Of a stretch of DNA of 64,000 nucleotides, positions 1 to 64,000 are shown piece by piece (within the stretch, counting starts at the first letter, position 1; the number at the start of each line of letters is the position of its first letter). The notes beneath the pieces are model-generated. The model was not told the origin of the DNA, did not search any database, and saw only the letters and a program-made list of their open reading frames with translations. The stretch comes from Vicugna vicugna (Eukaryota). Both the position numbers and the translations under genes were made by a program. Location: positions 2,947,576 through 3,011,575 of the forward strand of contig MU057887.1 in assembly GCA_013265495.1 (NCBI GenBank), given 5' to 3'.

Positions 1-2227
1 GCTTCCCTGCGACGTCAGCTCTCTGGCGGCCCCGAGCAGAGTCGTCGCTTTTCCAGCTTGCTCTGCCGCTGATTCATTCTCCGGATGGAAAGGCAAATTC
101 TAAGCTTCTTGCGTGTTGGACCCAAAACTGGGCCTTTTCATCTCACTTTCTCTTTACTTATTCCGCCTTCTCATTCTCTTTTCCTCTGTCCTTGTAAGTA
201 AGTGTGTGGTCACCATTCTTGCTCTGCACTTCGTGGTTCTCACTCAGTCTCCAGCATTTTCCCGGCTCTTCTGTGTTTCTGTCTAAATGTTTCCTTCTGG
301 CCTGGATTCGTTTGCATACCCATCCTCTGGCTGTGTCTAAGCTACTGGAAAGCACACGCTGAGCTGCCCTTTGGCTGCTGCGCGCTGGCTTCTGCCCTCC
401 CTCGCGCGCCCAAGAGCCCGTCTCCCTTCCCCTGCATCTTTGCCTTCCTCTTTGCTGAATCGCTCCCGCTGGCTCCGGCCCTGCTTCCTGCCTACCTTTG
501 AGGTGAGACCCCTTGAGACTTGCTCGGTCCAAATTCTCTCTTTTCTTTCTCTCTTATGGCCACTCCTGTCTGGCTTTCGGCATCACCCCTCCACCAAACT
601 GTTCTTGTCAGCACTGGGCTTCCCCCGGCTCATCCTTAAACCTCTTCTCCATTTTCACTCACTGTCACATGCAATGTCATGGGTTTTAAACACCATCTGT
701 CTTCTAACGACCCCAAACGTAAACACCAGAGACATACATCCAGTTCTCTTTTGACACAGTCACTGCATGTCTAAAATGTATGTAAAGCTCACCATTTTGA
801 AAAATAACCTCCATTTCCCAATAAAAATAATGGAAAAAAAACCCAGCAACGACAGGAATCTCCCCCGCAGTCTCTCTCCTGCTGGTTGAGGCCCCCCCCA
901 TTTTTTTCAGTTGTTGAGGCTGAGACTGGCAGCTCCCCTTGACGCCTCTCTTGATTTCCACAGCCCTAGGATTACCTCTCAGGGGCCACCTGGGCACTTG
1001 TGATAAACGCCCTCAAGATGGACCGCGTCCCAGCACCCTCACTGACCATTTACCGCAGGGCCTCATCCTCCCCGGTGACAGCAGAGAGCGACTGGTCTCT
1101 GGGCGGCTGCTCTTGCTGGTCTGTCATCAGCCCAGAGGTTGGAACGGGCCTCGTAAATCCCAGGGTGGGTCAGCTCAGAGTTTGCCAAGCCCAGAGTCCA
1201 CCAAGGCTCCTGCCCACTCGGAGCGGTGGCTGAAGCCCTCAGGACGCCTCCTGGCCCCGCTGTGCCCCGGCAGCTCCCTGGCCTCGGGTCCACACGCCCT
1301 CCCCTTTCTCTTTCTGTTCCGACTGCAGTGGCTGCCTTGCTGACCCCGGAAATTGCCAGGTGTACCCCCACCTTGGAGCACGGCTTCTGCTGTTGCTCTG
1401 TTTGAAATGCTCTCCCCCGGGCGTCTGCTCGTTAACACCCTTGTTTCCCGCACGCTTTCACATGCACGGCACTTCTCCCAGGGAGGCCCCTGAACATTCT
1501 TCTTAAGCTGCAGACTTGCTCCCGCCCAGCCTCAGCCTGATCCCAGCGCCCCTGCCGCTTCAGTTACGCTCGCTCGTAACCGTCACTTTCCGACGCGCCA
1601 CGGGAGCGCTCAGGTGCCCTCTGTGCTGCCGGCTGTCCTGCCCCGCCCCAGCGGGAGCGCAGCTCTGCGGGCACAGAGCCCGGGTCCTGCTCACTGAGGC
1701 TCTCCACGTGATCACAGCCGTGCTCGCAGCGGATACTAACTGAGCACTGAATTCGTAGGTTTTGGCTAAGGGGGGTGAGGCAACAGTGAGCGCCCCAGTT
1801 CTGTGTACAGAAGTAACCCAGCCAGCACTGTGTTAGCAATGCTCACTCTAGGGGCTTGGGGGTTTGGAGGGGGTGAGGCTGGAGTGGGGAGCTCAGCCAG
1901 AGGCAGATGCTCTGTAACGAGAGCCTTTCCAGGGAGCGGAAGGATGTGACTGAGAAGTCAGACCTGATCCCAGAGAAAGGAAGCAATGATGGGGTGCCAG
2001 CAGGCAGCCCCCACTCCAGCGATGCCTGTGCGGGCCAGCCCCTGCCGCCTGGGGTCTGCACGTCTGTGAGCAGACAGAGGACGGTGCTGGGCCCCTGTGA
2101 GGTGGGTGTGCTGCCTGCATCCCACGGGGAGAGGGCTGGGGCCACGGTGAGCCCGGCTCTCTGGGACCCACACGGACAGAGACCAGCTTCAAACCACCCA
2201 GTTCCAGAAACTATGCACGTGTATGTA

Positions 2228-3340
2228 CATACATGTATTTAAAGTAAACTTTTATATTTTGCAATTGTAGAGGCACACACAGCTGCAAGAAAACATATGG
2301 AGGGATTCCACGAACCCTCCACCCGGTTCCCCCGTGACAACATCCTGCAGAACCACAGGGTGTCACAGCCCGGAAGCTGACACAGATGCAGGCAAGGTGC
2401 AGGACATGCCCCACCCCCCAGGGAGCCCTCCTGCCGCCTGTTACAGCCGCAGCCACGTCTGTCGCTCCTCCAGGCCCTGCAACCTCCCCTCTGTCCTCCA
2501 CGTCTGCACCGTTGTCGTTTCAAGGCTGTTACATGCTTGGCACCACCCTCAGGAAGTAACCCTGAGGGTTGACGGTCTTCACGCGGCCTGATTCCCTGGA
2601 GCGTCTCCCAGGTCGTGCGTGTCGAGGGCTTGTTCCTTCTCGCTGCTGAGTGCTTGGCCCACCGGCCACCTGCCGGCAGGTGACTGGGTTAGCGTCCTGC
2701 CTGACGATTGCAGGAAAGGCTGCTGTGACCCCTCTGGCACAGGCCTCCCTGTGACCCGCGCTCCCTTTGCCTGAGGTCGCACGGCGGTGGCGCGGGCCAG
2801 CTGGTGGTGGCAGGGCCCCTGGCGCAGCGGCGCGCTGCCCGCGGGTAGGGAGGCCACGCTGTCCTGCACCCGCTCCAGGGTTTTCTCCGCCCGGCTTCGT
2901 GGATTTGAACCATTTTCGTGGATGGGTGGTGATAGTTCGTGGAGGTTTTAACGTGCTTTTCCCTCACGGCTGATGAACCTGAGTGCCTCTGAGGGCCCTT
3001 CCGTGTGTTTATCTACCCTCCACACGTCGTCTTTGTTGAGACGTCTTTGCCCATCGTCACGCCCGTTATTTCATTACTTTTCTCGGTTGAGTTCTGAGAG
3101 CTCTCTCCGTGCTCCAGGGGCTGGCCCTGCGTCAGACGTGCAGTCTGCAAGTCCCTCCGCCAGTCTTGACTTGATTTCCGTCCTCCCACCCTACACAGAG
3201 CAAACGTCCGTAATTTTGATGGGGTCCAGTTTACCACTGTCGCCCTCAATGTCCACGCTCCAGGGTCAAGTCCGAGATCTTTGCCCCGCCCTGGAGTCAA
3301 GACTCTTGTCTGTTTCTAGTATTTTTATAAATAGCAAGGC
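2228..3340 (-). mobile_element. Ancient L1 (L1MC/L1MD-type) 3' end fossil, GC-shifted
   Basis: Colinear with the recalled antisense L1M 3'UTR/ORF2-end consensus over ~1.1 kb (e.g. ...caattgtagaggcacacacagctgcaagaaaa..., ...gagttctgagagctctctcc..., ...taattttgatggggtccagttta...). Confidence 0.8.
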
Positions 3341-3384
3341 TAATTTAGAGTTATGAAAATATTAATATTGATGTTAAATATGAT

Positions 3385-3480
3385 TTTTTCTTTTTTTAAT
3401 TGAAGTGTAGTCAGTTTACAATGTTGTGTGAACTTCTGCATAATGTACAACGTAATATTTCAGTCACACAAATAAAACAC
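3385..3480 (-). mobile_element. Cetartiodactyl/camelid L1 extreme 3' tail
   Basis: T-run followed by aattgaagtgtagtcagtttacaatgttgtgt, the antisense end of young artiodactyl L1s. Confidence 0.7.
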
Positions 3481-5229
3481 AATTTTAATAAGGAAACAGC
3501 CTCCGAGGTAAGTCGTGCTGTTGGTACAGTGTGAGCTCTTGTGAGGCGCCCCTTCCAGAGCCTGGTGAGTGACTTCCTGCCGTCCTGCCAGCTGACGGGG
3601 GAGGTGACCTGGCTGGACTGGGAGCCAGTGGGTGGCCTGGGACCCCCGCCAATCCCCCACCGGGCTCTGGTGAGCTGCAGGACCCTGGACAAGACTGCCC
3701 CACCACACATCCCATGGACAAGCACTAACCAAAGTACAAGTCCAAGGCCGCGTGTGGGAAGCCCTTCACCTGTGCCCAGTGTGGACTAGGCTCCGAGCGT
3801 GGCCTCGGTGAGCCCCAGCCTGCCTGCGAGGAGGGACCAGCGTCACGCCCGTTTGCAGATGTGGGCACCGGGCACAGAGGCGAGGAGGAAAGAGGCGGGG
3901 GAACTGGGGCTCAAAGCCGGCTCTGACTTTGACCCTCTCGTCCCAACCTGGGGAGCACAGGGCAGGTTTGCACACTGGGGTCAGAGGGCTAATCAACCTG
4001 TCCAACCTGCAGCACGAGCAGACGAAGTCGCCTGGAGGACGTGCAGGCTGTCAGGGGCCTCTAGGCCGGAGGCAGAAACACACCTGAGACGTGGATGCAT
4101 CCGTGGTCACGTTGTCCACGCGGTGAGGCTGCAGCCCAGGATGCAGGCCAGGCGGACAGACTGAACCCGGCGGCCACGTCCTTCCCGTGCCCCAAGGAAG
4201 GCAGATGTCCCTGCCTTGTGGGGACCCCAAGCCGGCACAAAGCCGGCTCAGCAGTGGGCATCCTAGCTTTGGGGGAGCCGCCTCATCTCTGTCTGCCCTC
4301 TTGGGGTCACCGCATCTCCCTTGCTCCCTGGGCAGGCGGTGCTGGCATCTCTGCAGCCCACCATGCACAGAGCCTGTCTGTTTAGGGCGAGTTCCTGGGA
4401 TCCGTCTGTTCATCACCAAGTCCCGTGGCCCTCGTTGCTAATTCTTTAATGAAAGAGCGCATTTATGAAATCTGACAACATCAGGGGAGGTTTGTAGACG
4501 CTGTCCATTAGGCCTTTCGCGGGGAATAGTTAATGACAGGCAGGCTCATTGGAATCGAGGTTTCATCTAATACCAGTTTCGGGAGAGTCAGTTGCAGGGT
4601 TATTTCTGCAGATGAAATTAGCTCTGTTTGGAGGTCGCCTCCGGTAGCTGGATTGAGAGAGACAGATTTACAACAGCTAACGCTGTCAACGAGATGCTGA
4701 TTCCACTCCACAAATAAGGGTATTACTTTAAAAGAGAAGGTTTTTCTTTATCAACACCCTCCGTCAACCCCATGCCTTTGTTGAAGGACAGAGCGTATTG
4801 GCCAATTATCAGAACGCGCACGGCCGTTCGGAACCTTCTCCTCGGGATTGTTCAGCAGGCAAGGAGGCGAATTCCTCTGCTGCAGCCCCGACTCCTGCTC
4901 AGGAGAGACTTGGCACGTGGGATCCCCGCAGGGCGCCCCCCAGAAAAGCCAAGGTTGGACCAACCTCTCCTCTCCAATCCTTGTTTCTGAGTGTCATTTG
5001 TTTTTTCTTTTCTTGTTCCTTATTTTCTGGAACTTGATTGGCTTGGGGGTGAGCAGGTGAAGGGTTAGGGTTAGGTGCCAAGCCCCCAGGGCAGCACCGG
5101 GCCACAGGGAGGGCGCCCGCCCACCCAGTGCCACCCCTGCATTCCAGCCTTCACACCCACAGGCCCCCGGGCCCCCAGCTTCATGCCCCGTGCAGCCCCC
5201 ACCAGTGACTCTCTGAGTTTGGCTCCTGG

Positions 5230-5664
5230 GTACGTACTCGGCTGCCTGGAAACCCCCTGAGGCACATCCATGTCCCAGCTGGGAACCTGGGACGTGGCCT
5301 TATTTGGAAGAAGGCCCTTATGCAAATAGAACCCAAGGATCTCGAGACAACATCTTTCTGGGCTGTCTAGGTGGCCCTAAACCCAAAGACAAGGGTCCTC
5401 ATAAGAGACAGAAGAAGAGACACAGACTGAGGAGAAGGTGATGAGAAGACGGGGATGAGACGGGATGATGCGGCCACGCTCCAGGGGCAGCAGGCCCACT
5501 GGGGGCTGGAGGAGGCTGGAGGGGCAGGAAATACCCTCCCTGAACCAGCGTGCTGACACCTTGAGCCTGGACCCAGCCTCCAGGACGGTGAGGAAACAAG
5601 TGTGGCTGTTGTCCGTGTCCCCAGTTTGTGGCCATTTGTCAGGGCAGCCCCGGGAGCTCACACA
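5230..5664 (+). mobile_element. MLT1 (MLT1C-like) MaLR solo LTR
   Basis: Diagnostic blocks ttatttggaagaaggccctt, aaggatctcgaga, ggtggccctaaacccaaagacaagggtcctcataagagacagaag, gctgacaccttga, ccagtttgtggccatttgtcagggcagcccc...cacaca. Confidence 0.8.
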
Positions 5665-5914
5665 GGGTCACAGGAAAAGGCAGATTCCCGGGCCGTTCCC
5701 CACAACTGACGCCCGGGGGAGGCCCAGGATGAGAATGACCAGGCGGAGGGCTGATGGCTCAGACACGGGGGGGAGGGCTTCTGTGTCGCCAACTTGGAGT
5801 GACGTCCACTTATCCACGGTCCACGGAGCGTGTCCACACTCACTAGCCGTCTGACCGCGGCCACACACCCCTGGTTCGACGAGGCGGGAGTTAACCGCCG
5901 CCTGCGTGGGTGCA

Positions 5915-6010
5915 GCTACAGACCAGAGAAGCTAAGAGACTGGGCCAAAGTCACGGGTCCTGGTCACTGGACCCGGTGTTAGCACCTGCTTGACTCCTGA
6001 CCCGGAAGCC
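5915..6010 (+). mobile_element. MIR fragment
   Basis: cagagaagctaagagactgggccaaagtcac...ttgactcc resembles the MIR core. Confidence 0.45.
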
Positions 6011-6249
6011 CAGCGGGGCACAGCCTTCCCCTCCGAGCTCCCGTCCCCGTACGAGCCCACTTCCGTCCCCAGCTCCCGCCGCCCACATGCACACTTGTTC
6101 CTGTGTCGGCTCCTCCCCGAGGTCCGCAGTGCTCCCTGTCACGGAGGCACACGGAGCCCGGGACGCCCCGCAGGGGAAGGTCACGTTCACACGCCGTCGC
6201 AGGAAGCACCGGCTGGCCCCTCCACTTTTAAGGCAGTGATTTAGCAAGT

Positions 6250-6905
6250 CCTTATAAAAAGTATTTAAATGGACGTAATGTGGCTAGAGGTTTCATTTCT
6301 AGGATTTTGTCCTCAAATATATGAAGAGCGAGGCAAAGAATTAGGTGGAAATCTGTTCAGCTCTGCCTTGGCTGTAACAGTGAAACATGGACGCCATCGC
6401 TGTACCCAGCAGTTGCCCATCAGTGACGCGTGCGGAGAGAACATCCGCACTTAGATCCCCGCAGCCGCTGAAGCGCGCCCTCCCGGCAGGGCCCGGGCAG
6501 GCCGGCACAGACGGGCGGTGCGGTCAGGGCGGCGGCGGCCGCGGCGTGGCCGCGCCCCGAGCGGGCCTGAGGGGCAGGTGGGACGGCATCTAGTGGAATG
6601 TTTTTCAGCAGTCAAATAAGTAAGTGCCAGACGCTGCAGTGCGGGGGACCTCAGCTGCGTGTGGGTAGGAGAAGGCAGGCACCAAAGTCCCCCTGTCGTG
6701 TCATTCAACTTACGGAGATTTCCAGAACAAGCCATGGGGACAGAGTCCAGCTTCCCAGGGACTGGTCGTGGGGGTGGGGCTTCTTACCAAGGTGGTGCAA
6801 TGTTTTGGAAGCAGATGGTGGTGACGGTTGCACAGCCTTGTGGACTCACTAGACTATGGAATTGTGTGCTTCAAAAAGGTTAATTTTATGTCGCCTGCAG
6901 CTCTG
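6250..6905 (+). mobile_element. Ancient L1M 3' end fragments, with a GC-converted middle
   Basis: tttcatttctaggattttgtcct..., agtggaatgtttttcagcagtc, caatgttttggaagcagatggtggtgacggttgcacagccttgtgga...aaggttaattttatgt match the L1MB/ME 3'UTR. Confidence 0.65.
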
Positions 6906-9435
6906 TCTATGGTGCGTCTCCCTCCGTGTGGGAGGCCCACAGCCCTCGCCCTGCTCGGTCCATGGCCCACTGCTGGCCGGACGGAGGTCTGATGCGTCAT
7001 CGACTTGCCCAGGGTTGGTCCAGCATGCAGCGCAGTGCCGGGACCGGAGAGCACACGGATTGGCCTGATCCCCTTTCCAGGACTCACTGGCTGCACTGGT
7101 CAGAGCCCCGAAGACACGGTTGTCCCCCTGTGCCCACAGCTGCCCGGCGTGGCACCCTCATCACCTGCCTGAGGTGTCTAGGCACAGACGCGGGCCTGCC
7201 CCAGCCTGCTCGGCGGAGTCGTCCCAGACCCCTCCCAGCACCTCCCGTCCACCGCGGCCAAGAGGGAAGCTCCCCTGTCTGCCGAGCTCTGTCCCACGGC
7301 CGCGACCACCGCACTGATGCTGTGACAGCCCAGGGCCCGGGCGAGAAGAGAGAGATGTGCACGCTTGCCCAGGTGGTGACCTTGTGGGAATTTGCGGGAA
7401 CTGTCCTCCATGCCTCCAAGCAGGTGTCTGGGGTTTGGATTTGAAGGACCGCCGGGCAGCTGGGTGTCGGGGGACAGCCGAGAGGAGCCCCCAATATGAA
7501 CAAGAGAAAAGCAAAACAGGGGCTCTACAACAAAACCCAGGCAAAGCGGGGTGATGCGGGGGCACCGTGGCCGGCCCGCGCAGGCAGCACCCTCCTAGAA
7601 TAGGGGACCCCTCCACCTGCCTCAGCCACACCTCTGCCCACGGACGACCTCCCAGTGCGATCGTCTGCTGAGCCCGGCCCCCCAGCCCCGGGAGAAAGGC
7701 CCGCTCTGGCGGTCCTCGGATCCCTGCAGGTCTGGAGAGGGCGGTGTTCTCCATTCTGGAAGAGATTTCAAAAAAAACAGTCTCTCCCTGTTTACGTCTG
7801 GATCTGTCTTTACCTGACGCGCTCTCTCCACCCCTCGGAGGGACGCAGGGATGTGGGGAGGCGGCCGCCGGAGCGCGGATAAAGCCCAGGGACCTCGTTC
7901 CCAGCCTGCCGGCCGGCAGATTCTTTCTACAGTTCCATCAAGCTTTGTGGGGAGGTAACTGGCGAAGACACTGGCAGACTCAGCGCACAAGGTGAAGCTC
8001 TGACACACGTGCACTTGGGCAAGGACTCCCATGGTGGAGTGACCCCCCCATCACGACTCGTGGTCACCCCTGCAGCCTTCACGCCCAGGCACGGGGTCAA
8101 CGCTCGTCCCCAGGCTGCGTGTCAGGGCCCAGACCCGCCTCGTGGCCTCGTGACTGGTCGCCGGTGCCCTGCCCCGTTCCCCCGCCCCCGCTGGCCACCG
8201 TCTCTGCTCTGTTCCTCTGAGTCTGAAGGCGGTTTTTCCCTCAGTGCAGCAGGGAGGGGTCCTGAGCCGGTGACAGGACCCGGGAGGGAACGTGGGTGAC
8301 ACCAGAGAGCAGGGCCACCTGCCTGGGACCCGTGGGGGCGCCAGCCTTCCCAGCGGTGGTGACTGGTGCTGCCTGTGGTCCCGGCCTCAGGGGCAAGGCA
8401 CGCGTGCCTGGTCAGGGTCCGGAGCCCGGGCCCGGCCTCTGCACGCCTGGCCTCACCCCGCTCTGTCCCCAGGTCAGTGGGACCCCGTCTGCAGGTGGGT
8501 GACAGTGACACCCCCAAGGAGAGGGGAGTCACAGGTGAGTCACGTCCTGAAGAGCTGGGGCTGATGAATACTGAACTGCAGTGTTTCACCAATATGCCAA
8601 TTATCTCCCGGAAAGCGGGAGTCGGCGCCGCAGAGCCGTGCGGGACTGAATGTCACTCCGCTAACTGAATGTCTTGATTGACTCAAACACTCCCAGCTCT
8701 GAAATTCAGCCTGGCGATGGATGGGAAGTTTCCATGGCTACAGCTCTTCCCCTGAGGTTGGGGTGGAGGGGGGCTGGCCCTGGGGGAGCCCGAGGGGCTC
8801 ACCTGCTTCCTCCCCAAGGGCAGGGCCAGCGGGGCTGCGCTGCGCCTAGGCCCACCCCTCCCTCCCGCCCCCCTCCCCACTGTCCTGAGTGTCTGCTGTG
8901 CCTGGGTGGGGGCAGCGCCCCAGACCCACCCTGCGTGTGTCATAGGGACCAGAACCATTTCCTGCCCGGCAGGGGGGGCCCTTCCAGGAAGGACGAGCCC
9001 CGGGTCCGGGTCGGAGCCCGGCCTCGTCCTGCTCCCTGGGGCTGGTCACCTGTTTTCTCTTCTGTCTTCAAACCGTCCCTCCTGGCGCCTCGTCCTCTGA
9101 GCGGGGGAGCAGACGTGCTTTCATTCCGCCTGGAAAACCCACAAAAGAGAAGCTTCCTATTTGCCCATCCGTCTGCACACCAGCCTCTCTCTCTATGACG
9201 AAGCCCCTGACAAGGTGTCTGCGTCTCCCCCACACACCCGCCGGATGGCTCCGGGACCAGCCGCGCCACCCTCGCCGGTCACTGTCATCCCCAGTCCCCC
9301 ACGACACGGGCTGTCTCCCGTCCCCTCACACCGGCTGGGGTGGGCGGCCCCCTCCCCCATCCTGCCACAGGCCGGAGCCCCAGGAGGGGCGGGGCAGGCA
9401 GCTGGCACCCGGGCGGTCAGAAACCGCTGGGCAGC

Positions 9436-9556
9436 GAGGAGGCTCTAGCTTGGCGGTGGAGCGCGTGCTTAGCGTGCACGGGTCTTGGGTTCAATCCTCG
9501 GTGCCTCTGTTAAGGGGAATATTTTTTAAATAATAATAAATAAAATAAAAATAAAT
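9436..9556 (+). mobile_element. Vic-1-type tRNA-Ala-derived SINE (camelid)
   Basis: gaggaggctctagcttggcggtggagcgcgtgcttagcgtgcacgggtcttgggttcaatcctcggtgcctc is a diverged tRNA-Ala(AGC) body with B box GGTTCAATCC, followed by an A-rich tail. Confidence 0.85.
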
Positions 9557-10457
9557 GTCTGTTTAAAAAGAAGAGACCAGAAAGAAAAAAAAAAACACGC
9601 CAAGTGGAGAAGACGGCTGGGTTACAATATAGTCTGTTTGCTGCATGAGAACATGTCTGTTCCCAGGATCCCCTCATCCCGTCTCAGTCAATGACTTGAG
9701 GACGTTCACTCAGTGCCCTTTATAGGGTGCCTGGTGTGCCGGGCAAACAGGGGACCCTCGTGGACACTGCGGCATCCGATCCCCGGTGTCCTGGGGCCAA
9801 GTCCCCCACCCCAGACCCCGCAGCCTGGCTTGGCCTGATTGTCTGCGGAGTTCTCTGTTATTAAGGGCCTGAGATACACTGAGCCGTTCCCAGCCCTGGA
9901 GAGAATGTGGTTACTCAGGGTTATGGGGACATCTTCCTTCTCCTCCACCTCCCAGCCCATCTGTCGTGGAGAAGTGACTGCAGATAACACCCGAGCGAGA
10001 CGCAGTCCACCTGGGGAATCCGTCTCCGGGCACAGCAGAACACTCTGGGGGCGTCTGGGGTCAACGTACGCCAGCTGTGCTGGTCCGAGAGCCCCGGGGA
10101 AACAGCCAGCTGGCCCCCTGCTGGCCTCTGCCCCCACCCCGGCCACCCCAGATCCAAATGCACAGCCAGGTGGGCACACTGGCCTCCCTGGGCCCCGAGC
10201 CTTTGTGCTGCGTTGTCCAGGGGCCAGAGGTACAGGTCGGGGTGGGTCCCCAGGCACTGGGCTGAAGAGTTGGATTCTATGCCCTTGGGCCATGAGATGA
10301 CCCTGAGTGGCCTTAACAGGAACGTGCCCAGGACTTCAGGATGGCTGGGAAGTGTCCACAAGTATTGAGGAGCAAAGAATATGAGGGCCCCAAAGAGGGA
10401 AGAGGGCCGGCTAGTTAGGGCTGGGGACGGGGGCGCCACTGGGCAGGGGGAGAGACA

Positions 10458-10510
10458 GAGGAACAGACACAGAGAGAGAGAGAGAGAGAGACGGCGAGGC
10501 AGAGAGAAGG
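10458..10510. repeat. (GA)n-rich microsatellite
   Basis: gagacacagagagagagagagagagacggcgaggcagagagaag. Confidence 0.8.
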
Positions 10511-12258
10511 AGGGGAGGACCCAGACGGGTGGGCAGCCGCCCCGCGGTGGAGCCGGAGGGGAAGGCAGAAGGCAGCTCCCAGGCCCGAGGCTGGGCCCAG
10601 CATGTGGGCAGACGTGTCTCCACCGCGATGGGGCGGGAAGAGGAGGAGAAAATGCAGGGCAGGAGGTGAAGAGATAATTTTAGAGCCAAGGTGTCGAAGG
10701 TGCTGGTGATGCTCCCGAAGCTGGCAATGCCGGACGCCGGGCTCCAGGGAGAGGTGCGGCCTGCGGGCAGAGGACAGGGGTGCGGGGGCCCGAGTGTGAG
10801 TCGGGGTGAGGGGGCCCGAGGGCCCTGGGGGAAGGGGTCGTGGGACAGAAGGCCTGTGGGCGGGGTGTCCAGCCAGACCTGCCACAGGCCACCTGGTCCC
10901 CAACCGGCTCCTTGTCCTGCGCTAGGCCCAGCCGTGGGTGCCTCCCAAGGTGGGGGGCTCCTGCTCCCCTCTTGCCCCCAGGTGGGGGAGCCGGGAGGAG
11001 AGGACGTCTGGGCACGCATCTCTCTTGGCACATACCTGCCTTCTCTCCCTTAACCCTCAAGCATCTGAAGGGGTCACAACTCCAGAGCCCCAGCCGGTGG
11101 TGGGGGGGTGGCGGGGTGCCGTGACAGCTGGAGGCGCACGGTATAGGGGTCCCAGGCCAGCTTGAGTGGGCACGTGGGAACAGAGGCCCGTCAGCGTCCG
11201 CTGTGCTCTTTGGCCGGGCCGTGTGGCCCTGCGCCCCGTGGATCGGCTCTGCTTGTGACAGTGAGTGTGCGGAGTGTGTGGCGGGTGCCTGGTGGCAGAG
11301 GGGCTTCTGTGGGTTGAAACAAGGCAGGGGCAGGGCCCAGATCTGCTGCGCGGCTGACTGCGGAGCCAGGTCCACGGGCCCCGGGCCTGGGCACTCCGGC
11401 CGTGCTGCAACTTTCTTCCTCTCTGCCTCGCCGACTGGATTAACCTTGGGATGCACAGTGACAGCCGGGAAAGCGCAGGTCTTGACCTCAACTTCGGGCA
11501 AGAAGCTGACTCTCCTCCCGGGAGGGGAGGGCCCACTGACCTTCCTTCCCAGTGAATCGATGGAAACCTCTGGGTCAATAAATCTTAATGCTCTTTCAGC
11601 AGTGATCGATGCCTCCCGTCCTATTGTTATGACGCTCGGATGCCCGGGGCTCAGACCCGTCTCAGGCCCCTGGGGGGTGGGCTCCCCCTCACAGCTAGTA
11701 GGGCCCCCGACCAAGATGACCCAAGACCCCTCAAATGGACTCTCATGAGTCCCAGGCCCGCTCCTCGCCCTCCCCCAGGGAGGGGGACACACGGGGAGAC
11801 ACCTATAGAAGCCCCACCCTGTGTCCCCCAGCCCGGGCAGCACCCTCCTGCCAGCAGGCAGGCGTCCAGCGCTTCTTGGAAACAGAGAAGACAGGAGCTT
11901 GGGAGTAACAAGGTGCCCAGGTGCCCGGGGAGGCAGGCGGGGAGTCGCCTCCCAGGCAGGGCACACGCCCCACCGGCCTGGGGGCCCTCCCCACGGCCAC
12001 CCAGGCTCCACGTGCCCCGGGGCCAGTTCCGGCCACCCCCAGGACCGCGGTGGGGCCGCAGCTCACAACCTTGGGGCATGGGGCTGTGGACGGTGATGAT
12101 CAGGTGCGAGTGACCAGTGGGGGCCGCGCGTCTTCTATGTGTCCTGAGGCCCCAGCACATCAGGCGTGGTGTCTGGGAGTGAAACATGGTCCCCTCCTTC
12201 AGGGAATTCTGTCTAATGGGGGAGCAGACAATGAGCCGATCAGAGACTCAAACAGAGC

Positions 12259-12397
12259 NNNNNNNNNNNNNNNNNNNNNNNNNNNNNNNNNNNNNNNNNN
12301 NNNNNNNNNNNNNNNNNNNNNNNNNNNNNNNNNNNNNNNNNNNNNNNNNNNNNNNNNNNNNNNNNNNNNNNNNNNNNNNNNNNNNNNNNNNNNNNNN
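12259..12397. other. Assembly gap (139 N)
   Basis: Run of n; the right flank is the (TA)n/T-rich tail of an L1 3' end. Confidence 0.99.
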
Positions 12398-12690
12398 ATA
12401 TATATATATTTTTTGTTTGTTTGTTTCAGATTCCTTTTCATTATAGGTCGCTGCAAGGTATTGAATGCAGCTCCCTGTGCTGCACAGCAGGTCCTTGCTG
12501 TCTGTCTGTTTCATGTACAACAGTGTGTGTCTGTTGATGCCAAGCCCCCGGGTTACCCCTCTCCCCTTTCCCCTTTGGTGAGCACAGGTCGCTCTCTGTG
12601 TCTGTGAGTCTACTTCTGTTCTGCAAACAAGTTCACTTATGTTACATTCTAGATTCCACGTGTCAGCGATGTCACGCGGTATTCGGCAAG
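12398..12690 (-). mobile_element. Cetartiodactyl L1 3' end
   Basis: ttttcattataggtcgctgcaaggtattgaatgcagctccctgtgctgcacagcaggtccttgctg...tgtctgtgagtctacttctgttctgcaaacaagttcac...ttctagattccacgtgtcagcgat. Confidence 0.85.
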
Positions 12691-13479
12691 CACGCGCTCT
12701 TGGTCTTGGAGGGGAGGATGCTCTCCCAGACTGCGGTTGGGAAGAGGTAAGGAGTGTGTTCTTTTATCACCGGCTCTGTGCCCAGTGTTTAAAACCTGCT
12801 GTCTCATTTAACCTTCCAAGAATTCTGCCTGGAAGATGGTTTGTAAATGAGCTAACGGACTAAGGACGCAAAGCTAGCAGCTCCTGGAGTGGGAACCCAG
12901 GGCCCCAGCCTCCCCGCCGCGGTCCCACGTGTCCTGTCGTGGGTGAGGACAGTCCCTGCCAGCCAGGCCTGGGCAGATCGCGGCCGGCCTGCTGAAGAGA
13001 CTCGACTTTGAGGTTGGGCTGGGACTATCAGTTGCTGCGGAAAGGAAGGACCCAGGTGTCTGACTAAGGAGCGTGACCCTCATCCTGATAGTGGCGGGAG
13101 CAGTGGCTCGTCCAGGAAGGGGGTGGCAGGCACGTGGGCCACAGGAAGGGGCCCCGGAGCGGGTGAGGCTCGGGGGGGAAGAGCACTCAGCTGTGTGGCA
13201 GCGGCTGCACTTGCGACCTTTGTCTCATTCGAGTCCCAGAAATATTGGTTGTACCAAGAGGGAACCAGGGGGCCGTGAGGAGAGCAAAGCTGAGCAACGA
13301 AGGGTTGGTATAATTATATTAACAGTGTGTCCACCGCCATAGAAAAGAGGACACACGGCCGCGCTGTGTGGACTTTGAAAATCACCGTCTCCCCCAGAGG
13401 AAGTGGATTCCAAGGTGTCTCCAACGCTTCCCCACCTGCACCGCCAACCCTCGTGGTTCTAGGGAAGCAGGGAGCGCTG

Positions 13480-13960
13480 GCGGCGTCCCGGGACGTGAGA
13501 GCGACACGGGGCGGGGGGGACGCCACCAATTTAAAGCCAGATTTCTTCATTTAGGAAAGCAAGTTCGTAAAAAAAATCCCTTATACTCAAGGTGAAGGAA
13601 ATCTCATGTGAACAGAAGTTCGGGAAATGACGAGCCGCTCGGGAGGCAGCATCTGACCGCGCGGCCCGGCCCACCGCGAGCTGGGCGGCGAGCCGGCGAC
13701 GCCCGGACGGAGCGGGGAGACTCGGGACAGGCGGGCCATGCGGGCCGGGCCCTGGTCGGTGCGCGCGCAGGGGCAGCGCCGAGGCTAAACAGCCTTGGCG
13801 ATTACGGACCCCAAAGTCCCGCCAGCGGAAGTAAGGGAAGCACGCCGCCGCGGCGGGGGCCGGGGGCGCGCGCAGAGCCGTCAGCAGCGCGCCCGCACGG
13901 CCGCACGCAGCAGCTCGGGCCATCCGCGCTCTTGTCCTTTCCGCTGCAAGGGGTCTTCAG
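13480..13960. promoter_or_regulatory. CpG island with promoter-type motifs (no associated gene recognised)
   Basis: Dense CpG; GC box GGGGCGGGG 13508-13516, CCAAT 13526-13530, TTTAAA 13530-13535, ETS-type CGGAAGT 13826-13832. Confidence 0.55.
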
Positions 13961-14800
13961 GAACTAACGTTTCTGTGGTTAGGACCGCAGAGCAACAGTC
14001 CCCTCTGCTTTGCTGCAAGTCATTTTTTCACGTTAGACATACTTCAAATTAAATGACCTAACTTGAAAACACGTAATGAATGGCCCGCCCCCTCCTCCTC
14101 CCAGCCGCCTGCGTCCGCGTGGGGAGGTCCCCTCGTGTGAAGACAGGCTTCCCAGTGGGTGGGGCTCGGGGGCTACTGTGCGTTCCGCAGGCGAGCGCCC
14201 CAGACAGACGGGGCTGCAGGGTGGAGCCGGCTCCGCGCTGGGCAGGTGTGAAGACAGGAGCTTCTGGAAGGAGAGGAGGGGGGAGCAGGCGGGCACGTCT
14301 CCTCTCCCCGCCTGTCACCCCTGCCAGGCCCTTAGCAGGACTCTGGCCCCGGGCTGCTCAAAGCCAAGACCCCAGGACGGGGTCTGCACTGCCCCCGGAG
14401 GTGGGGCAGGGTGGGGCGGAGTGGGGGTAGCTCCCGCAGGCCCAGCTCTTCTCTGCACAGAGCAGCGGGCCCCTGGGGCTCTCTGGGAGCAGCTGGGACA
14501 CTCCTAGGCTGGGACAGTGTGTGTGACAGGTCGGCTCTGGCCATCAGAGAATCCAAAAGAGACGGCCTTGGGGGTCAAGACAGAGGCACCCAAAGCCGGA
14601 CTGGTCGCACTGTGGTTTCCATAAAAGTCCACGAGTGATCTGACCGGCCCTGGCCCGTGGTGGGCACTCCGCCCTGGGCTCCAGCCCTCCTGACAGCCCT
14701 GCGGGGACCCTGAGGGACGGAGGGCCAGCTGGGCCTGCGTTTCCACCAGCTTTGTGGTCTCTGACTTTGGACATCTTTTCTGAAAGTAGTAGTCTGACCC

Positions 14801-14848
14801 ATGTGTGCGCGCGTGCACGTGTGTGTGCACGCGTGTACATGTGTGTGT
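14801..14848. repeat. Uninterrupted 48-bp purine/pyrimidine alternation (Z-DNA-prone)
   Basis: atgtgtgcgcgcgtgcacgtgtgtgtgcacgcgtgtacatgtgtgtgt. Confidence 0.85.
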
Positions 14849-17364
14849 TTACACTTGCGAGTTTGTATTTGACACTGGGGTGTGTGTGTCTGTGGTTTAT
14901 TGAAACTGAATTTCTTTGAATCGCTAAGAGCTACCATTCTCTCTCTCCACACACCCCTGCTCCCGCCTCGGTGGCGCCTCCATCAACAATCTGTCAGCCT
15001 GTCAGTTACCAACCACTCGAGGCTTGAATGGCGTCCGTGGTCACAGCGGGCCGGGCGGGGAGGCTTGGCTGGCTGTTCCTTCTCGCAGGAAGCGATCTCT
15101 TGGGTAACGTTGAGGGGTCTGGCGTGATTTCATCTCACAACTGCCCCCTGCCTCCGAGGAGGGGCGCCCCCTCCTCCCGGCACCGAGGCGACGGCCTTCT
15201 CTCCTCACAGACGCGACCCGCACCAGGACAGGGACGTGACGGAGCATGGCCATCGATGGGAAGTGGTGCCGCTTCCAACACGCCCGAAGGAAGCCACCGC
15301 TTTACAAACCAGTCCAGCAACAGTGAGACGAGAATCATGAGAAAAGCAAAGTCCTAAATCACAAGGTAAGATAATGAAATACAATCAACACGGACATAAT
15401 GGCGGTAAGTGGGCCTCTGATGCCCTCTGTGTTTTAAGATACAGGGGGAAACACCCTCATCGAACTCCAGTGAATCACTTGGGTTTAATCACTAGAATAT
15501 AAATGGAATTTATGGTGCCATCGGAGAGACATTCTTTAAAGTAACACATTAGCTCTGCGTCTGTGACAGGTCAGGGAAAAATGGCGTCATTTCAGGCTTG
15601 TTTATTTAATTTATGTTAAAATTAATCGTTTATTAGTTTTCTATGTTTGAGCATCGCCTTAGAGCATCCATCACGCCTCTGTTTCCTTTTCCTACCTTCA
15701 GAGGTGATTTTGCGTCTTTATCTTCTTTTTGCCGACTCACATAGCATCACAGATTTGTCTGGAAGGATCCAAGTGGGCCTTCCCCCTTCCCCACGGTCAC
15801 GCTGCCTTCAGGACCGGAAGGCCTGGCCACTCAGGTCTCCGTTTCTGCATCGTCAGTGGGAGAAGAATCCACCTGTCTGTCTGCCTCTCTCCCCTGGGGC
15901 TGGTGGCCCCACGTGACTGGGTCCTCCCAGCCCTGCGAGGGGGGTCCTGCTGGGATCCCATTTTCCAGACAGGAAGTGGGTCCCAAGACAAGGCCTGCCA
16001 CGGTCACTGGAAGCCAGCCCCAAACCCAGGGGTCCCATTTCAAAGCTGGAGCCACCAGGAGCTTCTAAGTCGCCAGGCACCGTGAAGCCACTCCCCAGGA
16101 TGCAGAAGCTCACAGACCCACCATCGCTCTGTTCTCAAGAGCTGTTGGTGGTGGTTGCAATGCAGAGGTGGCCAGAGCACGACCTGGGGACTCTCACTGC
16201 AAATAAGTTAAAACCGAACCACAAGCTGCATCTCCAGGAGGGTCAGGGGGCTGCGTGGGGGATCCCCCTCCCTGATCCTCCGATGTTCTCCCACCTCCCA
16301 GCCGGTCTGGCCAATGGGCTGTGAGGGGCGCGGCCTGGGTCACTTCTGGGCTGGGGCACAGGTGCCCGGGCTGCTCCTCTCCCGGGCCGCTGTCCATCCA
16401 AGCTCACAGCAGCCTGCGTGCGCATCCCTACGGGGAGGGGACTGCCCCCAGGCCACGTGACCATGCGGGTTGGAGTGATGGGACGTCAACACCACTGAGA
16501 ATTCAGGGCTGGATTCCCCCTCTGCCTGCCTGTGGCACCCTCGCCACACAGAAGCGGGTTCCTGGGGAGGCACCCAGGTGCTGGCACCAGCAGCAGTGAT
16601 GGGGACCCTGTCTCAGCCTGGGAACGGGGGCCCAGGTGAGTGGGTGAGACCATGGGAAGACTGAGCCTGGGAAGGTGAGGGGTGGTATGTGGACCCTGCA
16701 CCTGTGGGGGCCCCTTCCTCTCACCCGGCACAGGTGCTCTGTCTCCACAAGCCTTTCTCTCTGCAGCAGCTCCTGCTGTTCCTGACTCTTCTCGGATGAC
16801 TGGACCGTCCACTCTGGGTGGAGGGTGGGCCTTGACTGCCCCTGCTCCCCGCCTCAGAGGCTGACTCTCAGAGGCCTGGAATGAAGGGATGACTTGGCGG
16901 GGGGTGGGTGCCCAGCTACCGGGGCCGGGGCGCCGTCCACGCGGGCAGAGGCAAGGGGAGGTCCCTTGGCGGGCCGTTAGCCCAATTTGTTTGTGCCCCG
17001 GGTTTGGATGAGATTTGGAGGCAGTCCGAGCTGGGTTTGCCGGTTTTGTGGGACTCTTTCTCCTGGCACAGGCCCCCCTCTTTGACATCCCGGGGACTCA
17101 AAAGGGCTATTCGAGGGAGCAGTTTGCAGACTCTGGGATCCCTGCTCCTCTGCACCCAAGGACATTAAAGTTCTCCCTCTGTGTCTTTTCTGGGTGACAG
17201 GAGACAGTCAGGGATGTGCACCTGGTCCCTTTGTCCTATTAGTGGGAAGCCCTTGGTGTGTCAGGAGCCGTGGGCCCAGAGTTAGGGGAGCCGAGCCCCG
17301 CCGTGCATCTGACCCTGCGTCACCAGAGAGACTCCAGACCCGCGATGCCCAAGAGGAACAGGAC

Positions 17365-17640
17365 ACCAGTCAACTGTATAATTTGAAATTTTCCACTGGT
17401 CACACTCAAGAGGGAAAACAGGTGAAATATTTGTATTTTAATCATCTATTTAATTTAATCCAATTATCCAATTCTCATCATTTCAACACGTATCCAATTT
17501 AAAAACTGATGAATGAGCTGGTCCAGCCTCTCTTTCTTGTGGTGCCTTTGATACACGATGCATGTACACGTGGGGCTCGCATCTCTACTTGGACTCTCCT
17601 GGGCTCAGGTGCTCAGTAGCAGCACATGCTGCAGCCCCTG
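17365..17640. mobile_element. MER33 (hAT-Charlie MITE)
   Basis: aatttgaaattttccactggtcacac...aaacaggtgaaat...tcatttcaacacgtatccaatttaaaaa...gtgctcagtagcagcacatg, colinear with the recalled MER33 consensus. Confidence 0.7.
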
Positions 17641-18024
17641 CAGAGGGGTGGTCTCGGGCACCCTGGCCGGATGCCCCCGGGAGAGCAGAGCCGTCCAGCA
17701 GCCCCCAGCCCCAGCCCGCCGCCAGCCCTGGGCTTGTCTCCAGAATCAGCGGTGGGTGTCCCTGAGAGACACCTGTGAGGTGCGGGTGCCCAGCTGGGAG
17801 CAGGTGGGCTTGTCCCGAGTCCCAGGAGAGCAGCCCCTCCCTTAAGAAGCCCCCTTGCAGGACAGAGAAAGCAGAACGAGGAGGTGTGTCCTGGGAGGCG
17901 GCAGGACTTGCTGAAATCCACTGACACCAATGCACACAAAACGTCAGTTACATTTCATTTCACTGGCACCAAAGCCAGACCTTCCCTGGCATCAAGGGAA
18001 GAATTTCATGTGAAAAAAAAATGC

Positions 18025-18300
18025 TAATTTATTAATTCAACTGATACCAGGCTGTACGTGCTATGTGCCCCGCACTGGGATGCAGACCATAGTGAGACAG
18101 GTGCCGGCCCCGGGGAGTCACTTTCTCACAGGGGGATGGCCGTGTGTGCACAGGAGGGTGGAGCTTGCCCGGCCCTGGATAATTAAAGACCTTTTTGAGG
18201 TGGGTCTTGAAGGTAGAGTAGGAGTTTGGGGGACGAGTCTACCTGGGAAGCAGGACCAACATGTGACAACAAGGGCACTGAAAGGACAGAGCATGTTGGA
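18025..18300. mobile_element. L2 3' end fragment
   Basis: tttattaattcaac...tgtgccccgcactgggatgcag...gaggtgggtcttgaaggtagagtaggagttt. Confidence 0.6.
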
Positions 18301-19179
18301 GAGGTGGACGTGGAGCGTGCCTGGTGGGGGAGCAGGGGGAAGGCCGGAGGCGGACGGCAGAGCCCTGGGGTGCAGCTCCACCTCCCAGGAGCACCAGAGA
18401 CGGGCTGCGGCTGGGATGCTGACGCGTCCGCTGCACTAGCTTCCCTGAAACAAGTGGGAGATGGCAGGCACGCTTTGTGCTGTCAGCTGCGGACGCTGGA
18501 CAGAGTGCTTCAGCAGTAACCAGGATGCGGGTCCCTGTGACCTCTGTGCTGCCTCTAAGCACCTGTTGCCTAAAACTATCTGGGGTTCCCGCTCCCCGTG
18601 GACCGGTGCCTCGGGTTTGGCTGTTCTGCCTGCACAACAGGTGAGGAAATTCACTCCCCATCAAAGGGTCCCCTAAAAGGTGGTCCTCGCTGGACTCCTC
18701 GTGTTGCCAGAATCCCAGTTCTGTCGCTAATGTGTCGCAGAATCACACAGAGCTCTGGCCCCGGGACAAGCGGAGGAGCCACAGGCTTGGGCTCAGCGGG
18801 CCTGCCGGGAGCCAGGTCCACGCGCAAGTGTGGGTCAAGGGCCGCGCCGGGTGTGCCTGGGACGCCAGGCCACAGACTCCTGTGCCCGTCCCAGCCCAGG
18901 CCCAGTGCTCCTTAGTTCTAGAGCTGGAGGGAAGCCCAGCAGCTGGTGAGCCCACAGCCAAGGGGGGGGGGTTCAGCCATCACCTCCAGCGTGGCCCTTC
19001 CAGAAGGTTCCAGAGACAAAGGGGCCTCTGATCAGGGCACGTGGCTCCTGCGATCGCTGGCACATTCCCAGGCCCCTGGAAGTAGGCAGTGGGGTGGGAA
19101 AGGGCACCTGTGGGCTTCTCCTAGAGATCGGACCTCTCTCTCGGTGCTGAGGAGAGCGCCAACATGGGTTTTGGAAACC

Positions 19180-19600
19180 CTCTCTGGGATGATTGGCTTC
19201 GCGTGTCGCCGTGACTGGGCTGAGAGGATGCCCAGGTATGTGGTAAGCGGGATTCTGGGTGTGTCTCTGAGGATGTGGACGAAATAGAGCAGGTGGCCGT
19301 CCCCAGCCTGGGGGTGTCCTCGCCCATCAGCTGAGGGTCTGTGCAGAACAAAAAAGGAGGCAGGAAGGAGCCCCCCTTTCCCGCTGTAACACTGAGCCGG
19401 GACACCCCATCTCTTCTCCTGCCCCGGACTGGGATGGCCCCCCCGGCTGCCCCAGTCCTCAGGCCTCCAGGCTCACATGGATGGCATCCCCAGCTGTCCT
19501 GGGGTCCAGCTGCAGGGTGTGGGACTTCCCAGCCTCCCTCACCACGGGGGCCAATTCCTGCAACGGTTAAGTTTCTTTCCGTTTCTCTGGAGAACAACCT
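19180..19600 (+). mobile_element. MLT2 (ERVL) solo LTR
   Basis: gtgactgggctgagaggatgcccagg...ttctgggtgtgtctctgagg...catcagctgagggtctg...aaaaggaggcaggaagg...tgtgggacttcccagcctcc...tttctctggagaac. Confidence 0.75.
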
Positions 19601-19607
19601 CCAAATC

Positions 19608-19812
19608 CACTTTGCTAGATTTAGCAAATAAAATCACAGGAGGCCCAGTGAACTGTGAATTCCAGATACGCAATGAACATATTTTTAGTCTGAATATGGA
19701 CTATTGTACATGTAACGTGCATGTAAAAGGCGGGACCTACTTCTACTAAGATGTAACTTCTGCTGACCTGGAATTGAATATGACTGGACACACCGTATGT
19801 TATCCAACAGTC
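19608..19812. mobile_element. MER53 palindromic hAT MITE
   Basis: tagatttagcaaataaaatcacaggaggcccagtgaactgtgaattccagatac...ctggaattgaatatgactggacacaccgtatgttatccaac; ~200 bp, degenerate inverted symmetry. Confidence 0.7.
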
Positions 19813-20374
19813 TGTCCCGAGTACGGCGAGGACTACAGTGCGGCGGCACGAGGGAGGTTCCGGGTGAAGGAGCCGCTCTCTGTGCAGACGGCGGTGACAG
19901 GGCTCTGGGCACCTGTCACACAGGTAACGACCTGTGCTCTCACACACACAGCCGCGGCCCAGGCAAGGGGCAAGCAGCTCCCCGTGCAGTCAGGCCTGGG
20001 GCGGGGGGTCACAGGAAGACAGAGCAGGGAGGCCGGGGACAGACACGCTTGCGTAAGGCTTTATTGTGTCTGTGAGTCCGCACCAGCACAGCACCTGGCA
20101 TCTGAGCGCTCAGCGATCTGCGCTGAGATAGTCGAGTTTTAACCCCCCACGTTCACCTTCCCCATTTGCTGCCGGAGCAGTTCTTTGTCTGAAGGCCAGA
20201 TCTGATTATGTCGGCTGTGTGCTCGAAAGTCTTTGCTGCCTGACTCCTAATAAACTTGAAATTTGACATCTTAGCCGGAGGTTTGTGACCGCCTCTGAGA
20301 GGTGCTGCTCTGCTTCTCAGACGTCTATCCCTCCTTCTGTAGAGAGGTGTGGTTTTACCCAGCACAGACGAGCC

Positions 20375-20680
20375 CTCCTCTGAAGGGCTACATTCCCAGC
20401 CTACTGTGCAGTGCGACCTGGCCAGGTGTGGGTTCTGGCCAATGAGATGGCAGCAGAAGTGTAGTATGGGATTCTGGGAAGTCCCAGGAAAGCAGATATG
20501 ATGGTTGGAGCACCAGCAGCCACATTGGACCCTGAGGCAAAAATGATAAGTCTCAAAAGGCAGCAAGACAGAAGGGCCCTGAGCCCTGGACGACTCCACA
20601 GCCACCAGGCCCACCCTGGGCCACCTATCCATGTTCACAGGAGGGGAAGTGGCCCTCCATATTGTGTAGGCCCCCATTCC
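20375..20680. mobile_element. Old MLT1 (MLT1H-K type) fragment
   Basis: ttcccagcct...ttctggccaatgagatggcagcagaagtg...gatggttggagcaccagcagccacattggaccctgagg. Confidence 0.6.
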
Positions 20681-23539
20681 TTTTTTCCGTCTCTTTCCTG
20701 GCACACACAGTCAACCCTAAATCTAAACAGCACCATCTCTCTGTAACTTTTCATTCGTCCATTACATTTCTTGCCTGGCACTCCTGGAAAAGGCCTTGCA
20801 CTGTCTCCCTGGGGTCCTTTGCTTTCTTCCAGGCTCACCTGCCAGGAAATTCTTTCTTTCTCCTCATTAGGCTCCATTCAATCCCACCCCCCACCCCCCG
20901 TTATCCCCAACGTGGAAGCAGCCCTGTGTCCCTTTATGATCTGCAAGGCCACATCTGTGGCTCCGTGCGCTCCTGCTCCCATCCAGCTGAGCCCCTGCCC
21001 TCTCTGTCCCCCATCCATTCGACAGAACGTGGTCCTCCCTGGGCTGGAGTGACAGCAACACACCACTGCCACTTGTTCCACTAGCCTTGTGAGGCTTGCT
21101 GTTCCCGGGGGGACAGGGAAGCCTGTGCCACGGGGTCACCCCCGGCTGACCCCAGATGGAGCCTGTAGCTGAGGATATAAAGGGGTCAGATGCATCCTGG
21201 GCCCAATGCTGGGACGGGGGTACATCAGTGCCAACGCCACGTGAAGGGGCTGAGACAGGCCCTGAAGGTCAGTTCCTCTGAGATCAGCCCAGCCACTGGC
21301 CGCGTGTCCCTCTTGGCCTGGTTGCTGGTGCATTTTGAGTCACCTTCCAAAGTGTATGTCCAGAAACCAATCAGCTGACACCACGAAAGCGCTGCTTTGT
21401 GGGAAGTCATTCCCCATGCAGGCACGCGGTGACGCTGAACGTGTGTTTGAGATGAAGTAACAGATTGCTTAACTGCTTCTACACCCGAGAGGGGTCACCT
21501 CCTACCGCCGGGCCCATCATCTCAGGCCAAACTTCCAGCGTCACTTCGTGCCCCCTGAACAGCAAGGCCGCTGCAGGCCGGCAGCACACGCGTGTCTGAG
21601 CGCCCTTCCTGCAGGAGCGGGGGGCAGTCAGGACGTGCTGGGCTCCAGGCTGGTGCAAGGTCAATAGTTCCTACGGCCAGGAATTGACAGCTTTTGTGTC
21701 CAGGTGTGGCCTTTTATTTTCAAACGAGCGTTCTCACCTGGGTCTTCAGCACGGCCTGTGCCCCGGGGCTGGACCCCGGCTGCAGCTGTGAGGGGGTGCC
21801 CTGTGCACCGCATCGCTCCATAAGATTTAGGGTCTGGTCGGGTGTGAGTGTGGCCCGTTCTCTGGGGACAGTAGCAGCTTCTCTGAACTTCTCTGCTCAA
21901 GCAGAGAGGGAGAGCAGGATCCAGGCCCCGGGGGCGAACCCCCACACCCACCATCATCAAGTCACTCGACAAACACTCATCAGGCCTCTTCAGGGCTGCC
22001 TCCCACCTTCCCTCCCCCTTGGGCGCTGTCCTGCCCCACCTCCCCAGGAAACGGCTCTGGTCTGGTCCCCGTGACTCCCCGTCCTCATCCAAACACCCAG
22101 CTTCTCGGCCTCCGGGTGCCCGTGTCCACATAAGAGTCCTCAAGTCCTGCCCTGCTGTCCCTGCTCTCCGTCCCCTCCTGGACCTCACCTGGGCGGGTCC
22201 TCAGGGAGGCCCCAGGCCTCACGCTGTCCCTCCTCGCCTGGACCCCAGGTGGCCTCCTCCCCTGTGGCTGGCAGGCCAGGCTCCAGCTCGGCGGCCTCTC
22301 AGCTCCAGGCGGCCTTGCGACTCCACCCGTGCTGTGTGCCGGGCGCTCACCCGGGACCTTGACCCCTGGCCGTCCGGCCCCACCTTCCACGTCACGTGGG
22401 ATTCAGACGCCCCACCCCAGGCCAGGCCACCTCCACTCCTCTTGTTAGAATTGGCACACTGAACGTCTACGTGCACCGAAACCCCTCAGATGACGTTGAG
22501 ATTTTTATTCAATCGTCATACGTTTTCTGCACATGGTCTCCTGGTTTCCCAGATGGCCGACCCTCCTGCTGGCCCCCCACCCCAATTCTCACACCTCCGG
22601 TCCCCCGCAGGGGTCGAGCCCCTCCCGTCTGGAGAGCCCCCTTTAGCCTTTCTTTTAGAGCACGCTGCCGCCAATGAGCTCTACTTACGCCTCTTCTGAG
22701 AATGGTCTCACGTCATCGCCAGTCCGGAGAGAGACGGGGTCCCTGCTCCCGGGACGAGAGGCGCCCGGTCAGCGAGAAGGCTCCCGCTCCGAGGCTCAGC
22801 GTCTGCCTCCCGAGGCCACCCCTGAGGCCACTGCTGTGGCCCCACTGGAGTGGGGGGGAGGCTGGAGAGGGGGGCAGACAGGGGAAACAGGAAGGGGGCG
22901 TCTCCTCTGCGCTCCTCTCCTTGCACAAGAGTGAAGGGCCTGTCTCGGGGCCACGTCTGGCTACCCCGGGGCTCCCTTCTCCGCTGGGCGGCCCTGGCCT
23001 GCAGGCAGGCGACGCCGGGGACAGAAGGGAAGAGAGCCTCAGCTCCCCCTGGGCGGGGACCTTCATGCCCGGGGCTCTTTCCCGACGCACCTGTTGCACC
23101 TGTCCGGTGCCCTTCCGGGTCCTCGGGTGCGGCTCCCGGCTTCTCTCCAGGCCGTGCAGGCCGTGCAGCTGTGGCGGGGCAGGGCGGGCCACTCCACGGC
23201 CCCGAACCACGACGTCCCACGTGTGCCCTCTGAGGTGCTCGGTCTCAGCGCTCCCTCCCTGTGCTGATGAGAGCTTGAATGCAGCAGTGCTCCCGTCCGC
23301 GGCGCACGCACGTGGGTCCGTGTTTCCCCCATCGGCTCTCCGGTCTGCCCTCCTGTGCGCACACTCCCCTCCCCCTGGATCTGACCTCCATGCAGAAAGC
23401 AGCTGTTAGGGTCACGCCCCGCAGGCCGGCTGCTCTTCCGCTGCCCCGTCCTCTGTGTCGCCCTGATCCGCTCCACCTGTCGCCGTGGTTCACGCATCCT
23501 CACGGCTTCTGACCGTTCCACTGGGAGGTCAGACCCCAT

Positions 23540-23830
23540 CTCAGCTCCATGCGGCTCCCGGCCAGCGTTTGGGTGGTTTCCCGTTTCTGGAGATTGTGAA
23601 CGTCTTTCCATGTGTGGACACACGTGAGCATTTCCAGAGTCCATCTCTGGGCGTGGGATCGGTGTCAGCAAGTGGACATCACTTTAGCCTCAGTGGGCAT
23701 TATCACCTTTTTAAGGTCTTGCCCCAATCTGTAATCTCATCAGTGCCGCAGGGAAGTTCTGTCTGCTGCTCAGCTGCACAGATACGCAGCGTCTCCTGTC
23801 TTCCCATTGCGTCACCTGCTGGACGTGCCC
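23540..23830 (-). mobile_element. L1ME-type 3' fragment
   Basis: tttgggtggtttcccgtttctggagattgtgaac...gggatcggtgtcagcaagtggacatcac. Confidence 0.45.
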
Positions 23831-23859
23831 TGAAGTTGAGGACGTTCATCAGCCACTAG

Positions 23860-24396
23860 TCCCCCGTCGGCCCTGCACCAGGCCGCAGCTGAGACAGGAG
23901 GGGAGGGGCAGGACACGGCCGCTCAAGGAAGGACACGGCAGTTAGTCCTGAGACGGTGGAGAATTCCACTCCCAGGAGACGGGAGGCCCAAGATGGCGGG
24001 AGCTGACCCCCAGGCGACCGTGACCTTCCTGGTCTGCTCGCAGTGGTGTATGAGCACGTGGTTGGCGCTCCCACAGGCGCCCTGATGGCTCTGAGGCTGA
24101 CCCTGAAAGGGCAGAGTGGGTGGGGCCTGGGGTCCCCGGCCCTTCCCCAGAGTGGTGGGAACAGTCCTCCCACTCATCACCATACGAAGTCACCGAGCCG
24201 CCAGACACTGTCACCCCGGCGCCTCCCTGCCGCCTCCCTGCCGAGTGAGACGCCTGCGCTCAGTCCACGGGGTGCGTGTCTGAATAAACCTGCTTTCACT
24301 CTCTTGTGGATTCTTTCCTGTGGGAATCCAGGACCCTCGCTCGGTGGGGTGTGTCCCAGGGACTCCCCTCCTCTCGCCCGCCTTGCTCCTGCATCA
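23860..24396 (+). mobile_element. MER41-like ERV1 solo LTR
   Basis: ccaagatggcgg...ctcccacaggcgcc...gaggctgaccctgaaagggc...cccttcccc...cctcccactcat, then AATAAA (24283-24288) cctgctttcact...ttctttcctg...ccaggaccctcgct and terminal CA at 24396. Block order matches MER41-family LTRs; the 5' boundary is uncertain. Confidence 0.65.
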
Positions 24397-24484
24397 CTCG
24401 CACTTAGAGTGACTGATGCGGGTCTGTGGAGCTGAAACTAATGCGTCACCAGGGATGCAGTCGGACTCCGTTGGGCTGGTTCCG

Positions 24485-24565
24485 TGAACACACACACCTG
24501 CACGTAGATTCACACACACACAAGTGCACACAGCGTCTCTCTCACAGACCCACACACACACACAC
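24485..24565. repeat. Imperfect (CA)n microsatellite
   Basis: acacacacctgcacgtagattcacacacacaagtgcacac...cacacacacacac. Confidence 0.7.
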
Positions 24566-27049
24566 CCTGGGTCCACAGACGCCGTCCTGGGGAGACATGG
24601 ACGGGCCTGGCCCCTGGCATCCCACGGAGAGCCCCCGACGCAGCCTGTTCTCTGGCCGATGCGGCCCCATCTGGCGGGTGTCTCCCACCCTGCGCTGCAC
24701 CCCGACCCCTGTGCGGAAGGGCTGGGGGGAGGCAGAGCCGTAAACAACCCCTCTTATTCTTCCTGTCACGACGCTTCGTCACAGCCGGGGAGCTCCCGGC
24801 ATCTGGCCGTGATGAGACACTTCGGCTCCCACCCCCGAGGGCCCTGTGCACCCCGGCCACGCAGGAAGCCAGCTGCCGGCCCCGCTCCCCACTTCCTCCT
24901 AAGTGAGCCGGGCTCCACATGACACCCCACAGAGAGGGGCCTCGGCCCTCCTGTCCCCACCGCTGTCCCCACCACCGGCTGTTGCGGAGGAAGGGCGGCC
25001 GAGGGGAGGCCTGGGCAAGGCCCTTTCCCCGGGTTTCGTCCCTGGGACACTTAGAGCTGCTTTGCTTGTTTGGAACATTTCATTTGCAAATAACTCTGCA
25101 TTTAACTACGTCAGATTAGAGACGCAGACTTTGCAGATTTGTGGAGCCGTTGCGTACGCTCCAGAAACCACACTCAGAATCAGACCCACGACGGCATTCT
25201 GGAGATTTACGTACAAACGGCAAGAGCTCATTTGAACAGCTCAGCTTGGAGACGTAACTGGTGGTCTCGGGTACCGGCTGGCGCGGCTGGCTGGGGGGCC
25301 GGGAGCCCAGCGCTCCACGCCTCCTCACTCCCTGGGCTGGTCCTCACGGCAGCACCCCCTGCTCATCCCTGCAGCCCGTCCTCCCTGCCTCCGGGAGCCC
25401 AGGAGGCTCGGGAGGGTCCCTGCACCTTCTCTGTGTCTCCCCTTCCCCTCCCTCTCCTCCTCCTTCTTAACTAAGGCTCTATTTTTCAGAGCAATTTGAG
25501 GTTCAAGCTACAACTGAGCGAAAGGGTCCAGGCAGCCTCTGTGCACGTGGGAGGCAGGTGATGTGCAGGTTCGGCCTCTCTTTCCGCCGTCCAGGTGTGC
25601 GTTCCAACGAGCAGGTGAGCCTCCAGCCTCCGCCAAGACCCAGCTAGAGCTCTGCTGAGGAAGGCGGTTCCTGGCAGCGGCCGCTCCTGAAGCCACCTGG
25701 GAGGAGCGTGAGGGACGCTGAAACCCAGCCCCCGCCCGGATGTCCTGATCCGGTCAGTCTTGGTGTGGCCGGCTGGCAGGCCTGGGACAGCCCTGGGGGA
25801 CTCTATCATGCAAGGACGTCTGACTCAGGGACTCGGCCCCGGGGACACGCAGCAGCCAGAGCAGGTCCAGCGGGCACCCGAGCCTCCACGCTGCAGGCAA
25901 ACGCCCCCCCCAGAAGGTTGCAGCTTGTTCGCGGCCCGCCTGGATTTAAGGTCCACTGAGGAGGGGCTCCGAGGGGCCGAGTCAGTACTCGCTGGGTGAA
26001 CGAATACATAAGGTGGACGTGCTTGCTCTCCGCCCTGCCCTGTGACCCCGGGGCTGAGGTCACCAGCACAATTAATGGCGCTGTCAATACTGCATAAGTG
26101 AGTCGCGTGTGCCCCGCCGGGAGCCGCGACTCCGGGAAGGTGACCGGGTCCGCGGCCAGACCGCCAGCCCCCAGGCCCCACGTGTGCATGGCGGTGCCGC
26201 CAGACAACAGTCTGATTGTATTAGTTGAGGGTAATTTTCACACTTCACAGCAGCTGCCCGGTTTACCTCCAGATTCTGCTGACTCTACGAAGAATTTGCA
26301 CAATAAAATAATGGGAAAACTAAGATAACCAGCGAAGCCAAACCAGAAGCCTCATTCCATCAAACCCTCGGAGCAGAGCGCGCTAACGGCCCGGGTCAGG
26401 CTCTGCCCACCCCGCACCATCTGCAGCTCTGTCCCCGGGGGGCCTGGGCCGCCTACACCTCAACTTTCTGTCGCAGACTCTGCACCGTGCTGGGTTTGCC
26501 TCGCGTTCTGCTTGTTTGGGGTCTGGCTTTGATGCCACACGCATTTGTGAGTTTGGAGGTTGGGCACCTGTGTGGCGTGGGCTCTGGTTCTGGGAGGGGG
26601 CGAACCTGGGACAGGGGCCAGAGAAGAAAGGTCCTGGGGGTCGGGGCAGGCTCCTCGGGCGAGGGGCAGCTCAGTGGACGGGCGCAGAGGGAAGGAGGGA
26701 AGGAAGGGTGCGCCTTTCACTCTGCAAGGCGGGGGGGACCCCACTTGTAGGGCTGACGCTTGCTGGGTCGGGGGGTCGGTGGTGACCCCCCCAAGAGACC
26801 CCCGCAGCCTAGCTGTCAGAGACTTTGAATGTGATGCCACTTGGCAAAGAGTCTTTGCAGGCATGATTGAGGCTCTCAGGGCGCGACCACCCGGACTCAG
26901 GCTGAGCCCTGAACCTGCTGACAGATGTCTTGACACGAGAGGATAAAGGCGGGTTTTGAGACTCAGACGTGCTGGGGAAGGAGGCCACTGGAAGCCAGGG
27001 GCAGAGACGGGGGTGAAGCCACGAGGCAGGGAGGCCTCGACCCACCAGA

Positions 27050-27159
27050 GCCTTCTCTTTTTAAAAGACTGTCTTTTCATGGAGGCACTGGGGATTGAAC
27101 CCAGGACCCCATGCATGCTAAGCACGTGCTCTACCACTGAGCTAGACCTAACCTCCCCC
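27050..27159 (-). mobile_element. Vic-1-type tRNA-Ala-derived SINE (camelid)
   Basis: Reverse complement reads ggtctagctcagtggtagagcacgtgcttagcatgcatggggtcctgggttcaatccccagtgcctcca plus an A-rich tail; A and B boxes intact. Confidence 0.9.
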
Positions 27160-27524
27160 ACCCCGCCACCCAACACAGCCTTGAGAGAAGTGAGGAAGTG
27201 TCCTCTCTGAGAGCCAGGAGGGAGCCCGGCCCTACTGGCATCTGGCTTCCAGACTCTGGCCCCCTGACCATGAGAGCCCCCAGGTCCCCACTGTCTGCGT
27301 GGCAGCCGCGGGAGCTCAGTCTCTACCAGGAACCTTCTCCTGGCTCCACGGGTGTCACCAGGCTCAGCCTCCCACACGGCCTGTGAGCTGGACCGAACTG
27401 TCCCACCGTCCCGGAGCTGAGCTGGGACTTAGACCCGTCAAAGCCCACGTGCACAGTCAGGAAGGGAGCGGGTCCCTGTGGCCCCCGTGTATGGGGAATT
27501 TCACTTACAAGGCTGGGAGTCTGG

Positions 27525-27600
27525 GCGGGTCCCATGTTACGGATGGGGTGATTTGCCCAAGGTCACAGGCACCAGACAGGTGTGGAGCTGAGCGGGGCCA
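27525..27600 (+). mobile_element. MIR fragment
   Basis: cccatgttacggatggggtgatttgcccaaggtcacaggc. Confidence 0.5.
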
Positions 27601-28879
27601 GAGCCCTGTGAGCACAGGACAGCCAGGTGGTCTGGGGCAGGAGGAGAATCGGGAGGCTACAGAAGCAAAGGAGGCCCTTGGGGGGCAGGTGGGGCTTCAT
27701 CCGTGGGGGAGGGACAGGGCAACAGGAGGGACTGGACCAGGCAGCTTTGGGCTGGGGGCCACCGCCTGTCCCTGCAGGAGGGCTCCGAAGGGTATCCCCG
27801 CGGAGCACAGGGTCAGGACAAGGGAGGGTGAGCAGCGGGCCCGGACGTCCCAGTTCATTACGAGGGCAGAATGTGCGGGGCATCACGGGGCCCTTCAAAC
27901 AGCTTTTTAAATACATGTTCAACATCTGCTAATTGGGTGTGGGAACAGCCATTAATCTAATAATAACCCTTATGTAATCTTCTCTTTTGTTCAAAGTCAA
28001 GGAGTTTTAAAACATCTCACGTGGCCAAACGTGCCAGCCTTCTCCCGTTCTGTGGTTCTCTTCGGTCCCGCCCTGTTTCCGTGACTCCACCTGGGGAGCC
28101 ACCGCCCACTGCAGGGGTGGGTACTTCCGAGCACCCTGCCAACCACCTGGATTGTCTTTAAAAGTTCTCTCTTCTCGTCCAGTTCTTGTATCCATGAGCT
28201 CTGGGGCATTTTAGGGACAGTTTAGGCGCCTTCATTTTCTCTGCTGATTTTCCATGTCAAGCAGCTTCTTAGAAGGCATGTTGATGGCTCTGATATTGAA
28301 GAAGAGAGGACCACTTTCCCCTGGTGAAGCCACGAAGGCTCCCCAAGAACCCGTGGGCCCCCGCACTCCCCAGGACACGGAGGCATGGGGCCAGGCCTGG
28401 CCAAATAAAAGGAATTGAAAGGACTTGGGTCAAGCTGGTCGCAGTCTGGCGTCCTCCCGCAGCCTCTCCTGGGCTGGGTGGGGACGGAAGGGCCCTGAGA
28501 GCCTGCAGCTGTGAAGGAGAAGTAGCTGGGTCCCTGCGTCACCCCCGGGGAGCCCTGGACAGGAGCGTCAGCTGACTTTCCTCCCGGCTGGAGGGCAGGG
28601 GTGTGGCCTGTCACACAATTTCCTAAGAGGAAAGAGGGGGCAGTTGTGAATGGTTTTGTGATCCCACCTTAGGGTGCTGTCTACACCCTGCCCCTTGTGA
28701 ATGTCAGCGTGGACCCTGAGTGACTGCCAGCTCGTGAGGGGTCAGTGCTTGCTGGCCCTGCATGACCTGTGGTGCCATCTATCGGAAGTACCTAACAATC
28801 CTCACGTAGCAGGCAAAGGTAGGCGGTGCCAGGCTGGGGCAGGGGGTGACTCCACCATCTCAAAACACAGCTTCTAACT

Positions 28880-29065
28880 CTGGGCCCAGAGTGGCTGCTC
28901 TCGCCCCTGCCATCACATCTGTATTTCAGTTAACTGGAAAGAAGAACAGGGCAAAGGGAGTGCATGCCCATTATTTTGAAGACCATTGCCCCGAAGAGGC
29001 ACACATCCCTTCTGCCTATGTGCCGTCACCAAAACTTAGTCACATGGCCACACCTAGCTCACCTC
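28880..29065. mobile_element. Old MLT1 (MLT1J/K type) fragment
   Basis: gtggctgctctcgcccctgccatcacatctgtatttcag...aaacttagtcacatggccacacctagct. Confidence 0.65.
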
Positions 29066-29724
29066 TCGCCAGGCAGGCATGTGCCTGGGTGAGCTTGGGA
29101 GTGTCTCCTAGATTAAGGGGACGTGGGAGGCTGGAGGTTGATGAGGACTGGCAGCCACGGCTGTGGGCCCCTCCCCCACCAGCGCTGGTCCTGACGGCGC
29201 ACACCCCAGCTGCCCTGGAGGCCAGAGGGCGGGGTGAGGACCTGGGTGAATTTGCTACAGTGACCTGTTCTGGATTTCCCTGGCGTTTGCATGTCTCAAT
29301 ACGGGCACTGTTTCGTGTGGGCCAGGGGTGGGGAGGACATGGAGTGGGTCTGCCCTGGCCTCTTCCTGCTGCCCCTGTGTCTCATCCAGGCTACATTCGC
29401 CCCAGGCCAAGTGTCCAGGTTTGCGTGGCAGGTCCCCTCCCTGGGGCTGTGTGAGAATGGTTGGTGTCATGCCCTCTGACCCCAGGGACGAGGAGCAGGG
29501 CTCAGCTCAGTGCTCTTTGCTAAGCGGCATCTGGCAAGCAGCTTCCCTTTTTCCCACAGTCCAGCCCCCTGCTTTGCTTCGCAGAGTCTGGGTCTCCCCT
29601 CCCAGCAGGGAGCTGAAGGAAGGTGGGGTGACTGAGTATTGAAAAAGATGATTTTACAGAGAAACACCCCGCGAGACCTCGACCTCCGGCTCTGCAGATC
29701 AGCGAGTGTGTGAGTGAGATTCAG

Positions 29725-29800
29725 CCCTGCCCCCTCCCCTCCCATTTTTCTTCCCCCCTACCCTCCCTCCTCTCCCCTCCCCTCCTCTCCCCTCCTCCCC
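29725..29800. repeat. C/T-rich low-complexity tract
   Basis: cccctcccctccc...ccctccctcctctcccctcccctcctctcccctcctcccc. Confidence 0.8.
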
Positions 29801-32800
29801 AGGCACCCAGCCAGGGGCAGCTCCTCCCACACAGCATCCTGCAGGAGGGAGTGTGGGGACCACCCCCTCCAAGGCAGCCTCCCCCAGCCCCTCTGCGTGG
29901 CCCCCAGCCGAGGAAGCTGCCCACAGGACACTGTCCTCTTCTCCCCATACGGGGTGCCCCCGCGGGCCTCCTAGACCCAACAGGGATTGGAGGACAGGCA
30001 TAGAGCTGGCAACTCAACTCCGCCCTCCCGCCGTCCTCCCTCCTCCCCCGGAAAGCATCACTGGGGAGGACTCACCTCTGTTCAAAACAAAACAAAGCAA
30101 CCCCTTTGCCTGGGGCGGGACTCACCTCTGTGGTCCTGGAAGCCTTCCCGTCTCCCAGCTCCGCTGACCAGGGCTGCTTCTCTGACTCAGTAGGATGGCT
30201 ATTCCTGCCTCTCCCACCTCAGCAGGTGACAGAACGGAGGCCCAGGAGAGCCCAATCCCACAGCTAGTCAGTGCGGCCTGTTCTGGATCATCTGGCTTAG
30301 AACTCGGAAGCTTTGTCCTGGACCACGTGAACCCACTGACCCCGTGATGGAGGGGATACCTGCCACGAGCCTGGGGTTCAGGACAGGTCAGGAGTCCCCC
30401 CGGGGCTCCACCCACGCAGGTCCAGCACAGGCTGAGAGGAGCAGGGTTCTGGATGGCACAGGAGGAGAGCAGGGGCTTCTGGATGTTTCTAGGACCTGGG
30501 AGGGGCCCGCTGGGAAATGGCATGGGTGGTGCTAAGGTCAGGAAGTGGGCAGGAGGGCCCAGTCAGACGCCCATGTCACATGGGCGTGCAGGGGTCCGTA
30601 GGGCCCAGGAAGCCCCCCACAGGGGTGCCGTTCTGTGGGAGTCATGGCCAGGGCACTCCTTCCAGAAGGAGCTTTAGAACCTAATTTCTAAGTTGTCTCT
30701 GTGCCGACAAGTGGACGAGTTCTTGGTCGGGGCACACACTGATAGCACAGCCCTGGTCCTAAACCCCACAGAAGTGGGATGCCCTTGGGGACCACGATTC
30801 AGGCCAGTGAGGCTAGTTTCAGTTCCTTCCCAATGTAAAAGTCTGCCTGGACCCCAACAGGGTGGAGTCACCTGCACAGTCAGACCCCACCCCATCTAGA
30901 GGGGGTTCTTAACGCCCCCCTAGAAGGGGGTGGGGAGGGACAGGTATGAGGATGAGCACACGACATGGGTCCAAGGTAGGTAAGGAGGGGGTGGCGGGTT
31001 ACAGGACTGGGGGTGGGGGCGGTCCCGGCACCGCGGACCCAGCGTTGGGGCAGAGAGAGGAACGTGGTCACCGGAATTCGAAGGCGGAGCCACTGGGAGG
31101 CAGTGGAGGTCGCGATCTTGCAAGAGATAGAGCTCGAGGAGTAAGCGGCTGGCATGTTGGAGGAGACATTCACACAGACACCGAAGTGACCAGTTATGAC
31201 AAGATGTAGTGGAGGCTGCAAGCCGATGGCAGGGACGGGGCTCCGGGAGAACTCCAACAGCTGACAGTGAACGTGTGTCCTAGCGTTCCAAAGGGGCCAG
31301 CGTCACTTAGCTTCGAGCCGTATCCTGTCTGCAAGGCAGCCAGGAGGCCTCAGTCATCCCTGCACCTGGCAAAGGTGTGGAGGCTGGTGGAGGACAGAGG
31401 TTTCCCCGAGGAGGAGACAGACACGTACCCTTCTCTCCTCGGCAGCGGAACGTAAAACCGGAAAGTGTGGTTTTCCCCTCTTTGCAAGGTGAGCGTCCCT
31501 CCCTGAGGCAGCTCTGGGTTACACGAGTGTGGCCGTTCACCCAGAGATCAGTGCCATCTGGAAAGGTCCTTCCTTGTCCCCGAGAACCTGCAGCACGTGT
31601 GGTCCTGCATCCGGGGCAGGAGCGTCCTGAAGACAAGCAAACTGCCAGTCGTGGCCGCAGCGCGGCCAGTGGGGGCTGTGCCCAGGGGAAGGGACATCAC
31701 GACCGTAGGCGTCACGCAGAGGGGAGGGGGCCCTCCAGCTAAGTGCGGGGCTTAGTACACCCCAAGTCCCCCGCTGCCAAAACCGCGCTTGGGCCGGCTG
31801 CCCCCGATGGAGCCTGGGAGACGGCCCCGGGCGCATGCGCAGCTGCTTGAGTCAGACAATAAACGGCGTTTGAAAAATTAGTCCCACGGGTCAAGCAGGA
31901 GTCTCCTTCAAATGCCCATCACTTCACACTAACCACTTCCAATTTCCTCTTGAGTTATTACGTTCATGGACCCGTGGGCGCACCTCAGCCAGAACAAATG
32001 GGCGGCGTCTTCCCCAGCACAAAAGGCAGGAGGATGAAGTCCATTGTGCTTTGTGCAGCCGTCCAGCAGCCTGGCCTCCTGCACCCACGAGGCTGATGGC
32101 AGCCTTTGTGTCTGATTTAAATGCAGACGATGGAGCCGGTCCAGGTTTGAGCCCGGAGTAGACCATGAGCCCCCGGCTCCCATCAGCCTGCAGATGGGCA
32201 CTGGGGTGAACATGATCTGGAGGATGCCCTGGGCTTCCTGCCGCATGCCTGGCAGCACGGGGCTCCCACAGGGCACACCCTGGGGCTTGTCTGGAGCAAT
32301 GGATGCAGTGTCTGGAGGCGTTGCCTGAGAACCACTCCAGCCTTCCCGAGACGCCTTCATTTGGTGCCTTGTTCAAACACGAGTGGGTCCCCCAACTGCA
32401 CAGGGGACGCTGTGCCCTGGAGGTGTCTGAATCCCACACAGCGCATAAGATCTGCATAAAATGGGGCTTGTAGGACAGCATCAGACCTGGGGCCACGGTC
32501 ACAGGCCAAGGCAGATCTTCCTGCTGTGACAGTTTCATCTGAAGAGCTTGTGTTGCCACTGGCCCTGCCAAACCCAGGTGGGGAGTCCCTTCTCAAGGGC
32601 CCCGGAGGAGCCAGGCTGGGGAGGGGGGAGGCAGCCTCATGGCCAGGCTGGAAAAAGTGGCCGGGAGCGGCTGCCCACAGCACTCAGGCAGCAGGTGGGG
32701 GAGGAGGGACGGGGCTGCGGCCAGAGGTCTGAGGGGCAGGTGTCAGGTGGGCGAAGGTGGAGAAAGACAATTCTAGAAGCTGCCCCCACGCGCCTGAGCA

Positions 32801-35199
32801 GACGTCCTGTGCACCCTTTCTTCCCCTATGTGTGGCTCACGCACAGGGGCCTGCCTTCGGCCAGACCTGGGTTTGGGGTGCATCGCTGCCCCGATCAGCC
32901 ATAGGGCCTGGGGGTGGGGGCACCTGCCTCCTCCTCAGTCCACTTGCATCAAGTGGGGGCTTCGTGCTCACGGCACAGGAGTTACAAGGATGACACACGG
33001 TCCTCATTACTGCTTTCCGGTCACGACTCATGGATAACATTTAAAAACAAAAGCAAAAAGCAAAAAAACTCCCCCCAAAACAAAAAACCCACAACCACCC
33101 TGGATTAATAATGATCAACTCTACCCTTTTCTCCGCTAAGAGGCGTGTGTAATTCCAAGACACCCCGTGACCGCAGCCATGAAGATGCAATAAAGGCCTC
33201 CGCAAGGCTCCTCTGAGCCCTCTTCCCAGTCAGGCCTCCCCATTCTGACCTCCGTGTCCGTCTGGGCAAAGCTCGGCCCCTCCCGGGGCAGCCCCGGCTC
33301 CGCAGGACGGCGGACCGTCGCCCCAGCCTGCAGGGGAAGACGCGCTCTGCTCCCGGCCGCTCCCGCAGACCCACCTGCACTTTGTCCTTGTCCCTGTGCC
33401 CCTGGTGGCCACCAGGCCACCTCCTCCTGGCCTCCCAGCTCCCACAGGACAGGGGTCCCGTGGCATCCACGCCTGCACTAAAGCGGTCATGCATCTCAGA
33501 GTAAGAGCCAGGAGAAACCTCATTCTTTTCCTTTCTTTTACCAGAAATGCAAAGTTTTCGTGTAATTGGCTACATGACGCTACCTCTCCAGGGCGGGCAG
33601 GAGTGGCCATGTCACAGGACCGCATCTTCTGGAGATGATCCGCCTCCTTCCTGGAAGGGACTGCTCGGCCCCTCAGAGTAGGCAGAGAATAGCCCTGAGA
33701 TTGGACATTGGTGACAGAAGCTGATGGGGGTAAGGATGTCGATGAAAGTAGGTGCTAGCATTTCGGGGGGTCACCTGCGCGTGAGAAAGGGCCCTAACTC
33801 ACCCCTCCTGCCCCGCCTGGTGTGTTCACACCAGACCCAGGTGACTCCCGGCTGATGGGAAAGTAAGTCATTAAGATGAACCGTGTGACTCAGCAAAGGC
33901 CTCGCTGTGCTGCCGGCTCCCCTGGAGGAAGCCGCGGGAGTGCACGTGGAGGCGAAATGAAACCAGACGCCGCTTGGTGCCGGACAGACGGCTCTCTCCC
34001 TCCACCCTGCTCCAGCACAGTGTCAATGTTCCATTTCTCAGTGCTTGTTGGAGATGAAACATCTCTTGCGCATCACGCTCGGAAACAGTGCAGAGGGCGA
34101 CGGAGGACGCGTGGCGCCCGAGCGCTGGGGGAGGAGCATGGGGCCGCTTGCTGGGTGTCAGCTGAACGAGGCTCTGGCATCAGCGTGCGTACCTCTGCTG
34201 CTCGTGGCTTCTCAGAAACGTGGGTAGAATGATGCGTGCTTTAAGGACAGTAGGCCAGGGAGCCTGGGGGCGGCCGGGGCCAGCAAGGCTGCCTCCCTCT
34301 GGGGAACGGGCCTTTGGCCTGAACCTGGACAGGCTCTCTGTGAAGTGACATCACCTCCCTGAACCAAGAAAGGAGGCCGAGTGCACTGGTCAGGAGGGAG
34401 CCCAGGGCTGGCGGGGCTGGCAGGGCCGGCGGTGGGCAGGGACCGGGGGCGGCCCTGCTCACTCAGGCTGACAGTCCCGCTGTGGCCACAGAGCGCCCAC
34501 CACCTCCAGGCGCAGCCTCTGAGGACAGCCCAGGGCCTTGGTGGGAGGCGCGGTTGCCGTGGTGATGCTGCAGCTGGACAGCCAGCCAGGGTGGGCCAGG
34601 GTGGGCCAGGGTGGGCCTGGGCCGGGGCCTCATTGCCCGTCACCGGCTGGCCCATGCCCTGTGGCTCGGGGTGGACTCCCAGACCAGGCTCCTCCCGGTC
34701 CCCTTCCTGTTCTCTTGTCCAGAACCCACGGGCAGGGCGTGTCCTGTGCAGACTGAGCAGAGCACCATTGCCGTGGCGCGGGGCAGCTGGGACCCACGGG
34801 GCCCAGGTGTGGGCCGTTTTCACCCTGCCTTCGGGAATCTGCCCTACGGAAAATCTGAAGAGCCCGATAGCCGTCTGAGCCGGGCTGGATGCCTGGGCCG
34901 CGTGGCCGGGACATCGTGCTGCGCCTGGACTTGGGAACAGACGCCGATCCTGGAGCTCAAGACACTGGACACGCGGGGCTGGGGACAGAGCTGGGGCCAC
35001 GCCCCCCAGGCCAGGGCGGACTGGGGGGAGGGGCAGGACGGGCAAGGGGGCGGGGCTGACGCCAGAGGGAAGCAGCTGCGGGTCCTCAGCCCCGCCCTGT
35101 CCCGATGGGGGAGGGGCCAGTGGTGGGGTCGCTTTCTAAGAAGGTATAGAAATATAACTGAAATTTCTAATGAGCACATCTTGTGACGTTGTCATGTTC

Positions 35200-36060
35200 C
35201 TCATTTTCCTTCTCACAGCTCTGAGCGCTGGACGGGCCCCCTCCCAGTGCGGCGCATCGCCGCCCGCGCTGAAGGGCGCGGGCCACCTCCTCCTCGGCTC
35301 TGGGGCTCTGTCCCTGAGCCCCCCTGTGGCCCCCGGGCCCCCTCCTCGGCTCTCAGGACTCTGTCCCTGAGCGCCCCTGCGGTCCCCGGGCCCCCGGGCC
35401 CCCTCCTCGGCTCTGGGGCTCTGTCCCTGAGCCCCCCTGTGGCCCCCGGGCCCCCTCCTCGGCTCTCAGGACTCTGTCCCTGAGCGCCCCTGCGGTCCCC
35501 GGGCCCCCGGGCCCCCTCCTCGGCTCTGGGGCTCTGTCCCTGAGCCCCCCTGTGGCCCCCGGGCCCCCTCCTCGGCTCTCGGGGCTCTGTCCCTGAGCCC
35601 CCCTGCGGCGTCTGGGCCCCCGGGCCCCGGGCCTGTGCGCTCAGGGCCGGCCTCCCCTTCCTCCGGGCAGCGTTTCCGTCCGGCCGGTGTTACTGCTGCG
35701 GTGCGCGTCGCAATGCGCTAACGAAGTGTGAGTTTCTGGGAGCTTTTCCTGGTGGTGGTGGTTTCTGTTCAGATTTTTGAAAGTTTCTCCTTTGGCTAGG
35801 TTTGAATTGTGCTTTTCGCGCGTTTTCCCCACTTCCGCTAAGGGGCGGGTTTGCTGGCAACGCCGGCCGCGGGGTGGCCGTCGGGGGTGCAGCCGGGTCC
35901 GCGCCTGACGCGCGGGTGTGCGTCCTCGCGTCTCGGCGCGCCAAGCCGCCCCGGAGCTCGTCCGCTGCGCGAAGCCTCTCAGCAGCCGCCCCGGGCCTCG
36001 TCCGCTCTCCCTGCCGCCCGCTTCTCGCTTCGCCGACTGCTGGCCACGCCTTCACTGCTC
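35200..36060. promoter_or_regulatory. CpG island (VNTR plus L1-derived part); possible 5' splice donor near 35727
   Basis: Very high CpG density; GC box ggggcggg near 35840; GTGAGT donor-like hexamer after ...aacgaagt. Confidence 0.5.
35286..35625. repeat. GC-rich VNTR with 113-bp higher-order unit (52-bp A + 61-bp B; order A-B-A-B-A-A')
   Basis: ggctctggggctctgtccctgag recurs at 35296, 35409 and 35522 (113-bp spacing), alternating with the ggctctcaggactctgtccctgagcg variant. Confidence 0.9.
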
Positions 36061-36547
36061 CCTTCCTTCCAACTGTTTTGGTTCAGTTTGCTTTACCCCA
36101 TAACCAGCTTCTTATGACCAGAATTATGTACAATTGCATTCAGCGCTTCTTCTCTTTAAACCTAAACCTTCAGCTCCAAAACCCCCTGTAAGGACTAAGC
36201 GCCCACCCCTCATTTCTACGTGTTTGTGCTCGTTACTCTTCAGCGTGACTCTCTCCGCTATTCCTTGCAGTTTCCCTCTCTGACCCATGAGCTATTTGGA
36301 TGTGATTTATTTGAGATTATATATATGTGTGTGTGTGTTGTGTGTTTTTATGTAACAGTTCTATCACTGATTTTAATTCCGTTATGATTAGAAAATATGA
36401 TTTGCATGATTTCAGCCTTTTGCATTTTATTGAGATTTGTTTTAAGGCTCAATTTCTGTTTTTTGAAAATGGTTCTGTGAGTGCTTGGAAAGAGTGAAGA
36501 TTCAAGTTTTGGCTGGCAGTGGTCTGGAAATGCACATTAGTTTAAGT

Positions 36548-36815
36548 GGAAGAGGAGGGTGGAGGGATAAACTGGGAGCTCAGGATTTGCAGATCCTAAC
36601 CACTCTACATAAAACAGATAAACAGCAAGGCCCTACCGTGCAGCACAGGGAACTATATTCAAGACCATGTAATAGCCTATAATGAAAAAGAACATGAAAA
36701 GGAATGTGTGTGTGTGTGTGTGTGTGTAGCTGAATGACTCTGTGGTGCACCAGAAATTAACACAACGTTGTAAACTGATTATACTTCAATTAAAAAAAAA
36801 AATAAAAAAATAAAT
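36548..36815 (+). mobile_element. Cetartiodactyl L1 3' end inserted into the older L1
   Basis: gggataaactgggagctcaggatttgcagat...aaacagataaacagcaaggccctaccgtgcagcacagggaactatattcaa...(tg)n...ttgtaaactgattatacttcaatt plus a poly-A tail. Confidence 0.9.
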
Positions 36816-37151
36816 GGGTTGACACTGTGGTCACATCTTTGATACCTCACTAATTTTATTGTTACTGTTTTTACGTACATGATCTACTAATTACTGAGAG
36901 AAGACCATTAAAACCTCCCAGTGTAATCGTGCACCAATCTTCCCTTTTAATCCTGCAGATTTTTTGCTTCGAGTGTTTGAAGCACTTTTATGTGTGTGCA
37001 TACACTTGAGAAATTGTTACTGTTTGAATGAACGTCTCTTCATGTTATACAATGTCCCTCTTTCTATCTGCTACATCGTCTTATCTCAGCCCTCTGTGCC
37101 TGGTGTTAGTATAGTACGGAGTGTTTCCATTGTGTATCTTCTACTTGTTAC

Positions 37152-37315
37152 TTTTTTATCTTTTTCTAATTGAAGTATAGTTGATTTACAACATTATATC
37201 AGTTCCAGGTGTCCAGCATCTTGACTCACTATTTTTATAGGTTACAGTCCATCTGAAGTTGTTAAAAATACCAGCTTCGTGCCCTGCGTGGTGCAATGTG
37301 TCCTTGTTCCATATT
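37152..37315 (-). mobile_element. Cetartiodactyl L1 3' tail
   Basis: ttttctaattgaagtatagttgatttacaacattatatcagttccaggtgtccagc. Confidence 0.75.
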
Positions 37316-37599
37316 CACTTGTCTTTGCTTTTAACTCGCCTAGTTCTTTGTATTTAAATTGTATCTTTTATAAACAGCAAGTAACTGAGTCTGGGTTTTT
37401 GTCCACTCTGTCCCTGACTTTTAATGGGAGCATTTAGTTCATTTATAGTTAAAGGAATATTTGATTTGATTTAAGTCAACTATCGTTCTATTTGTTTTCA
37501 ATTTGTCCCCACTATTCTTTGTTTCTTTCTCCTGCCTTATTTTGGATTAATTGAATATATTTTACTATTTATTTTCCTTTTTTAATGGCTTATTTTTGT

Positions 37600-39200
37600 T
37601 TTGCCTGATGAAGTATGTTTTATATGTGCAGTAAGATGCACCAATTTAAAGCATATGGATTTTGTCAACACTACCACCACCACAGTCAAGATACATAACG
37701 TTTCTATTAACCCAAAAGTCTCTCCCACCCTTGGCAGTCAATTCACTCTCTCACCCCGGCCCCCTATTAATGCTGATCTGATTTCTATCAGCGTAGTTAT
37801 GAGGTTTCTAGAAGTTTATATAAACTGAAGCATTCAGTGTTGCTGGTTCACATCTCGCTTCCTTCACGCAGCATGATGGTGCTGAGGCTCAGCCATGCTG
37901 TCATGTCACTGTCTTACTCTGTTTTATTGCGGACCGGTTCCCACAGCGCAGACACACCACTGTGCGCTCATTCATGCACCACCTGATGAGCGTTTGGGTT
38001 CTTTGCGGTTTCTGGCTATTCGGATGAAGATGAGCTGCATGAATATTCACGCACAAGTCTTTGAGTGGGCATATGTTTTTCACTTTTCTCCGAGAAAAAT
38101 GTCTAGGATTGGAAACAGGGGGTCAGGCAGAAGTGTACACTGAGCTTTATAAAACCTGCTGAACTGTTTTGCACAGCGTCTGTCCCACTTTGCATTCCCA
38201 CCAGCAACACATGAAAACTCCACCTGCTCCCTGTCCTCAGCAGCACTGGGTGTTTTCAGTCTTTTAAACGTTCACCATTCTAGTGGGTGTGCAGTGGTGT
38301 CTCATCGTGGTTTTAATTTGCATTCTTCTAAAGGCTAACGATGCTGAGCGCCTTTTCATATGCTTATTAACCACATGTTTATCCTCCTTGGTAAAGCATC
38401 CGTTCAAATATCGGCCCATTTCTCAAATGTGTTGTTTGTCATCTTATTCCTGAGTTGTGAGAGTTCTCTGTGTATTCATGATACAAGCCCATTTTGTATG
38501 TTTTGCAACTTTTTCCTCCCAGTCCATGATGTGCCTTTTCATCTTCTTGTGCACTTTAAAGAGCAAACGCTGTAATTTTGATAGTCTCATTTAGAAGTTT
38601 TAAAAACTATGTAGTTCAAGTTTTTACTGCCTTATTAAGAAATCTTTACTGAGCACAAGGCCAGTAAGTGTTTCTCTTATGTTTTTTCCAGAACATCCAC
38701 TGTTTCATCACTTCAGTTTAGTCCTCTTTCCTATTTCGAGTTATCTTTTCTATACAGTGAAGACTGCACTTCACTGTTTTTGCATATAGGTATGTATTCT
38801 TGGTGGACTTTGTTGACAATATTGTCCTTTCCCAATGGATTATCTTAGCACCTTTGTCAAAAAATCAATTAATCAAATTTCTGTGGGTCAGTTTCTAGAC
38901 CTTCTATTCAGTTCCACTAATCTGTCTGCCGGTCTTTACCTCTCTGATTCTGTTGCTGCTTTGTGATGCGTCTTGAGAGCAGATGGTGTCAGTCTCAATA
39001 CTTTATTCTTCTTTTTCAAAATTATTTCAACTCCTATAGTTCCTTTGCATGTCAACATCAACTTCAGAATAAGCTTATTAATTTCTACAGAACAAAAATT
39101 GGGACAGTGACTGAGATGTCATTAAATCTTTGTCAGTTTATAGAGAACTCATAATTTGACAGTAATTTTTGTCCAGCTCATGGTCGTGATTTATTTCTCC
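37600..39200 (-). mobile_element. L1MB/MC-type 3' UTR and ORF2 end
   Basis: Continuous antisense L1 3' sequence (gtggtgtctcatcgtggttttaatttgcatt, ttttgtcaaaaaatcaatt, gatggtgtcagtctc, cagaataagctt). Confidence 0.85.
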
Positions 39201-39215
39201 ACTTACTCAGCTGGT

Positions 39216-39610
39216 TGTGGTAGCACAGTAATGCCCCCACCCAGATGGCCACGCCTTAATCTCCAGAAACTTTCAAAATGTTCGCTTACCTGGCAAAAGG
39301 GACTCTGTAGATGTGATTCAGACAAGGTCCTTGAGAAGAGATTACCCTGAATTCTCCAGAGGGGTTCTGGCCAATCAAGTAAATCTTAAAATTCAGAGAC
39401 CCTTCCCCAGCTGTGGTCAGAGGGAGATGCGGTCATTGGAAGAACAGTTAGAGAGAAGTAACTTCACTGGCTTTGAAAATGGGGGAAGGGGCCACGAGCC
39501 AAGGAAATAGGTGGCCTCTAGGAGCTGGAAAAAGCCAGAGAACAGGTTTTTGTCTAGCGTCTCCACAGAGGAGAGCAGCCCTGATGGCACGTGGGTTTAA
39601 GTACTGAGCG
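39216..39610 (+). mobile_element. MLT1D-type solo LTR inserted in L1
   Basis: Starts tgtggtag...; tggcaaaagggactctgtagatgtgatt; gccacgagccaaggaa...gcctctaggagctggaaaaagc. Confidence 0.85.
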
Positions 39611-39885
39611 CACTTCAGGCATTGTACACAGCTGTGGTAAACACACTCTACTTAAATTTCAACTTTCAGTGATTTGTTTCTAGCATTTAGAAATACAGTG
39701 GGTTTTTGTAAATTCATCTTAAACCCAGAAACACTACTAAACTCATTTATTTGTTAAAAAGATTTTTATAGATTTTTTTTGGAATTTTCTACAGAGATGA
39801 TCATGTCGCCTGCAGATGAAGACAGTTGTATTTCTTTCATTCCAACATGCAAGCCTTTCATTTCTTTTCTTGCCTTACTGAGCTG
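39610..39885 (-). mobile_element. L1 ORF2 continuation
   Basis: aaacactactaaactcatttatt...ggaattttctacagagatgatcatgtcgcctgcagatgaagacagttgtatttctttc. Confidence 0.75.
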
Positions 39886-40130
39886 GCGAGGGCCCGCAGG
39901 ACACCAGCCATGGCGGGCCACCTCTCGAGACGCCGTCTCTCTGGGGCTGACCCTTCCGCCTCCTCCTTCCCACGTGGTCACGCGGGCCCACCTGGATGAT
40001 CACACATAATCCCCCTGCATCAAGGTGTTTCACTTAATCGCACTTGCAAAGCCATTGTCAGGTGAGGAGACCCCCGTGGGCCCTGGCACTGGGGCATGGG
40101 CGTGTTTGGGTGTCATTACTCTGCCTGTCT
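39885..40130 (-). mobile_element. MLT1 LTR fragment
   Basis: gggccccacctggatgatcacacataatccccc...cacttaatcgcacttgcaaagcc...ggggcatgggcgtgtttggg. Confidence 0.65.
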
Positions 40131-42119
40131 TGTTGGTGATGCGGACGCGCTGAGACCCCCTGAGCTGGGGCCAAGGCCTCCATTAGACGCAGCCCGGCTG
40201 CGATTCGCAGCTCATGCCCATTCCCCCTCTTTTGTCAGGATGATGCTCTGGGAGCTCAGGCTGAGGTTCAAAATCCTTGTTGCACCTGTGGATTCAACTC
40301 TAGCAGGTGGCTGGGAGGAGACATCGTACAAAACGTGTTCAGCTCACAACGGAAAACAAAACGACAGCGTGAGAACATCACCATGTTTCATTCCCAGTGA
40401 AGCGGTGGGTCTAGGTGTTGAGCGTCAGTGACAGCTGATGTCAAATGTCAAAAAAAAAAAACAAAACCAAAACCACAGATGCCAGGCACCTCCTGGTGGG
40501 AGAAGCAGCCGTCCTGCCCGGGGGTGGCCCCTGAGCCCAGGGAAGCCTCAGACTCCCTGGAGATGCAGAGGACAGGGGAGCACGCAGCCCCACACCACAA
40601 GGGTGAAATCAGCCGACTCCCGGTGATGGCAGGCCCTGCTGACTGAGCAGCGCGGCTCCTACAGCCGACAAACTGTAAGGAGGGCATCAGACGAGAGGCA
40701 GGCTGATTAAAAGAGGCATGAAAGGCATCACATGAGAGAAAAGACCGAGCAAGCCTTCGCATCCAGGGATGCAGACTTCACCTGTAAAGCCATACGGCAA
40801 GACGAGGACGTGGTTCCTCCAAAGTCAGGGCCCCTGGGAGCACCGTGCCGCTTCCAGACAGGAAGCAGCCGGGAGCCCAGCTTGGAGGGAGATGAGCCTC
40901 CACCGTGAATGTGTTACCTCTGAGGGGCTGGGTGTTCAAGTGGGGGTGCTGGACAAGGGCCTGGATTCACATGTGTCCACACGTGGTTTGGAGAGAGTCT
41001 GGCCCCAGCCTGACCCCGCAGAGAACCTTGCAGCCTGAACTGTACCTGCAAAGCCCCTTCGTACCAAGAGCCAGGGTCCTGGAGGTGAGCATGGGGGTAA
41101 CCCCCAGACCTCCCAGCCTCGCATCAGGGCGGGGCCCTCTGCCCACCGTGACCGGTGGGCGCACAGGCTCGTCGGGGGTGAGTGGTCTGCACCTGGCAGC
41201 ACTGCCCACAGGGGCCTCGGTCGCAGGTGAAGTCAGAGGATGTCAGAGAAGAGGCCGTCAGAACTGGACGGGGTTGACATCAGTGACCTGAAGGGAGCAG
41301 TAGGCACCAGAGCCCCTGGTGTCCTGGGGGTGGGTATGGAGACCTTGCCCTTGTGGGGGAGTTTTCTGCAAGGGAGTAAAGAAATCCAGAGACTGGAAGG
41401 TAGGTCCCCCTCCCTCACCCACGCCTGCTCACGCTCGTGGCAATGATCCGCTCAGCTCCTGCCACCGTGTTCGGACACCTCGTGGATTCCCGACCCTCTT
41501 CCTCTTGCCGGGCACCCCAGCCTCCCCGCAGGCACCCTCCATCTCACTGCACGGGGTCCCGGAAGTGGATCTTAAATCAGAGAGCTCACGTTTCCAAAGT
41601 CAGCCCTGGGAACCGAGGAAGCGCCTGAGTGGGAAGCCCCGGGTTCCCTCCTCGCCCTGCCTGAAGCAGCCCCGCCTCTCAGGAGGCGTCTCCGCCCTGT
41701 GCACGCTGTCCGGTCCTGGCACGCTGGCCTCCTGGTCCCAGAAAGGGGGTGCCGTCCCCCAGCACACATTGCCGCCCTGTGCACGCTGTCCGGAGGCTGG
41801 AGGAGAAAGTGGTCAGAGACGCAGCTGGACGCCTCCCCTGACGCCTCGCCTCGCCCCAGGGCCCCACTCTTTCCTATCAAAGTGTCCAGCTGAAGCCCAG
41901 TCTCAGGAGCCGTGTGGACAAAGCTGCAGTCAGGCTCCCGGAGAAGCCCGCCCGTGCAGGACCCTCTCCTGGGCCCTGGCAGGGGGCTCGGGCTCGGTTC
42001 TAATGCCCTTTGTAGGTTACGATAGAAGTCCATTTCTTTTACTCTGATGGAATTAAGTAACCGTACACTCCTTTCCAAGACAGACGCAGCTTCAGAATAG
42101 GACTGTGTCCTGGAACCAG

Positions 42120-42205
42120 CCCTGAGCCCTGAGCCCTGAGCCCTGAGCCTGAGCCCTGAGCCCTGAGCCTGAGCCCTGAGCCCTGAGCCTGAGCCCTGAG
42201 CCCTG
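42120..42205. repeat. (CCCTGAG)n repeat, 12 units, 7-7-6 higher-order period
   Basis: Unit lengths 7,7,7,7,6,7,7,6,7,7,6,7 read directly from the sequence. Confidence 0.95.
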
Positions 42206-44089
42206 GCCTCCTTAGACATTTCCAAGAGGACCCGAGTTGAGAGCTTCTGCCCACAGCCCTTGAGGCTCCGGGTGGTTCTGTTCTGCACGGAGATGCCTGG
42301 CATCACACACTCACGTGTGCACCCTTGATGAGCGACCGTGCTCTCCCACAGAGCCGGCTGGCCCTCGGCCCCTGGCTGTGCCACCTGCCCCCGAGGAGAC
42401 GCCGTCCTGCCACCGCAAGCTCTGGCCAGAGCCCCGCCTCCCGCCTCCCGCGCCCGCTGTGCTGGCCTCTCACCTCAGGGCTTCTGCCCCGGGAAAGGGC
42501 TGCTCCCAGCATCGGGCAAACCGCCTCTCAACCAGGGGGCTGGGGAGGAAGACCGAGGCCCAGGCACCTGGGGCCCTCCTCCAGGGAGAGGCTCTGAGGT
42601 TGGGGAGCTCTGTTAGAGAACTGGGTCATTTGTGTGTGTGAGATGGACAGACACACACATGGAGGGTCCCTGCTAGAAATCTCATCATCCCTGAAGGGCT
42701 GACCTGTGGAGGCGGAAAAAGAGTGAGAGGGTCAGAAGGAGAACTGGGTGGGGGGGGGCTTCCAAGGAGGTGGGCTTCCTGGGAAAGAAGGAGCAGCTCT
42801 CAGCCTGAGGGCAGTGGGCGGCAGGGGCGGGGGTGAGGGGGCAGGAGAGGAAGAGCCTGTCCCCAGAAGGAGGTTCAGGGGACGGAGGCTCAGGGGTCCC
42901 ACAGCATGCAGATGCTGGCCCGGTAGCTGTGTGCTTCGCCTGCCTGATGCCAGAGGCTGGCCGAAAGGAAGGCTTCACGGGTCCACCCGCTGCTTTACAA
43001 GACGTCAAGCGACTGGCTGGAACGTATCCTGCCCCAGACTGGCTGGGTTTGCACTTGCTTGGATGCTGAACAGATGGAGGCTTGGGCAGGAGTCGCTGGC
43101 CCTCCGGCACTTGGGCCCGCCCCCAGGCCCCCGAGGCTGGTGGCAGATGCACTGACCACCCAGGCTGTGCTGAGGTGCGGAGGCCCGGGCACGGCTTTGC
43201 GCAGGCAGGCGTGTCCTGTGGGGTGAGAGCCTCTCCCGGGGAACTGGGGGAGCACGGGGCAGGGGTCAGGCCTGCCCAGCCTGGAGGCCCCCACAGAGGC
43301 CCCCTTGGGACCGACTGCATCTTATTTTGCAACAAATTCCCCGTCACTTTTCTCTCCCAAAGTTCTGGGTCCTCCGAAAAGAAAAGAAAAGCCCGTTGCA
43401 CATTGTTCGTAACAGCCCTGTGCTTCAGAAAGCACAGCACATTCGTCTCTTCGCAGTCCTCGTCCCCAGGTCAGGTCTGATGGATTCTGTGAATGGGGGG
43501 CTGCGGGGCTGGCTTTGCTTTCCTCGCGATAAATATTCATGTGAAGAGGAGAGACAAAGAAAGTGAGGTTCAAATACAGGCCACACTTGTCCGGGTGCCC
43601 CGGAGTGTCATGAAGGCACCCGCGCCGCCCACAGCCCCCGGGACGGGCGCCCACTGGCCGCCCTCTGCACGCCGACCAGAGCAGTGTGAGCGGGGCTCTC
43701 TCAGACGTGAGCTCTGTGGCCATGGCGGGGGGAGCTCTGAGGCACCAGGGAAGAGGAGGATTTGGAGCACCTGGCTTGCGGGGGTGTCAGGCGGGCACAC
43801 GGTGAAGCCTGCAGAGGCCGGGCCCGTGGCAGGGCCTCGGGTGCCCAGGAAGGCCGCAGCCCCGTCTGTCTCCTCCCGGGAGCCGAGCGCGAGCACCGAA
43901 GTCAGCGTGGAGCCGACAAGGGCCTCCGGGTTCGGCTGCACCATGCACGTCGCTCGGAAGCCCTCGCTCCTGTCCTTGCAGGAGAAGCGCTGAACAAACG
44001 GGAAAATCAATGGCTTCCCGGAGCCTCTGGGAGCTGAGGAGGCAGGGACCATCGCCTCCTGAAATCGAGCGACAAGTGAGCCCAGAGCT

Positions 44090-44810
44090 CCACCCACCCG
44101 GGTGGCGGCTGCCAGGGCTGCTCACTGGCAGGAACACGTGCACAGCCACCGGTCGCTCGGACAGATCCTTGGAGGCGACCGTTTCCAGCAGCCTGGGCAT
44201 CGTCACCCAGCACTGGGAGCAGCCAGGGTGCCCCGCAGTCGACGATGGATAAGTAAACGGGGGTCCACCCAGACGGGGCACTGTCGTTCCACACTGAAAA
44301 GAAATGACCTATCAAGCCATGGAGAGACGTGGCGGAGACTTAAATGCGTGTCCCTAAGTGAGAGAGGCCCGTCTGCAAAGGCTACAGACTGTGTGACTCC
44401 GACTCCGGGACGTTCCGGAAAAGGCAGAACGACGAGTGGCCGTGGGGGGTCTGCGGCGAGCAGGGACGAGGTGAACGCGGGGCAGAGAGGGTCCCGAGGG
44501 CAGGGAAACCCTGCAGGAAGCTGTGACGGTGGCCTCGTGTCACTATCTGCCTGCCCAAACCCGCAGAATGTGACACCAGCAGTGGCCACCCCCACCCTCC
44601 GACGTGCACCCTGGACTTCACTTGGTAACAGTGTGTCAGTACTGGGCCACGGGCTGTAACGCACGACTGCACACCCGCAAACTGTTAACAGCAGGGGAAG
44701 TGCTCCCGGGAGGTGGGGGCGCAGGGGGCACACGGGACCCTCTGTACCGTCTGCTCAGTTCCGCTGTCAATCTAAAAGGCACTGAAAATGTAGAGTCTGT
44801 GTAAAAACAG
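44090..44810 (+). mobile_element. L1MC1/2-type 3' end, GC-shifted
   Basis: aaaagaaatgacctatcaagccatggagagacgtgg...ttaaatgcgtgtccctaagtgagagaggcc...ggaaaaggcaga...ctgctcagttccgctgtcaatctaaaa. Confidence 0.85.
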
Positions 44811-44999
44811 CCAATGAAGGATCCCAGACAGGTCCCAGTTCCTCGAACCGCCCGCCCTCCCCCACGCACCCCCAGCATTTCTCCCTAAAGTAAAGCCCGT
44901 GCCTTTCCCACCCACTTAAAACCAGGTTCCCACACACGGTTGTAGCCACGAACAGGGAACATGCACAGCTTCTGCTCACCTTTACGCCGAAGGTGCCAC

Positions 45000-45780
45000 A
45001 CTGTGCATGTGAGTGTGGACCCCGCGCTGTTGTGAGATAGCTTCCTGCTGAGATAAACACGCGCAGCTCATTCGTTTAAACAACTGCAATGTGTCCACTC
45101 TGCTCACACGTCCCGGTTCGCTTGTCCTCTTTCCTGCTGGTGGACGTCGGGTGTGGCCGTGTATTTGCTGTAACTGATGGTGCTGCCCGAACGTCCCTGC
45201 GAGTCTCCGTGAGCGCGTGGATGAGAGCTGCGGGGGGAGGCGCGCAGGCGGCGCACACGGCTCCAGTGCCGCTCGGCCACCGCACCCGGCTGCGCCCCGG
45301 GACCCTCCCTCCCGAGGGTGTCCCCCTCGCATCTGACGCTGTCAGTCCGAAGTGTCCAAGGTGATCTCATCATCTCACGTCTGGATGACGTCAAAGTGTC
45401 CCCATATGTTTGCTGGACAGTGGAGTTCCTTCTCTTCCAAATTGCACATTTACGTCTTTCTACACCTTTATCACATTTTCCTTCCTCTTGAAGCTCTGTA
45501 GGAGGGGTTTGCATGGTCCAGATAAAACCCATTATTGATTTTATTGGACAAAAGAATCTCCTCCTACGTCATTATTTATGGTGGTTTTGCTGTAAAAGTT
45601 TTAAATTCTGATGTAATGAAATGCATTCTTCACTTCCTTTGGGTTTGGGTTTTTGTGTCTTATTTAAGAAATAAGAACATGAATAAGAAAAAGAAAAACA
45701 TTTTCTTCTAGGATTTTAAAGTTTAGATCTGTGTGCCATCTGGAATCCGTTTTCATTTGTGGCTGAGGGAGAGAAAACCT
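45000..45780 (-). mobile_element. L1ME-type 3' fragment
   Basis: tcctgctggtggacgtcgggtgtggcc...tttgctgtaaaagttttaaattctgatgtaat...ttttcttctaggattttaaagtttagatct. Confidence 0.6.
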
Positions 45781-46879
45781 TCCGCTCCCAGATGGCTGGC
45801 CTGGTGCTCCTGCCTCCTTCACCGAGGAGCCCGCCCGTCCTGCACTGACGCGTGGGACACCTTAGTGACGGGCCGCGCATGCATGTGAGTGTGGGTGCTC
45901 GTGGACCCCCTCTGTCCCAGCGACGTATCTGGTGAACGAGGCTGTTCAGTGCTTTGTGCAGCGTTTCCGTCCCTGGAGTGGGCGGCCTTGCCTGGCCGGC
46001 AGCATGTCTCTGTTTTGTTTATGTGTTTGATTTATCATTTCCCGGCTGTCCTTCTATGAGGCTCTCTTAGCTCCTCCAGGCTGGGTCGCCATCCACAGCC
46101 CCACGGCCCTTGTGGACACAGCACGTATCCAGGGCCGGCCGCACGTGCAGCGCGCGTCCTGGGATCTAGGGCCCCTGTGTTTTGAGAGCCGGGCGCGGCC
46201 CAGAGCAGAGGCTCTGTGACTGGCTCCTGGGTGAGTGGAGGCAGGGAGGGGGGCTGAGGTGGTGGCCTGGTTCCTCCAAGTGCCAGAAACTCCGCTCTGG
46301 AGCTGAAAGTGAAGAGGGGGGCCCCCGTGCGGACTCGCGGCCGGTGGAGAGCCGGGTGCGCGGGGCGCTCTGTCAACGGTGCGCAGAGCAGCGGCCCCTG
46401 AAGCACGTGGACAAGCCAAACCTTCGCAAAGCGCCTGGTGTGCGGTCGCTCCATCCTCTCAGCAGCCCCGCGAGGTGGGTGCTGGGTGCCGGCCTGACTC
46501 TCCAGCTGAGGAAACTCAGGGGCAGCACCGCGATCGCAGCCGGGGCCAGTCTTCCTGCTGCAGCCACTAACCCTTGCCCCGAACTCAGCCCTGCACGTGG
46601 AGGCACGGGCACTGGACGCGCGTGCATACGCGTGACTGTGTGTTTTACCGGAAAAAGTAGCACTTCAGCATGGTTCACGCCTCAAATAATGCAAGGGTTA
46701 TGCAAACAAGGGCTGCGGCTGCGCCCCGGAGCTGCCGGCCCCCTTCCCAGGGGCGAAGCCCGCTGACAGACTGTCGCGAATCCTCCCAGACGCGCTCCCC
46801 CGCCCTGGGCCTGGGGCGTTTCTGTGTCGCTGTGAGTGTGTCTGCACCCGTCGCCCTTCTGAAACATCAACAGGAGCGT

Positions 46880-47180
46880 TGTGCGCGCTCTGCTTTGCAT
46901 TTGCGTTCCTCACTGAGCAATCTATTTTGGAGAGGTGCTAATCCGTTCTTTCAAAAATGGCTCCACGGTATTCCATGAATTATTTACACACTCCCATGAT
47001 GAGAGTCCTTAGATTGGTTCTAGGCACCTGTAATTATTCTTTTAAAAAATGGGAATCTTTGTAATATGTCTCTGTTCTTACAGGCACGTGCTCGTGCAGA
47101 GCAGCACTCTGAATGTGGGCGTGCTGCGACAGACCGCAAGTGCATTTCGCCGTTTGGGAGATGCTCTGAATTACTAGAAT
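46880..47180 (-). mobile_element. L1ME-type fragment
   Basis: gtattccatgaattatttacacactccc...ttagattggttc...gcaagtgcatttcgccgtttgggagatgctc. Confidence 0.45.
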
Positions 47181-47935
47181 TACGCCCCAAAGAGGTTGCA
47201 GTGGTCGCCTGGCCGCCGGGAGAGGATGCGGACTTGCCCTGAGCACCCCGTCAATCCAGGGCACACCGCGCCCAGCGGGGACGCCGCCTCTAAGGAGAAC
47301 GCTGCGTCACCGGCCCACTGGTTTGCTCGTCTTCACCTTCATGCCATTCGGACGTTTTGCATTAGGCTTATCGACTGCTTGTGTTTCCTGTGCTGAAAAT
47401 GACACCCCACGTTCTCCAGCCGTTTGAGGGGAGAGGCGGGGAGGGGTTGGCTGATCTTTTCACTATTTTAAACAGTTTTATCAAGAATGCATTGTAAATC
47501 ATTAACCATTTCTATCTGACAGTTGATGGATTTGGTCGGCAATTAAATTCCAAGCGTTGAGTCATTTCTGGTTCCTGGAAAGAACCACGTGAGTCACAGC
47601 GCATCCTTCCTCTCTGAGCTGTCCGATCCCGCTCGTCAGTGTGGCAAGTGGAGGTTCTGCCTCTGCGCCCACAGACTAGACGCACGCCTGGCCTGGTGTG
47701 TGTGTGCGATGTTTCTGGTTTGGCTTGGTTACAACCCTGGAAGAGAAAGGGTCCCCCCAAATTGAAATAATTACTGCATTACTTATTCTCTAAAGTTCTG
47801 GCAGAACTCAGCAAGGAGTTTTCATGGCGATTGTGATTTAAGGGGAAGGAGCTCCCGGGCAGCTTTCTCAGTTTGTGTGCAGTGCTCGGTCAGTTTAGGT
47901 TTCCAGGGTCACGGACGGTGAATTTTGGACTCCAG

Positions 47936-47996
47936 TTAGTTAGATAGATGGACGGATAGATAGACGGATAGATGGATAGATGGATGGATAGATGGG
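47936..47996. repeat. (TAGA/TGGA)n tetranucleotide microsatellite
   Basis: ttagatagatggacggatagatagacggatagatggatagatggatggatagatggg. Confidence 0.9.
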
Positions 47997-50900
47997 TATC
48001 TTTCCAGAGCCGTCTGTTCCAGCATTTTCGAATCATCGATATATAGCTGAAAAATATGTATGCAGTCTTCCTCCATTTGGGGCTGTTTCCGACCCTAATT
48101 TCGCACGTTGTGCTGGCTTCTCCTTGCCTCCCTTGTGACAAAGTCTGGTGTTTCACTCTTTGCAGGCTTGTGTACAGAAGTGGCTGGAGAGGTTGTCGCT
48201 GGTCCTACATTTCCCTCTAGCGCATCATTCATTTCTGTTTTTCCTTTTGTGATCCTGCTGCTTCCCCTTCCACTGTTTTCTATTTTTAGTTGAGTGGCTA
48301 ATTTATTTAATCATCTTTTTAATTCAGAATCTGAAATATTCACGATGAATCATCTTGTGCCATTGAAATATTGACGATGAATCGTCTTGTGCCAGGAGTA
48401 ACGCTGATGATGTCATGTGATTTGAGTGGCATCAGCCTTGGGGTTGTTTTCCTCCAGGAATTCAGCAGTTTAGGTGCCTCCTGAGAGCGCCATGAGCACC
48501 CTTTCATGTCCACGTAGAGGGTCATTTTCTGCAAACAGTTCACAGGGCCTGCTAAGCTGCTCTTCCCTGCTCTCAGAGGAGAGTCGGGTGTGTAATGGTC
48601 TGGGCCCCATTCACCTCTGAAGTCTCACGTGTATTCTGTCCACTTGACCTCAGGGATGAGCAGAGTGAGCTGAGCGTCCCCTTTGAGACAGATGCCCCTG
48701 GAGTCCCAGCCACCCTCCCTCCACGCATGGTCACCGGGGCTGCAAGGCTGGGACAGTCCCGTCCCCTGTGTCGGGGTTCCTCGCGACAGCAGGCAGACCT
48801 GGTGCTGTTTGTGGGGGTGGCAAGCCTCCAGCTGTGGGGCTGCAACTGGCGGATAAAGCCTCAGCCTCCTGCCTGGAAGGGACCAGCCAGAGGCATGTTA
48901 GGTGGTGGCCCGGGAGCCCACCCCAACAAACTTGTTCCGCTGGCCCCTAGGCCATGAGCAGCGCAGCTGCAAATGCCTCCAGGCCATCGTCTGCCTGGCC
49001 CCGGTCCCACCCGGCGAGTAAGGTACCTGGTGAAGACCTGATGCCGGGATGACTAGGAGCCGCCCGCCTCGCTTTCCAGTCTCAAGAGGCCGTCTCAGGC
49101 TGGTGGGCGCGACTTGCTCACTCCATCCTCCAGCACATGCCGGACAGCGTACACAGACTGTTCTCAGCAAGCGCCCCGAGGCAGGTCAGGTCGGAGCCGT
49201 GAGAAGAGACTCACGACACTTCTCCAAGCACGGGCTTCGGGGGACCGGCTGACCCGGTCCGCCCCTGCGCGGCCGCGCAGCTGGGCGGCGGGAGACGGGC
49301 AGGCCGGGCGGTTCACCCGTGAGCGCCCTGCCCTTACGGGACGCTCCTCCGTCCTGGGATGAACGCTGCTTGGGTTTTCACAGCCTTTCACTAACACGCC
49401 GATTCTGAAGGAGTTGACTTTGACGAGCGCTGTGTTCTCACCGCCTGCGTGAGGGAACAGATGTGCGGGCCTGGGGAGGGGTTCTCCCGCTCGGCCCTTC
49501 CAGGCGCCCCATCCCAGTCCATTGATTCTGGGGGCAGGGTCCACCCGCCCAGGTTCCCTTGTTCTTCTTCAAAACTCCAATCCCACCTTCAGCTTCAGCA
49601 AGACCCTGATCGGATGGAGTTTCTCAGCAGGTTAAGCCTCCTGGGAAGAGTGGTTGCCGTGCTGGTGGACAGGCGCCCTCGTACAGGAGCCGCCCAGCCC
49701 GCGGCCACCGGGCTTGGAGCGGACAGAGCCGTGGGGCTGGGCCCACACGTCTCTCCAGGGCTGCGCCGTGACGCCGCCGGTGCAGCCCCTGCCCCTCCGC
49801 ACCCCCCACCCCACTGTCCCGCTTCAGCCCCGAACCACCACTTGCCCCGCGGTGGAGCGAAGCACAGGAACTCGCTCAGCACACCCGCCTCCAGAGCCAG
49901 CCGTCCAGCAAGAGTGTGTTGCTTGGCCCCTCTCTCGTCCCCGGAGAAATGGGCGCTCAGCTGAGACCCACAGCACTTTGTGGCCGTTTCTGGGGCTCGC
50001 CCATGTTTCACCCCATGCTGCGCGTTGGACACTTTCCCTCCTAAGCCGAGGTTTATGCTTGCGGGGTTTTTTTTCCTGGCTTCACTAATGATAGTTTTTT
50101 TCTTTCTGCTTTATTCCTTTGGCTGTCTGTGGCTGGCTTCCACGGGAAACTGAATAGAGCTCACTGTTCCCTTGTGCTGCAGCAGGAGTCTGTGCTGATC
50201 CGGCTTTAAAAAGACGAAGAGGAATTTCCCAGGAAATAGTGGTCTGGTCTGGGGCGGGGAAGGGGCAGGGCACAGACCTGAAAGTGCAGTCTGGAGTCAG
50301 GAGGCTGGGCTCTGCCGCCCCGGCTCTCGGCTCTCGTCCAAGAAAGTGGGGGTAAAAAAGCTTCCGTTTTACATCAGAAGACAAAATAGAGCCCCCAGCA
50401 CAACGCTTGGCAAGCCGGATCCCTCGATAAAGTACGAACCCTCCTTACCTTTAGGGCAATGCAAACAGCCAGACACGATGCACGTCGTGATGAAATGAAA
50501 CACACAGGAAATGACGCAGCTGATGGGGGTGGGGGCCCAGTGGTCAGCGGCCCACAGCAGCTGCAGGACGTGCTGGACGGACCTCCGAGGCCCCGGATGG
50601 GGCGGGGGATCTGAGGTCTGCTGGTCCCGCTCTCGGAGGGACTGGCCTGGTGCATGTCCTCCGGGTCCAGCCTCTCCCTGGGCGGGCCCTTCCTCGTCCC
50701 CCTCCTTATGGACACCTGCGGGCTGGCTGGCCTTCACCCACTTCTCTGTGCAGGTTTGGGAGCCCAGGCGGTTTTAAATTTCCGATGGTCCAAGAGGCCT
50801 GTGATCAGGGCTGTGGGGGCTTCGGCCGCAGGCACTGCATAGGACCCTGTAGCGTCTACGTACCTGCTTCCCCTCACTCCTGGGACCAGGGCACCCGGGT

Positions 50901-51759
50901 TCCTGTACAGACCTCCTCTCAGGTCTGCCTCCACCCCAGGCCTTCCTTGCCCTTGCCCTTGCCCTCACCCTTGTGTCCCTGGCTGTAACCCCGAGGCCCT
51001 GGGAACCGGGAAGTCTCCGCTGCCTGACCCTCGCAGCAGCCCGAGTCACTGGGTCAGCGTGGAGCTTGATGAGTCTTTTCCCCTCAAAACCTCTTCCACC
51101 GCTTCTCTGAGTCCAGAGCCGGGCAACTTTGCTGCCCCTGGTGCTGTCAGTGCTCCTTCCTCTCAGGGCCAGCTGGTCGTTCCTTCCTTCTCTCCTTCAC
51201 AGCCTGCAGCCCACAAGGCTGGCCAGCATCCCGGCCCGCGACTGGCGCCGGCAGCTCCAGCATCGCCCAGATCCGGGCTGGGAACCTCTGGTAGCCCCAG
51301 GGCTGTCTCACCGCGGGCTCCCCTCGCCGGCGCCTCCCCAGACAGCCCTGCATGGAAAGGAAGTTCGGGCCTTATTCAAAGCAAGGAACAAAAATGCCGC
51401 TCAGACGAAGGAACGAGGAAGTGGCCCTTCTTTCTGTGGTCGCCGCACCTGCCGTGCTGACTCGCGCAGTTCTGGCGGCGCCCCCGGGCTGGGGTCTCCC
51501 TCCAGGCAGCCATGGAACTGACCTGCTGCGGCCCAGCCAGTGGTTGGGATGTCAGCCTCCGCCTCCCGCCCACTGCTCCCCGCCCCGTGGTGATGGGCGA
51601 GCCCAGGGGGTTGAGACGAGCGGGGCGGGCGAGAGGCTTTTCCTCCTGAGCCACCTGCGAGGTGCTCCCTGGCGCGGCCGGCCCGGTGCAGGCGGACCCC
51701 CCAGCTGAGATCAATGATTAAGAGTTTCAGGATGGCAGGAACAGACCCCTGAGCCCGGG

Positions 51760-52172
51760 TTGGGCTGAGCAACATCCCAATTGCCCAGAATACAAGCCCT
51801 TCGCTTCCTGACGTGGCAAGAGGGTCTTTGCAGATGTGACCGAGTCAAGGGTCTTGAGATGGGGAGATAGTCCTGGATCACCCAGCTGGGTCCTACGTGC
51901 AGCCACATGTGTCCTTCTACGAGGGAAGCGGAGGGAGACGTGGCCGCGGAAGGCAAGGCTGGGTGATGACAGAGGCGGAGGCTGGAGGACGGCCCCGAGC
52001 CCAGGCTTCCCAGGGCCTCCAGAAGGAAGCCGCACGGCAGACACCTTGGCTTCAGCCCCAGAAAACTGACTTTGGACCATCCTCCTCCAGGAAAGCAGGG
52101 CGGCCAGCTTCTGTTGATGCAGGCCTCCTTGTTTGGGGAATCTTGTTACAGCAGCTACCGGAAACTAATACA
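51760..52172 (+). mobile_element. MLT1C/D solo LTR
   Basis: gtggcaagagggtctttgcagatgtga...aagggtcttgagatggggagatagtcctggat...cagacaccttggcttcagccc...ttgttacagcagctaccggaaactaataca. Confidence 0.85.
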
Positions 52173-53789
52173 GTCAGTAACTTGCCTTGATCGGGTGCTG
52201 GTGTCTCCCAGCCCTCAGTGTCCCTTCCCTCCTTTTCTTCCTTGCTTCCTTAATTTTTTTCATCTTTTAGTCTGCATTTCCCACCTGACCCCTGGGTCGA
52301 CGTCTCATGTTTGTCTTCATGTTTCTGCTCTTCCTTTCCCCCTAATCTTTGATGAACCGCAGCTCCAGACCTCAGGGCAGGCAGCAGATTCACCAAACAG
52401 CCATGTGTTTCAGGGCTTAAACCGCGAAGCAGTCTCGCTGGCTGGGGGCTGGGGGTGGTGGCTGTCCCCTGTCCATCTGGTAGTTCAGAGAGTCAGGTCC
52501 CTCCCACCATGCGGCCACGCCCTCCCTGGGGGCTCAGCTAGGAGGCCCACTCTAGGGGGTGGGGGTGGAACTCAGGGCCAGGTCCACTCTGTCCTCCCTG
52601 GCCGGCCAGGACCCCATGGAGAGCTGGGGCATGCAGCTGGGCCAGGGTCCGGGGGAGGGAGGGAGCTGGGGACCCGGCGACCTGGAGGGGTTCGGCCGAG
52701 TGTCCAGTGTCTGCACTCGGAGCGGCTCCACCCACACCCCTGCAGGAGTGCTGGTTTTTGTTATTATACGTATTTGTAGCTGCCCCCTAAATTAAGCGTT
52801 TCGTTTACAAAGGTTTTATTTCAGTATCTTGTGTAGTCATACAAATAATACAAATTAAATACCAGTGAGGGATTTCCAGGTTGCGGAGCAATTTCACATC
52901 GGGGACCTCACAGTTCCAGGCTTCCTTTACTGGGCCTGGTTAGCTCCAGCCCTCACGAGCCTGGGGGCTCGGGGGAGTCACCTCTGCATCTCTGAGCGGC
53001 ACTGTCTATTAGCCAATCGGGAGCGATACCTGCCCCGCATCCCCCGGAGTGGTGATGAGGTCGCAGCCCAGGGAGGACCGGACACCTGCAGGGGCCGTAG
53101 GAACACAGCCCGCTCTCCTGTCCCTGCCCTGCCTGAGGAAGGAAGTCCCGGCCTGGGTCAGGTCAGGACCCAGGGGCCCCGGGGAGCAGGGCTGGGCTTG
53201 TACACGGGGCAGGAACACTGGAGCCCCCTGGTCCTGGTGCCCAGGTGCCAGCCAAAGGGCCCCCTGCCCTGAGGGCCTCAGGGGCCCAACTGGAGCTGAC
53301 CGCTCTGCTGAGCGGGCCGGGCTGGCCGGGCTGAGCGTCCCGAAGGGCCCTGGCAACCAGGAGGCAGCTCTGATTCCAATTCAGGGGAGAAGGCAGCATG
53401 GTGATCGATTTTCCCCAAAATGCAAATTGTATTAAAAAAATCCATACCTTTGGGAGGGCTTTGTAATAAGGCCATAAATCACTCCAGGATGCAGCGTTCC
53501 AGGGGGAGAACAAATGTCTTATTTGTTGGGCAGTGAGAGGCGGGCAGCCCCCCCCTCCAACGCGGGGAGGGCCGGCCCCACCCCAGCCCCCAGCGCTCGG
53601 CCAGGCAGGGCCGCTGCCCATCCTGAGGAAGGGGCTCTCGCCTCCCCAGGCCCAGACAGCCTCCTCGGACTCCATCTGATCCCAGCATCTCTCCTATCCA
53701 GTCCTGGTGTCCACTCACCCCTTCACTCACTCACTCCCCGATTCTCCATGCCTCCTGCAGACCAGGCACCTTGCCTCCTGCTGAGCTCA

Positions 53790-53900
53790 CACAGGTCAGT
53801 CAAGCCAATGAGAGAAGCACAATCCATGGGAGGGAGGCCAGGAAGGCTGCCTGGAGGAGGTGGCAGCTTACTGGGGATGAGTCGCTCCAGGGATAAATTG
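53790..53900. mobile_element. L2 fragment
   Basis: gggaggccaggaaggctgcctggaggaggtggcagct. Confidence 0.4.
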
Positions 53901-54627
53901 GGGTCACTGGGGCAGCACCCAGGCCAGCAGAGACCAGAGCGGGGCCTGCAGTGCAGGCAGCCTTTGTCAGAGGAAGCTGCTGGCTGGCGAGTCCCTGATG
54001 CTTCCTTTAGGCAGTGGACACTTTCAGTCAAATCAAATCCCCAGGAAGCCGGTGCACAAAACTGAACAAGAAGGAGCTGCGGGGGGAGAGGCCGCCTTCC
54101 CTGGCTGGGCCTCAGGTGCCCTGGAGTCCAGAACATGTAATTTTCAGCAATGGGAGTCCTGTGATGGGGACCTCAGTGTCACCTGCAGGGCCCTCGGACC
54201 CGGCTCCCTCCTGGGAGGGGTGAAGGGCACCTGGTCTGCCGCTCAGAGTCAGGGGCATGCTCTACAGGCCTCCACACCCCACACCTGCCTGGGAGGGAGG
54301 GGCCAGCTCGCCTCCATCTGCCCGTCTTCCAGAGAGTCCCAGGGCTGGGCAGGCGTCCAGCTGGCCAGCCATGACGCCCTATGCGCACGCACACACACAC
54401 CGGGCGTCTGAGTGGCAACCAGGTCACCCTCTTCCTGGCTCCACACTCCTGGGCACCCTGACCCTGGCGTTGGCCCCAGTGTCCCAAAGCAGGCCTCCTC
54501 CAAGGATGAAGTTCAGGCAGCAACGATCTCCGTGGCCCTGGGGTTTCCCAGGCACAGGTTGTCCTTGGGAGCTGTCACTTTGAGCCCTCAGCAGAGCCTG
54601 CCAGTGATGCTCTTTTACTTTCTTGTC

Positions 54628-54866
54628 CCCAGCATCCCAGCCCTTCCCAGCATCCCAGCCCTTCCCAGCATCCCTACCCTTCCCAGCATCCCTGCACATC
54701 CCAGCATCCCTGCCCTCCCCAGCATCCCTGCCCTCCCCAGCATTCCTGCCCTTCCCAGCATCCCTGCACATCCCAGCATCCCTGCCCTTTCCAGCATCCC
54801 TGCCCTTCCCCGGCATCCCTGCCCTTCCTGGCATCCCTCCCTTCCCGGCATCCCTGCACATCCCAG
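54628..54866. repeat. 18-bp minisatellite (cccagcatccctgccctt), ~13 copies
   Basis: Direct reading; variants ...cctgcacat... recur. Because 18 is a multiple of 3, it generates the PSIPAL / GRAGML ORF repeats. Confidence 0.95.
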
Positions 54867-57762
54867 GCAGGTGGAGAGTCTACCTCTCCTGCTCACCTTC
54901 CTTCCTCCCAAGAGGCTGGGCTGCAGACCAGAGCCTCTCAACCCCAGAAATTCTGGAAATGGGGAATCCAGCAGGGTCCCTGTGCCCCACTGGCCCCACT
55001 GGGCAGCTGGGAGCGCCCCTCCCTTTTGGCTGGCTGTGGCTCCCATTCCTGGGCCTCCCTGACCATCCAGGCCCCACTCATGCCCCACCCCAAGCTTGCC
55101 TGCAGCCTGTGTGGGCGAGGTCATTGCGCAGGTTTGGGAAGGAAGAACCAGATGGTGTCGGCAGTGACCGGAGTTCAGTCCAGCCGTGTGAGAGCCGTCC
55201 TCAGAGCTCTGAGCGCCCTCCCTGGCCCCCATCACAGGGACGCAGCCCGCAGCCCCTCCTCATCCCGTCCCTTCTGCCCTCTCTGGCTAATTAATTAACT
55301 GCTCTTCTGTGTTTCAGGGCACGCTGCTCAGTGAGGAGTGGTGGCCAGCGGGGAGGGTGCCGTGAAGATAACACGCAGGGCAGCCTTCGGCCCCACACCT
55401 CCATGGGCCCTGGACGGGGACGGGGCCCCGAAGTGTCCTCGCTGGTCCAGGGCCCTGGGCTCTGGGCAAGAAAGCTTCCCTCGCAGCAGGAGCTTTGAAG
55501 GATGCCTGTCCCACCCCAGGGCAGAGCTGGGGCCCAGAGGCGGGCCTGGGGCACGGGAGGTGTGCTCTGGAGACTCACGTGCTGGTCCAGTGCCGTCTAC
55601 ACTGTACCATGGTGGTCCCCGCCCCCGTCGGGTCTTCCCCCGGGCTCCTCCCCCGGCCAGCAGTGCTCCCGGCCCGTTTTCTCAGACGTGACTGTGTCCA
55701 GAGCCCATCATCCCAGAGGCTGTAAGCTCCTGGGCACTGCGGCCCCCCTGTGCCTGGCCTGGGGCCAGCGCGAGGCAGGCTGTCATCAGCTTTTGTGACT
55801 GAATAAAAGAATGAGTGAGCGGATGAACAAGTGACAGAACCAGAGCCTGGTGAGGCGGTGTCCGAAGGCACCTCCAACGACAGCCGACGGTTCTGATCTC
55901 GCCACACTGGAGCTCAGGCGACTGGCCTCCTGTTCTCCTGCCGGCCAAGTGAGACGATTTCGGTGGTCCCTGCTCCCCACAAAGTGTCCGACTTCAGCAC
56001 TGCAGGGCCCAGCCCCCTCCCCAGGGGCTCAGAGGGCCACACCTGTGTGCCCCGCCCCCGCCGCGCCGTCACCCTGGGGACGCTGCTGGCATCCTCGCCG
56101 ATGCCAGCGAGGACCTTCGTGCAGACGGAAACTTCCTTCTCACCATGAGACTCGGGTGCCCCCTGGGCACCTCACTCCGCTTTCCCACTTCCTTCTTTGG
56201 TCCAATTTTAAACAGGATCCTTAAACAGTCAGGGCGTGAGGCCATCAGCCCTGCTCAGAAGCAAACCCAGGTGCCCCGTGGAGGCGGACGGGGTGCTGGT
56301 GGAGGCCGTCTCCCACCAGAGACACGCAGCAGCATTTCCTGCTCCATCCTCCTCCTTCACAGCCACCGGCGTCCCCAGAGCTAGGAAACTGGGAGCTGGA
56401 AGAGGGGCTGCCTGGGCTCCAAGGAACAGAACCCACTTCTGCTTCTTGGGCAGAAGGTTCCATCCGCGGGGCCGGAGCGACTCCCGCCCGCACCTGCTGG
56501 GGAGGCCCGGCTCCAGGAGGCACCGCTGTGGGAGCCGGCAGCTCTGGGACAGGGAGGGGCCCCGCTGGCCTGCTGCCCACCCAGACACCTGGTCCCCTGG
56601 ACTGGGGAGGAGAGGCTGAGCAGCTGGGGCGAGACGCTTCCACTGCTGCCGCTTGCTCTGTGGATCTGTCCGGAGCCTGGACATCACATCGTGTTAACGT
56701 ACGACCAGCTGTGCGGCCAGAGGCCCGAGCCTGCGTCTGGGAGCTTTGCCTGCCCTTTAGGTGGGATGGTGTCCCCGGATCACTGTGACTGCCCACGTGA
56801 CATTCACCTGTCTCATGTGCTGGGGACACCGAGGCACTCAGCCTAGACCTCCCAGGGAGAGGGGGCCGGAACAGGGTCCCCGCCCAGGCCGACCCCCAAG
56901 CCCACAGCCCGACACCGAGCGCCTTCACCCTCCGGACCCGCCCCGCGCCCCGGTAGCGTCAGACCCGACCTCCCCCTCCAGCTGTTGCTGCGCTGGCCTC
57001 CCGGCCGCCAGGCCTGGAGGGGACTTGGTGCCGCAGCTCTGCATCCCTGGGTTGGCTCAGAACAGAATCCTCGGGCCAGTCTCCGTGCCCCCTAGAGGGC
57101 CGCCCCAGACCAGACCGGCTGCCCTGGCGGTGGGGGGCAGGGTCCTTGCAGTGGGCGGGGTGGATGGAGGGGGACGTGGGACAGATGGGGTCGGGGACGG
57201 CAGTGCAGAGGGGGCCTCCCTGGTTCAGTGAGAAGTGGGGTCCAGCCGCCCCACCCCCACACCAGGAAGTGAGGGCCCAGAGACCCTTCCTCCTGCTCTG
57301 CACACCTGCGCCTCGCACCGCAGGATGGCTTGTGCCGTGCTCTGGGGTCCCACTGGATTCAGGTCTCTGCTGTCATCCTGAAATCCTTAACAAATTTGTA
57401 TTTGAACTTGTATTTTGTAAGCAAACCCCAGGGGGCCCGCCTGCGGTCCACGGAGACCCGAGCAGCGTACGTGCCCACTGGCCCAGCGGGCCTTATCCCC
57501 AGGGTGGGTTTGTGGGGCCAGTGTGCACAGGTTTCTGGGGGAGCGAGTTATGGCCACGACGGGGTAAGGGGGGGTGTGGGAGGAGGCAGACAGGCCCCGA
57601 TAGGCCATGCTTTCCGCCCAAACCAGAACTTGCTTCAAAGCCAGAGAGAGGGCAGGGTTCTGATCAACCTCCACGGCCCAGGGCCGCAAGCGGCCTTTCC
57701 CGCCCCTCACGTGACGCACGGGTGCAGAGCGAGGTGAGGATGGCTGCGTCTGTTCTGCGCAG

Positions 57763-60700
57763 CGTGTCCCCTGTTGTTCAGAACGAGGTCTCTGGGCGCG
57801 TACGAGCTGTGAAACCCGAACTGTGTAAGTAAGTGTGATGGTTGTGCACGACACAGACGCACAGAGGAACTCACGCTCGGAGTGTGAGCGCTCGGCTTGT
57901 CTGCGCCCAGGACGCCGCCAGGCAGCGAGTGAACCCAGCGCGCGGGGGGGACCATGAAAGGAGCAAAGGCTTCACATCCCGGTATCTTTAAAGGGCCTTT
58001 CTTCATGCTTCTGAACAAGGTCCCTGTGTTCTCACCGTGCACCGGGCCCTGAAATTTTCCCTCCCTTTGAAGCTGTGTCCCCCTAAAACTCAGCTCCCCT
58101 GTGGAGTGTGTGAATAATCTCTCCGGTCAAAACTTTATTCCTTCCCTTGTCCTGCCTCTGTTCCCCTCAGGATTGAAAAGCATCAAAGGAAAAGGGGGCT
58201 TGAAGCCAAGCAGGGCCCAGCGGGGCCTTCCCGGTGGCAAGCGCCTCTGTGCGCCCCGTTTCTTGTCTTTAGAAGAAAGGTTTTAGTCTCCTAGGTCTTC
58301 CGCGAGCTCCAAAGAGCAGGCTCACGCAGTTGCTGATCAGAACAGCCAAGTCTCAGGACCCCCAGGTCCTCCTCGAGGGGGAGGACAACAGACTGCCGCA
58401 CACGCAAGCGATCCTGCAGGAACTGGGACCCCCGCACGCTGGAGGAGAGCCGCTGCGCGCTGGACCCAGACTGGCCGGAGCCAGAGCGTGGTGACTGAGG
58501 CTCCCGTGACCTCACCACCAGCCCGTCAGAAGCGGGTCCACGGGCTGATCACGCGTCCGCTCCCTCGACCCCGTCTTTAAATACCCTCGCCCGAAAGCCA
58601 CTGGGGAGGTCGGGTCTTAGAGCGCAAGTTGCCGGTTCTACTTCCTTGCATCCTGCAAACAGGCCCTCGCTCTGCTGCAGACAGCCGCTGCGGAGCTGGC
58701 CTCTCCGCGCGGGGCACACGCACCCTGGCTTGGTCACACCGCAGACAGTCTCCACCCCTGGTGAGCAGCTTGGGACTGGGGGGTGGGGATGGGATGAACC
58801 AGGGCACGCGAGGCGCCTGCAGCAAAACCTTTCCGGCGGAATTTTAGCAGGTGAAGTGGGGAGCAAGGCTTTGCCCGGAATGCGTCGTGAGAGGTAGGTG
58901 TCCTGGGCGGCCTCTGCGGAGGGTGCTGACTTCTCCAGGGCCCCCTGCTCTGAGGGAAGGGTCTGAAGTGAGTCGTCTTGCTCCCTGTGGGCCCATCGCT
59001 GGGCACGTCACCGAGGGAGACGTGGTGGGAGACGGGCAGGCCAGGTGGACAGGTGTTGGGACTGGCTTGGGCAGAGATGGGACCCGGGCAAGGGCCATGG
59101 TCATGAGGACGGGGAGGGGCTTATCCAGGGCTCCTCTGAGTGGCGTTCAGAAACCGTCCCTAATTCCCCTGTCTCTGTAGACAGAGGTCACTGGCTGGCT
59201 TAGCACCTAACCACAAAAGACTTTGTCTTCCTCATTGCGTGAAAAGCTAGAGAAATATGAGGTTCCTGGCAGCAGAGGAGGGAGAGCTCAGTGTTCCAGC
59301 GGCGTTGAGCCCCTGTTCCTCCAGCCGCAGACGAGACCGTGGGCAGAGATGAGGAGCGTTACTGGGTGTCTCTGGTGGTCACTGGGGTTCGTGGAGCATC
59401 CATCGAGGTGCCCACTGACGTCCCCTCGCCGGGAAATTAAACAACGCTGAGTGGCAGCTGACAGGCTCCTCTTGGAGGGAGCCCACCCTGCGCACGGGGG
59501 ATTTCAAGTCTCCAGCTGGGGCGGGAGGGCCAACTCACAGCGCATCAGTCAGGGCTCTGGCAGAGAGCTTCGCGCTTGCCGTTGTGCTAATGAGGGATCG
59601 CTCTCCAATCCTGGGAGGGTATCTCTCCAAAGAGACTTGCACGTCTGGGTGAACCTGAGACAACATTGACAGGGACACACGGCGAATGCATACCCACCTT
59701 TTCACCCCTGGTGGCCTCAGTGGGGGCAGCTGAGAGGCGAGGCGTCACTGCACCGCCGTGACCTGCAGGAGCCGCGCCCAGCAGAGGCCAGCCGTGCGTT
59801 CCACGCTGACACGCTCGGCTCCTCCCCTCAAGCGATGCCTGGACCCCCAGGATGGATCCTCAAGGAAGGGCCCTGTAACTGGCCTTGGACCCCAGGACCC
59901 GGTCAACCTGAAGCCTCTGGGACACACCAGCTTGGACCCCGCAGTGAAGGGGAAGCACCCATGGCCTGACGGTCCTGGACCCCGCTCGCCAACTGCTCCT
60001 CCTCCAGCCTCACCTCCTGGGTGCCGGGCTGTGCACCTGCCCCCTCGGGGCGGGAGTTTCCAGGATGTAACCTCCCGGCCAAGCAGCAGTGTGTGAATGA
60101 GGAGGGAGCGAGTGAGGAAACAGGATGAACGGACTTAGAGCAGCGAGGATGGCGCGCGCCCACGGCCTGGCTCCCGGGAAGCAGGAGAGCACAGGGCCAC
60201 AGTCAGAGCCCTGCGGGGGGTCCCAGTGGTGGCCCCCTCGCCCGTGACCCGACCTTGCTCGCTGGTCTGCTTTTCCTCATCTACACAGCACTTGTCACCA
60301 GCACAGGGGCCTCCCCGGGGCCTCCAGGGCCCTGAGGAAGAGAACACCCGGGAGATGGTGGGACTCGTGGAGCACAGGATGGAGCTGGCAGAAGCGGGCC
60401 GCGGCCAGCAGGGCTTTGACGTGCCCACGGGCCACGCCCTCCCCAGCGAGCCCCCGGCCCACGTCAGGGCCCCACTCGCCGCCAACACAGCCATCTCGTT
60501 GTGGGCACTGGAGGCTGTGGGAGCGACACAGGGGGCTGCGGGGACGGAGCACCATGGACAGCTCTGCAGCCACCGCACGGGCGCCCTGCAGGTGTGGGGG
60601 CTGGGAGCCCAGGCCAGGGTGCGGCCGGGGCTGCCCCTCCAGGGGCTCCCAGGGCAGGCTGTGCCCAGCCTCTCTCCAGCTTTTGGGGACCTCAGGGATT

Positions 60701-60874
60701 TCTTAGTGGGTACGTGACTGCGTCTCCCCGTGCCCCTGCTCCGTCTCCTTCTGTAGGCCTCTGTCCCCGCTGAATTTCCCCCTTTTATCAGGACAGCAGT
60801 CCTACTGGAATCGGGTCCACCCCAAAGGCTTCACCTGCACCTGAAGCTCTGCAAAGACCTGACCTTCCGACGAA
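57763..60874 (+). pseudogene. Candidate decayed multi-exon protein-coding gene (unidentified); putative exons 57763-57824, 58295-58487, 59331-59407, 60289-60591, 60792-~60874
   Basis: Segments have AG acceptors and GT donors (some weak), high GC3 and non-Pro/Gly/Arg composition. Joining them needs one in-frame TGA and several 1-nt indels. No protein family recognised. Confidence 0.35.
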
Positions 60875-62139
60875 GTGCAGGGGGAGGGGGTCAGGGCGGC
60901 AGCGCCTCCTGGGGACGGGGGTCTCTCTCCTGTGGGCTTTTGGCTTCTGGCATCTGAGAGCTTTTCCCCAGCCCTGAAAAGAAGCCTCCAGATTCCAGCG
61001 CCCTGAGTTAGCTGGCACGTGTCATTCCCAGCAGCCGGGTGCAGAGGTCCTAGCGCACGCAGAGCCAGGCGTGGGGCGTAGGGCCCAGGCCCGGCTGCAG
61101 CCAGTGAGCGCGGGAGGGCCGCCGCGTGCCCGACACAGGACACGCAGGTGGTGGGGAGCTCAGTGCTGCTCCCGTCACCCGGCCCAGCACCCATGTGTGT
61201 ACCTGGGGCTGAAATAGGCCCCTCCTGGGGGCTCCTGACGTTCCAGGAACTCCGGCTTGTGGGACGATGGCAGTCCTCGTCGGCCAGCAGACCCAGGGGT
61301 CTTTGGCGGCCTAGTGGAATCCGCACCGCCTCTAGCCCACAGGGGACCCCACCGCTTGTAAGCGGGGACCCCCTGCTTCGCTGCTGCTGCTGGGGGAGCA
61401 CCGTCCCCAGGCAGACTCCCAGTCGGGAGCCCTCCCCGGGGGCAGGGGAAGCCGCTCGGGGTTGCATTGTGGGAGTTTGGGTGTCCCTGGGAGACGTCCG
61501 GTGAGAGCAGAGATGGAGGGTCGGGGCAGAAGATGGTCTGTGAAGAAATCTCATCCAAGACCCCACACAAATTCTAGGGCCACAGGTGTTGGCTGCAGAG
61601 TGGGCGACAGCCCCCCCCCAAGCCCCCTACACCCGCGAGGATGCACAGTGGGGAAGCGGGGAGGGGCTGGGGGCCGGATGCAGCATCCACGGGCCTCCCG
61701 GCCCGAACAATCGCGGAGAGGCCTGATCCCATAAAGACGTCCCCCGGCCACTTGTCGCTGTGGCCGTCAGCCTGCGGCTTCAAATCTGAACGTTAAATCC
61801 CTACCAGTTGTCACAGCGGCCGTTGCCAAGGCACTGGAGCCACACCACGGGATTGCTGTGGGAAGTGGCTCACTGGGGAAAATGCTTTCTGCTCAGCCGT
61901 GAGTCCAGCTGCAGAGAACACAGCACGTGACTCGGAAGTGCAGGTTCAGGGTGTTCACATGTGAAGCCTGACCCTTCCCTGAGCTGGGTGTCCCAGGCGC
62001 GTCCCGAAGCCTGTCTCCCCGTGGGGTTTCAAGAGCACTTCTGGGGACGCCGCGAACTTCGGTGTCACTGCTTCCTGCCAGCCACCCGCTCCAGCAGCCG
62101 GCACCTGGAACTTGCTGGAAAACAGAAGGACACACGGTG

Positions 62140-62470
62140 GTGGCGCAGTGCTGTTCCCCGAAATGCACGGTCCACTCGGAGCTGAGATGGGACAGTCCGG
62201 AATCTGGGTCTTGCAGATGTAGTGGGCCGAGGGTCCTGAGATGGGGTCATCCAGGGTGACCCAGGGAGCCCGAAATCCAACCACAAGCATCCTGATCAGA
62301 GACACAAGGCAAGATGCGGACACAGCGGAGGCAGCCATGTGAGACGGAGGCGGAGATCGGGGTGATGCAGCCATAAGCCAAGAAGCCCTGGAGCCCCTGA
62401 AAGCAGGAAGAGGCCGAAGGACGCTCGCCCACAGACAAGAACGGCCCTGATGGGCTGGCGACAAGGGGCT
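62140..62470 (+). mobile_element. MLT1B/C LTR
   Basis: gggtcttgcagatgtag...gagatggggtcatccagggtgacccagggagcccgaaatccaaccacaagcatcctgatcagagacac...ggtgatgcagccataagccaagaa. Confidence 0.8.
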
Positions 62471-62854
62471 GTGACTGCAGCGACCTCTCCTGCGGACGCC
62501 TGCCTCCCACTCGGCCCTGTGATTCCGGTGATGAGACAGCGCTGGGGCCCCGGAGAGGAGACCCTCGGGCAGCTGACTGGGTGGGCTGTCGGCCACCACC
62601 TCCCGGCCTCTGACACGCCCACGAGGAGGAATGCAAAGGCCGCAGGCGAGGGCTTTCCCAGCCCGGCCCGTGGGCAGCGGCTCGGTGCCCCCGGCAGTGC
62701 TGCCCCTGACCACCGGGAGCCTCGGGGCCTTTGGGAGGGGGTGTGGGGCCACCTGCTCAGCATGGAGAGGGGATTCGGTCCCCACATGGCAGGACACTCG
62801 CCAGTCTGAATCTGCCTCTGCCACCCGTGCGTGGACTTGTCCATCTGTGAAATG

Positions 62855-63184
62855 GGTTTGGGCTGCTGTAGCAAAATACCACAGACGAGGGGAAGTATTT
62901 CTCACTGTTCAGGAGCCTGGACATTGGAGATGGGGTCCAGCGTGGTCGGTTCTGGTTACGACCCTCTCCCGGGGCAGACTGGACTGCCTGCATCTTCCCG
63001 TGTCAGCAGGAGAGTGGGCGGGCTCTGCGGGGCTCCTCTAGGACACACATCCATTGTGGGGAGCCCCTCGTAAGCCAGTCACCCCCAAAGGCCCCACCTC
63101 CTGAGGCCACCATGTTGGGAGGGAGGGTTTTGACACATGGACTCTGGGTGAGGGGGACGCAGACACCCAGTCCCCCAAACACAG
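62855..63184 (-). mobile_element. MLT1A-type LTR
   Basis: gggctgctgtagcaaaataccacagac...tttctcactgttcaggagcctgga...cacccccaaaggccccacctcctgaggccaccatgttggga...ttttgacacatgga. Confidence 0.85.
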
Positions 63185-63434
63185 CATTAACGTGTTTGTG
63201 AGAGGCACTGGGAGCTTTGCAGACTCTCGACTTGTGGACAAGTGAGGGCTCAGCCTCCTGCTCTGGCCCGGCCTGTCCCCTGGGGGAGCACGTCCAGACC
63301 ATAATGACCTGAGGTGGGGGGGCGAGTGTGATGAGGACACGGTTGCAGGAACACCAGTGGAGCTCACAGGGGGTCAGACCGTTCGACTGTACTCACAGCC
63401 TCGTGTGATCAACACAGGGACCCTAGAAGGAAAG

Positions 63435-63545
63435 TGTGTCATTCTCCCATTTTACAGATGAGGAAACTGAGGCCCAGGGAGCTGAGATTAAGCAACTTCT
63501 GCAGACATCCCGGGGGAGGGGGCGCCTGACTCCCAGGCCTGATCA
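63435..63545. mobile_element. MIR
   Basis: attctcccattttacagatgaggaaactgaggcccagggagctgagattaagcaactt, the canonical MIR core. Confidence 0.85.
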
Positions 63546-64000
63546 AGGAAGTGCCCCCTCCTCTGGGGAGATGGCCAGGAGAGGACGCTGACCAGGGTCT
63601 GAATCCCCGCCTTCAACTGCTTGAATCCTCTTGTCCTCAGAGTCTCGCAGCGCCCGTGAGACTGCTGGCCACGCGAGCGGCTGCGGCGAGGGGTCGCCTG
63701 GGGATAAAACTGCTGCATCAGACGGGAGGCTGCACACCAAATTGGACGTTTTCTGGTTGGGCCTGAACTTCTGCAAATAAAGTGTCCCTTGCAGAAGGAA
63801 GGTCCCCGGGGCTGCGGGGTCCCCGGCCGGCATGGGGAGAAGTGCGCTTCTCTGGGACGCTGGGTGGACCCACCCGGATGCCACCCCGCAAGCAGGGCGC
63901 TGGCCTTCCGCGCTCTGCCCGCCTCCCCCCCGCGGCAGCGTCGGGCAGTTCCTTAAACAGGGCAGGGCGCTTCCAGGGCGGCTCAGCCGAATCTCTGCAG

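Follow-up and report, generated by a model that had tools for sequence, protein, structure and literature searches.

The window, i.e., the whole 64-kb stretch of DNA that was analyzed, has a GC content of 60–67% nearly throughout, and its observed/expected ratio (o/e) of CpG mostly lies between 0.3 and 0.7, with values of about 0.5 outside the island considered here. This GC-rich sequence is broken by an AT-rich block at approximately 36100–39900, and a CpG island lies at the left edge of the block. The block consists of two separate antisense LINE-1 (L1) fossils arranged in tandem. Directly to the left of the island is a minisatellite with a 113-bp unit, which is not L1-like. The coordinates of these features are collected in Table 1.

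Table 1. Features of the CpG island, the adjoining minisatellite, and the L1 copies of the AT-rich block (positions within the window).
Feature	Position	Strand	Basis or characteristics
Minisatellite, three tandem copies of a 113-bp unit, 93–99% identical	35286..35624	.	GC 0.79, CpG o/e 0.43
CpG island as delimited in the preliminary description	35630..36110	.	Base composition
Left end of the island, holding GTGAGT (35728–35733)	35630..35739	.	Without detectable L1 signal
L1 ORF2-derived stretch beyond the core, GC 0.47	35740..35845	-	About ORF2 residues 427–459, nt 3050–3145 of reference L012
GC-rich patch, 76 nt, GC about 0.80	35845..35920	.	Without detectable L1 homology; 116 nt of L1 expected
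GC-rich L1 ORF2-derived stretch	35921..36066	-	About ORF2 residues 336–389 (linker after the endonuclease), nt 2777–2935 of L012
First fossil, ORF2 linker and C-terminal end of the endonuclease	36067..36540	-	tblastn, nhmmer, protein profile, register tests, substitution counts
Younger L1 3' tail, A-run ending near 36815	36541..36867	+	Inserted in the first fossil; gap between profile matches
First fossil, endonuclease part of ORF2	36868..37460	-	DNA profile matches
Second antisense L1, reverse transcriptase to C-terminus and 3' end	37620..39918	-	tblastn E 1e-24, nhmmer E 4e-67

CpG Island and Its Surroundings

The presence of a CpG island at 35630–36110, proposed in a preliminary description of this DNA, was confirmed by its base composition. 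The island is 481 bp long, has a GC content of 0.647, contains 52 CpG at an o/e of 1.04, and passes the criteria of Gardiner-Garden and Frommer (at least 200 bp, GC of at least 0.5, and CpG o/e of at least 0.6). In its core (35800–36060), the GC content is 0.72 and the CpG o/e is 1.15. TpG and CpA have o/e values of 0.91 and 1.07, respectively, over the entire island, and within it the values for both range from 0.86 to 1.07, without an excess. In the GC-rich DNA flanking the island on both sides, the CpG o/e is 0.43–0.52 and that of TpG/CpA is 1.26–1.43, a combination that is the mark of methylated-CpG decay. Of the CpG-island-like stretches in the 64 kb, two stand out as strongest, namely this island and another near 13501, which is of equal strength (13501–13900; o/e 1.14, 51 CpG per 400 bp, and GC 0.67).

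The unit length of the minisatellite is not a multiple of three, and TGA is present in all of its plus-strand frames. A direct repeat of 23 nt with an identity of 91% and a spacing of 40 nt was observed in the island core (35944–35966 and 35984–36006). A GC-rich motif that arose by chance or convergence, rather than a duplication, may account for it, since the in-register L1 signal described below still comes from both copies. There was no sign of an assembly artifact, and the sole run of N in the window (139 N at 12259–12397) is located far from the island.

A GC box, GGGGCGGG, occupies positions 35842–35849. The GTGAGT that had been noticed near 35727 is indeed present to the left of the box, at 35728–35733. 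On our reading of the sequence, only one codon separates the plus-strand ATG at 35713 from a stop. The GC box and the GTGAGT hint at a promoter at the level of motifs only. The search for coding exons near the island by means of Pfam and codon-position GC revealed none that was convincing, and neither Rfam families nor tRNAs were matched in its vicinity. A search for orthologous translations of the open reading frames of the island also found none. Judged by these sequence searches, the island looks like an orphan island.

Antisense L1 Copies in the AT-Rich Block

The preliminary description had recognized an antisense L1 ORF2 fossil to the right of the island. With independent L1 references, this proved correct. 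The ORF2 DNA profile matched the minus strand of the first fossil at 37458–37329 (E 5e-10), 37070–36868 (E 1e-5), and 36540–36371 (E 5e-8), i.e., in ORF2 order. In addition, when six-frame pieces of the whole window were compared with a protein profile built from 25 mammalian ORF2 N-halves, a match was obtained at 36351–36536 on the minus strand (E 1e-6). The ORF2 start of this fossil is located near 37460, and all matches, from 37460 down to 35784, lie on the minus strand and keep the order of ORF2. The linker is not covered by any other L1 copy in the 64-kb window, and the endonuclease piece had no match in PDB at E 1.

Besides the younger 3' tail inserted in the first fossil, an inverted fragment of a young L1 3' tail interrupts its endonuclease part at approximately 37148–37211. 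The window contains this younger tail four times, as copies or fragments, namely at 36541–36815, 37148–37211, 12424–12567, and 3384–3438, which indicates later retrotransposition into and around the old fossils.

The second L1 abuts the first fossil. It contains a non-L1 insert of about 440 bp (approximately 39210–39650), located between nt 4030 and 4156 (both approximate) of the reference ORF2, which is probably another interspersed repeat. The second L1 may extend to about 40300, as weak in-register 50-nt windows (rank 1–6) were observed at 39976–40025 and 40251–40300.

L1 Homology inside the Island

The first fossil was described previously as continuing colinearly to the left into the island. 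The comparison with L1 references showed that this holds for two parts of the island, 35921–36066 and 35740–35845, both of which are in register with the fossil, and revealed no L1 signal in 35845–35920 and 35630–35739. The island core is thus bracketed by L1 on both sides, with 35740–35845 in register on the far side. By alignment, about 60% of 35630–36110 is demonstrably L1-derived.

One line of evidence came from the subregion 35921–36027, which has a GC content of 0.78 and a CpG o/e of 1.28. Under each of three substitution models, its gapped in-register score exceeded those of all 607 wrong registers tried on the two strands (z 4.4–4.6), and none of 500 dinucleotide shuffles reached it. 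Against GC-matched decoys from the window, the score was reached by 0 of 500 under two models that take account of changes from A/T to G/C (W>S), and by 32 of 500 under the neutral model; therefore, significance relative to genomic decoys depends on W>S-aware scoring. When only the non-human rows of the reference alignment were used, none of 548 wrong registers reached the score. Successive 50-nt windows from 36095 to 35921 chose one diagonal, on which the register of the flank was continued within 8 nt. The split at 35921 was picked after inspection of this 50-nt window scan. With strictly ungapped windows of 75–146 nt, the expected diagonal was not chosen, and the comparison of the whole core with a single cattle-type reference (L012) was not significant. 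The agreement of purines and pyrimidines over the whole core was 0.81 versus 0.69–0.73, and this value was reached by 0–2 of 251–400 nulls, which is of modest significance.

On the far side of the core, 35740–35845 scored higher against L012 in its predicted register than in any other of 1386 registers (z about 4). An independent, weak nhmmer match (35817–35784) lay at the predicted place; the position reached by extrapolation from the endonuclease is 43 nt away. This stretch overlaps the GC box and the second of two short sequences that the preliminary description had aligned with L1 without gaps. Both sequences, at 36027–36066 and 35807–35862, were located as claimed, and the alignments were reproduced, with 19–21 of 40 and 24–29 of 56 identities, respectively. 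The longer one was best placed among about 7500 offsets on both strands at the same ORF2 coordinate in four of seven independent references, and in a fifth after a shift of 5 nt; its best placements had 26–29 identities, two of them being ties, and the chance mean was 13.3 (sd 3.5). For the shorter one, 20–21 identities were counted at the expected coordinate, which was the top match in two of the seven references (chance mean 9, sd 2.7), and a hand count against L012 gave 19.

Between the two L1-derived stretches, 35845–35920 had z values of -0.1 to -0.8 against wrong registers, i.e., no L1 signal. A net shortening of 40–45 nt relative to L1 is located in this patch, which is either saturated L1 or replaced sequence. 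To the left of 35740, including the minisatellite, no signal was obtained for a continuation of the L1 (the part of the element 3' of about ORF2 residue 460). The 136-aa stop-free piece of the island had no match in PDB at E 10, in Pfam, or with the ORF2 protein profile.

Substitution Pattern

W>S changes and changes from G/C to A/T (S>W) were counted against the majority base of confidently conserved alignment columns, so that the ancestral states reflect young L1 lineages in other mammals rather than the subfamily consensus of the fossil itself. In the bodies of both L1s, the per-site rates were 0.14–0.34 for W>S and 0.16–0.58 for S>W, and equilibrium GC was 0.24–0.63, mostly 0.3–0.5. Toward the island, equilibrium GC climbed from 0.24–0.50 in the L1 body to 0.54 in the bin at 36120, 0.71 at 36000, and 0.96 at 35880, and was 0.76 at 35760. 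Over 36067–36540, with growing distance from the island, the W>S excess declines and the GC content drops from 0.5 to 0.3.

The ratio of W>S to S>W was 55:13 in the right flank, versus 71:58 in the body (p 3e-4), and 22:3 in the left flank (p 2e-3). The bodies of the two L1s gave 71:58 and 213:151, and the contrasts of the island-adjacent sequence had p values of 3e-4 to 3e-3. Counting along the element, which the preliminary description had put forward as a check, thus placed the W>S excess next to the island, relative to the L1 bodies. In the aligned core, ancestral G/C was kept at 39 of 46 sites and ancestral A/T at 38 of 122. The change was graded over about 300 bp, and such a gradual change fits in-place rewriting rather than the insertion of foreign DNA.

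The stretch 35921–36066 now has 22 CpG, compared with one in the L1 majority sequence, and it is supported by the alignment that almost all of its CpGs are new relative to L1. Two claims made earlier, that AT-rich, CpG-poor L1 ORF2 was rewritten in the W>S direction and that this rewriting yielded many CpGs, were therefore substantiated, the former for the CpG-dense core. The idea that the GC box is a product of the same rewriting fared poorly: by our reading of the sequence, only two of its eight bases are identical with the L1 antisense sequence, and several of the differences are transversions. Many of the present CpGs align to ancestral AA or TA, so that two changes were needed, including transversions. 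Both observations make the base-level alignment of the core uncertain.

At the right edge of the second L1 (39840–39960), W>S:S>W was 28:6, with an equilibrium GC of 0.75 and a CpG o/e of about 0.47. This edge gained GC without retention of CpG, which means that GC enrichment and CpG retention are separable.

Origin of the Island

The proposition that most of the CpG-dense part of the island is decayed antisense L1 ORF2, in which A/T was locally replaced by G/C, largely holds on the evidence of the alignments. We propose the following history. An old 5'-truncated L1 on the minus strand runs from about 37600 to the left, where it meets GC-rich non-L1 DNA. In a short ORF2 stretch, the linker between the endonuclease and the reverse transcriptase (about residues 336–459), changes from A/T to G/C were fixed far more often than the reverse, and the new CpGs in it escaped loss. 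The outcome is a CpG island of 0.4–0.5 kb, the densest part of which is L1 coding sequence rewritten in place. The likeliest driver would be GC-biased gene conversion (gBGC) at a meiotic recombination hotspot that was long-lived and lay in a patch hypomethylated in the germ line. The graded W>S excess would stem from conversion tracts a few hundred base pairs long, and the absence of methylation would have led to a CpG o/e of about 1 in the island versus about 0.5 elsewhere in the GC-rich region. As a whole, we regard this explanation, i.e., rewriting of the L1 linker by gBGC at a persistent hotspot in a hypomethylated patch, as probable. We infer gBGC, hypomethylation, and both the existence and the persistence of the hotspot from the sequence pattern alone. 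When a W>S bias in GC-rich DNA is local and graded, it bears the signature of gBGC around a hotspot, and a CpG o/e of about 1 without an excess of TpG/CpA points to a lack of germline methylation.

The preliminary description presented the island as created de novo. This is too strong as worded, since detectable L1 ends near 35740 and the island abuts non-L1 GC-rich DNA and the minisatellite. The island or the hotspot may therefore have nucleated at the junction and spread into the L1. In its full form, this alternative holds that the island or hotspot is older than the L1 or independent of it, that it nucleated in the GC-rich DNA on the left, in the minisatellite, or at the junction, that it spread a few hundred base pairs into the L1, and that it may be common to many mammals rather than lineage-specific or newly made. 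The extension of the island beyond the end of detectable L1 to 35630, the adjoining GC-rich minisatellite, and the 60–67% GC of the entire window all speak for it, and the W>S gradient is as expected of spread from a fixed center. However, the CpG-dense maximum (o/e 1.15–1.28) sits in the L1-derived part, and the DNA to the left, with its low CpG o/e (0.43–0.52) and excess of TpG, resembles methylated DNA. An older island is thus unlikely in our judgment, though with an appreciable chance of being correct. We consider very improbable the suggestion that the GC-rich core is foreign DNA, placed between L1 pieces by insertion, local duplication, or growth of the minisatellite, and that its likeness to L1 arose by chance. 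The score of 35921–36027, better than every wrong register and every shuffle, the choice of one diagonal by successive 50-nt windows with the flank register kept within 8 nt, and the gradual climb in GC without a sharp boundary speak against a foreign core, whereas the patch 35845–35920 without L1 signal, the 23-nt direct repeat with its 40-nt spacing, the 45-nt deviation in length from L1, and the lack of significance of the whole core against a single reference would agree with it.

Processes other than gBGC could also have rewritten the L1 sequence, namely selection for a new regulatory element through the gain of CpGs and a GC box, or a mutational bias confined to this locality, for example from mutagenesis that accompanies recombination or transcription in hypomethylated chromatin. 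Such processes would be in line with the origin of the GC box by changes beyond simple transitions, with the many CpGs that need two changes, and with the retention of CpGs in the island, unlike at the other W>S-shifted L1 edge. We nevertheless find them rather improbable, as no transcript, exon, or RNA family was found nearby, and the smooth 300-bp gradient together with a second W>S-shifted L1 edge 4 kb away favors a regional recombination-linked process. As regards the gBGC explanation itself, a self-reinforcing hotspot process is plausible given the sequence pattern. We give little credence to the stronger reading, in which a PRDM9-independent, self-sustaining hotspot would have turned the L1 sequence into a lineage-specific, germline-unmethylated island that now acts as a promoter or enhancer. 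If this reading were true, the locus would be a regulatory element born purely from recombination-driven fixation bias.

Comparison with Known Systems

Old transposon copies in GC-rich, high-recombination DNA become GC-richer. In 2003, Arndt, Petrov and Hwa reportedly followed W>S drift in GC-rich regions with transposon fossils as neutral markers, and Alu copies are said to have served Webster et al. in the same way in 2005. As in those studies, substitutions were inferred here against the family sequence. The differences are that the drift at this locus is extreme (equilibrium GC up to about 0.9), is confined to about 350 bp, and is accompanied by the retention of CpGs, whereas the rest of the same element stays at a GC content of 0.3–0.4. 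The promoter in the L1 5' UTR carries a native CpG island, which is inherited with the element and decays with age. The island described here resembles it in being a CpG island within L1 sequence; however, it is located in ORF2, the matching stretch of which has about one CpG, and would have been gained after insertion.

The gain of islands through gBGC is already documented genome-wide. The 35,464 islands gained in dogs were connected with gBGC acting at stable hotspots where the DNA is unmethylated (PMC4350167). gBGC was also proposed as one route by which orphan islands are gained, and phastBias tracts overlap many of these islands (PMC11170920). Across many placentals, peaks of equilibrium GC at islands are read as hotspots independent of PRDM9 (10.1101/2023.11.17.567540). 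The present locus is a well-resolved single case, not a new phenomenon. Like the dog GC peaks (Berglund et al., 2014, PMC4350167; Auton et al., 2013, PMC3861134), it is short, rich in GC and CpG, strongly biased toward W>S substitutions, free of CpG depletion, and non-genic, as those peaks mostly are; with the orphan CpG islands studied for their turnover in mammals (Genome Biol 2024, PMC11170920), it shares the character of a non-promoter island with no nearby exon. Unlike at the dog GC peaks at stable PRDM9-independent hotspots, the ancestral sequence here is known from a transposon family, and the rewriting of one locus can be read; on the other hand, the island is known here from its sequence.

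The value of the locus lies in its starting sequence, which can be inferred from the L1 family, so that the conversion of a CpG-poor, A-rich fossil into a CpG island can be followed base by base. Although a single case illustrates an accepted mechanism rather than a new one, a genome-wide collection of transposon-anchored islands could make outgroups unnecessary for estimating how strong, far-reaching, and lasting gBGC is, and could show how often such islands acquire regulatory activity.

L1 Reference Sequences

The references were L1 ORF2 DNA sequences of cattle, bat, rodent, pangolin, dog, and horse type. The starting point, L012, is a metagenome contig of 9.5 kb with a nearly intact young L1 that comprises ORF1 and a stop-free N-terminal half of ORF2 of 545 residues; since its ORF2 shares 96% identity with a Bos protein, it was classified as cattle-type. 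When this ORF2 half served as the query of a word search, ORF2 proteins from many mammals were obtained. The DNA references beyond L012 included four loci (pangolin, bat, rodent, and a dog-type contig) and a contig close to horse proteins. As a stand-in for the ancestral L1, we used the column frequencies of a 12-row alignment of ORF2 DNA, which combined these with additional contigs. None of the 12 rows was of primate type, as checked with a part of the protein P0106 as a probe, and the key register test was repeated with only those rows whose non-human origin was known or inferred. The human-gut metagenome loci L014, L015, L019, L021, L036, and L038 were taken for human and left out, as were the primate-looking proteins P0106 (a part of which served as the probe only), P0109, and P0146.

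A large representative search with a 51-aa open reading frame of the second L1 as a query returned short C-terminal fragments only, on contigs of about 1 kb, and the viral collection searched for an L1 reference gave no match. Two candidates were rejected. L010 is a bacterial contig with a chance match at its end, and P0009 is a tandemly repetitive predicted protein of 1831 residues and not L1; its eight stretches that scored with the L1 C-terminal query are an artifact of composition or repeats. Short contigs with fragments of mammalian L1 ORF2 (L004–L009 and L011) were also observed in published assemblies of bacterial isolates; in one of them, NZ_BMGI01000017.1 (Sinisalibacter lacisalsi), the L1 is 91% identical to a cattle-type fragment. 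Such L1-bearing contigs are evidently contaminants.
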